This document shows, piece by piece, positions 1 through 45,712 of a stretch of DNA of 45,712 nt; within the stretch, counting starts at the first letter, position 1, and the number at the start of each line of letters is the position of its first letter. Both the position numbers and the translations under genes were made by a program. Below the pieces are notes generated by a model that ran no database searches, had not been told where the DNA came from, and saw only the letters and a list, made by a program, of their open reading frames with translations. This DNA comes from Candidatus Micrarchaeota archaeon. GTDB taxonomy: Archaea; Micrarchaeota; Micrarchaeia; Anstonellales; Bilamarchaeaceae. The stretch is taken from the NCBI GenBank assembly GCA_043821365.1, contig JBDRCX010000001.1, forward strand, positions 1 through 45,712, read 5' to 3'.

Positions 1-824
1 TCTTTTTGAGTTTTCTTTTCACCATGCATTGCACTTGCAATGTATAGTGCAGCTGCAGCAACACCAGTTGGACCTCTTCCAGAGATTAGACCTTTTTTGA
101 GAGCTTTTTTGATAAGCTTGACTGATTCCTCCTGCACATCAGGGCCAAGTTTCATTACCATGGCAAATTTAGACACATATTGTGCAGGATCAGTAAGTGG
201 TACATCAATATCAAGTGCAGATTTCAAGAATCGGTATGCTCTACCGATTTCTTTCTTTTCTATGCCAGAAACTTTCGAAATCTCATCAAGAGTTCTTGGG
301 ATTCCTTGCATTCTACAAATAGCATAAATAACTGCTGCAACAACGCTTTCAATCAATCTTCCTCTGATAAGTTCAGCTTTTACTGCTTTTCTGTAAAGCA
401 ATGCAGCACTTTCCTTGATATTTTCAGGAAGACCAAGCGAAGATGCAACACGATCAAGTTCTGCTAATGCAATAACCAAGTTTCTTTCCATGGATGTTGC
501 AATGGAGACTCTTTTGTGCCATCTGCGCATTCTATAGAGTTGTGCTTGTTTCTTTGGAGAGATTTTACCTCCTCTAATATCACGATTATGCTGGTCAATC
601 TCAGTACTAAGACCCTTGTTTGGCCTCATGTACTTCATTGGAGCACCACCACGGGCTTTCTTTTCTTTTTGTTCAGAATCAAAAGCACGCCATTCAGGCC
701 CCATATCATGAATATTTTCTGCAATTATCAAACCACAATTAGAACACAATAATTCCCCTTTCTCATAATCACGGACAATTCTTTGACTCTTACATTCGCT
801 ACATTTGGTTGCAATTGAACTCAT
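1..824 (-). CDS. tfb: Transcription initiation factor IIB (TFB), runs off the left edge; not in the ORF track
   Basis: Manual translation: MSSIATKCSECKSQRIVRDYEKGELLCSNCG (Zn ribbon), GPEWRAF B-reader, cyclin repeats, ending GRGPTGVAAAALYIASAMHGEKKTQK. ATG at 824-822. Confidence 0.96.
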   Translation of the reverse strand, partial: MSSIATKCSECKSQRIVRDYEKGELLCSNCGLIIAENIHDMGPEWRAFDSEQKEKKARGGAPMKYMRPNKGLSTEIDQHNRDIRGGKISPKKQAQLYRMRRWHKRVSIATSMERNLVIALAELDRVASSLGLPENIKESAALLYRKAVKAELIRGRLIESVVAAVIYAICRMQGIPRTLDEISKVSGIEKKEIGRAYRFLKSALDIDVPLTDPAQYVSKFAMVMKLGPDVQEESVKLIKKALKKGLISGRGPTGVAAAALYIASAMHGEKKTQK

Positions 825-951
825 AAAATCTCTCCACAAATAGCAATATTTTTAAATATTTGTATAATGTTTGTGGCGGAACTAGTATATATATGTATGC
901 ATTTGGCTTTTTTTTACTTTAGAGGATAAGATGAGTTATATGATTCAACTA

Positions 952-1857
952 TTAGATTCTTCCGCCTTCCTTCAATTTTTTTAGTTCAGCCTCAGGAATC
1001 CCATATTCAGTAATATCAACGGAATCAGGGATAGTACCTTTTTTATATCTCCACAATGGTGCGATATCAAGACGGTAAAGAAATTTCCAACTTGAATAGG
1101 TTGGTGCATAATCTATCCTAGTGCATCCTCTGCTTTTGGCAAGTTTTATTGTTTCAGTAAATGCGATTTTCAATCCATCTGAATAAGTATCATCCATTCC
1201 CCAGACACAAACTGACATTGTTTTATCATAAAAAAAATATTGGAAAACTGACACAAATTTTCCATCTTTCAGAACAGACCAGTATTCTGTACGTGAATCA
1301 ACATCAAGAAGTGTATAGCATGCTCTAGTACCATTTACAAAATCAGACTCTGCACCAAACATTGCCATATTTAATTCTGCTAATTTTTCCAGATTACCTT
1401 CTTTTTTGAACTCAAAACTTCCAAATTTTTTATATGAGTTTTTGAAATTCTTTCTGTGTTTTGTTGAAAATCGTTTAAGGTAATCTTCGGTGCTATCAAC
1501 TTTAGTCAGATCTATGAAAAATTGAGGGCACACGCCTTCAATACAACCAGTAAATTTGTCAACAAGAAAATCAAAGTAGATATTATCTGGGATGTCTTTA
1601 GAGACTTTCATGAATTCTGGGTCAAAAGTCAGATAATTTTTTTCTACTGAATCGCCACCTAAAATAGTATAGAAACCATCTTCAGGATCAAATTGTAACG
1701 GGAAAAAATTTGTACCATCGAAGAGAATAAGTGGATTACAGCCATATGCTTTACATAGCGCTACCCTGATGTTCCAATCATCAGTCCATACTTGTTTTTC
1801 TGGAACGAATTTATCCCATAATAGCTTTGCTTCTTCTAGTGTTAATTCATGCATCAT
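952..1857 (-). CDS. GNAT-fold protein, FemAB/BioF2-like acetyltransferase family
   Basis: IDL...EDYLKRFSTKHRKNFK segment, then the pattern DGKFVSVFQYFFYDKTMSV...IKLAKSRGCTRIDY typical of this family. Confidence 0.55.
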   Translation of the reverse strand: MMHELTLEEAKLLWDKFVPEKQVWTDDWNIRVALCKAYGCNPLILFDGTNFFPLQFDPEDGFYTILGGDSVEKNYLTFDPEFMKVSKDIPDNIYFDFLVDKFTGCIEGVCPQFFIDLTKVDSTEDYLKRFSTKHRKNFKNSYKKFGSFEFKKEGNLEKLAELNMAMFGAESDFVNGTRACYTLLDVDSRTEYWSVLKDGKFVSVFQYFFYDKTMSVCVWGMDDTYSDGLKIAFTETIKLAKSRGCTRIDYAPTYSSWKFLYRLDIAPLWRYKKGTIPDSVDITEYGIPEAELKKLKEGGRI

Positions 1858-1953
1858 AGCCCATCAGTTTAGTGTATATTGAAACAATGGGATTTAAATG
1901 AGATGAGAAATATAGTAAATAGTAGGTTAGCCCTAGACCAAGAAGGTGAGGAC

Positions 1954-2835
1954 ATGTTTGTTGCTGTATTATCTGATAAACCTGAATTAAGAGAAGAATT
2001 CTGCAAACTTATGGGGAAAGAAATAACTAAAGAGAATATTGGTATTTACTCGGTTGATAATGCAAATAAAAAGATCTGGCTTATTGATCCAATAAATTAT
2101 CCTGAAAAAATCCAGCCGCTTCTGTATACTTTATCCATGGCAGATCTTGTTGTATTATTGGTGAGAGAATTAACACCAAAAGTAGGTGAACTTTTAGTTG
2201 CAGTGAATTCCTTGAAATTAGATAAAGGAATCATTGTTTCAACTGCCTCATTGCCAGTAGGTGGAACAGTATTAGAAAAATATGACAAAGTAGCTGATCA
2301 AAATGCTGCAAAAGAAAAACTTCTGGCAGCATCAGCAAGTGCCAGTGAAAATCCATTTGGTTTAGTTTACAAAACAGCGAATATGCCTTCTCTTGGCCAT
2401 GTTGCCTATGGAGCACTAAAAGGAGGTAAGATAAAGAAACAGGATAAGTTATACTTTTTACCAGAATGTAAAGAAGTTGAAGTTAGGTCGATACAGGTTG
2501 ATGGAAATAGTATTGAAGAACTTGTAGCAACTTCTGGCTTTGAAATGGCTTATAAAGGTGAGTTAGTTGAAAGAGGAATACTTGCACCACTAAGGCATGA
2601 ATTTCAAATTGAAAACATTGTAAATGGGAGATTCACAAAAAATCCATTTTATAAGGATGAGTTGAAAGGTAAAATTCATGCATATACCAATATGCAGTAT
2701 GTTGAAGGCAATTTGACTGATAATGATTTGACCTTATCAGAACCATTGGCTTTTGAAAAAGGCGAGATGATTTTAGTTATTGATGCAAGTAATCAAAAAT
2801 TAAGAATTGCTGGTGTTTTCCAAAGTAAATGGTAA
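1954..2835 (+). CDS. Archaeal SelB-like / EF-Tu-like protein (aSelBL type) with degenerate G domain
   Basis: LIDPINYPEKIQPLLYTLSMAD, LGHVAYG...GKIKKQD, EVEVRSIQ (EF-Tu domain II). No GxxxxGK[ST]. Start moved to ATG 1954 behind GGTGAGG SD (track ORF starts 1879). Confidence 0.65.
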   Translation: MFVAVLSDKPELREEFCKLMGKEITKENIGIYSVDNANKKIWLIDPINYPEKIQPLLYTLSMADLVVLLVRELTPKVGELLVAVNSLKLDKGIIVSTASLPVGGTVLEKYDKVADQNAAKEKLLAASASASENPFGLVYKTANMPSLGHVAYGALKGGKIKKQDKLYFLPECKEVEVRSIQVDGNSIEELVATSGFEMAYKGELVERGILAPLRHEFQIENIVNGRFTKNPFYKDELKGKIHAYTNMQYVEGNLTDNDLTLSEPLAFEKGEMILVIDASNQKLRIAGVFQSKW

Positions 2836-2836
2836 A

Positions 2837-3109
2837 CTAAACTTTCTTAGGTCTTTCATGAGGCCTAAATGCTATTTTTTTACCAATAATATCAATTTTT
2901 TGTCCATCTTCAGTTGTAAATCTAAAAGTAGAACTTATTTTCGGAATTTTCTTTTCCTTACCATCAACAGTCTCTACAACCATCAAGTTTTTCGTTTCAT
3001 CAACTATCTTTCCAGAAAGACCAATAAGACTGCGCTGGCTGCTATTGATTATTTCAACTTCAAGACCAATGAAAGTGGAGTATAATAAATTTTTACCTGT
3101 TATCATCAA
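2837..3109 (-). CDS. rnp1: RNase P protein subunit Rpp29/POP4
   Basis: IGLEVEIINS...IGLSGKIVDETKN...IPK...F...G..IAFRPHER signature. Confidence 0.94.
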   Translation of the reverse strand: MMITGKNLLYSTFIGLEVEIINSSQRSLIGLSGKIVDETKNLMVVETVDGKEKKIPKISSTFRFTTEDGQKIDIIGKKIAFRPHERPKKV

Positions 3110-3126
3110 ATAAACATGAATAATGA

Positions 3127-3136
3127 AATTTAAATT
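3127..3136. promoter_or_regulatory. Palindromic TATA-like box (AATTTAAATT), possibly shared by divergent rnp1 and DegT genes
   Basis: Perfect palindrome containing TTTAAA, about 20-28 nt from both start codons in a very short divergent gap. Confidence 0.4.
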
Positions 3137-3154
3137 GCGATGCTTGGTGACAAC

Positions 3155-4240
3155 ATGACAATCAAACTCGATAATCCAATTATGACTAATGAAATGATTG
3201 AAGCTGCTGTTTATTCACTTCAAAATGAATATCCTTTATTTGGCGAGAGTATAACAAAATTTGAAGAAGAATTCGCAAGGTTTTGCAATACGGATTATGC
3301 AATTTCAGTTGGGTCGGGTAGTGATGCATTAATGATCTCATTAATTGCAATTGGAGTCAAAGGAAAACAAGTTCTGACTACTCCGATGTCTTATATTGCA
3401 ACTGCAAACACAGTATTTCATGCTGGAGCAGAACCTGTTTTTGCAGACGTAATGAAAAATGGGAACATTGATCCTGTAGAAATCAAGAAAAAACTAACAA
3501 AGGACAAAAAAATTGGTGCAATTGTTCCAGTACACCTTCATGGTTATCCTGCAAAAATGAATGAGATAATGGAACTTGCAGACGATATACCAGTAATTGA
3601 AGATGCATGTCAAGCACATGGAGCAAGATATTTTGGGAAACGAGTTGGTTCCATAGGAAAAGTAGGGTGTTTCTCTTTCAACCCAGTGAAAAACATGACA
3701 GTTGGTGGAACAGCAGGGATGGTAGTAACAAATGATGAAGAATTAGCAAAAAAGATAAGAATGCTTGCAGATGCTGGAAGAAAGGACATATACTCACACG
3801 AGCATGAGATGATCGGATTTAGCTCAAGAATAAACACAGTCAATGCAGCTATAGGAAGAATACAATTAAGAGATTTAGATAAATGGAATGAAAATAGAAG
3901 AAAAGCAGCAAATGAATATTTAAAAAAACTCGAAGGAATTGATTGGTTTGAACTTCCTTCCTGCGAAAAAAATATTGAACCAGTATATAATAAATTTGCA
4001 ATAAAAACAAATAAACGAGATGAACTAAATGAATTTCTTTTGAAATATGGGATAGATTGTGATGGGCACTACAAGATACCGATACATCTCCATCCACCTT
4101 ATTTGAAAATGGGATACAAAAAAGGCGACTATCCAAATGCAGAGAAATTTGCAAACACTACTCTTTCATTACCATTACATCCTGAAATCAGAATGGAAGA
4201 AATAGAAGAAGTATGTACTATGATTAGACAGTTCAGATGA
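3155..4240 (+). CDS. DegT/DnrJ/EryC1/StrS family PLP-dependent sugar aminotransferase
   Basis: SGSDAL, VIEDACQAHGA, FSFNPVKN (PLP Lys), SLPLHP. ATG 3155 has a GGTGA SD; track ORF starts 3140. Confidence 0.93.
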   Translation: MTIKLDNPIMTNEMIEAAVYSLQNEYPLFGESITKFEEEFARFCNTDYAISVGSGSDALMISLIAIGVKGKQVLTTPMSYIATANTVFHAGAEPVFADVMKNGNIDPVEIKKKLTKDKKIGAIVPVHLHGYPAKMNEIMELADDIPVIEDACQAHGARYFGKRVGSIGKVGCFSFNPVKNMTVGGTAGMVVTNDEELAKKIRMLADAGRKDIYSHEHEMIGFSSRINTVNAAIGRIQLRDLDKWNENRRKAANEYLKKLEGIDWFELPSCEKNIEPVYNKFAIKTNKRDELNEFLLKYGIDCDGHYKIPIHLHPPYLKMGYKKGDYPNAEKFANTTLSLPLHPEIRMEEIEEVCTMIRQFR

Positions 4241-4258
4241 TAAAATTAAAATAAAAAA

Positions 4259-4561
4259 TTAGGCAACTTCAATACTCTCAGCAGGATAACCAAGTTGTTT
4301 TAGAACTTCTGCGGTTCTTCTTTTTTGATCTCCTTGTAAAATGATCACACCTTCTTTCGAGGTTCCGCCACAGGCAAGCTTATGCTTTAATTCTTTGGCA
4401 GTTTGATCAAGTTGAGCACCATCAACACCTTCAACAATAGTAACGAGTTTTCTAAATTTCTTTTTTGTTGTGTAGATTCTTATTTTCGCTACTCCCTGTT
4501 TATCAAGAATCTCGCATACGCAAAGATCCTTGAGCATTCCACATTTTTGGCATTTATCCAA
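4259..4561 (-). CDS. sui1: Translation initiation factor SUI1/aIF1
   Basis: N-terminal CxxCG...LCVC, KLVTIVEG, LKHKLACGGT, LQGD. Confidence 0.94.
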   Translation of the reverse strand: MDKCQKCGMLKDLCVCEILDKQGVAKIRIYTTKKKFRKLVTIVEGVDGAQLDQTAKELKHKLACGGTSKEGVIILQGDQKRRTAEVLKQLGYPAESIEVA

Positions 4562-4581
4562 ATTTATTCACCTAATTGAGT

Positions 4582-4773
4582 TTACCTCTCTGATTTTTTA
4601 ACCCTTTTGGAAAATGGGGTCTTGAGTTTTGCAATTGCTTTGCGCAATGGTTTCACTTTGTCTTTTCTCCCTTCTCCTCTAAGTTCAAGGATAGCACGTT
4701 CTAATTCTGAGATTTTTGCAGCACGTGCTGCATCATCAAGATTTTCTAAATCTGTTTTTTTTATGACTGCCAT
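4582..4773 (-). CDS. rpl29: 50S ribosomal protein uL29
   Basis: Position between uS3 and SUI1; ELERAILELR...LRKAIAKLKT. Confidence 0.85.
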   Translation of the reverse strand: MAVIKKTDLENLDDAARAAKISELERAILELRGEGRKDKVKPLRKAIAKLKTPFSKRVKKSER

Positions 4774-4777
4774 AATA

Positions 4778-5500
4778 TCACTTCTTACGAATTGGTTTGT
4801 GTGACCTTGAAGGTATTGGCTTATGTTCTGCTTTTTGTGCAGTTTCTGTTGCAGTAGCAGTGTCAGTAACGTGAGTTGCAGCTTCTATAACTTTTGGAAG
4901 AACAACCTGCGTTGATTTCTTATCAGGAAAAACTGTTCCGGGTGGTACAATCCTAACTAAAATACCAATAACACCAGAACGGGTGTTGGCACTTAGGTGA
5001 GCCACTCTTATCAATCTAGTTGGTTCTCCTGCTTTTGGTATATAACCAGCCACAACACGCAAACTTTTTGCTCTTGCACCTTTTGCACCGATTTTTCCTG
5101 ATGCCACTATTTCAGCACCTAAAGCACCTGCACGAATAATTTCACGTAAAAGATAGTGTAGAACTGCTCTGACTTTCTTACCCATTTCGATATATTTACC
5201 TGCTCGTTTTGCAACCATTCTTGGTTCTAGGAATGGTTCACGGACTTCAATAACACTTATTTGTGGGTTTTCTATATCGAATTCGGCTTTAATAGATTCA
5301 GTTAGCTCATTAATCAGTCTACCTTTTTTACCTATAATTCTTGCTGGGTTTGTAACTTCTAATGTAATTCTTGTAACCAATGGAGTTCTTTGAATATCAA
5401 CACTTGCCAAACCAGCACGATCAAGTTTTTTCTCAAGGAATTTCATTACTTGGTACTTGCTAAACGGTTCCTCAATCAATTTTTCTTGATATATCATCAT
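4778..5500 (-). CDS. rps3: 30S ribosomal protein uS3 with C-terminal extension
   Basis: DIQRTPLVTRITL, IIGKKG KH motif, GALGAEI..SGK, G.IPK.G. ATG at 5500 or 5497 behind GGGTGA. Confidence 0.96.
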   Translation of the reverse strand: MMIYQEKLIEEPFSKYQVMKFLEKKLDRAGLASVDIQRTPLVTRITLEVTNPARIIGKKGRLINELTESIKAEFDIENPQISVIEVREPFLEPRMVAKRAGKYIEMGKKVRAVLHYLLREIIRAGALGAEIVASGKIGAKGARAKSLRVVAGYIPKAGEPTRLIRVAHLSANTRSGVIGILVRIVPPGTVFPDKKSTQVVLPKVIEAATHVTDTATATETAQKAEHKPIPSRSHKPIRKK

Positions 5501-5502
5501 AA

Positions 5503-6207
5503 TCACCCTTTATTCTTTTCACCATGCTCATGAGGTGCTGTTTTCTCGACTTTCTTTTCAGTTTCGTGTTTGTGTTGTTTTTGAGTTTCCTTTTTAGGTA
5601 TCTTTTTCACTGGTTTTGTTTCTGATTTTGGCTTGTTTTCAACAGATACAGTTGTATCATTTTTATCTTCAACTACCTCTATTTTTTTATCAGTTTTAGT
5701 TTCAATAGGCAGTTCTGGTTTCTTTTCCACTGGTTTTTTTGGTGGAGTAACTGTAACACCTTTTGGAACTTCTTCACCTTTAAGCACTATTTCTATTCTT
5801 GCAGTTTCTAAGAAAGATCTTGCCTGTCTTCCTTTTGAAGCCATTCTTGGATAGATTTCTTTCTTATTGGCTGAAGCAGATAGTATTGTATATACATCAC
5901 CAAGACCAAGCACTTTCCCATTTGCTATGGCACTTTGTAATGTTTTCAGAACAAAGTGAGCTGCTTTTTTTGGATATCTACCTTTTTTACCTCCAAGTTC
6001 GCGTCTGTGGCCCATTCTTTTGTTATGTCGTTTGAATAAGACTGGTAATTCCCCATCAGCAACTTGTTGGAGGAAGTTTACAGCCCAATCTGTTTTTTTA
6101 TTTCTTATTCTACCACATACTTCAGAAAGCTGTTTGTAAGAAGCATTGACTCCCTCCAAACGCGCTTTAGCGCAATTTTCCGGTACAGATACTGAATAAC
6201 CTTTCAT
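5503..6207 (-). CDS. rpl22: 50S ribosomal protein uL22 with long K/E/P-rich C-terminal tail
   Basis: ASYKQLSEVC..IR, GRYPKKAA, A.GR...ETARIEIVL. ATG at 6207. Confidence 0.95.
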   Translation of the reverse strand: MKGYSVSVPENCAKARLEGVNASYKQLSEVCGRIRNKKTDWAVNFLQQVADGELPVLFKRHNKRMGHRRELGGKKGRYPKKAAHFVLKTLQSAIANGKVLGLGDVYTILSASANKKEIYPRMASKGRQARSFLETARIEIVLKGEEVPKGVTVTPPKKPVEKKPELPIETKTDKKIEVVEDKNDTTVSVENKPKSETKPVKKIPKKETQKQHKHETEKKVEKTAPHEHGEKNKG

Positions 6208-6212
6208 GAAAA

Positions 6213-6608
6213 TCACTTCAATGGTACGAATTTGGAACCTCTTGTAGCTCCGACACCAGGACCAGAATGCAATACCCTGCCAACTGAATGTGAATAATCA
6301 CCCAATCGCTTTCCTATTTTGTTAAGGGTTATGTCAACTCTCTTGAATTCTTTTCCATTATAAACCCCAAAACTCAAACCAAGCCATTCTGGTAAAATAA
6401 CTGCTTCACGGACATGTGTCTTGATGAGCTTCTTTGGATTTTTTTCCTTTATCATCTTCGCTTTTTCAACAAGTTTTTTTAATCTTGGATTGAACTTCAT
6501 ACGAAGAATCGTTCTACGATTTCTAGAAGTTATTTTCTTCAGGAAATCAGTCGAACCTAATGAACCTGCATTATCTTCATCAACACCTTTCCATTGATCT
6601 TTTTTCAT
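6213..6608 (-). CDS. rps19: 30S ribosomal protein uS19
   Basis: IKTHVREAVILPEW.G..FGVYNGKEF, GKRLGDY, GVGATRGSKFVPLK. Confidence 0.96.
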   Translation of the reverse strand: MKKDQWKGVDEDNAGSLGSTDFLKKITSRNRRTILRMKFNPRLKKLVEKAKMIKEKNPKKLIKTHVREAVILPEWLGLSFGVYNGKEFKRVDITLNKIGKRLGDYSHSVGRVLHSGPGVGATRGSKFVPLK

Positions 6609-6618
6609 TGAATCATCC

Positions 6619-7368
6619 TCAAGCTTTATTATCAGCAGTTCTCTTACCTTTTCGGCGTCCAGATTGTCTTGCTGCTATATGACCAACCTTACCACCAGGT
6701 GGTGTTGATCTAGCAACTGTAGTTGGCTTACCAACATGGTGCTGTTTACCTCCATGTGGGTGGTTGTAGGCAGATTGATGAACACCTCTTGGTACTGGCC
6801 AGAGTCTGTGCATTGCTCGTTTTTTATAAAATTGGCTGCCAGCTTTCAATAGTGGTTTTTCCAATCTTCCCCCGCCTGCAATAACTCCAAGTTGTGCCCT
6901 ACATTCATTGGAAAGAATGATAGTTGATTTGCTTGGTAGTTTAACATACACTATTTTACCTTCTTTTGCAACGACATTGGCATATGAACCTGCTGCCTTT
7001 ACTAACATACCACCATCGCCAGGATTTCTTTCTATGTTATAGATATAAGCACCATCAGGAACACGGTAGAGTGGTATAACGCTGCCAAGTTTCAATCTTG
7101 CTTGTGCGCCAACATCAATATTATCTCCAACTGCAACTCCTTCAGGAGCAAGTAGGATACCTTGTTCATTATTGTCATATTTTACTTTCATCAACAAAGC
7201 AGTTCTTGCTGGATCATCTATAAATCCAGTAACTTTCCCAGTCAAGACCCCTGTTTTCTCAACATCATCATATGACCTATAAGTAAGATCAGCCTTGAAC
7301 CTGTGGCTTGATGCTCGGTATCTTGGAGAACCAGCGCCTCTTTTTTGTTGTTTTAATCGTTTTCCCAT
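6619..7368 (-). CDS. rpl2: 50S ribosomal protein uL2
   Basis: MGKRLKQQKRGAGSP, DDPARTA, WPVPRGV..SAYNHPHGG, PPGGKVGHIAA. Confidence 0.97.
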   Translation of the reverse strand: MGKRLKQQKRGAGSPRYRASSHRFKADLTYRSYDDVEKTGVLTGKVTGFIDDPARTALLMKVKYDNNEQGILLAPEGVAVGDNIDVGAQARLKLGSVIPLYRVPDGAYIYNIERNPGDGGMLVKAAGSYANVVAKEGKIVYVKLPSKSTIILSNECRAQLGVIAGGGRLEKPLLKAGSQFYKKRAMHRLWPVPRGVHQSAYNHPHGGKQHHVGKPTTVARSTPPGGKVGHIAARQSGRRKGKRTADNKA

Positions 7369-7378
7369 GAGTATACAC

Positions 7379-7630
7379 CTATGCTATCATTTTCAATTTA
7401 GTAGCCAGATCATCAGCCTTGAATTCTTTGGCCAGTCTGACAAACGCATGCTTTTTACCCTGAGATGTCACGAAAGTTCTAACTGATGCAACTTTCACAG
7501 AGAAAACTTTCTCCACCTCAGTCTGAATATCTTTTTTAGTTGCTTTAATTGCAACTTCAAATGTTAATGTATTTTCGTATTCAATCTTACCGATTGCTTT
7601 TTCCGTTTTAACAGGTGCTAAAAGTATCAT
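7379..7630 (-). CDS. rpl23: 50S ribosomal protein uL23
   Basis: PVKTEKA..KIE.ENTLTF.V...ATK.DI, G.KHAFVRL. Confidence 0.96.
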   Translation of the reverse strand: MILLAPVKTEKAIGKIEYENTLTFEVAIKATKKDIQTEVEKVFSVKVASVRTFVTSQGKKHAFVRLAKEFKADDLATKLKMIA

Positions 7631-8376
7631 TGCACAAACCTCTTTTCAATCTCTGGAATTGCATTCTCAGAGAAAAATGTTAATCTACCTGGATGAGTAC
7701 CAGGTGCAAGATCTTTAACTGTAAGTTCGCTTACACGCACAACATCAACGCCAGGGATGTTTGCTGCTGCTTTGAACGAAGCATTGTTTGAAACAATAAA
7801 TAATGCAGATTTTGTACCGTTTTTCCTTGCTTTTTCAACTATTTTGTTTAAGTTAAGTGCTTCAATGAGTTTAACTACATCTTTAGTTTTTTTCACTTTT
7901 TCAAAACTAGCTTCAAGAATAATGGGTAGTGGAGTACTAATATCAAAATGCACTCTTTTGCAGATTGCATCCCTATCTACACTGAATGCAAGCGCACTTC
8001 CAAGAGCTTTTAAATATTCTTTTTTATTTACAAGTTCAACAATTTTCTTTTGTGGTTTAGGTGGATGTGCTCTCCTACCCTTAACAGCATGAGGAACTCG
8101 TTTTACTTTACCTAGTTGACCTTTTGGAAGAACTTCGTGTGGAAGATGTGGGATACCTTTGTTTTTACCAGAACCGAAATCTTCTTTTCTACCTCTGTAC
8201 CTGGCACTTGTATCCAACCCAGCAAATCTGTAACTTCCTTTTGGTTGATATAGTTTGCTCTCATCACTCAGAACAGCTCTTTTAACAAGATCTTCTCTGT
8301 GGGGTGATTCAAACACTGCTGGAAGATCAATTTGCTTGAGCACTTTTCCTTCAATTGAATATACTGTTGCTTTCAT
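7627..8376 (-). CDS. rpl4: 50S ribosomal protein uL4
   Basis: MKATVYSIEG, REDLVKRAV, VKGRRAHPPK, NIPGVDV, LAPG.HPGRLT. True start ATG 8376 behind GGAGG; the extra 35 codons in the track ORF are an intergenic structured element. Confidence 0.96.
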   Translation of the reverse strand: MKATVYSIEGKVLKQIDLPAVFESPHREDLVKRAVLSDESKLYQPKGSYRFAGLDTSARYRGRKEDFGSGKNKGIPHLPHEVLPKGQLGKVKRVPHAVKGRRAHPPKPQKKIVELVNKKEYLKALGSALAFSVDRDAICKRVHFDISTPLPIILEASFEKVKKTKDVVKLIEALNLNKIVEKARKNGTKSALFIVSNNASFKAAANIPGVDVVRVSELTVKDLAPGTHPGRLTFFSENAIPEIEKRFVQ

Positions 8377-8403
8377 ATCAAAACCCTCCACGCTTCTCAT
8401 CTT

Positions 8404-8476
8404 GGGGTTCGTTATGGACGGCGTTCCGTCCATGATGTGTTCGTGAACGTTGCAACGTTCGCGACATTGGATCCCC
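8404..8476. ncRNA. Candidate three-way-junction structured RNA between rpl3 and rpl4
   Basis: Closing stem 8404-8410/8470-8476, hairpin 8412-8435 (10 bp), hairpin 8441-8464 (10 bp); GC-rich in an AT-rich context. Confidence 0.5.
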
Positions 8477-8510
8477 ATCATATGTGAATGTATATGTCAT
8501 GACAAAACCC

Positions 8511-9452
8511 TCATTTAGGAGCCAGGGAAACAAAACTTACCTGCGGCTCCTTTGCCGAACCTGTTGGACGAACTGCAAGTCTTAATTTTACCAATCTTTT
8601 TGCAGGACCAGGAATAGAACCCTTAACTAAAACAAAATCATTCTTAACAAAACCATATTGTGGGAATCCACTTGATGGATTTATTTCTTCTGGCTTTTCT
8701 CCAATTTTCAAAATTCTTTTATTCAATTCAGTTCTTTTGTGATATCCTGTTTGACCTGCTTGCGGAACTGTATAAAGAACATAAGCAGGATGCCATTGAC
8801 CAAGAGTACCAACATGTCTTCTTTTTCCAGTTGCTTTTCGTCTTTGGCAAGAAACACCGAATCTTTTCACTGGGCCTTGCCATCCTTTTCCAATAGTAAC
8901 AGAAACAATATCAACCTGTTCTCCGTTCTTGAAAACATCAGATACTTTCAACTCTTTTCCAATAAGACCTTTGCAAAATTCTAATTTTTCTTTTCCGTCT
9001 TTTCCACCGCAACCCAATTCCATTTTTTCTATGTGCTTTTTACCAATTTTTGTTTTCGATGGCATTGCAAAAACTAGAAGCCTTACATCATCAACATTAT
9101 CTGTTTTCACTTCTTTTGGTTTTGATTTACTAAAACCAACAAGCTTGAGTAATTTTTCATCAGATGTTAATACATCTCCAACAGAATTTTTCCCAGTATA
9201 ACAACGAACTCCATAGACCACCATTGGTGGGACTTCTATAACAGTTGCTGCACTAGTAATCTCCTGTCCTTTTGTTGGTGATTCACTATCATCCACATAG
9301 GATACGTGAGTCATTCCAACCTTATAACCTGCAAAACCAAGCACTCTTTTATCGACTGAACTTTGCCAGTAGACACGTGCATTTTGGCTTTTTGCCCTTT
9401 TCCTTGGCCTGTGGGCCATCGAACCTCTTCTAGGTTTTTTTATATCAGTCAC
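8511..9452 (-). CDS. rpl3: 50S ribosomal protein uL3
   Basis: PRRGSMAHRPRKRA, GFAGYKVGMTH, GKGWQGPVKRFG, AGQTGYHKRTE. GTG start with AGGTG SD. Confidence 0.97.
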   Translation of the reverse strand: MTDIKKPRRGSMAHRPRKRAKSQNARVYWQSSVDKRVLGFAGYKVGMTHVSYVDDSESPTKGQEITSAATVIEVPPMVVYGVRCYTGKNSVGDVLTSDEKLLKLVGFSKSKPKEVKTDNVDDVRLLVFAMPSKTKIGKKHIEKMELGCGGKDGKEKLEFCKGLIGKELKVSDVFKNGEQVDIVSVTIGKGWQGPVKRFGVSCQRRKATGKRRHVGTLGQWHPAYVLYTVPQAGQTGYHKRTELNKRILKIGEKPEEINPSSGFPQYGFVKNDFVLVKGSIPGPAKRLVKLRLAVRPTGSAKEPQVSFVSLAPK

Positions 9453-9459
9453 AATAACA

Positions 9460-9612
9460 CCTACTTTTGCGTTGCCCGCTTCATTTCAGAATATTTCCAT
9501 AAGGAAAATTCCTACAGATTATCGGGATCCTACTAGCTTCTAGTAAGATTTTTCGCTACTACACATCGCCTAGCGATCAAAGATCACATGGCGATCAGTA
9601 ACAAACACGCCG
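9460..9612 (-). promoter_or_regulatory. Candidate structured 5' leader of the r-protein operon
   Basis: Hairpins at 9565-9595, 9527-9549 and 9489-9511; G-U pairs favour the minus (mRNA) strand; TTTATAAA at 9649-9656. Confidence 0.45.
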
Positions 9613-9748
9613 GAAATAATTGGATTAGCAAATGTATGAGAAGAAACCTTTATAAATAGAACCAAATGCTACTCTTAGAGTAAACCACAATGGTAATAAA
9701 TGTTTAAAAATGTTTATCAATAGAATATATTTATTGGGATGGGTAGAC

Positions 9749-11389
9749 ATGGTAAGGCAAGAACTAACAAAACTACAACGAAGATTTGCAGAAATGAATA
9801 TTCATGCTGCAAGAAGGAAAAAGCCAGCAGGAGTAGAACTACGAGTTTGTGATCCGCAAGGAGAACAAGAATCACGGCTTTTCAATCATCTTGCAAAAGT
9901 AGAACCATTACTATCAGAAAGAGCAGGAAAAAGACCATTATCTATGATAGTCTGTTTAACAGACAAATCAAGACAAACTGCACTTAACAAATTAGGAGGT
10001 ACCAGAGAGGCAGGTGACCAAACAGTTGATGCCTATTGGGATATGGTTACAGATGCAGCTGATCTTGTTGTTAGAGCAAATAGAAAAAAGAAAGTTGAGG
10101 CCCATGTCATAAGAGTTTCTCCATCATCTGATGAAGGAATAATGCTTTTGTTTGGAGAAGATCTAGATCATGTAAATGCATACCAAGTTTCACATGCATT
10201 GGAAATCGCAAGAGAGAGATTGAGATTAAGAGAATACACCTATGACATACGAGTTGGGTATGGGAGCGCACAGGAGGAATATCAATTAGATCTGGAGGCA
10301 TTTTCAAGAATATTAAGGCACCACAGTCTAGTTGTTGCATGCGATAGGCTGATATCAAGACCAAGAATAATTATACCACATTCACAAGGATTTATACGGG
10401 AAGAAATAAGAAAATTAGAAGATTCGGAATTGTCATTTTACCACCTTTTGCCAGAAAGTTTCAAAGTACACGGAAATGGACTTGCAGAAGTAGATACTCC
10501 TTTTGATACTAATCTTGAGAGACTTGATATTAGAAATGCAGTCAGGGGAGCATTTGTAGAGATAAAATTTGGAGTTAGAACTTCTGACACCAGAGAGTTG
10601 CTCCAATGCATAGATGACAGAACAAAGGATAAGATAAGAGGGACCAGAAAAGGATATGCGGAAGTGTATTCTGGTCAATTTGGAATGCGCGGGTTCAATA
10701 CTTTCATAGGTAAGGCCCAGGCAAATAGAATACTCACCGCAGTTGCTAAAGCAGTTCATGATGTTGCAGCTGAAATTGGATGTAAAGCATTACCAGTAAA
10801 CGGATGTTACTTAAGGTATTGGATTGATTTTGAACCAACTGAAGAAAATGCAAGATTATTAGAAAGAATGATTGCAACAAGATTGGAAGAACAACTACGA
10901 AGCAGTGCAAGTTTCAAACCAAATGTATCAATTATGGGAACACATAAAGTTTGGATAAATGAATTACGAGCTCGTTTTATTTTACAAACACTTGGACATG
11001 ATGGGAAACCATTTACTGTTCTAGATAGAGTTGATTTTCTGATTAATTTCATTGAGAATGTGAATCCTCTGGTACAAAAACAGATATTTGATGAGCTGGG
11101 AAATAATGGAACTGGTAAACCACACTTAAATCCAGATGATAGAAGATATCTGAAATATATTAGAACCGTTTGTAGTAGAAGAAGAACAATAAGAGATACT
11201 GAAGATTTTGTATGGACAATAAGACAAGACCAAGCCCTACCAAGGGAAATAAAAGTTCGTAGAGAATTAATAGAAGACTGGTTATTCAGATTTGCAGAGA
11301 CTTATTCTGAAAGAATGTTTAGAGACCTTACAAGAACCATAGATAGAATGAAAAAAAATAGAGATGGAAAAGGAAGTGGAATTATTTAG
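9749..11389 (+). CDS. Hypothetical protein with two degenerate GGDEF/palm-like domains
   Basis: Domain 1: IVCLTD..TALNKLGGTREAGDQTV...VIRVSPSSDEGIMLL. Domain 2: RGFNTFIGKAQANRILTAVAKAV...PNVSIMG. Manual motif match only; start taken as MVRQEL (9749). Confidence 0.5.
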   Translation: MVRQELTKLQRRFAEMNIHAARRKKPAGVELRVCDPQGEQESRLFNHLAKVEPLLSERAGKRPLSMIVCLTDKSRQTALNKLGGTREAGDQTVDAYWDMVTDAADLVVRANRKKKVEAHVIRVSPSSDEGIMLLFGEDLDHVNAYQVSHALEIARERLRLREYTYDIRVGYGSAQEEYQLDLEAFSRILRHHSLVVACDRLISRPRIIIPHSQGFIREEIRKLEDSELSFYHLLPESFKVHGNGLAEVDTPFDTNLERLDIRNAVRGAFVEIKFGVRTSDTRELLQCIDDRTKDKIRGTRKGYAEVYSGQFGMRGFNTFIGKAQANRILTAVAKAVHDVAAEIGCKALPVNGCYLRYWIDFEPTEENARLLERMIATRLEEQLRSSASFKPNVSIMGTHKVWINELRARFILQTLGHDGKPFTVLDRVDFLINFIENVNPLVQKQIFDELGNNGTGKPHLNPDDRRYLKYIRTVCSRRRTIRDTEDFVWTIRQDQALPREIKVRRELIEDWLFRFAETYSERMFRDLTRTIDRMKKNRDGKGSGII

Positions 11390-11413
11390 ACGATCTGAGG
11401 ATTATTTCCAAAC

Positions 11414-12010
11414 CTATTGCTTTGAAAAATGCATCATTCTTTTATCAACTGTTTCCCAATCTATTGCTTTGAAAAATGCATTTATGTAATCTGCTTTCTT
11501 CAAACCATAATCAACCATGAATGCATGTTCAAAAACATCCATAACTAAAAGAGGCAGTGCACCTACAAGATTGCCAATGTCATGCTCATTTATCCAAACA
11601 TTGACAAGTTTATTTGCACATGGATCATAATACAATATAACCCATCCAATTCCCCTCATTGCACCAGTTGCTTTGAAATCTTTTTCCCAATTTTCAAAAG
11701 AACCAAAATCTTTTTTTATTTGTTCTGAGATTTCTGAACCATCAGCCAAAGGTTTTCCAATTTTAGTGATATTACCAAAATAATATTCATGCAGAACCAT
11801 GCCATTATATTCCCAACCAAATCTTCGTTTGAGTTCTGCATATTCTGGTGTGTTTGTTTTTCCCTCTTTTAACATTCCACCTAAAAGATCTGAAACTTTG
11901 TTTGAATTTGCCACATACCCTTGATAGAGTGTAACATGGTTTTTCAAAAGCTGATCACTAAACCCTTCGGTACCAATAAGGTGTTCGAAATTTTTTACTT
12001 CATAAGACAT
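11414..12010 (-). CDS. sod: Fe/Mn superoxide dismutase
   Basis: NHVTLYQGYV, LHEYYF, DVFEHAFMVDYG metal ligands. Start MSYEV at 12010. Confidence 0.93.
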   Translation of the reverse strand: MSYEVKNFEHLIGTEGFSDQLLKNHVTLYQGYVANSNKVSDLLGGMLKEGKTNTPEYAELKRRFGWEYNGMVLHEYYFGNITKIGKPLADGSEISEQIKKDFGSFENWEKDFKATGAMRGIGWVILYYDPCANKLVNVWINEHDIGNLVGALPLLVMDVFEHAFMVDYGLKKADYINAFFKAIDWETVDKRMMHFSKQ

Positions 12011-12011
12011 T

Positions 12012-12566
12012 TTATCCCTCTTCATAGTTTTCATACACTAGATCATTAAAAGAGTATGCAGGAGGATCATCAATAAATATTTTTTGTGTGTCCTCGCCAA
12101 CCAAAAATGAACCATTCTCGGAAGCAAATAGATAATCAGTGTTGTTCCATGAAAACTTGGTGTAGGATTTGCCTTTTTTTGTTATGTACACTCTTGCGTT
12201 ATCACATTCAAAAGAACGCAAGATTGCTGCAAAGAGAATTGCCTTATCCATTGCAGTTCCTATCTTAATTTCTGCCATTTCTTCAAACGCAACCCAGAAT
12301 GTAAATGAAAACTCGCATGTCTTTATCTCCCTAACATATTCCATTGCTCTTTGGGATGCCATAATAAAATGTTTTTGTGGAATGTAGGGGAGCATATCTG
12401 AAAGTAATTTATCTCTGATGTTTTTTACAAAATCGTTATATGGGGAAACTTTCTGTCTTATCTCAGAAATAGAATGAGATTCTTTTTCACTTATGATCGA
12501 TTTGTACCTACTTATGACAAGTTTGTAAATCTCAAGTTTAGTCCGCACGTCAAGTTCGTCGGCCAT
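12012..12566 (-). CDS. Hypothetical protein, degenerate transglutaminase-like fold
   Basis: IGTAMDKAILFAAILRSF...RVYI resembles GDCxDxAILxASLLRA..G..ARVV but lacks the Cys and His. Confidence 0.45.
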   Translation of the reverse strand: MADELDVRTKLEIYKLVISRYKSIISEKESHSISEIRQKVSPYNDFVKNIRDKLLSDMLPYIPQKHFIMASQRAMEYVREIKTCEFSFTFWVAFEEMAEIKIGTAMDKAILFAAILRSFECDNARVYITKKGKSYTKFSWNNTDYLFASENGSFLVGEDTQKIFIDDPPAYSFNDLVYENYEEG

Positions 12567-12620
12567 GGTAAAATGAAAAACCAGCGAAGGTATTTAACGT
12601 TTCGCAATTTTAATCTAGTG

Positions 12621-13463
12621 ATGGATTCGAACATATTTATTGGACTAGTTGCAGTGTTAGCTATAGTATACGCAGTATTTGCAAAAATGATTCAGAACAA
12701 ATTTGTTGACAAAAAACAAATGGAAGATTATCAGGCAACCATGCGCGAGCTTGGTAAGGAATATGAAAAAGCAAAAAAGTCAGGCGATAGTAAAAAAACA
12801 CAAGAAGCATTGGACAAGCAGATGGCATTCATGCCTGAAATGAACAAGATAATGTTTGCACAATTCAAACCAATGATTTTTATAATTGCAATTTTTGCAA
12901 TCTTTAGCTGGGTTATTGGTGCCATTGATAGTAATGCAACGGATGATTTCATATTAAATCTCACTGACGATGGACAGAACTGCGATAAACTAGCAAATGA
13001 TGGAATTTATTCCTCATGTTACAAATTGAATAATGAAAATTTTGGCAAATGGACAGTAACTGGAATTTTATATGAAGGAGGAAATGAATTGGGAAGAAGC
13101 CAATCTTATTTCCAGTATGGTCAAACAGATAACGATAGTTATGTTGAGGATCCTAGAGGAGAGACAATAACAATAGAAACAGACAAGGATGCTTACCAAA
13201 CTGGTGAACAAGCAAGTGTTTATGCAACTCCAGCCAATATGACAAAACCAGGATTATTCGGTGGACCAAGAAAAATAAATATTGAAAAAGTACAAGCAAT
13301 TTTATCAAACGGAACCTACTTCCGTGTGGATCTTCCGATAACAATTCCAATATTGAACTGGAGTGCGTTTTACCAACCAATAGTATGGTTTATTTTCGTA
13401 TCATTCATATTAAACATTACAATAGGATTTGTTTTTAACAAGAAGAAGGTAGAGAAAAAGTAG
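12621..13463 (+). CDS. DUF106 / EMC3-TMCO1 (Oxa1 superfamily) membrane insertase with extracellular insertion
   Basis: N-terminal TM, coiled coil (QATMRELGKEYEKAKKSGD...QMAFMPEMNKIMFAQFKPM), TM2, C-terminal WFIFVSF TM; upstream of cmk. Start MDSNIF at 12621. Confidence 0.8.
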   Translation: MDSNIFIGLVAVLAIVYAVFAKMIQNKFVDKKQMEDYQATMRELGKEYEKAKKSGDSKKTQEALDKQMAFMPEMNKIMFAQFKPMIFIIAIFAIFSWVIGAIDSNATDDFILNLTDDGQNCDKLANDGIYSSCYKLNNENFGKWTVTGILYEGGNELGRSQSYFQYGQTDNDSYVEDPRGETITIETDKDAYQTGEQASVYATPANMTKPGLFGGPRKINIEKVQAILSNGTYFRVDLPITIPILNWSAFYQPIVWFIFVSFILNITIGFVFNKKKVEKK

Positions 13464-13489
13464 ACAACGTCACGAAGAGAAGAATTCAA

Positions 13490-14008
13490 ATGATAATTGC
13501 CGTATCTGGACTCACCGGGAGTGGAAAGAATACTATTGGTGAGTTGTTGGCAAAAAAACTAGAATGCCCAGTAATATGTCCAACTTTCAAAGACTTGGCA
13601 GCAAAACAAGGAATTTCTTTAATGGAATTTCAAAAAAAAGCTGAGCAGGACCATAATATTGACAAAAAATTTGATGATGTTCTTAGAGAACAAGTTACAA
13701 AGACAAATAGGAACTGCGTGGTAACAACTTGGTTGGGTCCTTGGATTCTTGATGCGGATATCAGGATTAAGATTACTGCATCATTAGAAATCAGAGCTGA
13801 AAGAGTTGCAAAAAGAGATGGGATGAGTTTGGTAGACGCCAGAAAACATGTTGAAGAAAGAGATGAAGAAAACCACAAACGATACATGCAGGTTTATGGA
13901 ATCAATATTTATGATGAGAGTAAATTCGACCTAGTTTTAGATAATAGCGATAAAAAACCAGAACAAACTGTTGAAAAGGCCTTGGCTACAATAAAAGCAA
14001 AGAGATAG
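13490..14008 (+). CDS. cmk: Cytidylate kinase (archaeal type)
   Basis: IAVSGLTGSGKNT P-loop, IDKKFD, ASLEIRAERVAKRD, RY...YGINI.D...FDLVLD. Confidence 0.93.
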   Translation: MIIAVSGLTGSGKNTIGELLAKKLECPVICPTFKDLAAKQGISLMEFQKKAEQDHNIDKKFDDVLREQVTKTNRNCVVTTWLGPWILDADIRIKITASLEIRAERVAKRDGMSLVDARKHVEERDEENHKRYMQVYGINIYDESKFDLVLDNSDKKPEQTVEKALATIKAKR

Positions 14009-14010
14009 TT

Positions 14011-14856
14011 ATGTTTGACAACTGTATAATTCTAATCAATAAACCACGTAAACAAACTAGTCATGAGATAACTACTTTTGTAAAAAAAATAACTGGAGCA
14101 GATAAATCAGGTCATGCAGGAACACTCGACCCTAATGTCTCGGGCGTATTACCAGTTGCACTTGGCCGTGCAACAAAACTGCTTAGATATATAGCTGGAA
14201 AGGATAAGACATATGTTGGGATAATAAAATTCAAGAAAATTCTAAGTAAGGAAAAAATTTTAGAGCTATTTGAAAGATTTACAGGAGAACTTACACAAAC
14301 TCCGCCGAAGATTAGTGCAGTGAAAAAAGTTCCACGCAAGCGAACAGTTCATTACCTAAAACTAATTGAGAACAACGGACACCTTGCATTATTTGAAACA
14401 AGAGTAGACGCAGGAACATATATCAGAACTCTTTGTGAGGACATTGGCAAGGAATGTGGCGGAGCAAGAATGGAAGAACTTAGACGCATCGCAGTTGGAA
14501 AAATAGATGAACGAGAAACACACACCATGCAAGAACTGATTGATGCTGTTTGGTTGTGGAAAAATAAAAATGATAACAAAGAAATAGAAAAAATGCTCCA
14601 TTTACCTGAAAAATTCATTGATCTACCGAAAGTTTATTTAAAAGAAAGTGCATTAAAATCAGTATTGAACGGTGCACAGATAATGATTCCTGCGATTGAA
14701 AAAATAGGAGATGTTAAAAAAGGTGATCTGGTTTCAATATATAGTAATAAAACTTTTATCGGTGTTGGAACAATGCAAATTGCAGGAAAAGAATTCAATG
14801 TAAGAACAAAAGGAAATGCAATAAAATTGGAGAGAGTGCATGCCGAGAGGATATAA
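14011..14856 (+). CDS. cbf5: Pseudouridine synthase Cbf5/TruB with PUA domain
   Basis: INKP..TSHE, GHAGTLDP (catalytic Asp), QTPP..SAVK, AGTYIRTLC, ELRR, PUA LNGAQIMIPAI. Confidence 0.95.
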   Translation: MFDNCIILINKPRKQTSHEITTFVKKITGADKSGHAGTLDPNVSGVLPVALGRATKLLRYIAGKDKTYVGIIKFKKILSKEKILELFERFTGELTQTPPKISAVKKVPRKRTVHYLKLIENNGHLALFETRVDAGTYIRTLCEDIGKECGGARMEELRRIAVGKIDERETHTMQELIDAVWLWKNKNDNKEIEKMLHLPEKFIDLPKVYLKESALKSVLNGAQIMIPAIEKIGDVKKGDLVSIYSNKTFIGVGTMQIAGKEFNVRTKGNAIKLERVHAERI

Positions 14857-14857
14857 A

Positions 14858-15124
14858 ATGACAGATACAGCAATAAGAGACAGATTAGCTAAAGAAAGAA
14901 CAGAATTAGCACAAGAAAGAACATATTTATCTTACATAAGAACAGGCATGACCGTATTGCTCGGTGGAATATTTTTCATAGGATATTTTAACGAAGACAG
15001 TTGGTTTTACGCAATTGGATGGGCTACTATAATGCTGTCAGTTCTCTTTTTGACATATGGTTTCTACAAACACGAACAATCAAAACAATTCATCATTAAG
15101 ATTTTTGGATTACAAAAAGATTAG
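14858..15124 (+). CDS. DUF202/YidH family small membrane protein
   Basis: RDRLAKERTELAQERTYLSYIRTG followed by two TM segments. Confidence 0.85.
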   Translation: MTDTAIRDRLAKERTELAQERTYLSYIRTGMTVLLGGIFFIGYFNEDSWFYAIGWATIMLSVLFLTYGFYKHEQSKQFIIKIFGLQKD

Positions 15125-16272
15125 ATATCAACAATTTCAATTTGTTCGAGTGTTTTTTCAACTATTTTTTCCATATTGATTTCTTCCTCAATTTTCTTCG
15201 CAGCTGGAAGCCAAACTTTTGTTGATGGGTTTTTTTGAGCAACAAGTGAACAGCAATCTTTGTATGGTTTGATAGATATATCAAAAGAACCAACTTTCAT
15301 TGCAAGATCAACAATTTCTTGTTTATTAAAAGATATTAAAGGACGAAAAACAGGAATTTTAGCGGCCTCATCAGTAGCAAAAATATTATCCATAGTCTGA
15401 GAGGCAACTTGCCCAAGACTATCACCAGTAACGACTCCCTTATATTTATGTTTTTTTGCAAGAGTATTTGCAAGATGTAAAAGAAATCTACGGAAAATAA
15501 CAAGTTCAAGTTTTGAATCTATTTTAAGAGTTGACTTATAAAATTCTGTGTATGGTGCAAGAAAGAGCCTTTGTTTTATTGGTGAAAATTCGTTGATTTT
15601 CTTTGTTAGAGTAAATAATTTTGAATTTATTGCATCTTTGTTAGTCGGATAGTTGTGAATGTGTAGAAAATCAACAAAACAGCCCCGTTTCATCATCAAC
15701 AGAGATGAAACAGGTGAGTCTATGCCACCAGATAATAAGGACAAGACTTTTCCACTTGAACCCACAGGAATGCCACCAAAACCTTTTATTTTTTCAAAAC
15801 AAACTAATGCCTGTCCCGGTAGAATATCTATGAAGATTGTTTTTTCTGGATTTTTTAGATCAACAGAACAACCATTCTCACAGAGTGCCTTACCAATAAC
15901 TGCATTGAGTTCCTGTGACATTAATGGAAAACTTTTGTCAGCCCTCTTAGTTTCAACTTTTATCTTGTGTCCGATCAAATCAGCTGAATTGGACAGAATA
16001 AATTCACGGATTTTATCAACTTCAGGTTCAATGGAATGGGGAAACGAAACAGAATCAACCCCAAATACCTTTAGAATTTCTTTTTGAATTTGTTTCTGAT
16101 CAAAATTTTTACACGATAATAAACCTCGACTTGCTTTTTTTTCAACTTTAAAATCTCCAAACCTTGCCAATGCATTGCGCACATTATGTATTGTTAGATT
16201 TTCTATTGATCTACGATTTCCACCTTTTAATATTGCTTCAGAAAAAGTTATGCTAATAAATTTACTGATCAA
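15121..16272 (-). CDS. thiI: tRNA 4-thiouridine synthase ThiI (THUMP + PP-loop)
   Basis: THUMP (KVETKRADK, VDLKNPE), LLSGGIDSPV, TGDSLGQVASQT, RPLI..NK.EI, DCC. TTG start. Confidence 0.95.
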   Translation of the reverse strand: MISKFISITFSEAILKGGNRRSIENLTIHNVRNALARFGDFKVEKKASRGLLSCKNFDQKQIQKEILKVFGVDSVSFPHSIEPEVDKIREFILSNSADLIGHKIKVETKRADKSFPLMSQELNAVIGKALCENGCSVDLKNPEKTIFIDILPGQALVCFEKIKGFGGIPVGSSGKVLSLLSGGIDSPVSSLLMMKRGCFVDFLHIHNYPTNKDAINSKLFTLTKKINEFSPIKQRLFLAPYTEFYKSTLKIDSKLELVIFRRFLLHLANTLAKKHKYKGVVTGDSLGQVASQTMDNIFATDEAAKIPVFRPLISFNKQEIVDLAMKVGSFDISIKPYKDCCSLVAQKNPSTKVWLPAAKKIEEEINMEKIVEKTLEQIEIVDI

Positions 16273-16284
16273 AAAAGCACCATA

Positions 16285-16884
16285 TTAGCTACACACAATA
16301 GTTTCTACTGGCTCGGTTACAGTAACTGGATTGCAAATGCTATCATATGTGGTTATGTCCACACATTCTTCAATCAATGGTTCTTCCACAACAGACAACG
16401 TACATTCTGGTGTAGAGAATTGTGTGCTTAATGAATATGATTGATAGAAATCAAAAGTAGTATTTTCACCTGCTTTCAGAGTTTTGGAAACTGGATTTTT
16501 TATGAATGCACCTGATGGGAATGTGAATTCTGCCCCCATTTCAATAACCCCACTTTGAGTAGCTTCATTGTTTTTAACAGTCATTATACAGCGAGTCATT
16601 GCAGCACCACAATCCATACAATCATATAAGGGAAGACCAGCGCAATTACCAGCAGTGCATAGATTTGATTTGGTGATGCTTAGAATTGAATAATTCATTG
16701 GTCTTTCACTACAAATATTTGATGTAGTTGATATGTTTTGGCAATCAACACGAGTAAATGTGTGTTGTTTTATTACAGTTTTGCAGACAGGTTGTGGTTG
16801 AATTTCCAATGGTTGTTCATCTGATGGAATAATGCAACCAAAAAATAAGAATATAACAAGAATACCAAAAACAAATTTCTTCAT
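16285..16884 (-). CDS. Cys-rich secreted lipoprotein-like hypothetical protein
   Basis: MKKFVFGILVIFLFFGC lipobox-like signal; many Cys; beta-rich core. Confidence 0.7.
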   Translation of the reverse strand: MKKFVFGILVIFLFFGCIIPSDEQPLEIQPQPVCKTVIKQHTFTRVDCQNISTTSNICSERPMNYSILSITKSNLCTAGNCAGLPLYDCMDCGAAMTRCIMTVKNNEATQSGVIEMGAEFTFPSGAFIKNPVSKTLKAGENTTFDFYQSYSLSTQFSTPECTLSVVEEPLIEECVDITTYDSICNPVTVTEPVETIVCS

Positions 16885-16925
16885 GTAATATTACATTTGT
16901 TCAATGGATTTATATCTTTTTGGAA

Positions 16926-18101
16926 TTACTGGCAAGACCAAACACCTTCTATAAGAACTAATGCCCCTGGCCCACAGCAATAAACCACATCATTTATGAC
17001 AACATATTGATCATAACCATAACTACAGGCCAAGCACTCTGGTTCAGAAAGATCACAAGATACCGACTCGTTTCCATCAGTTGTAGTTACGTTCGTAGAA
17101 TTGATAGCATCGACATCTATAACGATAAGATCACTACCGTCAAATGTAACTATACCTATTAAATTTTCACTATCTTGAGAGAACACCCCAGCACCAGGAT
17201 AAATATCAGCATCAGTCTCAATAACACCATACTCATAGTTATTTGCAGTTGATTCATTTGACAATCCAGTAACTATTCCTACTGATAATGAATCAAAAGC
17301 AAGAGAAACAACATCTTCCCCTAGAATAGCGTCTATTGAATAACTTGCAGCAGAACCAAAAATTGCATCGATATAAACAAGTGCTAAATTAATGCCATTT
17401 GATGTAAATGTAATGTTTATTGCAGGTAGTGGACCGTCATTGGTTGTAACAGTAACATCCGTGGGATCGCTAACTTGGTCAACTATATCCTTACTTGTTA
17501 GTACAATTGTTTTACCATCTTCATAACCAATTATTACACCAGATCCTATGGCATATGGACTTTTGACAATAACAATTGATTTTTCAAGTTTTGATAATAG
17601 AATAGAATCTATCGGATCATAGATAGACGGAGAATTAAGAACTGAAATATTAAATGAGAGATTTGAAGAATTGTAAGACTCATTACCACTGTAAATAATC
17701 TCAAGAGTATAATTGCCAGTTTCAATAAGTTCTGGATTGAATGTTGCAGTACCATTAGAGTCAGTTGATTCTTGACCAATGATGTTCTTGTTTTTTATCA
17801 ACAGATTGGCGTCTTTTATTGGCTTGTTATTGGAATCAAGAAGAATTATTTGCACAGATATATTATCCCCTAAATAAAACAATTGATTTGAATTTATTAG
17901 TCTTAGTTTTGTTTGAGTTAATGTAGGAGATATGTTTGTTTGATTAGTTTGATTGGTTTGTTCTGGTAAGAAAGTTGTAAGATTAAGATATGCCAAATAA
18001 CCAAGGAATAATACGAGCATAACTAAAATCAAAATATGATTATTGTTTTTTGATTGTGATTTTTTTTCTGGTATTGGTTTTACTTTTCTCTTTGATTTCA
18101 T
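16926..18101 (-). CDS. Membrane-anchored surface protein: Ig-like domain plus inactive trypsin-like domain
   Basis: N-terminal TM; Ig-like (TDSNGTATF, GNYTLEIIYSGNESYNSS); trypsin-like GSGVII...VLTSKDIV, NLALVYI, IETDADIYPG; Cys-rich tail. Confidence 0.65.
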   Translation of the reverse strand: MKSKRKVKPIPEKKSQSKNNNHILILVMLVLFLGYLAYLNLTTFLPEQTNQTNQTNISPTLTQTKLRLINSNQLFYLGDNISVQIILLDSNNKPIKDANLLIKNKNIIGQESTDSNGTATFNPELIETGNYTLEIIYSGNESYNSSNLSFNISVLNSPSIYDPIDSILLSKLEKSIVIVKSPYAIGSGVIIGYEDGKTIVLTSKDIVDQVSDPTDVTVTTNDGPLPAINITFTSNGINLALVYIDAIFGSAASYSIDAILGEDVVSLAFDSLSVGIVTGLSNESTANNYEYGVIETDADIYPGAGVFSQDSENLIGIVTFDGSDLIVIDVDAINSTNVTTTDGNESVSCDLSEPECLACSYGYDQYVVINDVVYCCGPGALVLIEGVWSCQ

Positions 18102-18183
18102 AAGTCGTAATATTAGCTTAACATTTTTAACTAATGGTTTTTTGACTCTGAAAATGATAATAGATTAAGATTTAAGTAAAAAA

Positions 18184-18437
18184 CGCTGAGGGCAGGATTT
18201 TCCGCGCCTTCTAGTAAAAGGTGCTCCAAAATGGCTTGTTGATTTTGCTCCGCAAAATGCGAAAACATTTCCATCAACCCAATTTTTGGAGCGCTTTTTT
18301 TCAAAAAGCGCTTTTGAACCTGCGATCCACGAGGGACACGCTTTCGGGCTTTTGGTAAAAAGCAGTTCCAGGCGTGCGCACTACCAGGTTTCGCGCCCTG
18401 CACGAAAACATCAGTCAGGACTTTATGCGACCTCAGC
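18184..18437 (-). tRNA. tRNA-Ser(GGA) with three introns (D-loop ~14/15, canonical 37/38, T-loop 59/60)
   Basis: Removing 18423-18390 (34 nt), 18365-18343 (23 nt) and 18312-18198 (115 nt) gives an 82-nt cloverleaf: GCTGAGG/CCTCAGC acceptor, G73, CACGC-CTGGAAA-GCGTG anticodon arm, long variable arm, GCAGG-TTCAAAT-CCTGC T arm. CCA not encoded. Confidence 0.9.
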
Positions 18438-18565
18438 AATGAACGATAGTGAATTGATGAGGGCCATTAGCAGCAGCCAATCAGACCTCAACTCATATGA
18501 GTTAAGTAAGTGGTTACCTAGGTTTTTAATAATTCCCAGTAAACTAAAATGGGAGGCGTTTATAT

Positions 18566-19930
18566 ATGTCTAGACTAGAAACTTTTTTTCAAGAATCAAT
18601 TAAGAAAACAGATCCAGAAGTATCTTCGATAATTAGAAATGAAATAACGAGAATGAGTGAAGGACTAGAACTAATTCCATCTGAAAATGTAGTGAGCTTA
18701 GCTGTGCTAAATGCTTTAGGATCTGTTTTCACAAACAAATACTCAGAAGGATATCCAAAAAGAAGATATTATGGCGGAAATGAAAACGCAGATGATCTAG
18801 AAACATTAGCAATTGAACGGGCAAAAAAACTATTTGGAGTACCACACGCAAATGTCCAACCATATTCTGGAAGTCCTGCCAACCAAGCTGTTTATTTTGC
18901 AACCTGTCAACCAGGAGATGTTATTATGGGCCAGAATTTGACGGATGGGGGGCATTTGACACATGGATGGAAAGTAAACTTTTCTGGTTCTTACTACAAA
19001 AGCGTACCTTACCACGTCAAAGAGGATGGATACATAGATATTGAGGAAATAAGAAAACTTGCCAACGAGCACAAACCAAAACTCATGTGGTGTGGTGCAA
19101 CTGCATATACGCGTGAATTTCCATTTGAAGAAATTGGAAAAATAGCTGACGAAGTTGGAGCATATTTTGTAACTGATATAGCACATATATCAGGTTTAGT
19201 AGCTGGAGGAGCACATAGGAGTCCGGTCCAATATGCAGACATTATCACAACAACAACCCACAAAACATTGCGAGGCCCAAGAGGAGCAATGATAATGGTT
19301 ACTGAAAAAGGGTTGAAAAAAGATCCAGAATTAGCTGATAAAATAGATAAAGCAGTATTTCCTGGATTACAAGGTGGACCGCATGATCACCAAACTGCAG
19401 CAATTGGAGTTGCACTTGGAGAAGCATTAAAACCAGAATTTAAAGAGTATGCACAACAAATAGTAAAAAATTCAAAAGCACTAGCTGCTGCCCTTATTAA
19501 AAACGAAATAAAACTTGTAACAAATGGAACAGACAACCACATGATTCTTATTGATCTTACACCTTATGGAAAGGGAAAGGGCATATTCCTACAGGAAGCT
19601 CTTGATCATGCCAACATAACTTTAAACAAAAACACTGTCCCTGCTGACCCATCATCGCCATTTTATCCAAGTGGTGTGAGATTGGGGACCCCTGCAATAA
19701 CAACAAGAGGATTGAAAGAAGAGGATATGGAATTTGTTGGTGAATGTATTGCAAAGATTGTGAAAGAAGTTTGCACTAGATATCAGTTACCAGAAGACAA
19801 AACACAAAACAAGGAATATCTTTCAAACTTTAGAAAAGAGATAAAAGAAAACAAAATTATTTTACAAGTGAAGAATGAAGTGATAGAATTTACTAAAAAA
19901 TTCCCACTTTACAAAGATTTAGATTATTGA
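18566..19930 (+). CDS. glyA: Serine hydroxymethyltransferase (bacterial-like)
   Basis: LELIPSEN, NKYSEGYP..RYYGG, GGHLTHG, TTTTHKTLRGPRG, FPGLQGGP, SGVRLGTPAITTRG. Confidence 0.97.
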   Translation: MSRLETFFQESIKKTDPEVSSIIRNEITRMSEGLELIPSENVVSLAVLNALGSVFTNKYSEGYPKRRYYGGNENADDLETLAIERAKKLFGVPHANVQPYSGSPANQAVYFATCQPGDVIMGQNLTDGGHLTHGWKVNFSGSYYKSVPYHVKEDGYIDIEEIRKLANEHKPKLMWCGATAYTREFPFEEIGKIADEVGAYFVTDIAHISGLVAGGAHRSPVQYADIITTTTHKTLRGPRGAMIMVTEKGLKKDPELADKIDKAVFPGLQGGPHDHQTAAIGVALGEALKPEFKEYAQQIVKNSKALAAALIKNEIKLVTNGTDNHMILIDLTPYGKGKGIFLQEALDHANITLNKNTVPADPSSPFYPSGVRLGTPAITTRGLKEEDMEFVGECIAKIVKEVCTRYQLPEDKTQNKEYLSNFRKEIKENKIILQVKNEVIEFTKKFPLYKDLDY

Positions 19931-19941
19931 ATAGTGAGAAT

Positions 19942-20805
19942 ATGAGTATTAAAAACCAAACAATATTTGAGAAACCAATTGTACCATATGTAAAACTAGT
20001 ATCAAAAATTTTTGGCTGGTATTTTCTACCAATTGCACTATTCTCTTATTTTACAAATAAAAAAATAAAAGTACATGCGAAAGGTTGTGATTTTTATATC
20101 AAACTAGACTATTGGAACCTTCGTCTTTTGGATATACTAGAAAAAAAAGTAAATGATGACATATATTTGTTCAGTTCTAATAAAAAAAAGATATATGCAA
20201 GAATTGCAAATGTTGCAGACCTAGAAGGGGAATATTTTTCAAATAAACAATCAGAGTTTTACAAACATGATTACAAAAACAAACGTGTTTTGGACATAGG
20301 AGGATATATTGGAGATAGTGCTCTTCTATTCTTAGAAAACGGTGCTAAACATATAACTATATATGAACCAATCCAAAGCAATGTTGAACTAATAAAATTA
20401 AATATGCAAGGAAATGAGAAAAGATACACAATATACCCTAATTTTATATCTGATTATGATGGTGAGATGGAAGTAACATCTTTATATGAACCTGGAAGCA
20501 TGGGTTTTGGTATCGAAGGCGGAGAGAATAAATACAAAAAAACTTGTTCAGATATAAGAAAAGTAATTGATTGCAAATACGATGTAATAAAGATGGATTG
20601 TGAAGGCTGCGAATATTCACTTTTATCAGTTTCAGATAACTTAATTAGAAAGATACCTTATTGGATAATAGAGTTTCATGATATAAATAAGAGAAAAGAA
20701 TACAAAAAATTACTAAAAAAATTTAAAGATAACAAGTTTAAAATAATTAAAAAGATAAACCTTAATGAAGAGACAAACATAATCCATTTTAATTATGAGG
20801 TGTAA
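19942..20805 (+). CDS. FkbM-family SAM-dependent methyltransferase
   Basis: VLDIGGYIGDS, IYEP, IKMDCEGCEY, IIEFH. ATG 19942 preferred over TTG 19927. Confidence 0.88.
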   Translation: MSIKNQTIFEKPIVPYVKLVSKIFGWYFLPIALFSYFTNKKIKVHAKGCDFYIKLDYWNLRLLDILEKKVNDDIYLFSSNKKKIYARIANVADLEGEYFSNKQSEFYKHDYKNKRVLDIGGYIGDSALLFLENGAKHITIYEPIQSNVELIKLNMQGNEKRYTIYPNFISDYDGEMEVTSLYEPGSMGFGIEGGENKYKKTCSDIRKVIDCKYDVIKMDCEGCEYSLLSVSDNLIRKIPYWIIEFHDINKRKEYKKLLKKFKDNKFKIIKKINLNEETNIIHFNYEV

Positions 20806-20856
20806 AAATGCAACGGCATTTTTATTTAATAAAACAAAGTTTTATGAGGTGTAGAA

Positions 20857-21351
20857 ATGGGAACGATGGGAGTAAAAATAATAGACATGGACGTAAAGGA
20901 ATTAATTGAAGACTTGAATAAAGCATTAGCAGATGAATGGTTGGCATATTATCAATATTGGGTAGGTGCATTAGTAGTAAAAGGACCTATGAGACCAGCA
21001 GTGCAAGAAGAACTAAAAGAACATGCAAGTGAAGAATTAGAGCATGCAGGAATGCTTGCAGAAAGAATAGTCCAACTAGGTGGAACACCAATATTAGATC
21101 CTAAAGAATTCCAAACAAAAAATACTTGTGGTTACCATGCACCAACAAACCCGCATGTACAGAAAATTCTAGAACAAAACATAAAAGGAGAGCAATGTGC
21201 AATTGTAGTTTACGACGGAATTCTAAAAAAATTAAAAGGCAAAAATGATGCCATAACCTATAACATGATAAGAAAAATCATGGAAGATGAGGTTAAACAC
21301 GAACAGGATTTAGAAGATTTGAAAGAAGACAGTGATCTTGCCAAAAAATAA
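20857..21351 (+). CDS. DPS-like ferritin-family protein (DPSL/thioferritin type)
   Basis: LNKALADEWLAYYQYW, EELEHA..LAERIVQLGG, E.CAI, EDEVKHEQDL; Cys pair (NTCGY, EQCAI). Confidence 0.88.
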   Translation: MGTMGVKIIDMDVKELIEDLNKALADEWLAYYQYWVGALVVKGPMRPAVQEELKEHASEELEHAGMLAERIVQLGGTPILDPKEFQTKNTCGYHAPTNPHVQKILEQNIKGEQCAIVVYDGILKKLKGKNDAITYNMIRKIMEDEVKHEQDLEDLKEDSDLAKK

Positions 21352-21387
21352 TTTTTTTAATTTTATAACTAGTTTTTGAGTTTTGCC

Positions 21388-21409
21388 AAAATTTGCTGCA
21401 GCAAATTTT
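21388..21409. terminator. Perfect 22-bp palindrome between convergent DPSL and tRNA-Gly genes
   Basis: AAAATTTGCTGCAGCAAATTTT, flanked by T-rich tracts. Confidence 0.35.
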
Positions 21410-21421
21410 TAACAAAACAAA

Positions 21422-21616
21422 TGCGACTGCCGGGAATTGAACCCGGCCCGCGAGCTTATTCCGATCGAGCCTTTTGGAAAAGGCTCGACCCAAAACCGAT
21501 ATTCCAAAACCCGTGAGAGTTTTAAATTGGTTTTTTGCGCCGCTTTTTTACTAAAAAAGCGGATGGGAAGCTCGAATCATACCGTTGTCCGTAAATTTAC
21601 AATAGACTACAGTCGC
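21422..21616 (-). tRNA. tRNA-Gly(CCC) with two introns (D-loop ~15/16, 17 nt; canonical 37/38, 107 nt)
   Basis: Removing 21601-21585 and 21563-21457 gives 71 nt: GCGACTG/CAGTCGC acceptor, A73, CGAGC-TTCCCAA-GCTCG, CCGGG-TTCAATT-CCCGG. BHB central helices TTCC/GGAA and GTCT/GGAC. Confidence 0.92.
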
Positions 21617-21707
21617 ATTCTGATGCGATGTCCATTGGCAATAGGACAGTCGCACAGCATACAAAACATGCAAGAGATTTTTTAAAGTTTAAGATAATTA
21701 TATTAGC

Positions 21708-22802
21708 ATGAGTTTTGGAATAACGATCCCTTATTTAGAACTATTAGAGGGCATACCAGGAGGAACAGTAGCAACTTTCATTATTTTGCTTATAGTAATA
21801 TCAGTAGGATTGCAGTTATTACTTACAGTAATCTTGAGAATATTGAAATTTTTAGTGAGAAAGACAAAAACCACATTAGATGACCGAATTTTAAAAACAT
21901 TGAGGAAATTTTTACCTTGGATTGCATTTTTCACTGGTTTGTGGATATCTCTTGAAGCCACATACCCAGATATTATGATAGGGAGTTTGCAAGAATTTGA
22001 AGCATACATAGTAGTGATGCTTGCGATAACAGGTCTTTTGTTAAGCTCTCTTGCAGACCAAATAATGCTTTGGTATGGTAAAGAAATAAGACCAAGAAAA
22101 AAGGATGTTAAAGATGGGGAGGTATTCCCATTCGTAAGGAATGTAATAAAGATTGCAATAGTACTTGTGTTCATTGTTTTCATACTCCAAAGACTTGGAT
22201 TTGATACAACTGCAATAATAACAGGGTTAGGAATTGGAGGTTTGGCAGTTGCTTTAGCATTGCAGGATACATTAGCAAATTTCTTTGCTGGTGTACATAT
22301 ACTTGTTGATAAGCCATTCAAAGAAGACGACTACATAAAACTAGATAACGGGACAGAGGGTACAATACTGAAAATTGGATGGAGAACAACAAGATTGATG
22401 ACTCCTATGATGAACGAATTAGTAGTACCAAATTCAAAATTAGCAGGAAGTATTTTAGAAAACTATTCAAGCCCACAGGGACAGAGTGGTGTTTACTATA
22501 CCATAGGTGTTGATTATAAAGAGGATATTGACTCTGTTGAAAAGCTAATAAAAAGCACACTTGATTCAATACCAGAAAAGAATGATAAGATGAGAGAGGG
22601 AACATCCTGGGTTAGATTTGATTCTTTTGGAGACTACTCATTAAACTTCAAATTTGGTTATTTGGTAAATGGTTACACTAATAGATTTTCAGTGATTAAA
22701 GATGTAAATAGAGGACTTTTCTACGCATTTAAAAAGAATAAGATAAACATACCATTCCCAGTTAGGGTAATTTACCAACAAAAAGAAAAATCAAAGAAAT
22801 AA
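21708..22802 (+). CDS. mscS: Small-conductance mechanosensitive channel MscS
   Basis: GLGIGGLAVALALQDTLANFFAG, DKPF, G.I..IGWRTT, VPNSKL, FDSFGDYSLNF, INIPFP. Confidence 0.95.
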   Translation: MSFGITIPYLELLEGIPGGTVATFIILLIVISVGLQLLLTVILRILKFLVRKTKTTLDDRILKTLRKFLPWIAFFTGLWISLEATYPDIMIGSLQEFEAYIVVMLAITGLLLSSLADQIMLWYGKEIRPRKKDVKDGEVFPFVRNVIKIAIVLVFIVFILQRLGFDTTAIITGLGIGGLAVALALQDTLANFFAGVHILVDKPFKEDDYIKLDNGTEGTILKIGWRTTRLMTPMMNELVVPNSKLAGSILENYSSPQGQSGVYYTIGVDYKEDIDSVEKLIKSTLDSIPEKNDKMREGTSWVRFDSFGDYSLNFKFGYLVNGYTNRFSVIKDVNRGLFYAFKKNKINIPFPVRVIYQQKEKSKK

Positions 22803-22824
22803 AAGGGAATTGAAAAAAACTTTT

Positions 22825-23277
22825 TTATTCAAGCTGTCCTGCTTTCTGGAAAAGCTTAACCATCTTGCTTTTTACAGTTACTGGAATTGGTACAGCAACT
22901 TCAACAAGCTCAACAGTTATCTCATCCTTAGCTTCATCTATTTTAAGGACTTTGGCACGTTCACCTTTGAACGGTCCTGAAGTCATCTCAATGATATCTG
23001 CTTTCTCTATGATTGTTGCTGGTGGAGTATCTGCTTTGATAAGATTTTCTATCTCGCTTACAGCCAATGGTTTTCTTAAAAATCCTTTTACATGCTTAAC
23101 TTTTTGCACTAGTTTAACTACTGTATTTTCATCAGGTGCTTCCACAAATAGATAACCTTTCACGTTCTCCACATGCACTAATGAGAATATATCGAGTTTC
23201 TCTGCACGTGCTTTCTTTGTAAGAATTTCTGCGATAATTTTTTCCTGACCGGATGTTACTCTTATTGTGTGGATCAT
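22825..23277 (-). CDS. spt5: Transcription elongation factor Spt5/NusG
   Basis: RVTSGQEK, KGYLFVEA, KOW GPFKGERAKV, PIPVTV. Confidence 0.95.
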   Translation of the reverse strand: MIHTIRVTSGQEKIIAEILTKKARAEKLDIFSLVHVENVKGYLFVEAPDENTVVKLVQKVKHVKGFLRKPLAVSEIENLIKADTPPATIIEKADIIEMTSGPFKGERAKVLKIDEAKDEITVELVEVAVPIPVTVKSKMVKLFQKAGQLE

Positions 23278-23287
23278 TTTTTCACCT

Positions 23288-23452
23288 TCACTTAATTAAA
23301 CGAAATAAAAACGAAACTATAAAACCAACTAAACCAAACAGAAACATACCCAATGCAGTGATTTTTGCCACTTTGGAATATTCTGCATTCGTTGGTTTTC
23401 TAGAAATATAAAGTATTCTTATACATCTTTTGATTAAATCTTTTAGCTCCAA
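23288..23452 (-). CDS. secE: Preprotein translocase SecE/Sec61-gamma (54 aa; below track cutoff)
   Basis: Manual translation MELKDLIKRCIRILYISRKPTNAEYSKVAKITALGMFLFGLVGFIVSFLFRLIK; TTG start with GGTGA SD; canonical ftsZ-secE-spt5 position. Confidence 0.93.
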   Translation of the reverse strand: MELKDLIKRCIRILYISRKPTNAEYSKVAKITALGMFLFGLVGFIVSFLFRLIK

Positions 23453-23460
23453 TAAATCAC

Positions 23461-24564
23461 CTAACCAATTATATCAAGATCAAGGTTCTCTGAACTTTCA
23501 TCATGTTTTATGATATACTTCGGAAATCTTACTCCTGCAAGTACAACAAGAACACGCATTGATGATTTCTTTATATTTTCATCAACTCTAGAACCCCAGA
23601 TTATATGAGCATCTGGATTAATTTTAGCTGCTGTTTCTGCAACAACATATTCTGCTTCTTTAAGGCTCATGTCTTCCCCACCAACAACATTAATCAGCGC
23701 ACGGGTAGATGTACTGACATCTGCATCGAGAAGTGGAGAATTTAGTGCGGTTTCAACTGCAACACGGGCTCTGTCTTCTTTTTTAGCATCAAGAGATGCC
23801 TCACCAAGACCAATAACTGCAAACCCACCCTGAGCCAGAATTGTTCTAAGATCAGCAAAATCAACATTAACAAGGCCTGATTTTGTAACAAGCTCAGCTA
23901 TACCTTTAACCGAACCAGCCAACACTTCGTCACAAACTTTGAATGCTGTATTTAATGGAAGGTCAGGTACAAGATTAAGGAGTTTGTCATTTTTTATTAC
24001 GATAACAGTATCTGCGTGTTTCTTTAGTTTTTCAAGACCATTTAATGCATTTTCCATTCTTATTTTACCTTCAGAAGTAAATGGAAGAGTAACAACTGCA
24101 ACAGTAAGAGCACCCATGTTTCTTGCAGTTTCTGCAATAATGGGGGCACTACCAGTTCCAGTTCCACCACCAAGGCCGCAGGTAATAAAGACCATAGAGG
24201 GATCCTTTATTGAATCTTTAATATCATCAATTGCTTCTTTTGCAGATTCTTCGCCAATAACCGGATTGCTTCCTGCACCTCTTCCTTTGCTCACTTTTTT
24301 ACCTAAAAGTACTTTCCTATTTGCCTTGACATGTAAAAGGTGCTTAGCATCAGTATTCATGCCAACTAGGTTAACACCTTGAATTCCCATTTGGAAAAGA
24401 CGATCAAGAGTATTACTACCACTTCCCCCTGCTCCAATAACATAAAGATTTGGTTTACTTTCTTCTATAAATTTAAGTATTTCCTCGTCATCTTTGGACT
24501 TTGGGGCAATATCTGCAAGTATTTTTCTTTCTATTGCTGTATCCGGTCTAGAAGGTTCATCCAA
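23461..24564 (-). CDS. ftsZ: Cell division protein FtsZ (FtsZ1 type)
   Basis: VIGAGGSGSN, GAGSNP, GLGGGTGTG, GLVNVDFAD. Confidence 0.98.
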   Translation of the reverse strand: MDEPSRPDTAIERKILADIAPKSKDDEEILKFIEESKPNLYVIGAGGSGSNTLDRLFQMGIQGVNLVGMNTDAKHLLHVKANRKVLLGKKVSKGRGAGSNPVIGEESAKEAIDDIKDSIKDPSMVFITCGLGGGTGTGSAPIIAETARNMGALTVAVVTLPFTSEGKIRMENALNGLEKLKKHADTVIVIKNDKLLNLVPDLPLNTAFKVCDEVLAGSVKGIAELVTKSGLVNVDFADLRTILAQGGFAVIGLGEASLDAKKEDRARVAVETALNSPLLDADVSTSTRALINVVGGEDMSLKEAEYVVAETAAKINPDAHIIWGSRVDENIKKSSMRVLVVLAGVRFPKYIIKHDESSENLDLDIIG

Positions 24565-24633
24565 GTTATCACCTAAGAAATGAGAATTTGATGATTTGAT
24601 TCAATGGAAAGAATTTACATCAAAACATATATA

Positions 24634-25251
24634 TTACTGTTGTTCCCATGTCGGATTAAAAAATTCTTGTTGTTTGCGTGAAAGGTACCAACCAGCAATT
24701 AAACCAAAAATCAAACCACCTAAATGGGCAGCATTGGCAATTCCTCCCCCTGGGTTAAATGTTCCAAATGTTTCAATCAAAAACCAGATTATGGCAGCAT
24801 ATTTCAATTTTACTGGAAAAAACCACAAATAGATAACCACATTTGGAAGAAGTATAGCAACTGCTCCGAGAATGCCGTAGATTGCACCGCTTGCACCAAG
24901 TGCAGGGCATGCCCACGTACCACCAAATGGAGACTGGCAGATGGGTGGCCATGGAGTGAATACTGTAAGATAATAAAGTAGCCCTCCTATAAGTCCTGCA
25001 CCCAAGAAAATAATTAGATACTCTTTCTTTGTAGTTCTTCTCTCAAGAAGACTACCGAACATGAAAAGCGCATAGCCATTAAAGAAAATATGGATGAAAT
25101 CACTGTGTAAAAACATACTTGTAAAAAAACGCCATGGTTCTGAAAATGCAAAATCAGGTATGAATATGAATAAGTTTGTTATCAATGGGCTAATAAGTTG
25201 TAGAACAAAGATTAGTAGCATTATGGCAAGCAGAGTAAATGAAAGATTCAT
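24634..25251 (-). CDS. Rhomboid intramembrane serine protease
   Basis: EPWR..TSMFLH...HI.FN, GASGAI (Ser), AHLGG (His). Confidence 0.95.
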   Translation of the reverse strand: MNLSFTLLAIMLLIFVLQLISPLITNLFIFIPDFAFSEPWRFFTSMFLHSDFIHIFFNGYALFMFGSLLERRTTKKEYLIIFLGAGLIGGLLYYLTVFTPWPPICQSPFGGTWACPALGASGAIYGILGAVAILLPNVVIYLWFFPVKLKYAAIIWFLIETFGTFNPGGGIANAAHLGGLIFGLIAGWYLSRKQQEFFNPTWEQQ

Positions 25252-25275
25252 GGTTTAGAATCAACTATAAAGGAT

Positions 25276-26367
25276 TTAAATACAACCCGACGCCTTTTTT
25301 ATGCTTGAAATTAGTTTTTTATAAGGAGAATTTGTTTTTATAGACAGAGGAGAAAAATGAGTTCTGTTTGCAGAATAACCTGATTTTTTGATTAGTTCCA
25401 TAAGAACAATAATATTTGGCACTGGGTTGATTTTTTTTATCTTACATAATGAATGAATATTGTAATAAAATGGTGATTCTCCGCACTCTCCAACCATCAG
25501 AGAAATCATTTTGTTTATCTGATCATTATCCTGATAAATTCTCTTTTTATTAAGAATAAGCATTTTTTCCAGGAATTTTTTATTGTGAATTTCTCCAAGC
25601 CAGAGTGGCCCTGCAAAATCACTTTTATTTCTGCAAAGTTCACAATTTTTAGGAAAAACATCAAAAGAACGATTACCGCATTTCCAACAATAACTAATGT
25701 GCCCAATTTTTTTCAGTGAACCATAGGCAAGATCAGCATTTCTTTTGAGGTGTATAATTGACTTTAGATAATGTTTATCAGAGAATGATATCAATGGTTC
25801 TATACCCATATTGAATTCAGCTGCAGTTTCAGCAATTTTCTTTATCATGATCCTAAGGCCAGATTCATGAGTAAACTCATTGTTTAGTGGCTTAGAATGA
25901 TAGTTTTTCATGCATGCTTGAGTCTTGCCACCACAAAGAACCGCAACATCAGTTGCAGTAACTGACAGATAACCAGATTTTTTTATATTAAAATAACGAA
26001 ACGCATCAACCAAATAAGGAGCAGGAGTACCGAAAGGATCGATTTCTAAAAAATCAGTTTGGAATTCGAATGCGGCCTTTGATATGTTGTTATGGCAAAA
26101 CGATGCCTTAAGCTTATTTGTTTTTGAATTTTTTTTAGCGCTACTAATTGCTGCTTTAGATAAATCAAGAAATGTTGTAGTAGTTACATTCTTATTTTCC
26201 TTAGCATACCTGATTCCTCTTATTCCAGAGGCACAAAATGCATCAATAACTGTTATATCATCGTTTATAGCTCCAACTGCCAATGAAGAAATACTTCTGC
26301 ATAAGCGCATTGCTGGATTGTAAAAAACATCTTTAGCAGCAGTAAATTTGATTTTTTCTTCGTACAC
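25276..26367 (-). CDS. trm1: tRNA (guanine26-N2)-dimethyltransferase
   Basis: VFYNP.M...R, DAFCASGIRGIRY, IDPFGTP, VTATD, Zn-finger CWKC...CELC, GPLW.G. Confidence 0.94.
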   Translation of the reverse strand: MYEEKIKFTAAKDVFYNPAMRLCRSISSLAVGAINDDITVIDAFCASGIRGIRYAKENKNVTTTTFLDLSKAAISSAKKNSKTNKLKASFCHNNISKAAFEFQTDFLEIDPFGTPAPYLVDAFRYFNIKKSGYLSVTATDVAVLCGGKTQACMKNYHSKPLNNEFTHESGLRIMIKKIAETAAEFNMGIEPLISFSDKHYLKSIIHLKRNADLAYGSLKKIGHISYCWKCGNRSFDVFPKNCELCRNKSDFAGPLWLGEIHNKKFLEKMLILNKKRIYQDNDQINKMISLMVGECGESPFYYNIHSLCKIKKINPVPNIIVLMELIKKSGYSANRTHFSPLSIKTNSPYKKLISSIKKASGCI

Positions 26368-26396
26368 GAATTCCTCTTCCTTTATACATTTATTAA

Positions 26397-27581
26397 TTAT
26401 TTTGTTTTATCTAGAAATTCACGCATAGCTACAGTAGCATAGCTTCCTGCTGGAAGTGAAAATTTAAAAAAATTGTTTTGACAGGAAAAATCTTTTAATG
26501 GAGAAAACAAAGTTCGGCGAGTTCCTTTGGAAGCCAATTCTGGAATTTCTTTTACACGGAAATGATCTTTTGTTAGATTGAAACTTTCCATAATATTTTT
26601 TTCCCTATCACTCAGATAGGTATTATATCCGATGATTTTCCCGGTAATCCACCCGTTTCCTTCAATTTTTTCAACATCAGGAAACCCGAATGTTTCACCA
26701 CAGAAATATTCACCTTCCTCGAGTTGTATTTCTCCTTCTGCAATACGATCTGATAAGAGTAGATTGAAAAGATGAGATTGGAACGAATGGATGAAAAGTA
26801 AAAGTATATTGCGGGGCAGAGAACGAAGTGCAGTTAAGTAATTGGTTGGATGTTTAGAGAGGTACATTAAAATTGACCGTTCTAAAGTTAGGTACTTTGG
26901 AAATGATTTCAGTGCAGTGTTAAAATCTCTTGTTTCCAAAAGCTCCTCTCTTGCCAATCTTGCCTCTTGATTATTTTCAGTAGCACTATCGCAAAGAAAC
27001 ATAAAAAGAGCATCTTCAATTTTTCCTTCGATTAATCTCTGACCAACTAGGTGAGTATTCCTTCTTGTTGAACCAAATCTTTGTTCACCAAAATAATTTG
27101 GAAATTGACCGTTGAGGTCGGCTATGATGGCCTCGCTACAGTCATTTGATTTTTCACTGTAATCTCTAACAGTTATAGTAAACCGATTACCTAAAAGATC
27201 TCCAATAGATACTCTTTCTTTAGCAGTCCATGCACCATTTATTGAGATATCCTTAATTTTTGTTTCAAGAAGTTTTTCTTTTGTAATACCTGAAACAGAT
27301 GCAATCTGAGTCGATATTGAGACTTTGTCTTTCATACCTGCAGTATTGAAATTCTTCTGGCTCATGTGGAATTTTTTTGCAATTTCATTTAGTGCAGATG
27401 AAGTTGACCAATTCCTTTTCTGAAGAACAAAATGAACAAAATTACCTTCTTCATCCTGTTTTTCAAATAACTTGTCGAGCTCTAGAACAGTTCCGTCAAT
27501 ACTAATTTCTTCTACTATAAAGTCTTCCGGAACTGATTTTATTTGGCCACCAATTCCTGGGCTTTTCGATAGATATTTCAT
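26397..27581 (-). CDS. truD: tRNA pseudouridine synthase TruD/Pus7
   Basis: PEDFIVEE, AGMKDK (catalytic Asp), GNRFTI, PNYFGEQRFG, F.LPAGSYAT...RE. Confidence 0.96.
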   Translation of the reverse strand: MKYLSKSPGIGGQIKSVPEDFIVEEISIDGTVLELDKLFEKQDEEGNFVHFVLQKRNWSTSSALNEIAKKFHMSQKNFNTAGMKDKVSISTQIASVSGITKEKLLETKIKDISINGAWTAKERVSIGDLLGNRFTITVRDYSEKSNDCSEAIIADLNGQFPNYFGEQRFGSTRRNTHLVGQRLIEGKIEDALFMFLCDSATENNQEARLAREELLETRDFNTALKSFPKYLTLERSILMYLSKHPTNYLTALRSLPRNILLLFIHSFQSHLFNLLLSDRIAEGEIQLEEGEYFCGETFGFPDVEKIEGNGWITGKIIGYNTYLSDREKNIMESFNLTKDHFRVKEIPELASKGTRRTLFSPLKDFSCQNNFFKFSLPAGSYATVAMREFLDKTK

Positions 27582-27703
27582 TATGCACCCGTTACAAATA
27601 TTTTAGATAGCATCCAATCATAACAATCTATGATTATTAGATATGAACTAATGGTTCACAGTAATTAAAATAGGATTAGAACAAAATTGATCTAGTGGTT
27701 TTA

Positions 27704-29881
27704 ATGAAAATTTTAATAACTTCAGCCCTACCTTATGTAAACAATGTCCCACACCTCGGAAATATAATAGGATGTGTGTTATCTGCAGATGTATTTGCAA
27801 GATACTGCAGATCAAAGGAATATGATTGTCTTTATGTTTGTGGAACTGATGAATACGGAACTGCAACAGAGATAAAAGCTCTGGAGGAAGGAGTAACTCC
27901 AAAAGACATATGTGATAAGTACTACAAAATACATAAAGAGATATACGAATGGTTTGGTGTTAAATTTGATATTTTTGGCAGAACATCAACTGAAAAACAC
28001 ACTGAGATAACTCAAAATATTTTTTCAGAATTGTACAAAAATGGTCACATAGTAGAAGATGAAGTCGAACAGTTTTATGATGAAAAGGCAGATATGTTCC
28101 TTGCAGATCGTTATATAGAAGGAACATGCCCACACTGCAACTCCAAAGGAGCAAGAAGTGATCAATGCGATAAATGTGGAAAATTACTTCATCCTGGAGA
28201 ATTAATCGAACCACTTAGTAAGGTAACAAAAACAAAACCTGTTTTGAAAAAAACAAAACACCTCTTCATCAATCTGCCTGGAATAGAAGTGAAACTTGCA
28301 GAATGGATAATACGAAAATCAAAGGAAGGATTATGGTCAGACAATTCAACGAAGATAGCAGAATCATGGTTAAGGGATGGGTTAAAGAAAAGAGCAATAA
28401 CAAGAGATCTGAAGTGGGGAGTTCAAGTACCTTTGGAAGGATATGAAAAGAAGGTTTTTTATGTTTGGTTTGATGCACCTATTGGATATATTTCAATAAC
28501 AGCAAATCTAACTGACCAATGGAGGGAGTGGTGGCTAAATCCAAATGAAGTGAAACTATACCAATTTATGGGAAAGGACAACGTACCATTCCACACAGTT
28601 ATCTTCCCTTCAACACTCATGGGAACAGAACAACCATGGACACTGTTACACCATATAAGCACAACAGAATTCCTTAATTACGAAGGGGATAAATTTTCAA
28701 AATCAAGAAAAATTGGTGTTTTTGGAGATGATGCTGTCAAATCAGGAATCGCGCCTGATGTCTGGCGGTATTACTTACTCGTAAATAGACCAGAACAAGC
28801 AGACACTAATTTTATTTGGAATGATTTTACAGACAAAAACAATAATGAACTTTTGGCTAACTTAGGTAATTTAGTCAATAGAACACTTGTTTTTATAAAA
28901 AATAATTTTGATAGTACTGTACCGGATTTTGAAAGTGGTGAATCACCTGTATTTGAACCGTTTCACATTGAAAAAATAAAGAAAATAGAAAAAAATCTTG
29001 AGATTGTCAAAATTAAACATGCTTTACATGAAATAATGGAACTATCTAGTGACTGGAATAAATTTTTCCAATCAAAAAAACCATGGGAAGGAGTAAAATC
29101 AGATAATCAAAATGATGCAAAGATAGCAATTTATCTTCTAGCAAATGCCGTTAAGGACCTGGCAATTTTAATTGAACCATATTTACCAAAAACAAGCGAA
29201 GAGATGTTTAAACAGCTTAACATTGAACCTAAAAAATGGAATGATCTTGGGAATTTATCAATAGATTCAGGCCATAAAATCGGAAATCCAGAAACATTAT
29301 TTAGAAAAATAGAAAAAAATGAAATGGAAACACTAAAGAAAAGATTTTCAGGTGGACAAACAGTTCCAGAACCACAGTTTAGTGATCTTGATTTAGAAGT
29401 TGGGGAAATACTTAGTGCAGAAAAACACCCAGACGCAGAAAAATTATTTATTGAACGGATCAAACTTGGAGATGGTGAAAGACAAATAGTATCTGGACTT
29501 GCAGGGCATTATTTTCCAGAAGAACTTGTTGGTAAAAAGGTTATTATAGTCAAAAATCTTGCCCCTGCAAAATTAAGAGGAATTGAATCTCAGGGAATGT
29601 TATTGGCTGCAGAAGGAAGAGAATTTGGACCGCCTCATGAAGGAAAATCACAAATGGAAATTGGTGCTCTTGAAGTAATATTCTGCAATGATAGTAAAAT
29701 TGGTGAGAAAATAACACTAAAAGGAGAAAAATCCAATCCAAGAAAATTAATCACAATAAAAGAGATTGAAAAAATAGACATTAAAGTGGAGAATTTCTTA
29801 GTTGTTCATAATGGAAAGCAGCTAGTAAGTGAAAGTCAGAAGCTTAAAATGGTAAACACAAAAGAAGGAAACGTAGGATAG
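27704..29881 (+). CDS. metG: Methionyl-tRNA synthetase with C-terminal tRNA-binding domain
   Basis: TSALPYVNNVPHLGN, GTDEYG, Zn knuckle CPHC/CDKC, YVWFDA, KFSKS, OB domain RQIVSGL. Confidence 0.97.
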   Translation: MKILITSALPYVNNVPHLGNIIGCVLSADVFARYCRSKEYDCLYVCGTDEYGTATEIKALEEGVTPKDICDKYYKIHKEIYEWFGVKFDIFGRTSTEKHTEITQNIFSELYKNGHIVEDEVEQFYDEKADMFLADRYIEGTCPHCNSKGARSDQCDKCGKLLHPGELIEPLSKVTKTKPVLKKTKHLFINLPGIEVKLAEWIIRKSKEGLWSDNSTKIAESWLRDGLKKRAITRDLKWGVQVPLEGYEKKVFYVWFDAPIGYISITANLTDQWREWWLNPNEVKLYQFMGKDNVPFHTVIFPSTLMGTEQPWTLLHHISTTEFLNYEGDKFSKSRKIGVFGDDAVKSGIAPDVWRYYLLVNRPEQADTNFIWNDFTDKNNNELLANLGNLVNRTLVFIKNNFDSTVPDFESGESPVFEPFHIEKIKKIEKNLEIVKIKHALHEIMELSSDWNKFFQSKKPWEGVKSDNQNDAKIAIYLLANAVKDLAILIEPYLPKTSEEMFKQLNIEPKKWNDLGNLSIDSGHKIGNPETLFRKIEKNEMETLKKRFSGGQTVPEPQFSDLDLEVGEILSAEKHPDAEKLFIERIKLGDGERQIVSGLAGHYFPEELVGKKVIIVKNLAPAKLRGIESQGMLLAAEGREFGPPHEGKSQMEIGALEVIFCNDSKIGEKITLKGEKSNPRKLITIKEIEKIDIKVENFLVVHNGKQLVSESQKLKMVNTKEGNVG

Positions 29882-29919
29882 TTAAAATGACTTATCACAT
29901 AATTTAATAGAGGTAGGAT

Positions 29920-30711
29920 ATGCCAAAAGAAACTTTTAGTGGGGACGATGATAAAGGTGGAGTCCTACCCCCTCCGAAAAAGAAATTAGTACTAGATAAA
30001 TTTGGTTTGAGTCCAGATGTAAACATAAGAGATGTGTTCTGGAAAATAATGGCATCTTATGCTGCTACAAAAAAACCAGGAATAGATTTAACAAAGCTAA
30101 AACACGAGGTATATGCACTTATAAGAATAGCATTATCTGCCATATCGAATCCAAAAAGTGAAAGTTATGGGTTGTCTCCAAAATTCATAGCATATTACAC
30201 AATAATGATGATAATAGATGGCAATTGGAATGATAATTTTGTTGAATTTTTAAGCCTAAGTTCAGATCAAAAAACTGCAGCCAAAAAAGACATCATCTTT
30301 GCACTAAAAAAACTCATGGGACAGGAAAAATACCGAGAAGCAATAACCAATGCATTGGGTTCGGCATTAAGAGGAAAGGGATCAAGCAGCGTTGCACTTG
30401 AATACATAGCTAAACTAAAATCAGAACAGATAGTAAACACACTGAAAAAAGAATTAATTATTATGGCAAGAGGGGACATAGGAGAAAATCAACTAAATGC
30501 GATAGATGCAATTGCAATGATAAAGTCAGATGAGGATGTTAAAAAAGCATTTATAACATTATTATCACATTGGGACGTAGAAACACGCAGAGCAATTGTA
30601 GAAATCCTTAAGACTGTTAAGGATGAGGATGTTAAAGCAGCTGCAGAGAAAAGATTGCCTGTTGAAAATGATGAGAGGATAAGAGCCGTGCTGGCTAAGC
30701 TTGGGAAGTAG
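29920..30711 (+). CDS. HEAT/ARM-repeat-like helical hypothetical protein
   Basis: All-helical pattern; DVETRRAIVEIL...DEDVKAAA...ENDERIRAVLAKL. Confidence 0.6.
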   Translation: MPKETFSGDDDKGGVLPPPKKKLVLDKFGLSPDVNIRDVFWKIMASYAATKKPGIDLTKLKHEVYALIRIALSAISNPKSESYGLSPKFIAYYTIMMIIDGNWNDNFVEFLSLSSDQKTAAKKDIIFALKKLMGQEKYREAITNALGSALRGKGSSSVALEYIAKLKSEQIVNTLKKELIIMARGDIGENQLNAIDAIAMIKSDEDVKKAFITLLSHWDVETRRAIVEILKTVKDEDVKAAAEKRLPVENDERIRAVLAKLGK

Positions 30712-30725
30712 AGGAGGAAAATAAT

Positions 30726-31250
30726 ATGGATGAAATTATAAAAATACCCCATGAGAGAATCAGGATATTTCTTGGTAAGGACGGAAGCATTAAAAAAAGA
30801 CTGGAAAAAAAATGTAAAGTAAAATTCACCATAGATAGTGAAGGGGATGTTCAGATCTTAGGAGATCCGACAGATATATTTTTTGCTAGGGATATAGTAA
30901 AAGCAATAGGAAGAGGATTTACCCCTGAAGAAGCCCTTCATTTGCTTAAACATGATTATGGATTATACTTGGTGCAGCTTAAGGATTATGCCCATACTGA
31001 AAAGGCAATAATAAGATTAAAGGGGAGGATAATTGGTGAGAAGGGAAAGATAAAGAATCAGATCCAGGACGCAACTGATTCTTACATATCTATTTATGGA
31101 AATACAATCGGCATAATAGCAAAAATTGATACCATGGAATATGCAAAAGAAGCAGTTGGAATGCTCATAAATGGTGCCCGCCATACTAGTGTACTTGGTT
31201 ATTTGGCAAAAGTAAAACGAGAGATATGGGAAGCAAGACTTAGAGGGTAA
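30726..31250 (+). CDS. KH-domain ribosome biogenesis factor Dim2/Pno1
   Basis: IP.ERI...GKDG, AIGRGF.PE.A, GRIIGEKGK, I.GARH..V. Confidence 0.93.
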   Translation: MDEIIKIPHERIRIFLGKDGSIKKRLEKKCKVKFTIDSEGDVQILGDPTDIFFARDIVKAIGRGFTPEEALHLLKHDYGLYLVQLKDYAHTEKAIIRLKGRIIGEKGKIKNQIQDATDSYISIYGNTIGIIAKIDTMEYAKEAVGMLINGARHTSVLGYLAKVKREIWEARLRG

Positions 31251-31353
31251 TAATTAATAGCTTTGTGCAAGTATAAAATTGCAGGCGATCTTTTGTTAAT
31301 TGTACGGGACCCCCACATTAGAGTTCCACAATCAACAAAAAAAAGTGATTAGA

Positions 31354-32970
31354 ATGGTGGAAGAAGATTCATTTAAACAGTTTAAAGAGCACTCGGTAGC
31401 AGAGTTCTTCAAAAAGAACAGACAGATGCTGGGTTTTTCAGGTAAAGTAAGATCAATGACCATGATTGTCCATGAATTTGTTACAAATAGTTTGGATGCT
31501 TGTGAAGAAGCAGGCATAATGCCAGAAATATTCGTACAAGTTGAAGAAATAGACAAAACAAAAGACCATTACAAATTAACCATAAAGGATAATGGACCAG
31601 GTATTCCAAAAAGCCATCTTGGAAAGGCATTAGGACAAATGCTTGCTGGAACAAAATTCCACAGGTATTTGCAACAAAGAGGGCAGCAAGGTATAGGTGC
31701 GGCAGCATGTACCATGTTTTCATACATAACAACTGGCCAATCAACAAAAGCAGTGTCATGTCATAAAAAAGTAAAACTAACAGCAGATATTTCCATAGAT
31801 TATAAGAAGAATAAACCAATGATTCAGCAAATTGAGGAAGTACCAACAGAAGAAAGCGGACTTATGATAATTTCTGAATTCAAAGAAGTGAAATACGAAA
31901 AAAGTAACTATGGAGTCCAGGAATATTTAAGAAGAACCGCATTGGCAAATCCTCATTGTATAATAACATTAATTGAACCAAACAATGAACAAATTGTTTT
32001 TCCAAGATCAGTAAATGAAAATCCGCAAAAGCCATTTGAGATAAAACCACACCCATTAGGCATTGGACCTCATGATCTTTTAGAATTTACAAAGCATAAT
32101 AAGGAATCTAGAAAACTTTCATCTTTTCTACAAGAAACTTTTTCTAGATTTAGTGCAGCAAAGGCAGAAGAACTACGATCATTACTCCCAGATATTGATT
32201 TCAACCAACAACCTGGAAATTTGAACTGGGACAATGCAGAAGCAATAGTAAAAACATTTAAACAGATGAAATGGATTGCACCAACAACAGATTCGTTAGT
32301 ACCAATCGGAAAAGAACAGGTTGAAGCATCATTTAGGAACATATTCAATCCGGAAGTTTTAGTTGTGACAGAAAGAAGTCCAAAAGTTTATCGTGGTGGT
32401 ATTCCTTTCATGGTTGAGGTGGGTATTGCTTACGGCGGTGGGGTTGCAGCAGCAGGAAAAAAAGGGGAAGTAATGAGATTTGCAAATCGTGTGCCATTAT
32501 TATTTGATTCGAGTGGGTGTGCCATCAGTGAAACAATAAAGACAATGGACTGGAAACGATATGATGTCAAAAATTTTGAAGAAGAACCAATAGCAGTTCT
32601 TGTCAATCTTGTTAGTGTACACGTACCATATACAAGTGCAGGGAAACAGGCAATATCAAATGAAGAAGATGTTATGGAAGAGATAAAATTTGCTATCATG
32701 GAAGCTTCACGTGGAGTACAAAAATACCTTTCAGGAAAAAGAAAAGCCCATGAAATAGCAAACAAAAGAAAAGTAGTAAATCGCTATGTAGGACAATTGG
32801 CAAGTGATCTTTCCACACTTTCTGGTAATAAAAAAGAAGAGATAGAAAAAAAATTGGCACAAATAATAGATGAGAAATATAGTGGAAATGTTCCTGCTGA
32901 AAATGGAGAAAATAAAGAAGAAAACGGGGATAACGATGAGATGAACGAGGAGGGTGAAGAAGATGAGTGA
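31354..32970 (+). CDS. top6B: DNA topoisomerase VI subunit B
   Basis: SVAEFF.KN, EFVTNSLDA, DNGPGI, RGQQGIG, RFANRVPLL. Start MVEEDS at 31354. Confidence 0.97.
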   Translation: MVEEDSFKQFKEHSVAEFFKKNRQMLGFSGKVRSMTMIVHEFVTNSLDACEEAGIMPEIFVQVEEIDKTKDHYKLTIKDNGPGIPKSHLGKALGQMLAGTKFHRYLQQRGQQGIGAAACTMFSYITTGQSTKAVSCHKKVKLTADISIDYKKNKPMIQQIEEVPTEESGLMIISEFKEVKYEKSNYGVQEYLRRTALANPHCIITLIEPNNEQIVFPRSVNENPQKPFEIKPHPLGIGPHDLLEFTKHNKESRKLSSFLQETFSRFSAAKAEELRSLLPDIDFNQQPGNLNWDNAEAIVKTFKQMKWIAPTTDSLVPIGKEQVEASFRNIFNPEVLVVTERSPKVYRGGIPFMVEVGIAYGGGVAAAGKKGEVMRFANRVPLLFDSSGCAISETIKTMDWKRYDVKNFEEEPIAVLVNLVSVHVPYTSAGKQAISNEEDVMEEIKFAIMEASRGVQKYLSGKRKAHEIANKRKVVNRYVGQLASDLSTLSGNKKEEIEKKLAQIIDEKYSGNVPAENGENKEENGDNDEMNEEGEEDE

Positions 32971-34054
32971 TGCAACTAAAAAATTAGACGCCCTTGGAAA
33001 AGATATGGTAGTGCAGATAAAAAAAGGAGATGGACCAACTTTTGAAACCACCCTTAGAACAAAAAGTAACACACTTTTTGATGAAGCAGTTGGTTGCCTT
33101 AGAACTGGAGAGAAAAAAGAACAAAGAAAATTCCTCAGCATGGCACAGGCAAGAACATTCATGCAAACAGTTGCAATTGCAGCAAGAACAAAGCAATTTT
33201 TGAAGCAAGATCTTCACACATCAATCAGAGGTCTTTTTTATCAATTGAAATTTAGCCTTGGGGAAGATTTGGATGAAGATTTGTTTACAGAACAGTCAGA
33301 ATCAAATGCACTTATTGAAGACCTTGAAGTTGCACTCAAAATAAAAAGAGAAGATTTGAATCTCACAACAGATAGAAAAGGATTTGTTGCAGGTCCTATG
33401 AAAATAATGGATAAATTTGGTGGGGATGAAACTCTCATAGACTTGGAAAAACAGGGAAGAAGTGGTTGGAGTATACCAAGTGATGTTGACAATGGCATGC
33501 AGATAAAGGAATTGGATGCTGATTATGTCCTTGTGGTTGAAAAGGATGCGCTCTGGCAAAGACTGAATGAGGACAAATTCTGGAAAAAAGAAAATTGCAT
33601 TTTAGTTACTCCAAAAGGCCAATCAACAAGAGGAACAAGAAGACTTTTGAGGAAATTGGCTGACAAAAAACTTCCTGTTTATTGTTTGATGGACTGCGAT
33701 GCTTGGGGATGGTACATATACTGGACAATAAAAACAGGCAGCATGAACCTTGCCTATTTAGGAAGGGACTTTGCAGTTCCTGAATCCAGGTTTTTAGGGG
33801 TGACAATGACTGACATCAAAGAATATAGCTTTTTGGAAAAACTAACAATAAAAGCAAAGGATGTTGATGTAAAAAGAGCAGAAGAAATGATGGGATATCC
33901 TTGGATAAATAGACACAAGGACTGGGTTCATGAACTTAAACTTGTGTTAAAAACCAAAAAGAAAATAGAGCAGGATGCACTTCAAGGTGAAAGACTTACT
34001 TTTGTAGGCGAATACATAAAACAAAAAATAGATAATAAAAGATGGCTATCTTAA
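32963..34054 (+). CDS. top6A: DNA topoisomerase VI subunit A (Spo11-like)
   Basis: RGLFY (catalytic Tyr), VEKDA, KGQ..R.TRR, DCDAWG TOPRIM, KIEQDA. Confidence 0.96.
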   Translation: MSDATKKLDALGKDMVVQIKKGDGPTFETTLRTKSNTLFDEAVGCLRTGEKKEQRKFLSMAQARTFMQTVAIAARTKQFLKQDLHTSIRGLFYQLKFSLGEDLDEDLFTEQSESNALIEDLEVALKIKREDLNLTTDRKGFVAGPMKIMDKFGGDETLIDLEKQGRSGWSIPSDVDNGMQIKELDADYVLVVEKDALWQRLNEDKFWKKENCILVTPKGQSTRGTRRLLRKLADKKLPVYCLMDCDAWGWYIYWTIKTGSMNLAYLGRDFAVPESRFLGVTMTDIKEYSFLEKLTIKAKDVDVKRAEEMMGYPWINRHKDWVHELKLVLKTKKKIEQDALQGERLTFVGEYIKQKIDNKRWLS

Positions 34055-34063
34055 TTTGTTAAT

Positions 34064-35305
34064 TTATTTTGTTTCCAATTCAATCTTTCCAATATGCATG
34101 CTATAACGATCCCTTTTGCCTAGAACTGCCCCGGCGGCAGTAAAATAAAAATAATCTAGTCCTGCATCTTTGCTAATTATTCCTGGCATGTAGGTCCCTT
34201 CCTTCCACGCTGGATTATTACCACTCTCGAAAAGTGATGCCACCTTTGTCCATGGGCCCCAAGGGTTAGGTGCCTCGAATAATCCACCACCCGAAAGTGC
34301 TGTCAAAAATACATACCTCCCCGTTCCTTGATGATACATGGAAGACGCTATCAAAGATGTTTCAATACCTTCTACTGGTTCTGCATCATTTTGATTATTA
34401 GACCAAATTGGTTTTCCATCTTCTAATCCCATATAATATTCATAAGCACTATAATTTGCAACTGAAAACTTATGAACACGTGTCAGATAAACATTTTTAT
34501 CTGACCATTCTATTTCGCTACCTATGCCAAAAGCATAGACATACCCGTCTGTATTAAGTTCATAATTTTTACCCATATTGATAAACATTAATATTCTGAA
34601 AACACTATCATTTTTCCAAGGTGAATTTTCAACTTCTTTCCAAGTCTTTCCATAATCATCTGAATATGCGATATAACCAAATTTAGGAATTTCACCAGGA
34701 CTATGACCCGCCCAATAAAGAGTTCCGTTATAAAAAAGCAGGCTTGATGGTTTATCATTTCTATCACCTTGATTTTGTAGAAAGTCTATTGGAACACCAT
34801 TAGGGATATCAGTACTAACAATACAATTCTCCTGGCAATTATCAAAATAAGGTGCATCTCCACCCATTACGATTAGACCTGCATCACTCACATTACAACT
34901 CTCATAACAATTCTGTTTACAATCGAACTGATTGCAAAAAAGAGTTTGGAATGGACAATTACTAAAATTATTACATGGAATATTAACCATTGGACAGGAT
35001 AGTTCTACAGAAAATAGAGATGGAAGACAATTTACACGTCCAGTACCGTCCCCCCACGATGCATAAATATTATTATCATCAGCCCAAGTATTGAACCATA
35101 AATCCCCAAATTTTGGTTGAAATACCGGATCACCCACAATTTTTGCAGAGGTAATAACGGGTTCTCCTTTACAATCTATTTGGCAAGTATTTGTAGTCTC
35201 TCCCTCATAATATTCGCATACCCCATTACCACAATTAATTGGTTCTTGCACACAACCAAGAAACATAAACGATGTTAAAATTAGGATGACGCTTTTGTTG
35301 ACCAT
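34064..35305 (-). CDS. Lipoprotein with DUF4185-like beta-propeller (putative glycoside hydrolase)
   Basis: Lipobox FLGC; CGNGVCE..GET..TC..DC module; GDLWFNTWADD..IY.SWGDG; SDDYGKTW BNR-like motif; FEAPNPWGPW. Start MVNKS at 35305. Confidence 0.6.
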   Translation of the reverse strand: MVNKSVILILTSFMFLGCVQEPINCGNGVCEYYEGETTNTCQIDCKGEPVITSAKIVGDPVFQPKFGDLWFNTWADDNNIYASWGDGTGRVNCLPSLFSVELSCPMVNIPCNNFSNCPFQTLFCNQFDCKQNCYESCNVSDAGLIVMGGDAPYFDNCQENCIVSTDIPNGVPIDFLQNQGDRNDKPSSLLFYNGTLYWAGHSPGEIPKFGYIAYSDDYGKTWKEVENSPWKNDSVFRILMFINMGKNYELNTDGYVYAFGIGSEIEWSDKNVYLTRVHKFSVANYSAYEYYMGLEDGKPIWSNNQNDAEPVEGIETSLIASSMYHQGTGRYVFLTALSGGGLFEAPNPWGPWTKVASLFESGNNPAWKEGTYMPGIISKDAGLDYFYFTAAGAVLGKRDRYSMHIGKIELETK

Positions 35306-35367
35306 AGCTTCCATTCTAATGTAATTCTTTAAAGCTTTATTTGATGACAAATCCACCTACAATATAC

Positions 35368-37887
35368 TCAGGGGGTAGATGGTGGGTCTTGGATATATGG
35401 TGTCCCGCTTGAGGGTACACTCATACCAAGATCATGATAAAGTTTTTTCCCGTCAGGACATAGACTATTTTCACATTTGGAAGTTAGCCAGAAGAAATTT
35501 TCTATCTTATTTGCACCTGAATCACGATTGGATTTTAGATAGGGAACTTCGCATTCGCGGATATATTTAATGAAGTCATCATAGCCATAGCATTTTTCTG
35601 GCGGTAGTTTTATTGCAATACCGCCATCACAATGTTCAGTATCTGTTTCTCCAGCAGCACTTGCACAGTATTCATCATTAAACAACCAGCTCTCAACAAA
35701 ACCAAGTGCCCAACAATCACCATTTTTTATACTTGCAGTACAACGAGGATGAGTTGAAAGCCGAGTACTAGAATCCCAACTACCGCCATATTTATGAGCT
35801 GCGACATACGCAGTAAATACAGCATCTTTTTCCTCGTCAGTGGCAGCCCAATTAAGTTTGGCACGATTGCTTGCTATCCAGGATTCTGCTGATTTTAATT
35901 TTGCTTCCAAAACCCATGTTCCCAAACAAGCAGAATCAGAAGGATTGAATGGGTTGAAATTAATTGGATTGCAACTTTTTGCAGCTGCCAATTGGCCATC
36001 GCCTAAGTTTGACAGCTCATAAATATAGTTATATTCCCCTTCAACTCCATCTGAGCGATAGGCTGCTGGCCAGAAAGTATATGGAGGTGCAAGAGCCTGC
36101 ATTAATCCAAGACCACACCACCTCCAATCTGGTTGTGCACTATTCCAATTGGGTGCATTTGCAAAAGTACAATTTCCAGTTGGATCTTCCATGTAATCAT
36201 ATGCAGGCTTATTATAACATTCATCAGCAGTTGATGGATCATTATCAAAACAGCCACTGCCACCATATCCAGCTCTACAAACTTTTGCTGCCGCACATGG
36301 TTCAAAACTACTTTCAGTAATTATAAATGCACGAACAAGCATTGGATCAAGATTTCTGGCACCTGCCCATTGATCAACTTCTGGAAATGCAGAGCAATAG
36401 GTATCAGAAGGAGTACCAGATTTATTATTAAATGCAAATGGCATTGGACTAGAAATATTATTTATTATACATTCGTCACAGCTAAAGTATTTGTCAAGAG
36501 AATCGTTGAGTTGTGATTTCTGTTGCTGGAGAATATCATTTGCAGTAAATCTAACCCCAGCAAGATAATCAAATTGCGCATTTTGATTGCAAACAGAACC
36601 AGATTCATTACCGAAAATAAGAAGAGTTCCTCCAGATGGATTTGAACTTGTAGCATCTCTTGCGTACCAAGTATAGGATTGACAACCACCATACCATGCC
36701 CTAAGTCTGTCTTGGGTTTTTCCAACTGCACAATTTGAACAATTAAGTGGATTTACTATCCCAACACCGCCAGTTGTATTGAAAGAATATGGTGCAATTC
36801 CTATAACGCCTTTTTTCTGTAGAGATTGAATACCAAGTGGAAAGAATGAACCATAGGCATTCACAACAGTGTATTCAGTCCATGTACAGGAATTATCAGT
36901 GTCATTGGTTCCAGGATCAAAAAGAACATAGGGAATAATTGTTGGTTTGCTATGGTTGTAAAGTGCATATGCTGAGAAATTAAGTGCTTGTTGTCTTATT
37001 TTTGTACCATCACATGAATGAACATACCTGCCATCTATACCATAGGCAATAAGATCAAGTTTGTCTTCCCACCCATTTGCATATAGTTCAGTCATCACTG
37101 CATCAAGAGCAGTAAAGTCGTTTATCTTTGGTCCAATTGCAGTAAGACAATATATTTTACTTGAAGTACCAGCACGGATATTACCGCATGCATCATTAAT
37201 GGCATTTATCTGTGCAGCAACTTGGACAGCATCACTAACATCAAAATTCATCTCAGCAATAACAACAACAGGACCAACTGGACCAGTTGACAATCTTCCC
37301 ATGTAAAGATCATCACCTTCTTCACCAAGAATTTGTGCTATTTTTCTTGTTTGAGTTATGTTTATGTCAGTACCATTACTATAGAGAATATAAACAGGCA
37401 TAACATCTTTGCTTAAAAAGCACATTGCACGAGAAGCATCTGGCTCTAGATATGGCGATTCATTTGATCCCAAAAGCCATTGTACTGCCATACCAAGACG
37501 ATTATTGCAGAATGTATTTGCATATGAGAAATCACCAAAAGTCGGTCCCTGACCAATCATAAAGTGATGGATAAGCTGGCTTTCGTATGGACTCTGCCGA
37601 AGACTTATTTCTGCAGTTTTATTTGCCGTACAATTTGTTTCAAAATAACAATAACCACCAACAAGACTTTGTAATGGTCCGAAAATATTAGACCCATTCT
37701 GGCAGACCATACACAAACAAGTTCCTGTTTTACAAAGTTCTGTTTGACTTGGATCAGCCAAGGCAACATAACTGAAACTATTCATATACTCCTGTTCATA
37801 AAGGTTTGATCCAGAGCTTAACCGTTGCAAACACCCGAAAGTAATAATCAGACCAAAAAGAATTAACAAAAAAGCTAACAAACGCAT
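35368..37887 (-). CDS. Large Cys-rich surface lipoprotein with lytic transglycosylase (SLT/lysozyme-like) domain
   Basis: Lipobox FGC; EVDQWAGARNLDPMLVRAFIITESSF (catalytic Glu), GLGLMQ, PFNPSDSACLGTWVL motifs; central alpha/beta region. Confidence 0.75.
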   Translation of the reverse strand: MRLLAFLLILFGLIITFGCLQRLSSGSNLYEQEYMNSFSYVALADPSQTELCKTGTCLCMVCQNGSNIFGPLQSLVGGYCYFETNCTANKTAEISLRQSPYESQLIHHFMIGQGPTFGDFSYANTFCNNRLGMAVQWLLGSNESPYLEPDASRAMCFLSKDVMPVYILYSNGTDINITQTRKIAQILGEEGDDLYMGRLSTGPVGPVVVIAEMNFDVSDAVQVAAQINAINDACGNIRAGTSSKIYCLTAIGPKINDFTALDAVMTELYANGWEDKLDLIAYGIDGRYVHSCDGTKIRQQALNFSAYALYNHSKPTIIPYVLFDPGTNDTDNSCTWTEYTVVNAYGSFFPLGIQSLQKKGVIGIAPYSFNTTGGVGIVNPLNCSNCAVGKTQDRLRAWYGGCQSYTWYARDATSSNPSGGTLLIFGNESGSVCNQNAQFDYLAGVRFTANDILQQQKSQLNDSLDKYFSCDECIINNISSPMPFAFNNKSGTPSDTYCSAFPEVDQWAGARNLDPMLVRAFIITESSFEPCAAAKVCRAGYGGSGCFDNDPSTADECYNKPAYDYMEDPTGNCTFANAPNWNSAQPDWRWCGLGLMQALAPPYTFWPAAYRSDGVEGEYNYIYELSNLGDGQLAAAKSCNPINFNPFNPSDSACLGTWVLEAKLKSAESWIASNRAKLNWAATDEEKDAVFTAYVAAHKYGGSWDSSTRLSTHPRCTASIKNGDCWALGFVESWLFNDEYCASAAGETDTEHCDGGIAIKLPPEKCYGYDDFIKYIRECEVPYLKSNRDSGANKIENFFWLTSKCENSLCPDGKKLYHDLGMSVPSSGTPYIQDPPSTP

Positions 37888-37944
37888 GGAACAATTTAAG
37901 ATGTTTTAGAATTTAAATCTTCACATTTTTTGAATAATAAAAAA

Positions 37945-40900
37945 TTAGTAAAGATAGGACCTACAAGATGCATTTTTGCATTGTGCTCCTCTGTAATTTG
38001 CCATACCACACCTGGGACAGTAAACTACTTGTGAAATTCTGTGTGGCCTCATTATATGTGATGCCTTGTTTGAAAGATCTCTTGCAAGTCTACCAGCACC
38101 TTCACCGAAACCGCCACCGCCGCCATGCTTTGCACGAGCCCTCCAATCAGCTATCATATCTCTTGGCGTAAGTGACTGTGGATAAATGGGCACTGGAATG
38201 TGGTGTAAGAACAGAATTGGATTAAAGTATCCCCAAAGTGAGTTTCTTTCAAAACCAAACATGTCAAGTTCCTGTCTTCTTCTTATACAAAGTGCTTCAG
38301 AAGAAACTGTTCTTCTCACAGTATTGTCCATTGCTGCATTTTTTATGGCCTCATCATACATAAATACAGAATCTTTTGTCCTTGTTAGGTATTCTGCTTG
38401 CACTTGATCAAGTACAAGATTGTGCCTGTAATCATAGTATGATTCACCAGGGTTTGCATCACCAGTTCTTGCTGTAGAATAGATACCTTTCCTGTGAATC
38501 ATTATGTCAGGTGCACTTTGTTTAAGCCCTTCTTGCATATCCGTACCGGCAAGCTGGTGTCTTTCAAGACTTCCACCGAATACATTAAGTTTTGACAATG
38601 CTCTGGATAGTTTCCCTCGGCCATACATTGCTGCAGAAAATGGATTCAATGACTGCATTGCTTCCATAATCCTAGGTTGTGTATAATTCCATTGCTTAAG
38701 TGCATCATCAGTTGAATCCCATTTTGATGCATATCCTTGCATAGACATCTGGAAACCTCTTAGCATGTTTATGTAAGGTCTCATAGCATATTTTGCTGCC
38801 TGCATTGGGAAACCATAGAATGACATAAAGTTAGTGTATGTACCTCGGTCCATGAATGCTCTTAGATTATCCCTGATATTAAACTGTGATGATGGACCAA
38901 AATGGAAAAATGATGCCCAGGATTGGTGGGTACCAAATGATGTTGAAGATCTCCATGGATTTCTATCAATAGCATATTGCCATACCTGCAAATAGGCACC
39001 ATGGTTTATGGCAACTCCACGATAGGCTGCTTTTTCAGCATCACTAAGATCATCTGCAAATTTACCTGCCATTATCTGAGTTGCGAGTCTTTGAGAATGA
39101 AGACGATAGGCACTTGAAACACCAGTAATATCATAAGATGTTTGGTGTAGACTGCCACCTGAAAGCAATGCAACCCTTGACCAATAATCTCCAAGATTCA
39201 TGAACATGTCTCTTGTTGGTTTCCATATTCTTTCATTGAAATTAGGAGTATCGACACCAACATAACGCATTATTGATGGAGAAGTTGGAGCAACATTTCT
39301 TCTTGACTCTATTGTCAGTTCGCTATGACTTGAACCAAGGGTATAATCAAAGGTTGAACTACGTCCCCTCCATATGGCAGCCTCGAGTACTTGTTGTCTC
39401 TCATAGTTATAACCGCCTTCTTTTGCCCATCTGCTTGCTTGAGTAAGGAACTGTTCCCATTCAGCTGGATTTCTTGATTGTTCTGCATTTCGAAGCATTG
39501 CAGCTAGATCATCCCTTGCACCAAACTGCACTGCAACATCGTCAGGTACAAATGCCTTCTTCTGTCCATTCTGATCTCTTAGGCATGTCTGACCTGCCAT
39601 AACACGATCAAGATCACTAAGTACAAGTCCTTTTCTATAATAAGCAAAACCACCTTCATGAAGCATTACAACTGCTTTGTCAGATTTTGCAACATCATCA
39701 TAGGTCATATCTCTCTTTAATATACCCTCATATTCCTTCTGGTACTTTTTCAACATTTGAGTTAGCTTATCAAGATGATGGGAATTAGTTGTATCTATTT
39801 TTTGAAGGAACGCAAGATCTTCGTGGTTGTTTGCAAGACCTTTTTCCTGAAGTGCTTTTTCCATAAACCCAAGCATAACACCATAGTAAAGCCTTGATGT
39901 TTCTCTAGTAGTTCCATAAGTATTCTGTGCAAAATGAGAATTGAACCTTTGTTCCATATCCCTCATAAGTTGGTCTGCAACCCAAAGCTTCTTTGCATGT
40001 CTTCCTCTTTCTTCAACTGACCAATTTGCTGAACCAGACATCCTGTCAAGCTCAGCTTCTATGGATCCTCTAACTGCAGGAACATAACCACGAGTAAATC
40101 TTGATTCTACCCATTGGCCAAGGGCAAAGTTATCTTTAGAAGCAAGTTCTGACACCCAGTGTCTTTTAACATCAACCAATGTTGCTTTTTGACTTATACC
40201 AAGCTCTTCACTACCACCTGAATACCATACTTGCTTACCTGTTTTTTTGTCAACGTCACCCGATCTTTGCATTGTTCCGCCGTACATGAACTTAACAATA
40301 TCAGCAATTGAAGCAGAATTTATGCTCTTACCTTTGCTATGTTCCTCATACATTCTTTTTCCTTCGTTAGTAAATAGGGAAATAAGATCATTTCTGTTTC
40401 TCTCAGCAACTAGCCTTAGCTGAGTTGCATTGCGCATATGTTCTGGTAGTTGTTCCATTGCAGTTGTTGGATCAAGACTTGTAAGTCTATTTGCAACATT
40501 TAGTCGTGCTGAGGTAAGTTCTTCTTTTATACCTCCACTAAGAAAGCCACGCTCACCATCCCAAATCATTGTACGTAAAACCATTGTTTCCCATGCATGG
40601 GTTGCATTTAATGAGTCGCCACCGACATGGCAAACATATGCATCTTCGTGTAGTCTTGCACCTGCAGTAGTTGACATACGCACCTTATTCTGTTGTTCTA
40701 GAATTTCCTGCAGTCTGATCATTTTTATGTGTTCTGGCTCAGTTGAAGCACTCAATGTTTCTAGCCTTGTCGTTACACTAAGCATTTGATGATCTATATG
40801 TGCACCATGTGATTGTGCAAGGTTTGTAAGTGCATGTAATTTATCATTTGTTGTCATGGCAGTGTTTGAGAGTATTCTTCTTATTTCACCTTCAGCAGCT

Positions 40901-42711
40901 GCCAATTCTGCAGATGCACGGAAATTTGATCTTTTTAGAATATTTATGTCAATATGACCCATGTTTGCAAGTTCTTCAGCTGTAATATTGAAGTTCATGC
41001 CCATTTTTCTGTAAAGCTGTCTTAGTACGTACCTCATTTGATCCTTAAGAACTTCATTGTTAAGAGAACGATAAAGATGAGCCATCTTATCATTTACAGG
41101 GAACATTGATCCGACAATAATATCTGCAGGACGTTTGCTAACCTGTCCCAATAGCCAGGCTGCACTACCAGAACGTTTTGCCTTATGTTCAAGTGCATCA
41201 ATTGCACGTTGGCCACCAATCAGATGCATAGTTGATTTTGTCATTCCTCTTGCTAAGTGAGGCGTCTCAGTAACCATTGCCTTGACCATCCTACCCATAA
41301 CCCGTGAGGTTCTGGCAGCTGAATCAACACTCGACATAACCAAAGGACCAAGAAGTGCATATCTATTTGCACCATAGAATTTGTTTAGAGTACTGCTAAC
41401 TTTTTGATGAACTGCGCTTCTTTTTCCAATATCAGGCATTGCAGTAAGAACTTCAAGGCTTTGCCATGTTCTAAGACCAAAAAGATAATCTTTCAATGTC
41501 ATTGCCATTACTGCGTTTCTGCCTCCTTTTGCCTCAAGTCTTTTTAACAGATCTGCAACTGTTTTATGTTCTGCGTCACCATAATGATAAGGTAGTTTTG
41601 TCAGATGATCTAATTCTGCTTGTGTCATTCCAAGAGAACGACCTGCAGTAACAAGTGCGGATGCAACTTTTTTGTTTTGTTCAACATCACCAGCATACCT
41701 GTCTGCCCTTGTCCCTTTTTGTGATTTTATCTTTGCTTCTAAACGTGAGAGTACAGAATCCCCTGCCATTCTTGACCTTAATATACCTGCAGTAACTCCA
41801 AGTGCTCCGGCTGCTGCAGCCATCTTATCTTTTGTGGTCTTTTTCAATTCAGTATAACCAAATGGAGCTAATATTTGTCCGCTTGCAGCAACACCTTTAG
41901 GCGTTGGTAGTCTTGGGGTGGCTATATCAAGAAGGGTTACTGGACTTTTGCCTGCAAAATACATTGAAGAAATCAACAACCCAGTTAGAAGGAAAAATGC
42001 AAGGCATGGTAATATACCAGCTCCTGAAATTGGAGTACTGAGTCCATAGAAAATATCGTGTATTTTCCTATTAATCAAAGTAGAGTATGTTGATTGTGGG
42101 TCTGTAAATATATCTTGTTCCATACTTGGGTTCACTGCCTCATCAACACCAGGAACATAAATAACTCGAAAATATGTTTTAGGAACCCCACCTAATGGAG
42201 ATAGATCACATACTGCATAATAATAATCATATGAGTCTGTCATCTCACCAGTTATTGGATCGGGTTTATAGCCAGTAGCAACATTTGTTGCAGTTTTATC
42301 CTCGCATCCTGGAAGCGGTGTCCAAAAATTTGTTGATGTACTTCCTGAAGGATTGAAATATTGAACAGTAAAATGTGCATTTGCTGGCGAAGTCATATTA
42401 AACTTATAATCAGTTGTGTGTGCACCATATTCAGCTGCTTTTTTGTAAGTACATTGAAGTGGATCTGTTGCACCTTCAGCCACACACTCATCATAGAAAC
42501 CTTTCATTACATCTCTTTCAGTTTCTCCTGTTGATGTTACGGCTGGTTCAAAAATAAGCACTGAGATATTGAGTACTGTGTCGCTTGGATTTGAACGTTG
42601 AAGTATAACTTGACTATCCTTAACAGAACCACTACTTGGGAATCCAAATTGAGCATATGTAGTAGATAGAACAAGAAGCAATGCCAAAACCACATATTTC
42701 AAGGATCTCAT
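37945..42711 (-). CDS. 1588-aa single-pass membrane protein of unknown function with C-terminal Zn ribbon
   Basis: Signal peptide, about 210-aa extracellular part, TM (CLAFFLLTGLLISSMYF), long helical/basic cytoplasmic region, terminal CPRC...C...C. Confidence 0.8.
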   Translation of the reverse strand: MRSLKYVVLALLLVLSTTYAQFGFPSSGSVKDSQVILQRSNPSDTVLNISVLIFEPAVTSTGETERDVMKGFYDECVAEGATDPLQCTYKKAAEYGAHTTDYKFNMTSPANAHFTVQYFNPSGSTSTNFWTPLPGCEDKTATNVATGYKPDPITGEMTDSYDYYYAVCDLSPLGGVPKTYFRVIYVPGVDEAVNPSMEQDIFTDPQSTYSTLINRKIHDIFYGLSTPISGAGILPCLAFFLLTGLLISSMYFAGKSPVTLLDIATPRLPTPKGVAASGQILAPFGYTELKKTTKDKMAAAAGALGVTAGILRSRMAGDSVLSRLEAKIKSQKGTRADRYAGDVEQNKKVASALVTAGRSLGMTQAELDHLTKLPYHYGDAEHKTVADLLKRLEAKGGRNAVMAMTLKDYLFGLRTWQSLEVLTAMPDIGKRSAVHQKVSSTLNKFYGANRYALLGPLVMSSVDSAARTSRVMGRMVKAMVTETPHLARGMTKSTMHLIGGQRAIDALEHKAKRSGSAAWLLGQVSKRPADIIVGSMFPVNDKMAHLYRSLNNEVLKDQMRYVLRQLYRKMGMNFNITAEELANMGHIDINILKRSNFRASAELAAAEGEIRRILSNTAMTTNDKLHALTNLAQSHGAHIDHQMLSVTTRLETLSASTEPEHIKMIRLQEILEQQNKVRMSTTAGARLHEDAYVCHVGGDSLNATHAWETMVLRTMIWDGERGFLSGGIKEELTSARLNVANRLTSLDPTTAMEQLPEHMRNATQLRLVAERNRNDLISLFTNEGKRMYEEHSKGKSINSASIADIVKFMYGGTMQRSGDVDKKTGKQVWYSGGSEELGISQKATLVDVKRHWVSELASKDNFALGQWVESRFTRGYVPAVRGSIEAELDRMSGSANWSVEERGRHAKKLWVADQLMRDMEQRFNSHFAQNTYGTTRETSRLYYGVMLGFMEKALQEKGLANNHEDLAFLQKIDTTNSHHLDKLTQMLKKYQKEYEGILKRDMTYDDVAKSDKAVVMLHEGGFAYYRKGLVLSDLDRVMAGQTCLRDQNGQKKAFVPDDVAVQFGARDDLAAMLRNAEQSRNPAEWEQFLTQASRWAKEGGYNYERQQVLEAAIWRGRSSTFDYTLGSSHSELTIESRRNVAPTSPSIMRYVGVDTPNFNERIWKPTRDMFMNLGDYWSRVALLSGGSLHQTSYDITGVSSAYRLHSQRLATQIMAGKFADDLSDAEKAAYRGVAINHGAYLQVWQYAIDRNPWRSSTSFGTHQSWASFFHFGPSSQFNIRDNLRAFMDRGTYTNFMSFYGFPMQAAKYAMRPYINMLRGFQMSMQGYASKWDSTDDALKQWNYTQPRIMEAMQSLNPFSAAMYGRGKLSRALSKLNVFGGSLERHQLAGTDMQEGLKQSAPDIMIHRKGIYSTARTGDANPGESYYDYRHNLVLDQVQAEYLTRTKDSVFMYDEAIKNAAMDNTVRRTVSSEALCIRRRQELDMFGFERNSLWGYFNPILFLHHIPVPIYPQSLTPRDMIADWRARAKHGGGGGFGEGAGRLARDLSNKASHIMRPHRISQVVYCPRCGMANYRGAQCKNASCRSYLY

Positions 42712-42798
42712 AATATATTCGGGCTTTAAGTTATTTATAAATGAATATGTTTTGCGTTAGTATTAAAAATACAAAGTCTACAAATTACGTAGTTATAG

Positions 42799-43773
42799 GT
42801 GATCACTATAAAAGGACCAAACCCATTTGCATGGAACCCAGAAAGTTTTCAGGTTTCAGTAAAGAAAATAAATAGCAGTGTATTCACGAGTTTTTTGAAT
42901 GCAAATGCATCAAAGCAACCTGGAATTCTGATAATAACTGGCGAGTTGGGAGTTGGTAAGACTATATACTTAAGGAATTTTAGACATGAAGCAGAAAAAG
43001 CAGGAGTTTTCTGCACATATGTTAAAATGGAGAAAGGAGAAGACGAAATAGATCTTGTAGATAAAATGTTCCAAGAAGAGAAAAACCTGGATGATGCAAT
43101 AGACCATCTAAGTAGTTACAGTAATGAAGGGATAATGTTCATTGATGGAGTAGACAGGATTAAAAAAACAGATCAGGTAGCAAGAAAACTTGTAAATAAG
43201 GTAAGTTCTTACTGGGGAAAGAAAAAATTCTCGATTGTGATGAGTTCAGTAAGACCATTGAAAATACCGAATGATGAGGCAAAAACAATAAACCTGACTG
43301 CCTTCAATGAGAACGATATGCAAGAAATGGTACGTAATACTCTCAAAGATAAAGAGATTAAGATGGGAAGAGAATGTCTTAGAAGCATACTAAATGATAG
43401 TAGTGGAAACCCAAGAGTTGTGCTCTTGATATGTTGGCATATTTATGAGAAGATAAGGGATAATGAAAAAATAATAACAAAAAGTCATTATCTGAATTAT
43501 TTGCCATACATAATGACCATGCTTTCCAATGAATGGTTTGGGGAAATATATCACGAAACCTCGAAATCAGAAAGGCAGATATTGAAGATATTGGCAAAGA
43601 ATATAGATGGCATTCATGTCTCACAAATTGCTAAAAAACTGAAAAAACCACTTGGACCAACCTCAACTCTTACGATGAGATTGGTTAATAGCGGTCAGGT
43701 AATTAGAGTCGAGAGAGGGGAATATAAGATATTCTCTGCCCTTTATGGAAGATATGTTCTTCAAAGAAGCTAG
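42799..43773 (+). CDS. AAA+/archaeal ATPase with C-terminal winged helix
   Basis: Walker A GELGVGKT, Walker B MFIDGVD, SSGNPR, C-terminal HTH (SQIAKKL...TSTLTMRLVNSGQV...GEY). Confidence 0.8.
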   Translation: MITIKGPNPFAWNPESFQVSVKKINSSVFTSFLNANASKQPGILIITGELGVGKTIYLRNFRHEAEKAGVFCTYVKMEKGEDEIDLVDKMFQEEKNLDDAIDHLSSYSNEGIMFIDGVDRIKKTDQVARKLVNKVSSYWGKKKFSIVMSSVRPLKIPNDEAKTINLTAFNENDMQEMVRNTLKDKEIKMGRECLRSILNDSSGNPRVVLLICWHIYEKIRDNEKIITKSHYLNYLPYIMTMLSNEWFGEIYHETSKSERQILKILAKNIDGIHVSQIAKKLKKPLGPTSTLTMRLVNSGQVIRVERGEYKIFSALYGRYVLQRS

Positions 43774-44276
43774 AACGCTAATATCCAATCATTCTCGAAA
43801 AGTTGAATGAACTTATTAACTGTTAATTGATCGTAGATAATTACAGATGCTTCCCTATTTTCATAAAGTGCTGAATTGCTTAGATTATGAGAACCAACCA
43901 GCACTATTTTTCCGTCTATTATGATAATCTTAGAGTGTGTTAATTCGAATAATTTGCTTGCATATTTTACTACAAAATGTTTTGCAGTTAGCTCAGAATG
44001 GATTTTACTATTTTGTCCACCAATGACTTGTTTTTCCATTATTATTCTTATTGTGACTCCTCTATTCTTCGCTCTTTCAAGTGCTTCTATAACATCTCTA
44101 GATGTAAAAACATAGACTTCAATATCAATTGATTTTTCTGCAGAATCAATCAGCTCTATTATTTTGTATCCATCATTTGGTGAAAATACAGTTTCTATTT
44201 TATAGGTTAGATTTGAGAATAAAAAACAAAGAATAATTCCAATAAGTAGCCCAAGCCCGAACATCCCCCATTTCAT
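43770..44276 (-). CDS. Membrane-anchored single-HKD phospholipase D/nuclease
   Basis: N-terminal TM; SIDIEVYVF, HSKIIIIDGK..LVGSHNLS, NREA. Confidence 0.9.
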   Translation of the reverse strand: MKWGMFGLGLLIGIILCFLFSNLTYKIETVFSPNDGYKIIELIDSAEKSIDIEVYVFTSRDVIEALERAKNRGVTIRIIMEKQVIGGQNSKIHSELTAKHFVVKYASKLFELTHSKIIIIDGKIVLVGSHNLSNSALYENREASVIIYDQLTVNKFIQLFENDWILAF

Positions 44277-44420
44277 ATTTTGCTAAACACAATTAGAATT
44301 TAAATACTAATAAGCAAAAACAGATTGTGATGAACAAGCAATACCTTTGAAACTTTTAGGAAAAGTTTCATCAAAACCGGAATGTTAAATATTTTCCGGG
44401 GAAATAAATTTTCCTAATCG

Positions 44421-44514
44421 TTGATGAAAGTGATCTTGAGTTCTGAATGAGTTTACGAACGAAGAACTCGAGAGATTTGAACGGTTCGTCGTTCAAACAG
44501 ATCTTGAGTTCTGA
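44421..44514 (+). ncRNA. Candidate box C/D-like guide RNA with duplicated guide sequence
   Basis: TTGATGA 44421-44427; GATCTTGAGTT+CTGA at 44432-44446 and again at 44500-44514; UUCG hairpin 44476-44497. Confidence 0.55.
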
Positions 44515-44642
44515 TTTTGTTCTTTGAAGGGACGAACGTCCCTTTAGAACCCTAGACTTTTTGTTTATTGTAGAGTAGTTCCTCACAAGTCCAATATATT
44601 AAGATAAAAAAAGAAGAGCCATGGCCCTCATAAAATAAAAAG

Positions 44643-44698
44643 TCAGATGTGATTTTATCCTCATCGGGTTGCCCCTAGGACTGTCGAACACTCATCAT
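44643..44698 (-). ncRNA. Box C/D sRNA (56 nt)
   Basis: ATGATGA (C) - GTGTTCGACAGT - CCTA (D') - GGGGCAACC - CGATGA (C') - GGATAAAATCACAT - CTGA (D); TATA-like element about 25 nt upstream. Confidence 0.75.
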
Positions 44699-44773
44699 CT
44701 TTTGGTTGTTTGTACTTTTCCATATATAATACCATGGTAAAAGTACCAAAACTTCAAAATGAAACAATAAACA

Positions 44774-45016
44774 CTATTCTCTTCTAGGTTCTGGCTCTGG
44801 TTTTGAGATTTTAGCTAAAGCAGCTGCAAGATTTGCCATACCATTCCCACTCACTTTTGATTGTGGAACACCGAAATCAGAAGGTAACAAATGGTCTTTT
44901 CCTTCAACACGAGCAAGAGCACGAATTAGATTAGCATATCCTGATGATCTTGAATTAGATTCTTGAGGTCTTTTACCTCTGCCATCCCCCTTATCCCTAC
45001 AATCATGAGCAAACAT
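44774..45016 (-). CDS. Small basic hypothetical protein (80 aa)
   Basis: ATG-start ORF with TTTAAA about 25 nt upstream; no recognisable motif. Confidence 0.4.
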   Translation of the reverse strand: MFAHDCRDKGDGRGKRPQESNSRSSGYANLIRALARVEGKDHLLPSDFGVPQSKVSGNGMANLAAALAKISKPEPEPRRE

Positions 45017-45065
45017 GTGGAAATAGATGTTATAACGGGTTTAAAAAAGTAGATAATAAAAAAAA

Positions 45066-45500
45066 TTAATTTTCTACATTTGCACAAATTACATAGATCT
45101 CCCATGGATCCTCACAACATGGCTGACCTTCTTCACGACAAAAACATTGCCAACCATCTGTAGTGCCAGTCAATGGTACCGACCACAAGATAAATTGTTT
45201 GTTCATATTCTCACAATAGCATCCTCCACCTATGACCTTTGTATCATTTGATGAACAATAAACCACACTATTATCAAAGACTTTTACTACCTCATAATTA
45301 GATACACCAGATGGTCCTTGTGATCCTGTTTGTCCTTGTGGACCTTGCGGTCCAGTTGCCCCTTGTTCTCCTTGTGGACCTTGCTCGCCTTGGGATCCGG
45401 TTGGTCCCTGTTGCCCACTGGCACCAGCAGAACCTTGTTGAATACAACCAGCAAACACTATAATCAGAGCCAATATTGTGAATATTGATTTTAGATTCAT
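45066..45500 (-). CDS. Collagen-like (Gly-X-Y) lipoprotein with Cys-rich C-terminal domain
   Basis: Lipobox FAGC, 15 Gly-X-Y triplets, C-terminal VIGGGC.C...W.C.C. Confidence 0.88.
45300..45434 (-). repeat. Gly-X-Y collagen repeat array
   Basis: [45 protein letters not shown]. Confidence 0.9.
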
Positions 45501-45631
45501 GATTAGATAACAAAAACTATCTTTAAATAAGTTTGTTTGATGATTTATTGAAATAAATAAGATTAGTAAATTAAAATAAAAAAATTATATATTTGCCAAT
45601 AAAATTGGTAAAATTTGAAATCTTAGAGATT

Positions 45632-45712
45632 TCAAAGGTTAACTTTCAACCCAAGCTCTTTCTTAAGTTCTCTGTAGCGGTTTCTTATTGTAACTTCAGT
45701 AACACCAGCCAC
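45632..45712 (-). CDS. tfb: C-terminal 26 aa of a TFB, entering from the right edge
   Basis: Manual translation VAGVTEVTIRNRYRELKKELGLKVNL*; VTEVTIRNRY is the TFB BRE-binding helix. Confidence 0.92.
   Translation of the reverse strand: MAGVTEVTIRNRYRELKKELGLKVNL

Follow-up and report, generated by a model that had tools for sequence, protein, structure and literature searches.

The closest described relatives of the locus reported here are the disrupted tRNAs of ARMAN-2 (Candidatus Micrarchaeum acidiphilum), in which pre-tRNA-Cys(GCA) is interrupted at position 59/60 and pre-tRNA-Pro(GGG) is interrupted at both 53/54 and 59/60 (Fujishima et al. 2011, PMC3239211). The ARMAN-2 splicing endonuclease, EndA, cuts a strict bulge-helix-bulge motif (BHB) at 37/38 and a relaxed motif at 59/60 in vitro (PMC3239211). 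Its broad specificity is conferred by K161, located in a loop specific to ARMAN-2, and its catalytic residues are Y236, H251 and K282 (PMC3488258). Multiple-intron tRNAs, together with families of transposing introns, are also known from the Thermoproteales (Sugahara 2008 and Fujishima 2010, summarised in PMC4033280; PMC8450103). The published maximum for a single archaeal tRNA gene is three introns (reviews; tRNAscan-SE 2.0, PMC8450103), and we found no archaeal tRNA gene with four introns in the literature that we searched. A first-pass annotation of the DNA analysed here had named Thermoproteales and ARMAN as the archaea with multi-intron tRNAs, in agreement with PMC4033280 and PMC3239211.

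The window, the whole stretch of DNA that was analysed, is 45,712 nt long and comes from a Micrarchaeota assembly of 1.2 Mb (36% GC, 87% complete). On its minus strand, nucleotides 18437..18184 form a 254-nt tRNA-Ser(GGA) gene with three introns. In the order of transcription, the gene and its flanks consist of the following parts:

18523..18532, minus strand: UUAUUAAAAA, an AT-rich box lying some 90 nt 5' of the gene; candidate TATA element, read from the sequence.
18437-18423, minus strand: exon 1, 15 nt; acceptor 5' strand GCUGAGG, U8, C9, D-stem 5' strand GCAU, A14, A15.
18422-18389, minus strand: intron 1, in the D-loop at 15/16, 34 nt.
18388-18366, minus strand: exon 2, 23 nt; remainder of the D-loop, D-stem 3' strand GUGC, G26, anticodon stem 5' strand CACGC, loop CU-GGA-A (anticodon GGA).
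18365-18343, minus strand: intron 2, at the canonical 37/38 site, 23 nt; small hairpin GCUUUU-UACC-AAAAGC and tail CCGAA.
18342-18313, minus strand: exon 3, 30 nt; A38, anticodon stem 3' strand GCGUG, variable arm UCCCUCGUGGAUC, T-stem 5' strand GCAGG, T-loop UUCAAA.
18312-18198, minus strand: intron 3, in the T-loop at 59/60, 115 nt; rod-like and structured, with hairpin modules at each end.
18197-18184, minus strand: exon 4, 14 nt; U60, T-stem 3' strand CCUGC, acceptor 3' strand CCUCAGC, discriminator G73.
18178..18183, minus strand: T6 run directly past the discriminator, read from the sequence.

Introns make up 172 of the 254 nt (67.7%). This map reproduces that of the first-pass annotation, which had put introns of 34, 23 and 115 nt in the D-loop, at 37/38 and in the T-loop and had estimated that about 68% of the gene is intron. 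The CCA end is not encoded. Exons 1 and 4 match the intronless tRNA-Ser(UGA) gene of this genome (C6:508215) exactly, over its first 15 nt and its 3' end, respectively, and exon 1 is kept in 40 orthologues. The neighbouring gene is glyA (serine hydroxymethyltransferase, SHMT). Oligo-T runs are termination signals in archaeal transcription, and the T6 run at the end of the gene is likely to be a terminator of this kind. T5 runs also occur inside introns 2 and 3 and could make the archaeal RNA polymerase terminate early in some cases. A box comparable to the candidate TATA element, GGGAATTATTAAAAA, lies upstream of the orthologue in the close relative L001.

When the four exons are joined, the product is an 82-nt class II tRNA that ARAGORN calls as tRNA-Ser(gga), and its minimum-energy fold is a cloverleaf. 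The acceptor stem is 7 bp and the anticodon stem 5 bp long, the 7-nt anticodon loop has U33 and a purine at position 37, and there is a D-arm as well as a T-arm containing UUC and A58. The genome also encodes an intronless tRNA-Ser(UGA) of equal length (C6:508215-508296; 60.4 bits against Rfam RF00005), to which the spliced product is identical at 72 of 82 positions. All 10 differences fall in the anticodon stem, the anticodon and the variable loop, and those in the anticodon stem are compensatory (CACGC/GCGUG in the GGA tRNA, CCGGU/ACCGG in the UGA tRNA). Even the unspliced 254-mer folds more stably than shuffled versions of itself (z = -3.9) and retains the acceptor, anticodon and T stems. 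Because of the ARAGORN call, the identity to tRNA-Ser(UGA) and the fold of the precursor, we conclude that the tRNA gene is not a chance match.

A long variable arm and discriminator G73 are serine identity features. The spliced tRNA has a 13-nt variable region and G73, and its body matches those of the genome's tRNA-Ser(UGA) and tRNA-Ser(CGA), so that it appears to carry serine identity and is predicted to be charged by SerRS. The assignment to Ser(GGA) in the first-pass annotation is borne out by the class II body, by G73 and by the ARAGORN call on the spliced sequence; the check it had proposed, scoring the spliced sequence as a tRNA, gave the call and the cloverleaf described above. Based on our results, we conclude with high confidence that this locus is a functional three-intron tRNA-Ser(GGA) gene.

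In a BHB, the archaeal endonuclease cuts each 3-nt bulge behind its second nucleotide, a rule that fits the canonical 37/38 geometry. It also refines the positions of the other two introns, which fall at 15/16 in the D-loop and at 59/60 in the T-loop, and cutting after the second bulge nucleotide yields an exact Ser(UGA)-like body at three of three sites.

The motif at 59/60 has 3-4-3 geometry. Its outer helix is the T-stem, GCAGG/CCUGC, its bulges are AAA and AAU, and its core pairs UUCA (positions 54-57) with GGAA at the 3' end of the intron through three Watson-Crick pairs and one A.G. On the intron side, the helix GCGCUUUUU/AGAAGGCGC contains nine pairs, two of them G.U. A cut by the BHB rule restores the T-loop UUCAAAU. 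The free minimum for the T-arm with intron 3 is -51.3 kcal/mol; forcing the BHB structure gives -48.4 kcal/mol, a cost of 2.9 kcal/mol, and a variant with a separate local hairpin at each end of the intron gives -45.9 kcal/mol. The BHB core is kept both in the forced structure and in the local-hairpin variant. The first-pass annotation had described this motif as a near-ideal BHB with a TTCA/GGAA core, and the geometry agrees, with the single A.G in the core.

The other two motifs are less regular. At 37/38, the outer helix is the anticodon stem and the core is CUGG/CCCG, the same core that was recognized in the first pass, in which three of the four positions pair and the other is a U.C mismatch. 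The minimum-energy fold adopts a slipped register, with a 3-bp UGG/CCG core and a 4-nt bulge beside the hairpin GCUUUU/AAAAGC. The 37/38 motif is therefore a relaxed one. The D-loop motif consists of a 4-bp helix, UCGC/GCGA, formed by U8-C11 and the 3' end of the intron, a 5-nt 5' bulge, and an intron helix GUCCUG/CAGGGC. There is no outer helix past the 3' cut, and the 4-bp helix competes with the D-stem. We regard this motif as relaxed and weak; that it would be cleaved by an epsilon2 enzyme is a prediction from the modelled structure.

The junction of the D-loop intron is ambiguous over three A's (13/14 to 15/16), and each of the three equivalent junctions gives the same product; the first-pass annotation had likewise described the motif as relaxed and its junction as ambiguous within an A run. 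Once the intron is removed, the D-loop is AACCUGGUA, the same as that of tRNA-Ser(UGA), within a D-arm that reads GCAU-AACCUGGUA-GUGC. In several orthologues, the D-loop intron ends in GUGC-AA or AUGC-AA, which is a copy of the 3' strand of the D-stem, and these ends give a cleaner 3-4-3 motif with GCAU than does the copy in the window. The window's D-loop motif is a register-shifted form of the 3-4-3 design of the orthologues.

A different parse of the 5' half would keep the same tRNA and place a 32-nt insertion at about 8/9, with a D-stem GCGC/GUGC drawn from intron 1 sequence. GCGC (nucleotides 42-45 of the pre-tRNA) and GUGC (nucleotides 57-60) can indeed make four pairs, and ARAGORN accepts the corresponding deletion. 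However, tRNA-Ser(UGA) and all 40 orthologues read UC-GCAU-AAYYYGGUA-GUGC, which is exactly the outcome of splicing at 15/16, and orthologues without a D-loop intron have this D-arm uninterrupted. In a deletion scan for the D-loop intron, ARAGORN accepted nearly any deletion of 28-42 nt and did not discriminate among them. Because its D-arm test barely discriminates, we set the junction by comparison with the paralogue and the orthologues. We rejected the 8/9 parse on the fit of their D-arms to 15/16 and consider it extremely improbable; the intron is placed at 15/16 in what follows.

The gene is not confined to the genome under study. The closest relatives of glyA are found in Micrarchaeota MAGs, at 72-88% identity, and in each of the four loci that were reached by way of this gene (the window, L001, L002 and L004), a Ser(GGA) orthologue lies directly upstream of it. 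Two pattern searches across the family, one with a 19-nt variant and then one with an 18-nt form matching the window's own variable arm, extended these loci to distinct versions of the gene in 40 species-level genomes, a set in which the pattern searches needed an intact exon 3 and the relatives are not independent samples. For covariation, we stripped the first 26 orthologues of their proposed introns, which left 22 distinct mature sequences. All stem cells in these sequences (506 of 506) are standard pairs, and compensatory double changes occur in 8 of the 23 stem pairs. For example, the acceptor stem occurs as GCUGAGG/CCUCAGC, GCCGACG/CGUCGGC and GCCGAGA/UCUCGGC, and the T-stem as GCAGG/CCUGC, AGGUG/CACCU and GAGAG/CUCUC.

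Introns in the 40 versions occur at four sites. The canonical 37/38 site is occupied in 40/40 orthologues and 29/30 in 19/40. The D-loop site at 15/16 is occupied in 11/40, by introns of 14-85 nt, and the T-loop site at 59/60 in 6/40, by introns of 22-115 nt, of which that in the window is the longest. Fourteen versions have one intron, 17 have two, eight have three and one has four, the last being the gene designated L002/L103 on contig JAUSHJ010000013.1. Introns at the same site are mostly unrelated in sequence across genomes, and the exons are near-identical. Variable, dispensable insertions amid conserved, co-varying exons are the signature that would be expected of spliced introns, and judging from these alignments the introns look as if they had been gained and lost repeatedly at a small number of permissive sites. 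In the single-intron orthologues L087, L091, L101 and L106, ARAGORN in intron mode calls tRNA-Ser(gga); default ARAGORN, and Rfam at the gathering threshold, did not detect these genes.

The T-loop intron has relatives elsewhere in the genome. In a short-word BLAST search, its first ~30 nt match two other genomic sites, both inside tRNA genes: tRNA-Ile(UAU) (C6, ~414690) and tRNA-Pro(GGG) (C6, ~717780). By hand parse, these genes have T-arm introns of 138-145 nt at 53/54. The three introns align over their whole length, through a 5' hairpin, a CCAAAA block, a central hairpin, an AAAAUYARCAAG block and a 3' hairpin, and differ by large insertions and deletions. Intron 3 belongs to a family shared with the T-arm introns of tRNA-Ile and tRNA-Pro. 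The 59/60 site is empty in the closest sampled relative, L001 (SHMT 88% identical), and intron 3 is absent from 59/60 in the orthologues of the 39 other sampled species. It is plausible that intron 3 was acquired recently.

The first-pass annotation had also called a 115-nt T-loop intron long. It is long, but it is not exceptional: another tRNA gene of the same genome has an intron of ~178 nt, and in the orthologues the stretches at 37/38, which may include nested introns, reach 241 nt.

Could the 115-nt intron, once freed, have a second job, for example as a stable circular RNA or a guide RNA? Some archaeal tRNA introns host C/D box RNAs. Intron 3 is long, rod-like and strongly structured, as the folding energy of the T-arm with the intron indicates, and its family is conserved over three tRNA genes of the genome, both of which would fit such a role. 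Against it, Rfam returned no family in the intron beyond spurious hairpin matches, there is no pair of C and D boxes (CUGA is absent from the intron), and neither Rfam nor inspection revealed a C/D-box or other known RNA. The absence of this intron from the orthologues of the other sampled species, and the large insertions and deletions among the family members, also speak against a conserved product. We consider a second job unlikely, and we treat intron 3 simply as an intron that would be removed from the precursor.

Unless the gene is recognized in its interrupted form, the genome would seem to be without a decoder for UCU and UCC. ARAGORN did not find the Ser(GGA) gene, either in default mode on the window or when the whole genome was scanned in intron mode, and in the window Rfam gave no tRNA match at either the gathering or a permissive E-value threshold. 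As the first-pass annotation had expected of standard annotation, both of these programs miss the gene. Weak Rfam matches in the window to mir-2076, U5, SmY and others were dismissed as hairpin artefacts of the T-loop intron. Over the entire assembly, ARAGORN in intron mode and Rfam together gave only 19-23 tRNA-like matches, and several of these were mis-parsed or fell below the cut-off. Because of this, tRNA counts and completeness estimates of Micrarchaeota MAGs are systematically too low.

A short-word BLAST search of the mature sequence against the assembly gave only three Ser-type bodies: Ser(GGA), Ser(UGA) and C2:15356-15470. Hand parsing shows the last to be a Ser(CGA) gene interrupted at 30/31 and 37/38. 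Several ARAGORN calls were reassigned in the same way. The 'Phe(gaa)' at C2:15356 is this two-intron Ser(CGA), the 'Ser(gga)' at C6:24257 is Lys(CUU) with a canonical intron, the 'Ser(cga)' at C6:310709 is Arg(UCG), and the 'Ser(aga)' at C6:642598 is Glu(CUC), whose canonical intron is the ~178-nt one mentioned above. In the 87%-complete assembly, neither another Ser(GGA) gene nor a Ser(AGA) gene turned up, and Ser(GCU) is still missing from the tRNAs identified; an intact Ser(GGA) gene elsewhere had been named in the first pass as something to look for, and the other ARAGORN 'Ser' calls proved to be mis-parsed. UCU and UCC account for 45 of the 131 serine codons (34%) in five ORFs of the window, and a G34 decoder is therefore needed. 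The locus is apparently the sole tRNA-Ser(GGA) gene of the genome.

These results bear on whether the locus might be a decaying pseudogene, that is, a Ser(GGA) gene disabled by the insertion of hairpin repeats, with another tRNA reading UCU and UCC. The introns are indeed made of hairpin modules found elsewhere in the genome (the module of a U-run paired with an A-run has at least 13 strict copies in the genome and none in shuffled sequence), and the poor D-loop motif is what such decay might leave behind. However, none of the four exons is damaged, and they equal the functional-looking tRNA-Ser(UGA) everywhere except in the anticodon arm and variable loop. Every insertion has a BHB-type motif at its flanks and lies exactly at a site where introns of the orthologues are also found. 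The lack of another Ser(GGA) or Ser(AGA) gene, and the third of the sampled serine codons that depend on tRNA-Ser(GGA), also argue against decay. We therefore consider a pseudogene very unlikely and retain the reading of a functional, spliced gene.

The genome encodes the enzymes that splicing of such a gene would call for. Its EndA, encoded on the minus strand at L081:1207-2388, is 393 aa long, and residues 5-393 align to residues 4-387 of PDB 4FZ2 (E = 3.5e-132). The ORF contains three tRNA_int_endo-related matches in one frame (alphaN-alpha-betaC units) and keeps the GTYK loop with the equivalent of K161, as well as equivalents of Y236, H251 and K282 (at the RIY, WMH and VKK positions). On sequence grounds, this protein is best classed as an ARMAN-2-type epsilon2 endonuclease, with activity and dimer state predicted. 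A broad-specificity splicing endonuclease, which the first-pass annotation had taken to be implied by the introns, is thus represented by a full-length ARMAN-2-type homologue, and the type of endA, one of the checks it had proposed, is epsilon2. RtcB is also encoded in the genome. A second, small EndA-like ORF (163 aa) is present in the same genome.

We infer transcription of the gene, cleavage at the bonds given above, ligation, and use of the product in translation, along the following pathway. A minus-strand transcript of at least 254 nt would be a precursor with three insertions, each of which would present a BHB or relaxed BHB motif to the epsilon2-type endonuclease. At 59/60, the T-stem would serve as the outer helix and T-loop nucleotides 54-57 would pair with the 3' end of the intron. 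Similarly, the anticodon stem would be the outer helix at 37/38, with nucleotides 32-35 paired with the intron. At 15/16, nucleotides 8-11 would pair with the 3' end of the intron, which resembles the partner strand of the D-stem. Because the helix at 15/16 uses nucleotides of the D-stem, the D-arm would have to refold after cleavage. No order of cleavage would be required, since the three motifs do not overlap. RtcB would then join the four exons, CCA would be added after transcription, and the mature 82-nt class II tRNA would read UCU and UCC.

Taken by itself, the gene in the window is a clean, ordinary case, given that multi-intron tRNAs and the enzyme that enables them have been known for this lineage since 2011-2012. 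What goes beyond the literature that we searched lies partly outside the window: the four-intron orthologue (L002/L103) and the series from one to four introns at a single locus. It is possible, and we put the case for it at slightly less than even, that the Ser(GGA) locus is a natural series of gain and loss, in which the gene of 40 species has between one and four introns, at four fixed sites, including the four-intron L002/L103 above the published three, and that the T-loop intron in the window is a recent copy that moved from 53/54 in tRNA-Ile and tRNA-Pro to 59/60. If this is true, then the locus would give dated, site-resolved examples of the spread of endonuclease-spliced introns. The gene also offers a well-supported set of substrates for the epsilon2 endonuclease, with one strict and two relaxed motifs in one precursor, and, together with its 39 orthologues, a compact data set for comparing how introns are gained and lost at defined positions of a tRNA.

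The Thermoproteales resemble the present case in having up to three BHB introns per gene at non-canonical sites, in having similar introns in different tRNA genes, which implies transposition, and in the link of both to a broad-specificity endonuclease. In contrast, their enzyme is an (alpha-beta)2 heterotetramer, whereas that of the genome studied here is of the epsilon2 homodimer type, and the phyla are unrelated. The introns here, unlike those of the Thermoproteales, are AT-rich and built of U-run/A-run hairpin modules.

The likeness to ARMAN-2 is closer. The two share their phylum, the 59/60 site, the mixture of strict and relaxed BHB motifs, the epsilon2 type of enzyme, multiple introns per gene, and genes that are invisible to standard finders, and the EndA of this genome is an orthologue, in another genus, of the ARMAN-2 epsilon2 enzyme (PDB 4FZ2; Hirata et al. 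2012, PMC3488258). The present genome differs in its genus and in being low in GC (36%) at ~1.2 Mb, and the tRNA in question is Ser(GGA). At 59/60, the intron measures 115 nt here, compared with 13 nt in the ARMAN-2 Cys substrate that was tested (PMC3239211). Lastly, the gene in the window differs from ARMAN-2 in having a further intron, in the D-loop, whose motif contains a 5-nt bulge, and its splicing is predicted from sequence, as set against the cleavage in vitro of the ARMAN-2 substrates.

Two other tRNA genes of the host genome carry an intron in the T arm that is homologous to the T-loop intron (59/60) of tRNA-Ser(GGA):

Host contig C6, 414480-414800, minus strand: tRNA-Ile(UAU)
Host contig C6, 717600-717900, minus strand: tRNA-Pro(GGG)

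In each, the T-arm intron is 138-145 nt long and is accompanied by further introns; parsed by hand, those of tRNA-Ile(UAU) lie at 37/38, 53/54 and 59/60. Neither gene was fully recognized by ARAGORN or Rfam.

The serine set also includes a gene that was read by hand:

Host contig C2, 15356-15470, minus strand: tRNA-Ser(CGA)

ARAGORN called this locus Phe(gaa); the hand parse gives a Ser(CGA) gene with a 17-nt intron at 30/31 and a 16-nt intron at 37/38. Since the host assembly (87% complete) shows no Ser(GCU) gene for AGY codons, we expect at least one further hidden tRNA-Ser. Within the window, the U-run/A-run hairpin module recurs as a strict copy at positions 21538-21562 (GCCGCTTTTTTACTAAAAAAGCGG). 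This copy falls inside a stretch that the first-pass annotation had read as a tRNA-Gly intron. A module within this putative intron implies that at least one further interrupted tRNA gene lies in the window; ARAGORN and Rfam reported no such gene there.

The genome encodes other candidate components of tRNA splicing:

Host contig C6, about 480404-480895 (1291-1782 of the retrieved stretch L082), plus strand: small EndA-like protein, 163 aa, with a tRNA_int_endo catalytic domain
Host contig C6, 673872-676544, plus strand: RtcB, the tRNA ligase, one 910-aa open frame

The 163-aa protein is additional to the 393-aa epsilon2 enzyme, and its top PDB match is the alpha4 EndA of M. jannaschii (E = 2.4e-9). 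Because the matches to RtcB fall into two blocks about 1.4 kb apart, both within the same frame, the sequence suggests an intein or other insertion between them.

A short hairpin element lies upstream of tRNA-Ser(GGA):

Window, 18455-18492, minus strand: short hairpin element

Its ends (GUUGAGGUC...CCCUCAUCA) copy the acceptor-stem strands of the tRNA itself. Comparable elements lie beside the orthologues in loci L001, L087, L090, L093, L100, L102, L104, L105 and L106, either upstream in one to three copies or downstream with the last ~11 nt of the gene repeated.

In some Ser(GGA) orthologues the anticodon and exon 3 are far apart, separated by 241 nt in L117, 165 nt in L115 and 159 nt in L114. 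The separation could be due to one very long intron at 37/38, or to several introns that are nested or lie side by side. Another orthologue has four introns:

Locus L002, 2470-2784, minus strand: four-intron tRNA-Ser(GGA), contig JAUSHJ010000013.1, Candidatus Micrarchaeota archaeon isolate E14_metabat.bin.186

This 291-nt gene, of which L103 is an identical copy, has intact exons and introns of 43, 50, 17 and 98 nt at 15/16, 29/30, 37/38 and 59/60, respectively, all sites that are also occupied in other orthologues. According to reviews and the tRNAscan-SE 2.0 paper (PMC8450103), the maximum per archaeal tRNA gene is three introns.

Follow-up and report, generated by a model that had tools for sequence, protein, structure and literature searches.

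The window, a 45,712-nt stretch of contig JBDRCX010000001.1 from a Candidatus Micrarchaeota archaeon (assembly GCA_043821365.1), carries on its minus strand a tRNA-Ser(GGA) gene with three introns, located in the D-loop, at 37/38, and in the T-loop (positions 18184 to 18437). Its first base is G 18437, opening the sequence GCTGAGGTC, and its last base is G73 at 18184. ARAGORN and Rfam, the latter in both gathering and E-value modes, found no tRNA in the window; the Ser and Gly genes were read by hand, and the Ser exons match the Ser genes of relatives. The leader of this gene, in minus-strand order, runs GTTGAGGTC, TG, ATTGGC, TGCT, GCTAAT, GG, CCCTCA (18463-18458), and TCA. Its outermost element (18484 to 18492), here termed the stub, is a copy of the start of the gene, with 8/9 identity to tRNA bases 1 to 9. 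The stub is followed by a central 6-bp hairpin, ATTGGC-TGCT-GCTAAT (18466 to 18481; arms 18481-18476 and 18471-18466), and then by CCTCATC (18456 to 18462), an inverted copy that pairs with stub bases 1 to 7 in the MFE fold, with a U.U mismatch at 2:71. An 18-nt spacer, AATTCACTATCGTTCATT (18438 to 18455), which includes the recurrent family motif TCACnnnCGTTC, connects the inverted copy to the gene, and a TATA-like box, TTATTAAAAA (18523 to 18532), a putative promoter element, is centered about 35 nt ahead of the stub.

A repeat search recovered the direct repeat of the Ser leader as 7 exact bases at a spacing of 55, and its hairpin has a predicted energy of -14.6 kcal/mol (z, -3.25), equaled by 1 of 200 shuffled sequences. 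Together with a re-reading of the sequence, these results bear out the letters and the hairpin given for this leader in an earlier note on this DNA. The note had taken CCCTCA for a copy of the 3' acceptor strand of the tRNA; we find it better described as part of CCTCATC, the inverted copy of the upstream 9-mer, whose likeness to the tRNA 3' strand is inevitable in a sequence complementary to a 5' acceptor strand. Immediately ahead of the stub is a perfect 12-nt palindrome, ACTCATATGAGT (window positions 18501-18512, minus strand), and a longer fold of the leader, in which TGAGTTGA pairs with TCAATTCA of the spacer, gives an alternative leader structure.

The same architecture was said to lie ahead of a tRNA-Gly gene, and this holds. 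The tRNA-Gly(CCC) gene (21422 to 21616, minus strand), which has a D-loop intron and a 37/38 intron, was likewise read by hand, and its 5' exon matches Gly genes genus-wide. Its outer copy, TGCGACTGT (21646 to 21654), is identical to tRNA bases -1 to 8; the repeat search recovered the two copies (21654-21646 and 21617-21609) as 9 exact bases at a spacing of 37. Between the two copies, a 28-nt insert, CCTATTGCCAATGGACATCGCATCAGAA (21618 to 21645), comprises a hairpin, the inverted copy (GGACA, 21633-21629, and TCGCA, 21628-21624), and the spacer TCAGAA. A TATA-like box, TTTAAAAAA (21678 to 21686), lies 24 nt ahead of the stub. The hairpin has a predicted energy of -13.3 kcal/mol (z, -4.12), and none of 200 shuffled sequences was equally good. 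The insert is homologous to that of tRNA-Gly(TCC) on contig C2 of the same genome (C2:13886-14010, minus strand). The Gly(TCC) gene has a T-arm intron and its true end, CGACCGCA, lies at about 13886; owing to this intron, the 3' end of ARAGORN's 76-nt intron-less model of the gene is wrong.

The frequency of such arrangements was determined in 90 tRNA genes, of which 30 belong to the genome holding the window (G000; 1.2 Mb, 6 contigs, 36% GC, 87% complete) and 60 were detected with Rfam in five congeners. The gene list of G000 combines ARAGORN and Rfam hits with hand-found genes and holds about 35 of the expected ~46. A 5' copy was scored when the first 9 bases of a gene recurred, with at most one mismatch, 11 to 130 nt upstream of it, and the flanks of unrelated tRNAs served as the control. 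Such copies precede 17/90 genes, compared with 47/6996 (0.67%) in the control. Mirror-image copies, in which the last 10 bases of a gene recur downstream of it, were found at 11 of ~89 genes, compared with 14/7500 (0.19%). The observed rates thus exceed the controls at both gene ends, and the chance frequency that the earlier note had named as evidence against its proposal was not found. Besides the two leaders of the window, 5' modules in G000 precede Gly(TCC), Pro(CGG), a Met gene, a Glu-type gene, two Leu genes, and, more loosely, Pro(GGG). Among Ser genes of congeners, the number of tandem units ranges from one to three, and two 60-nt units are identical in one genome. In a genome of a related family of the same order (G031), 3' modules number 8 and 5' modules 3 among ~23 sampled genes; the sampled genes of a genome from another family (G029) have none. 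Genome-wide scans for repeats with inverted copies were too noisy to count modules away from tRNA genes (19628 matches versus 10615 in shuffled sequence, and 224 versus 52-90), yet they revealed additional cases. A pattern scan of public contigs for CTCATC N6-30 GCYGAGGTCGCAT was unspecific: the matches listed were mostly chance hits in high-GC bacteria and included one Micrarchaeota record.

The modules follow one order. From the outside toward the gene, a direct copy of the gene end (7 to 20 nt) is followed by a hairpin whose sequence varies, an inverted copy, a spacer, and the intact gene; the inserts measure 26 to 105 bp and contain no open reading frame. At 3' ends the order is mirrored, running from the gene end through spacer, inverted copy, and hairpin to a copy of the last 7 to 20 bases. 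A T-run follows the outer copy in about half of the 3' modules. In 6 of the 11, a T-run already stands directly after the true 3' end, and those six modules may escape transcription. In each of two clear 3' modules of G000 (C6:369095-369160 and C6:684800-684900), the tRNA 3' end is followed by GAACGAAGTGA, then by an inverted copy and a hairpin, and finally by an 11- to 12-nt copy of the 3' end and a T-run. The motif of the Ser spacer, TCACnnnCGTTC, also occurs in the Pro(CGG) and Met modules and is reverse-complemented in 3' modules; in its general form, the spacer motif TCACTTCGTTC at 5' ends is the reverse complement of GAACGAAGTGA at 3' ends. The spacer sequences thus suggest a single double-stranded DNA layout used in two orientations, which explains the reversed motif where a single RNA motif does not.

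Longer modules indicate what the inverted copy is a copy of. In tRNA-Leu, where the outer copy is 15 to 16 nt long, the inverted copy matches at 13/15 positions and includes D-arm bases, which are absent from the tRNA 3' end. In one tRNA-His, the inverted copy matches at 10/11 positions and extends over bases -3 to -1. Judged from the Leu and His sequences, the inverted copy mirrors the stub and not the 3' strand of the tRNA. The exact repeats begin 0 to 3 nt from the gene end in 22/24 cases, with the inner boundary at +5 to +14. None of the exact repeats was confined to the leader, though such a repeat would be harmless in principle. The event that forms a module therefore appears to be anchored by something at the gene or transcript end. 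After formation, the two copies have distinct fates: the inner copy stays intact and the stub decays, as in the Ser modules, where the stub carries C2 to T here and T8 to C in G015 and matches at 7/9 positions in G024. In some lineages both the outer and the inverted copies have decayed (Gly(TCC) of G024 and Leu of G000).

Comparison with orthologs points to insertion. Neither Gly module of G000, at Gly(CCC) or at Gly(TCC), has a counterpart in the Gly genes retrieved from 18 congeners, with the exception of Gly(TCC) in G024, where a homologous module differs in its hairpin core and has an inverted copy that has decayed. Within G000 itself, Ser(TGA) is without a module. Other modules are older: the Ser and Leu modules are common to several species, and some modules predate speciation. 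CCTCATC is found again in the Ser modules of G015, G021, and G003. In the G015 ortholog on contig C34, the 18-nt spacer differs from that of the window at 1/18 bases, and the central hairpin is retained with a changed sequence. This conservation of the spacer and other parts across species, together with modules older than speciation, could mean a function.

The position of the promoter in module-bearing genes is informative about both the origin and the expression of the modules. In 73 module-less tRNA genes, TATA-like words peak 29 to 32 nt before +1. In module-bearing genes, the corresponding peak lies at -32 to -29 from the stub, and there is none at that distance before the true +1. Similarly, 24 nt separate a conserved box of Gly(CCC), CTTTAAAAAA, from the stub in G000, and the same distance separates it from +1 in the G024 ortholog, which has no module. 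The promoter box thus keeps its normal distance to the outer copy, so the transcript should start at or just before it, and the hairpin module is most likely cotranscribed with the tRNA. The earlier note had considered that a transcription start downstream of the hairpin would speak against its reading; the promoter-like box, as far as sequence can place it, puts the start upstream. The same positions indicate that the module arose as an insertion or duplication at the DNA level, which would have left the old gene end beside the promoter.

We next consider how such transcripts are predicted to fold. In MFE folds, most stub bases are paired in 17/17 5' modules (7 to 11 per stub), and the fold z was below -2 in 22/28 modules. 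When transcripts are cut just past the true 5' strand, pairing between stub and insert is predicted to dominate in most modules; in the Ser leader of the window at nascent length, two alternatives are nearly equal (4.2 versus 4.6 expected pairs). Equilibrium folding was also predicted for seven full intron-less pre-tRNAs; in 5/7, it is the outer copy and not the true 5' strand that pairs with the 3' acceptor strand. Sequestration of the outer copy is thus not thermodynamically guaranteed: either the spare copy would be a real competitor held off solely by the order of folding, or the energy model is misleading for tRNA. An RNase P RNA is present in G000 (C6:111852-112172, plus strand), and ordinary leader removal is therefore available. 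It is very divergent, scoring 37.5 bits against the archaeal model, whose gathering score is 84; among genomes of the genus, the scores lie between about 32 and 107 bits.

The earlier note had tied the leaders to intron removal and asked for intron-containing genes to be compared with intron-less ones. This comparison, run on the 90 genes, showed no association: 5' modules occur at 10/47 intron-containing and 7/43 intron-less genes (Fisher P value, 0.60), and 3' modules at 5 intron-containing and 6 intron-less genes (P value, 0.75). Furthermore, the sampled tRNA genes of the module-rich related family are mostly 71 to 75 nt long and thus intron-less, yet modules abound there. The link to intron removal is therefore not supported, nor is that part of the note's proposal of a mechanism shared by the two leaders; what survives of the proposal is one architecture with one cause. 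The suggestion of an RNase P decoy fares similarly, as a role purely in the leader or with RNase P does not account for mirror-image 3' modules, the reversed spacer motif, and a module at a C/D-box-like small RNA. The note's third suggestion, the footprint of a process that inserts introns, fits insofar as a process inserts sequence, which it does at gene ends with duplication of the end and not at intron positions. No duplication of the gene-end type was found by eye around the introns of tRNA-Ser(GGA).

The C/D-box-like small RNA lies in the window at 44432-44514 (plus strand), and its 3' module belongs to the same family and has the same layout, with the motif CGAACGAAG. The sequence GATCTTGAGTTCTGA stands at 44432-44446 and again at 44500-44514, where a TTTT comes next. 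The stretch between the copies contains the motif ACGAACGAAG (44455-44464), the inverted copy AACTCGAGA (44465-44473), and the hairpin TTTGAACGG-TTCG-TCGTTCAAA (44476-44497). The module family thus occupies tRNA ends and at least one small RNA gene, in the host genus and in at least one related family. At two protein-gene starts of G000 (C6:787490-787570 and C6:588540-588610), a duplicate ribosome binding site and start codon, GGAGGGTTTTCAATG, precedes the gene, together with the complementary GGAAAACCCC and a conserved 21-codon upstream open reading frame (M..MMGMENP..). A leader peptide or a further gene-end module could account for this arrangement.

Collectively, these findings suggest that the Ser leader hairpin probably belongs to a family of short DNA modules at gene ends, which are inserted, cotranscribed, folded away, and trimmed off. 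The hairpin looks like an insertion scar, not an intron-removal device. According to this reading, an insertion or duplication in DNA would leave the old gene end beside the promoter at 5' ends or, in some cases, beside the T-run at 3' ends, and the inner copy would become the working gene end. The module would be transcribed together with the tRNA, and the inverted copy, once synthesized, would immediately draw the redundant outer copy into a hairpin, such that the outer copy could not compete for the acceptor stem. RNase P would then cut at the true +1, or 3' processing would act at the true end, and the module would be discarded. The module would on this account be tolerated rather than useful. 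For its source we can offer a guess: template switching during replication or repair, or an unknown mini-element mobilized in trans. Near-perfect inverted copies are too good to have been made by point mutation and are therefore probably a product of the generating process itself. They would result from template switching at a hairpin and also from the integration of a hairpin-folded single strand, which is known in other systems. The anchoring within 0 to 3 nt, with a variable inner boundary, is not predicted by random insertion and weighs against this reading, and neither a responsible enzyme nor a donor sequence was found. A one-step fold-back, in which the spacer would be the reverse complement of the old leader, was examined by eye in Gly(CCC), Gly(TCC), and His and is not supported, the only match being 5/6 in Gly(CCC).

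A selected RNA device, in which an acceptor-like hairpin in the leader or trailer aids or regulates end processing, is in our view unlikely, although several observations speak for it. Such a hairpin might serve RNase P or tRNase Z as a docking site, compete for either enzyme, or be a temporary partner that prevents mispairing of the acceptor in long, intron-rich precursors. Retention of the hairpin structure through sequence change between orthologs, conservation of the spacer across species and tRNA types, and the Ser and Leu modules common to several species would all be expected of it, and the two pairings of the Ser leader are near in energy, as a switch requires. However, the modules are patchy among orthologs, being absent from the Gly genes of most congeners and from Ser(TGA) of G000, they show no association with introns, their copy number ranges from one to three, and the outer and inverted copies have decayed in some lineages. 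The reverse-complementation of the spacer motif at 3' ends, moreover, means that the RNA sequences at the two ends differ. We consider it very improbable that the modules are introns near the gene start, being born or dying, with the upstream copy as the true first exon and everything from the hairpin to the downstream copy spliced out. The genus is rich in noncanonical introns, pairing between the outer copy and the 3' strand is frequent at equilibrium, and the Ser leader can be drawn by hand as a full BHB (h, GTT/AAT; H, GAGG/CCTC; h', G-C plus ATTGGC/GCTAAT; bulges TC|T and AT|C). In contrast, a BHB could not be drawn for either Gly leader, where there is a 1-nt bulge, for His, where there is a symmetric 3x3 internal loop, or for most others, instead of the two staggered 3-nt bulges. 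Splicing of the Ser BHB would not be productive: stub base 9 would become linked to the spacer instead of base 10, giving no tRNA, and the downstream gene is already complete. Furthermore, the two required junctions are identical and not complementary, it is always the inner copy that is intact and the outer copy that drifts, and neither 3' mirror modules nor tandem arrays fit.

The modules might also be the scars of integrase-driven elements that were later almost wholly deleted, or REP/MITE copies spread by an HUH transposase, an origin that we regard as improbable. Direct repeats of tRNA ends bracketing foreign DNA are the classic mark of integration (PMC9897764; PMC3293823), and direct repeats of 7 to 20 nt are present at 28 gene ends. 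However, no tyrosine recombinase (PF00589) was found in the 87% complete assembly of G000, and inserts of 26 to 105 bp, lacking cargo and with one ordered layout, are unlike the outcome of random deletion. A single IS200/IS605-type Y1_Tnp gene is present in G000 (C3:96659-97006, plus strand; E value, 8e-31), as the transposase variant would have it. Among 25 genomes of the genus, it occurs only in G000, G007, and G018, and it was not found in six module-rich relatives (G015, G021, G024, G003, G011, and G031); we therefore reject the Y1 HUH transposase as the agent for want of co-occurrence with the modules. A classic MITE is likewise rejected, as each insert is unique in the genome: with blastn-short, 11 inserts searched against G000 returned self-hits only, save for a 28-nt leader hairpin common to two Leu genes. 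The variable repeat length, from 7 to 20, fits neither integrase nor REP, and the inverted copy of the target is left unaccounted for by both. Finally, the resemblance of the outer and inverted copies to the two acceptor strands of a mini-tRNA brings to mind a decayed tandem tRNA copy that has lost the bases between 9 and 66, which we hold to be scarcely tenable. Decay of this kind is excluded by the Leu inverted copy, which spans D-arm bases, by the His inverted copy, which spans -3 to -1, and by the spacer motif, which should have the same sense at 5' and 3' modules and is instead reverse-complemented; the hairpins are also unlike T-arms.

If the modules are indeed insertion scars, the closest published kind of event is the duplication of a target at tRNA gene ends by kilobase elements with a recombinase, of which the modules are a variant. 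As with the attL/attR copies of integrating elements, an end repeat brackets the insert, the gene is rebuilt intact, and a spare copy is left beside it. Integrating elements, however, span kilobases and carry a recombinase, whereas the modules are 26 to 105 bp long and geneless, with no integrase found in G000; the modules also include a hairpin and an inverted copy of the target, are found at 5' and 3' gene ends alike, and can be tandem. To our knowledge, kilobase mobile elements with recombinases are the only published model for extra tRNA gene sequence in archaea. Short units that carry a copy of terminal tRNA bases and can be tandem are also seen in the tRNA-linked repeats of Escherichia coli tyrT/rtT, which end in that copy, measure about 180 bp, and are cotranscribed. 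These bacterial repeats are found downstream only; the archaeal modules differ in lying upstream as well and in having an inverted copy and a hairpin, a layout that we do not know to have been described for the E. coli repeats. Like REP elements and MITEs, the modules are small, noncoding, palindromic DNA spread through a genome, but, unlike REP/RAYT (Y1 HUH) elements or MITEs, their inserts are not near-identical, their repeat length is not fixed, and the transposase is present in 2/24 congeners.

Among archaea, Caldiarchaeum subterraneum has a 5' fragment of tRNA-Thr at a distance of 1.8 kb upstream of the tRNA-Thr gene (Sugahara 2012, PMC3293823), and partial tRNA gene fragments have been catalogued (van der Gulik 2023, PMC9897764). 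Noncanonical BHB introns of tRNA genes, and the epsilon2 endonuclease, have been described in ARMAN-2 (Fujishima 2011, PMC3239211; reviewed in PMC4090602). The modules share with archaeal BHB introns the same organisms and genes, a hairpin insert with a segment complementary to exon bases just upstream, and hairpin types, such as TTGAAC..GTTCAA, that occur elsewhere in G000. They differ in lying outside the mature tRNA with a duplicate of the gene end, most lack a BHB, and splicing is neither needed nor productive. We found no literature on such leaders in ARMAN, Micrarchaeota, or DPANN, and the ARMAN papers do not mention them.

Modules stand at about 1/6 of tRNA gene ends in the genus and come and go between species. 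For the question of how archaeal tRNA genes gain introns, splits, and long leaders, they present a much smaller and frequent event. They would explain many odd "structured leaders" in DPANN genomes, and their decoy acceptor strands can mislead tRNA finders and RNA-folding predictions. A precise signature, consisting of the direct and inverted copies of the end, the hairpin, and the spacer motif, makes the process tractable, as metagenomes could catch filled and empty sites. We speculate, with considerable reservation, that an undescribed DNA-level process in DPANN targets the precise ends of small-RNA genes with high transcription, where it makes one direct and one inverted copy of the terminal 7 to 20 bases on either side of a new hairpin, with its anchor 0 to 3 nt from the mature or transcript end. 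This process might be a transcription-linked template switch or involve a hairpin-folded single-stranded intermediate; within genes, the same process could account for new archaeal tRNA introns, whose source has long been sought.

A structured element was also seen in the host genome. About 80 nt long and made up of three hairpins, it lies directly upstream of three tRNA genes (C3:26727-26810, C6:327210-327294, and C6:368800-368881), namely, Leu TAG, a second Leu, and a gene with the acceptor GCTGGGG (Pro according to ARAGORN). Its arms are GTCAAAATTTC..GAAATTTTAA, TACTTGAACGG..CCGTTCAAGA, and TTCGCGAAAAT..ATTTTCACGA, and a 54-nt tandem array of related units is found at C6:72440-72600.

Follow-up and report, generated by a model that had tools for sequence, protein, structure and literature searches.

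Why should a short stretch of archaeal DNA carry the same putative methylation guide twice, with the complement of that guide lying between the two copies? The question is raised by positions 44421-44514 of a 45,712-nt stretch of contig JBDRCX010000001.1 from a Candidatus Micrarchaeota archaeon (assembly of 1.2 Mb, 36% GC, 87% complete); the whole of this stretch is called the window below. A first-pass annotation, made from the letters alone, had proposed an atypical C/D guide for the wobble C34 of tRNA-Leu(CAA) together with a self-sequestered twin guide, and on rereading the sequence we found its coordinates and its D+5 count to be correct. The 15-mer GATCTTGAGTTCTGA, which consists of GATCTTGAGTT and CTGA, is present at 44432-44446 and again at 44500-44514, and with no more than one mismatch it occurs twice in the window against 0.01 expected (100 shuffles). 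The repeat around this 15-mer reaches 36 nt at 78% identity, with a period of 68. Between the two copies lies the 10-nt complement GAACTCGAGA (44464-44473), which pairs equally well with either guide copy, one G.U pair included. Its helix is flanked by GA opposite GA, making tandem G.A pairs possible, and an 8-bp hairpin, TTTGAACG/CGTTCAAA, follows at 44476-44483/44490-44497 with a 6-nt loop, GUUCGU, that includes UUCG. By direct reading of the sequence, the D+5 position counted from either CTGA is a G that pairs with C34 of GACUCAAGAUC.

Anatomy of the predicted box C/D sRNA

Homologues were obtained from DNA and pattern searches in relatives, and 64 distinct loci were aligned by eye and by script. 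They follow a common plan (RUGAUGA, 12-13 nt, xxGA, a linker with hairpins, [A/G]UGAxxx, 12 nt with AUCUUGAGU at the end, CUGA), and on this plan a canonical box C/D sRNA with two guides is predicted for positions 44327-44446. Box C (GUGAUGA, 44327-44333, plus strand, as are all parts of this sRNA and its 3' module) is kept in the homologues and lies about 25 nt downstream of a TATA-like box, TTTAAATA (44299-44306), which may act as the promoter; an A/T-rich box recurs about 30 nt upstream of box C in the homologues. The D' guide ACAAGCAAUACCU (44334-44346), with a core, GCAAUACC, that is kept within the genus, is followed by a degenerate box D', UUGA (44347-44350), represented by CUGA or xxGA in the homologues. 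A script detected a C-type box (RUGAUGA or a close variant), a spacer of 10-14 nt (mostly 12-13) and xxGA in 61 of the 64 distinct homologues, a few of these 61 picks being spurious. The D'-C' linker (44351-44423) contains three hairpins and is unusually long at 73 nt, as compared with only 10-31 nt in compact homologues. Box C' (AUGAAAG, 44424-44430) overlaps the UGAUGA at 44422-44427 and stands exactly 12 nt before box D, and [A/G]UGA is found at this position, exactly 12 nt from D, in 57 of the 64 homologues. The D guide UGAUCUUGAGUU (44431-44442) leads into box D (CUGA, 44443-44446), where single-copy homologues end; a T-run comes directly after box D in one of them (L007), and the U-rich tract UUUUGUUCUUU (44515-44525) of the window is a candidate archaeal terminator. 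The locus therefore has, as expected of an archaeal C/D sRNA, a box C near the 5' end and a box D near the 3' end, both kept in the 64 homologues, and internal D' and C' boxes, with spacers of 13 nt (D') and 12 nt (D).

These homologues uphold the assignment of the flagged stretch to a box C/D guide, but they change its reading in several respects. The first-pass annotation had let the RNA start at 44421, whereas a box C and a D' guide are found at 44327-44350, behind the TATA-like box. The TGATGA at 44422, which it had taken for box C, is placed by the homologues at C', and the first CTGA, which it had called D', corresponds to the canonical box D. The interval 44421-44514 is thus read as beginning in the 3' half of a C/D sRNA.

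We infer that this RNA is expressed and bound by protein; the genome has genes for fibrillarin, Nop5 and L7Ae, each scoring above the Pfam cut-offs. Within the order, 116 of 176 genomes contain the guide with its D box (a reversed-pattern control gave about 10 matches), and so do 293 of the 401 genomes that were sampled in the phylum as a whole, usually in one copy. When approximately 185,000 species genomes were searched, the exact twin pattern was detected in Candidatus Micrarchaeota MAGs only. Rfam gave no match at gathering thresholds, and none for the Leu-guide sRNA up to an E-value of 10; Rfam C/D families are short and guide-specific, so a missing match says little.

Could the repeat belong to something other than a guide RNA, such as a mini CRISPR-like array with a repeat of 36 nt and a spacer of 32 nt, a BHB intron inside an sRNA, a DNA inverted repeat or a minus-strand ORF at 44371-44586? 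The repeat length and period, a weak Rfam match to CRISPR-DR21 (E = 3.8) and the 71 aa of the ORF would fit such readings, but we consider the whole group highly improbable. The ORF was rejected since the pattern of conservation is RNA-like rather than codon-like. A CRISPR mini-array was rejected for having only two copies at 78% over 36 nt and a conserved unit that is structured by boxes. Manual inspection of the folds in both pairings gave no two 3-nt bulges 4 bp apart that would provide equivalent splice sites in both copies, as a BHB intron would need. The G.U pairs weigh against a DNA inverted repeat and against the opposite strand, where they would turn into mismatches.

Several other C/D-like elements were observed in the same genome. 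A textbook 49-nt C/D sRNA (AUGAUGA, 12 nt, CUGA, UCU, AUGAUGA, 12 nt, CUGA) lies at C6:~180456-180504 on the minus strand and was the sole match when this genome was scanned with a strict pattern for compact C/D RNAs. A compact C/D-like sRNA (GAUGAUGAGUGUUCGACAGUCC...) neighbours the locus at 44641-44702 of the window, also on the minus strand, with weak sub-threshold Rfam matches to sR35 and sR11; a motif similar to it, UGAUGAxUGUUCGACAG, adjoins the Leu guide in three other loci (L012, L018 and L099). In a genome-wide search for further direct repeats of a guide plus CTGA, the Leu-guide sRNA was the sole convincing case. At C6:522149-522245 (repeat at C6:522189), a 14-nt direct repeat ending in CUGA, UUUCAUUCUUCUGA, occurs twice, 46 nt apart, with a hairpin between; it is without a C box and may be coding.

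tRNA-Leu(CAA) and its introns as the predicted partners of the guide

With aragorn and the Rfam tRNA model RF00005, Leu tRNAs were found for the anticodons UAG, GAG, CAG and UAA and none for CAA. Nor could tRNA-Leu(CAA) be reached by searching directly for the guide complement, which an intron interrupts in this gene. In relatives this tRNA reads GGTCAAACGTGRCAGACTCAAG, intron, then ATCTGYTGG, and the genome's own gene was located via its 5' half on the minus strand at C6:~475009-474726. It is a multi-intron gene with an intron of about 90 nt after G37 and a second insertion of about 110 nt in the T arm, around which the T loop was not cleanly rebuilt. A leader about 70 nt upstream of the gene (C6:474726-475120, minus) repeats its first 15 nt, GCAGGAGTAGCGAAGT.

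The spliced tRNA reads GACUCAAGAUCUGUU, and over positions 30-40 of its anticodon arm, ACAGA-CUCAAGA-UCUGU, the D guide forms 10 Watson-Crick pairs and a G.U pair (position 30). This exceeds the 9 bp expected of an archaeal C/D guide, and the fifth guide nucleotide upstream of box D faces C34. The fit to the anticodon arm of tRNA-Leu(CAA) with D+5 at C34, which the annotation had derived from a typical tRNA, is therefore borne out by the genome's own spliced tRNA and by about 45 relatives, and this tRNA arm recurs throughout the family. The annotation had also suggested pairing the guide with the genome's own tRNA-Leu(CAA), intron-containing precursor included, and for the 12-nt guide this gave predicted duplexes of -15.9/-17.0 kcal/mol with the spliced tRNA and -11.5 kcal/mol with the unspliced precursor; the corresponding values were -13.4 kcal/mol for tRNA-Leu(UAA) and -10.9 kcal/mol for the anti-guide. 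As the exon junction G37|A38 lies within the duplex of 10-11 bp, the spliced tRNA would be the better substrate in this genome. Judged from this complementarity, the D guide should direct 2'-O-methylation of the wobble C34 of tRNA-Leu(CAA): L7Ae, Nop5 and fibrillarin would join the sRNA, the D guide at 44431-44442 would pair with the anticodon arm, and C34 at the fifth pair from box D would receive the methyl group. Micrarchaeota genomes appear to carry few C/D sRNAs, and that the Leu guide has been kept in such reduced, AT-rich genomes speaks for the importance of Cm34 of tRNA-Leu(CAA) in the decoding of UUG there.

A separate guide for tRNA-Leu(UAA) was not found in this genome, and matches to GATCTTAAGTTCTGA in relatives are coding-like sequences without boxes. 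The intron of tRNA-Leu(UAA) (C6:352785-352924) ends in GGUCUUGAGUU, which is nearly the sRNA guide; its pairing with the anticodon loop covers 8 nt and includes a G.U at U34, so that it suits a CAA anticodon better than UAA. This intron contains a UGAUGU motif and no D box.

In some relatives the relation between guide and intron takes other forms. One genus has the guide variant GACCUUGAGUU, which mismatches the mature A38 and matches that genus's own unspliced junction, ACUCAAG|GUC, the intron there beginning with GUC. In two genomes of family f6 the 5' part of the D guide has diverged, and the D' guide, CAUCGAGGUAUUU or CAACGAGGUAUUU, pairs over 10 nt with the tRNA-Leu(CAA) intron, AUACCUCGAU or AUACCUCGUU, respectively. 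The D' guides CAUCGAGG and CAACGAGG match the introns CCUCGAU and CCUCGUU, and a compensatory change separates the D' guide/intron pairs of the two genomes; covariation in relatives also speaks for tRNA-Leu(CAA) as the target. In f6 genomes with short tRNA-Leu introns, no target of the D' guide was found in those introns. A guide that fits the unspliced junction or a D' guide that pairs with the intron suggests that the family also works on pre-tRNA-Leu, and it links guide RNAs to the unusual intron load of the tRNAs in question. Considering that the guide spans the splice junction in this genome, fits the unspliced junction in one genus and is accompanied in f6 by intron pairing with a compensatory change, the order of splicing and methylation becomes directly testable.

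For the D' guide of the window, we could not detect a convincing target in the partial rRNAs (both the 16S and the 23S genes are incomplete in the assembly), the tRNA loci, the tRNA-Leu(CAA) locus or elsewhere in the 87% complete genome. Its core within the genus, GCAAUACCU (44334-44346), is the exact reverse complement of the g13/f6 core AGGUAUUGC (compared in L076 and L084-L094), and the core in a third family is ACACUAGAUUUG. The hairpin at 44348-44370 of the D'-C' linker is followed by UCAAAAC and equals a hairpin-CAAAAC element of this genome's tRNA introns. In a more general form (window 44345-44378), namely an N5-7-UUUU-NNN-AAAA-N5-7 hairpin followed by CAAAA(C/A), it occurs at 37 places genome-wide (e.g., C6:734137, C6:474969 and C4:16862), including many tRNA introns and apparently also the 23S rRNA gene. 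The copy in the D'-C' linker implies that the sRNA may itself carry an intron-like insertion.

We also compared the presence of twin modules with introns that break guide complementarity. The association seen within the genus (0/4 vs 8/11) faded with more genomes (4/21 vs 13/25) and is confounded by relatedness, and it was not counted as evidence.

The 3' module with its anti-guide and second guide copy

The remaining part of the flagged stretch, 44447-44514, is read from its sequence as a lineage-specific 3' module in which a C-like box and an anti-guide precede a hairpin and a further copy of the guide and box D. A linker (44447-44465) ends in the C-like box ACGAAGA (44459-44465), the anti-guide GAACUCGAGA and a GA occupy 44464-44475, the apical hairpin and a 2-nt bulge, CA, span 44476-44499, and the second guide copy with its box D, GAUCUUGAGUU-CUGA (44500-44514), is predicted to be paired with the anti-guide. 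One to three such units follow box D in many genomes of the order and in a few elsewhere, in the order linker, GAAG, anti-guide AACUYRAGA, GA, hairpin, usually two unpaired nucleotides, GA-UCUUGAGUU and CUGA, and the number of guides is always that of the anti-guides plus one. In a subgroup of units the helix is nearly continuous, with C-G or U-A replacing the second G.A and no bulge, and one unit has UA/UA instead of GA/GA.

We aligned 32 units, which come from several families. In 95% of cells the anti-guide pairs with the guide, and the variation of this helix consists almost wholly of C/U opposite G and G/A opposite U, which preserve pairing; the pair adjoining box D covaries among AU, UA and CG, and all six scored pairs of the apical hairpin change on both sides. 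None of 500 shuffles reached the observed module scores, a control that relatedness can inflate, and RNAalifold independently predicted the same anti-guide:guide helix. The anti-guide, the tandem G.A and the hairpin that had been noticed in the single sequence are thus real and conserved, as judged by homologous units, covariation and consensus fold. The frequent G.U pairs point to a module RNA on the plus strand, and the fact that hairpins within one genome are unrelated to each other suggests that the units are old rather than recent duplicates.

Such a module might still be a neutral by-product, in which slippage between the 15-nt repeats duplicated the guide and D box and a complementary segment merely neutralises the extras. 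Duplicates without function would be expected to decay and not to covary, whereas fully diverged hairpins within one genome still pair, the changes in the anti-guide almost all preserve pairing and the architecture recurs in several families. We therefore assign this origin a low probability, although the copy number ranges from 1 to 4 among close relatives, degenerate copies are present in L011 and L101, and most of the phylum manages with one copy.

Which guide copy does the anti-guide hold? In the fold of the window, pairing with the downstream copy gives -31.0 kcal/mol and pairing with the upstream copy -25.5 kcal/mol, a difference of 5.5 kcal/mol. The first-pass annotation had considered the first guide locked and the copy before 44511 active, but both folding and covariation indicate the reverse. 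Since the anti-guide prefers the downstream copy, the canonical first guide is predicted to be free and the added copy masked.

The annotation's model belongs to a broader reading in which the sRNA has more than two slots, the box at 44443 acts as D' and forms a K-loop with the next C-like box, which would give a three-slot sRNA, and the terminal K-turn uses the CUGA at 44511; the downstream copy would then be a second or even the main active C34 guide, and the anti-guide a displaceable gate. In line with this reading, exactly 8 nt separate box D from a good RUGAxGA box in most other genera, and in f6 both D copies precede the same GC, which is able to pair with the 5' flank; when the 5' flank was compared with the sequences next to D1 and D2 for a terminal stem, no consistent pattern emerged. 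The second copy of the window also complements the spliced tRNA over a longer stretch (14 Watson-Crick pairs, -22.2 kcal/mol), and the anti-guide duplex is weaker than the tRNA duplex. However, the extended match is not conserved, only GAUCUUGAGUU being kept, the second copy is thermodynamically sequestered, and no unit has a C' box 12 nt upstream of it. Most genomes of the phylum, moreover, have a single copy that ends at the first CUGA, and in a second type of module the guide is truncated and its D box lies in Watson-Crick pairs. An additional active slot is accordingly judged unlikely.

This second module type was found in four loci (L012, L018, L108 and L188), where box D is followed by AUCGCUUCGCUCAUCAGAACUGC, a hairpin and then UUGAGUUCUGA. 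Its truncated guide and the whole of the D-box copy pair in Watson-Crick fashion with UCAGAACU, and in L188 it is tandemly repeated. As far as the sequences go, the common denominator of both types is an antisense segment and a copy of the sRNA 3' end.

The shape of the closed module suggests a further role. Both strands of the closed hairpin read GA-N11-GA, giving an 11-bp helix with possible tandem sheared G.A caps, and the basal G.A is formed by the C-like box and the D-box copy, so that the closed module resembles a small C/D RNA paired with itself and supplied with a pseudo-substrate in cis. Such a closed half-sRNP, with tandem G.A at both ends, might bind an extra set of L7Ae, Nop5 and fibrillarin, and its anti-guide might swap between the guide copies like a see-saw and help to displace the methylated tRNA, serving as a release device for a mesophile. 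The anti-guide C or U located at D+5, a helix length that fits the 10-nt limit of guide recognition (reportedly shown by Yang, Lin and Ye in 2016, a title cited in PMC6313347) and the constant surplus of one guide over the anti-guides are in line with this proposal. A K-turn, on the other hand, fits only in part: most units have GA opposite GA, and their hairpin could take the place of the canonical stem, but the internal bulge has 2 nt instead of 3, and no canonical stem flanks the basal G.A pairs. The 2-nt bulge, together with the straight-helix subgroup and the Watson-Crick second module type, which lack the motif, implies that the K-turn reading is not general, and the release device is in our view improbable.

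Considering that an antisense segment and a 3'-end copy are common to both module types, we favor a three-segment alternative-pairing device. The probable explanation of the locus, though held with some reserve, is a C/D sRNA for C34 of tRNA-Leu(CAA) with a masked-duplicate 3' module of this kind. At equilibrium the anti-guide would hold the downstream duplicate in a G.A-capped hairpin and leave the genuine guide free. During transcription, it could transiently mask the guide and the first D box before the second copy captures it, and the outcome may be a control of folding and RNP assembly, with the closed hairpin stabilising the 3' end. A bolder reading, considered unlikely, takes the module for a functional RNA device, either a three-segment switch gating the availability of the guide or D box or a cis pseudo-substrate that swaps between the identical guides and resets the enzyme in each round. 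Such a device would have arisen in mesophilic, reduced DPANN archaea, in which melting of the 10-11-bp guide-tRNA duplex may limit turnover.

We found no account in the literature of a self-masked duplicate guide in C/D RNAs, and the masked-twin module is, as far as we could find, undescribed. If functional, a self-masked duplicate would be a new way to control or reset a guide RNP; if not, the module would be a clear case of C/D genes growing by tandem duplication.

Comparison with known guide and leader RNAs

By analogy, the module may be likened to attenuator leaders with terminator, anti-terminator and anti-anti-terminator segments, in that one segment, the anti-guide, has a choice between two identical pairing partners; unlike these leaders, it is without a coding leader or ribosome coupling, and switching is meant as an analogy only. 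For eukaryotic box C/D snoRNAs, van Nues and colleagues reportedly described in 2011 an accessory base-pairing next to the methylation guide. The second guide of f6 resembles this arrangement in that, where the main guide has become weak, it forms about 10 nt of pairing with the intron in the same pre-tRNA; in contrast to the snoRNA case, it is a D' guide of an archaeon and no additional region, and such pairing was not seen in the window's genome.

Another parallel may be sR-tMet of Haloferax volcanii, a C/D sRNA for Cm34 that, according to what Joardar and colleagues are said to have reported in 2011 (RNA Biol; a paper listed in PMC4033218), acts on an intron-containing precursor and has a 3' extension of about 50 nt as well as an unusual internal tandem sheared G.A motif that binds L7Ae. 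By this description, both RNAs combine a Cm34 guide linked to an intron-containing tRNA with a 3' extension; the target there is tRNA-Met, whereas here it is predicted to be tRNA-Leu(CAA). To our knowledge, the sR-tMet extension has neither a second guide copy nor an anti-guide.

RNA-guided wobble methylation coupled to an intron-containing pre-tRNA is also found in archaeal pre-tRNA-Trp, whose intron encodes the C/D guide for Cm34 and Um39 (PMC6313347, PMC4033218). The Leu guide differs in being a separate gene, and no C/D boxes were detected in the tRNA-Leu(CAA) introns of the window's genus.

The kind of target, Cm34 of tRNA-Leu(CAA), is already known. For Pyrococcus, C/D-guided methylation of this C34 had been predicted, according to the part of PMC7994747 that summarises work of 2001 and the Lowe snoRNAdb prediction quoted in PMC7668247. 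Compared by these descriptions, the Pyrococcus guide and the Micrarchaeota sRNA both appear to be stand-alone archaeal C/D sRNAs that pair with the anticodon loop and place D+5 at C34 of tRNA-Leu(CAA). Unlike the Pyrococcus guide, the Micrarchaeota sRNA comes from another phylum, of mesophilic DPANN archaea, and combines a long, hairpin-bearing D'-C' linker with a 3' module of anti-guide and twin guide and, in some members of the family, with pairing to the intron.
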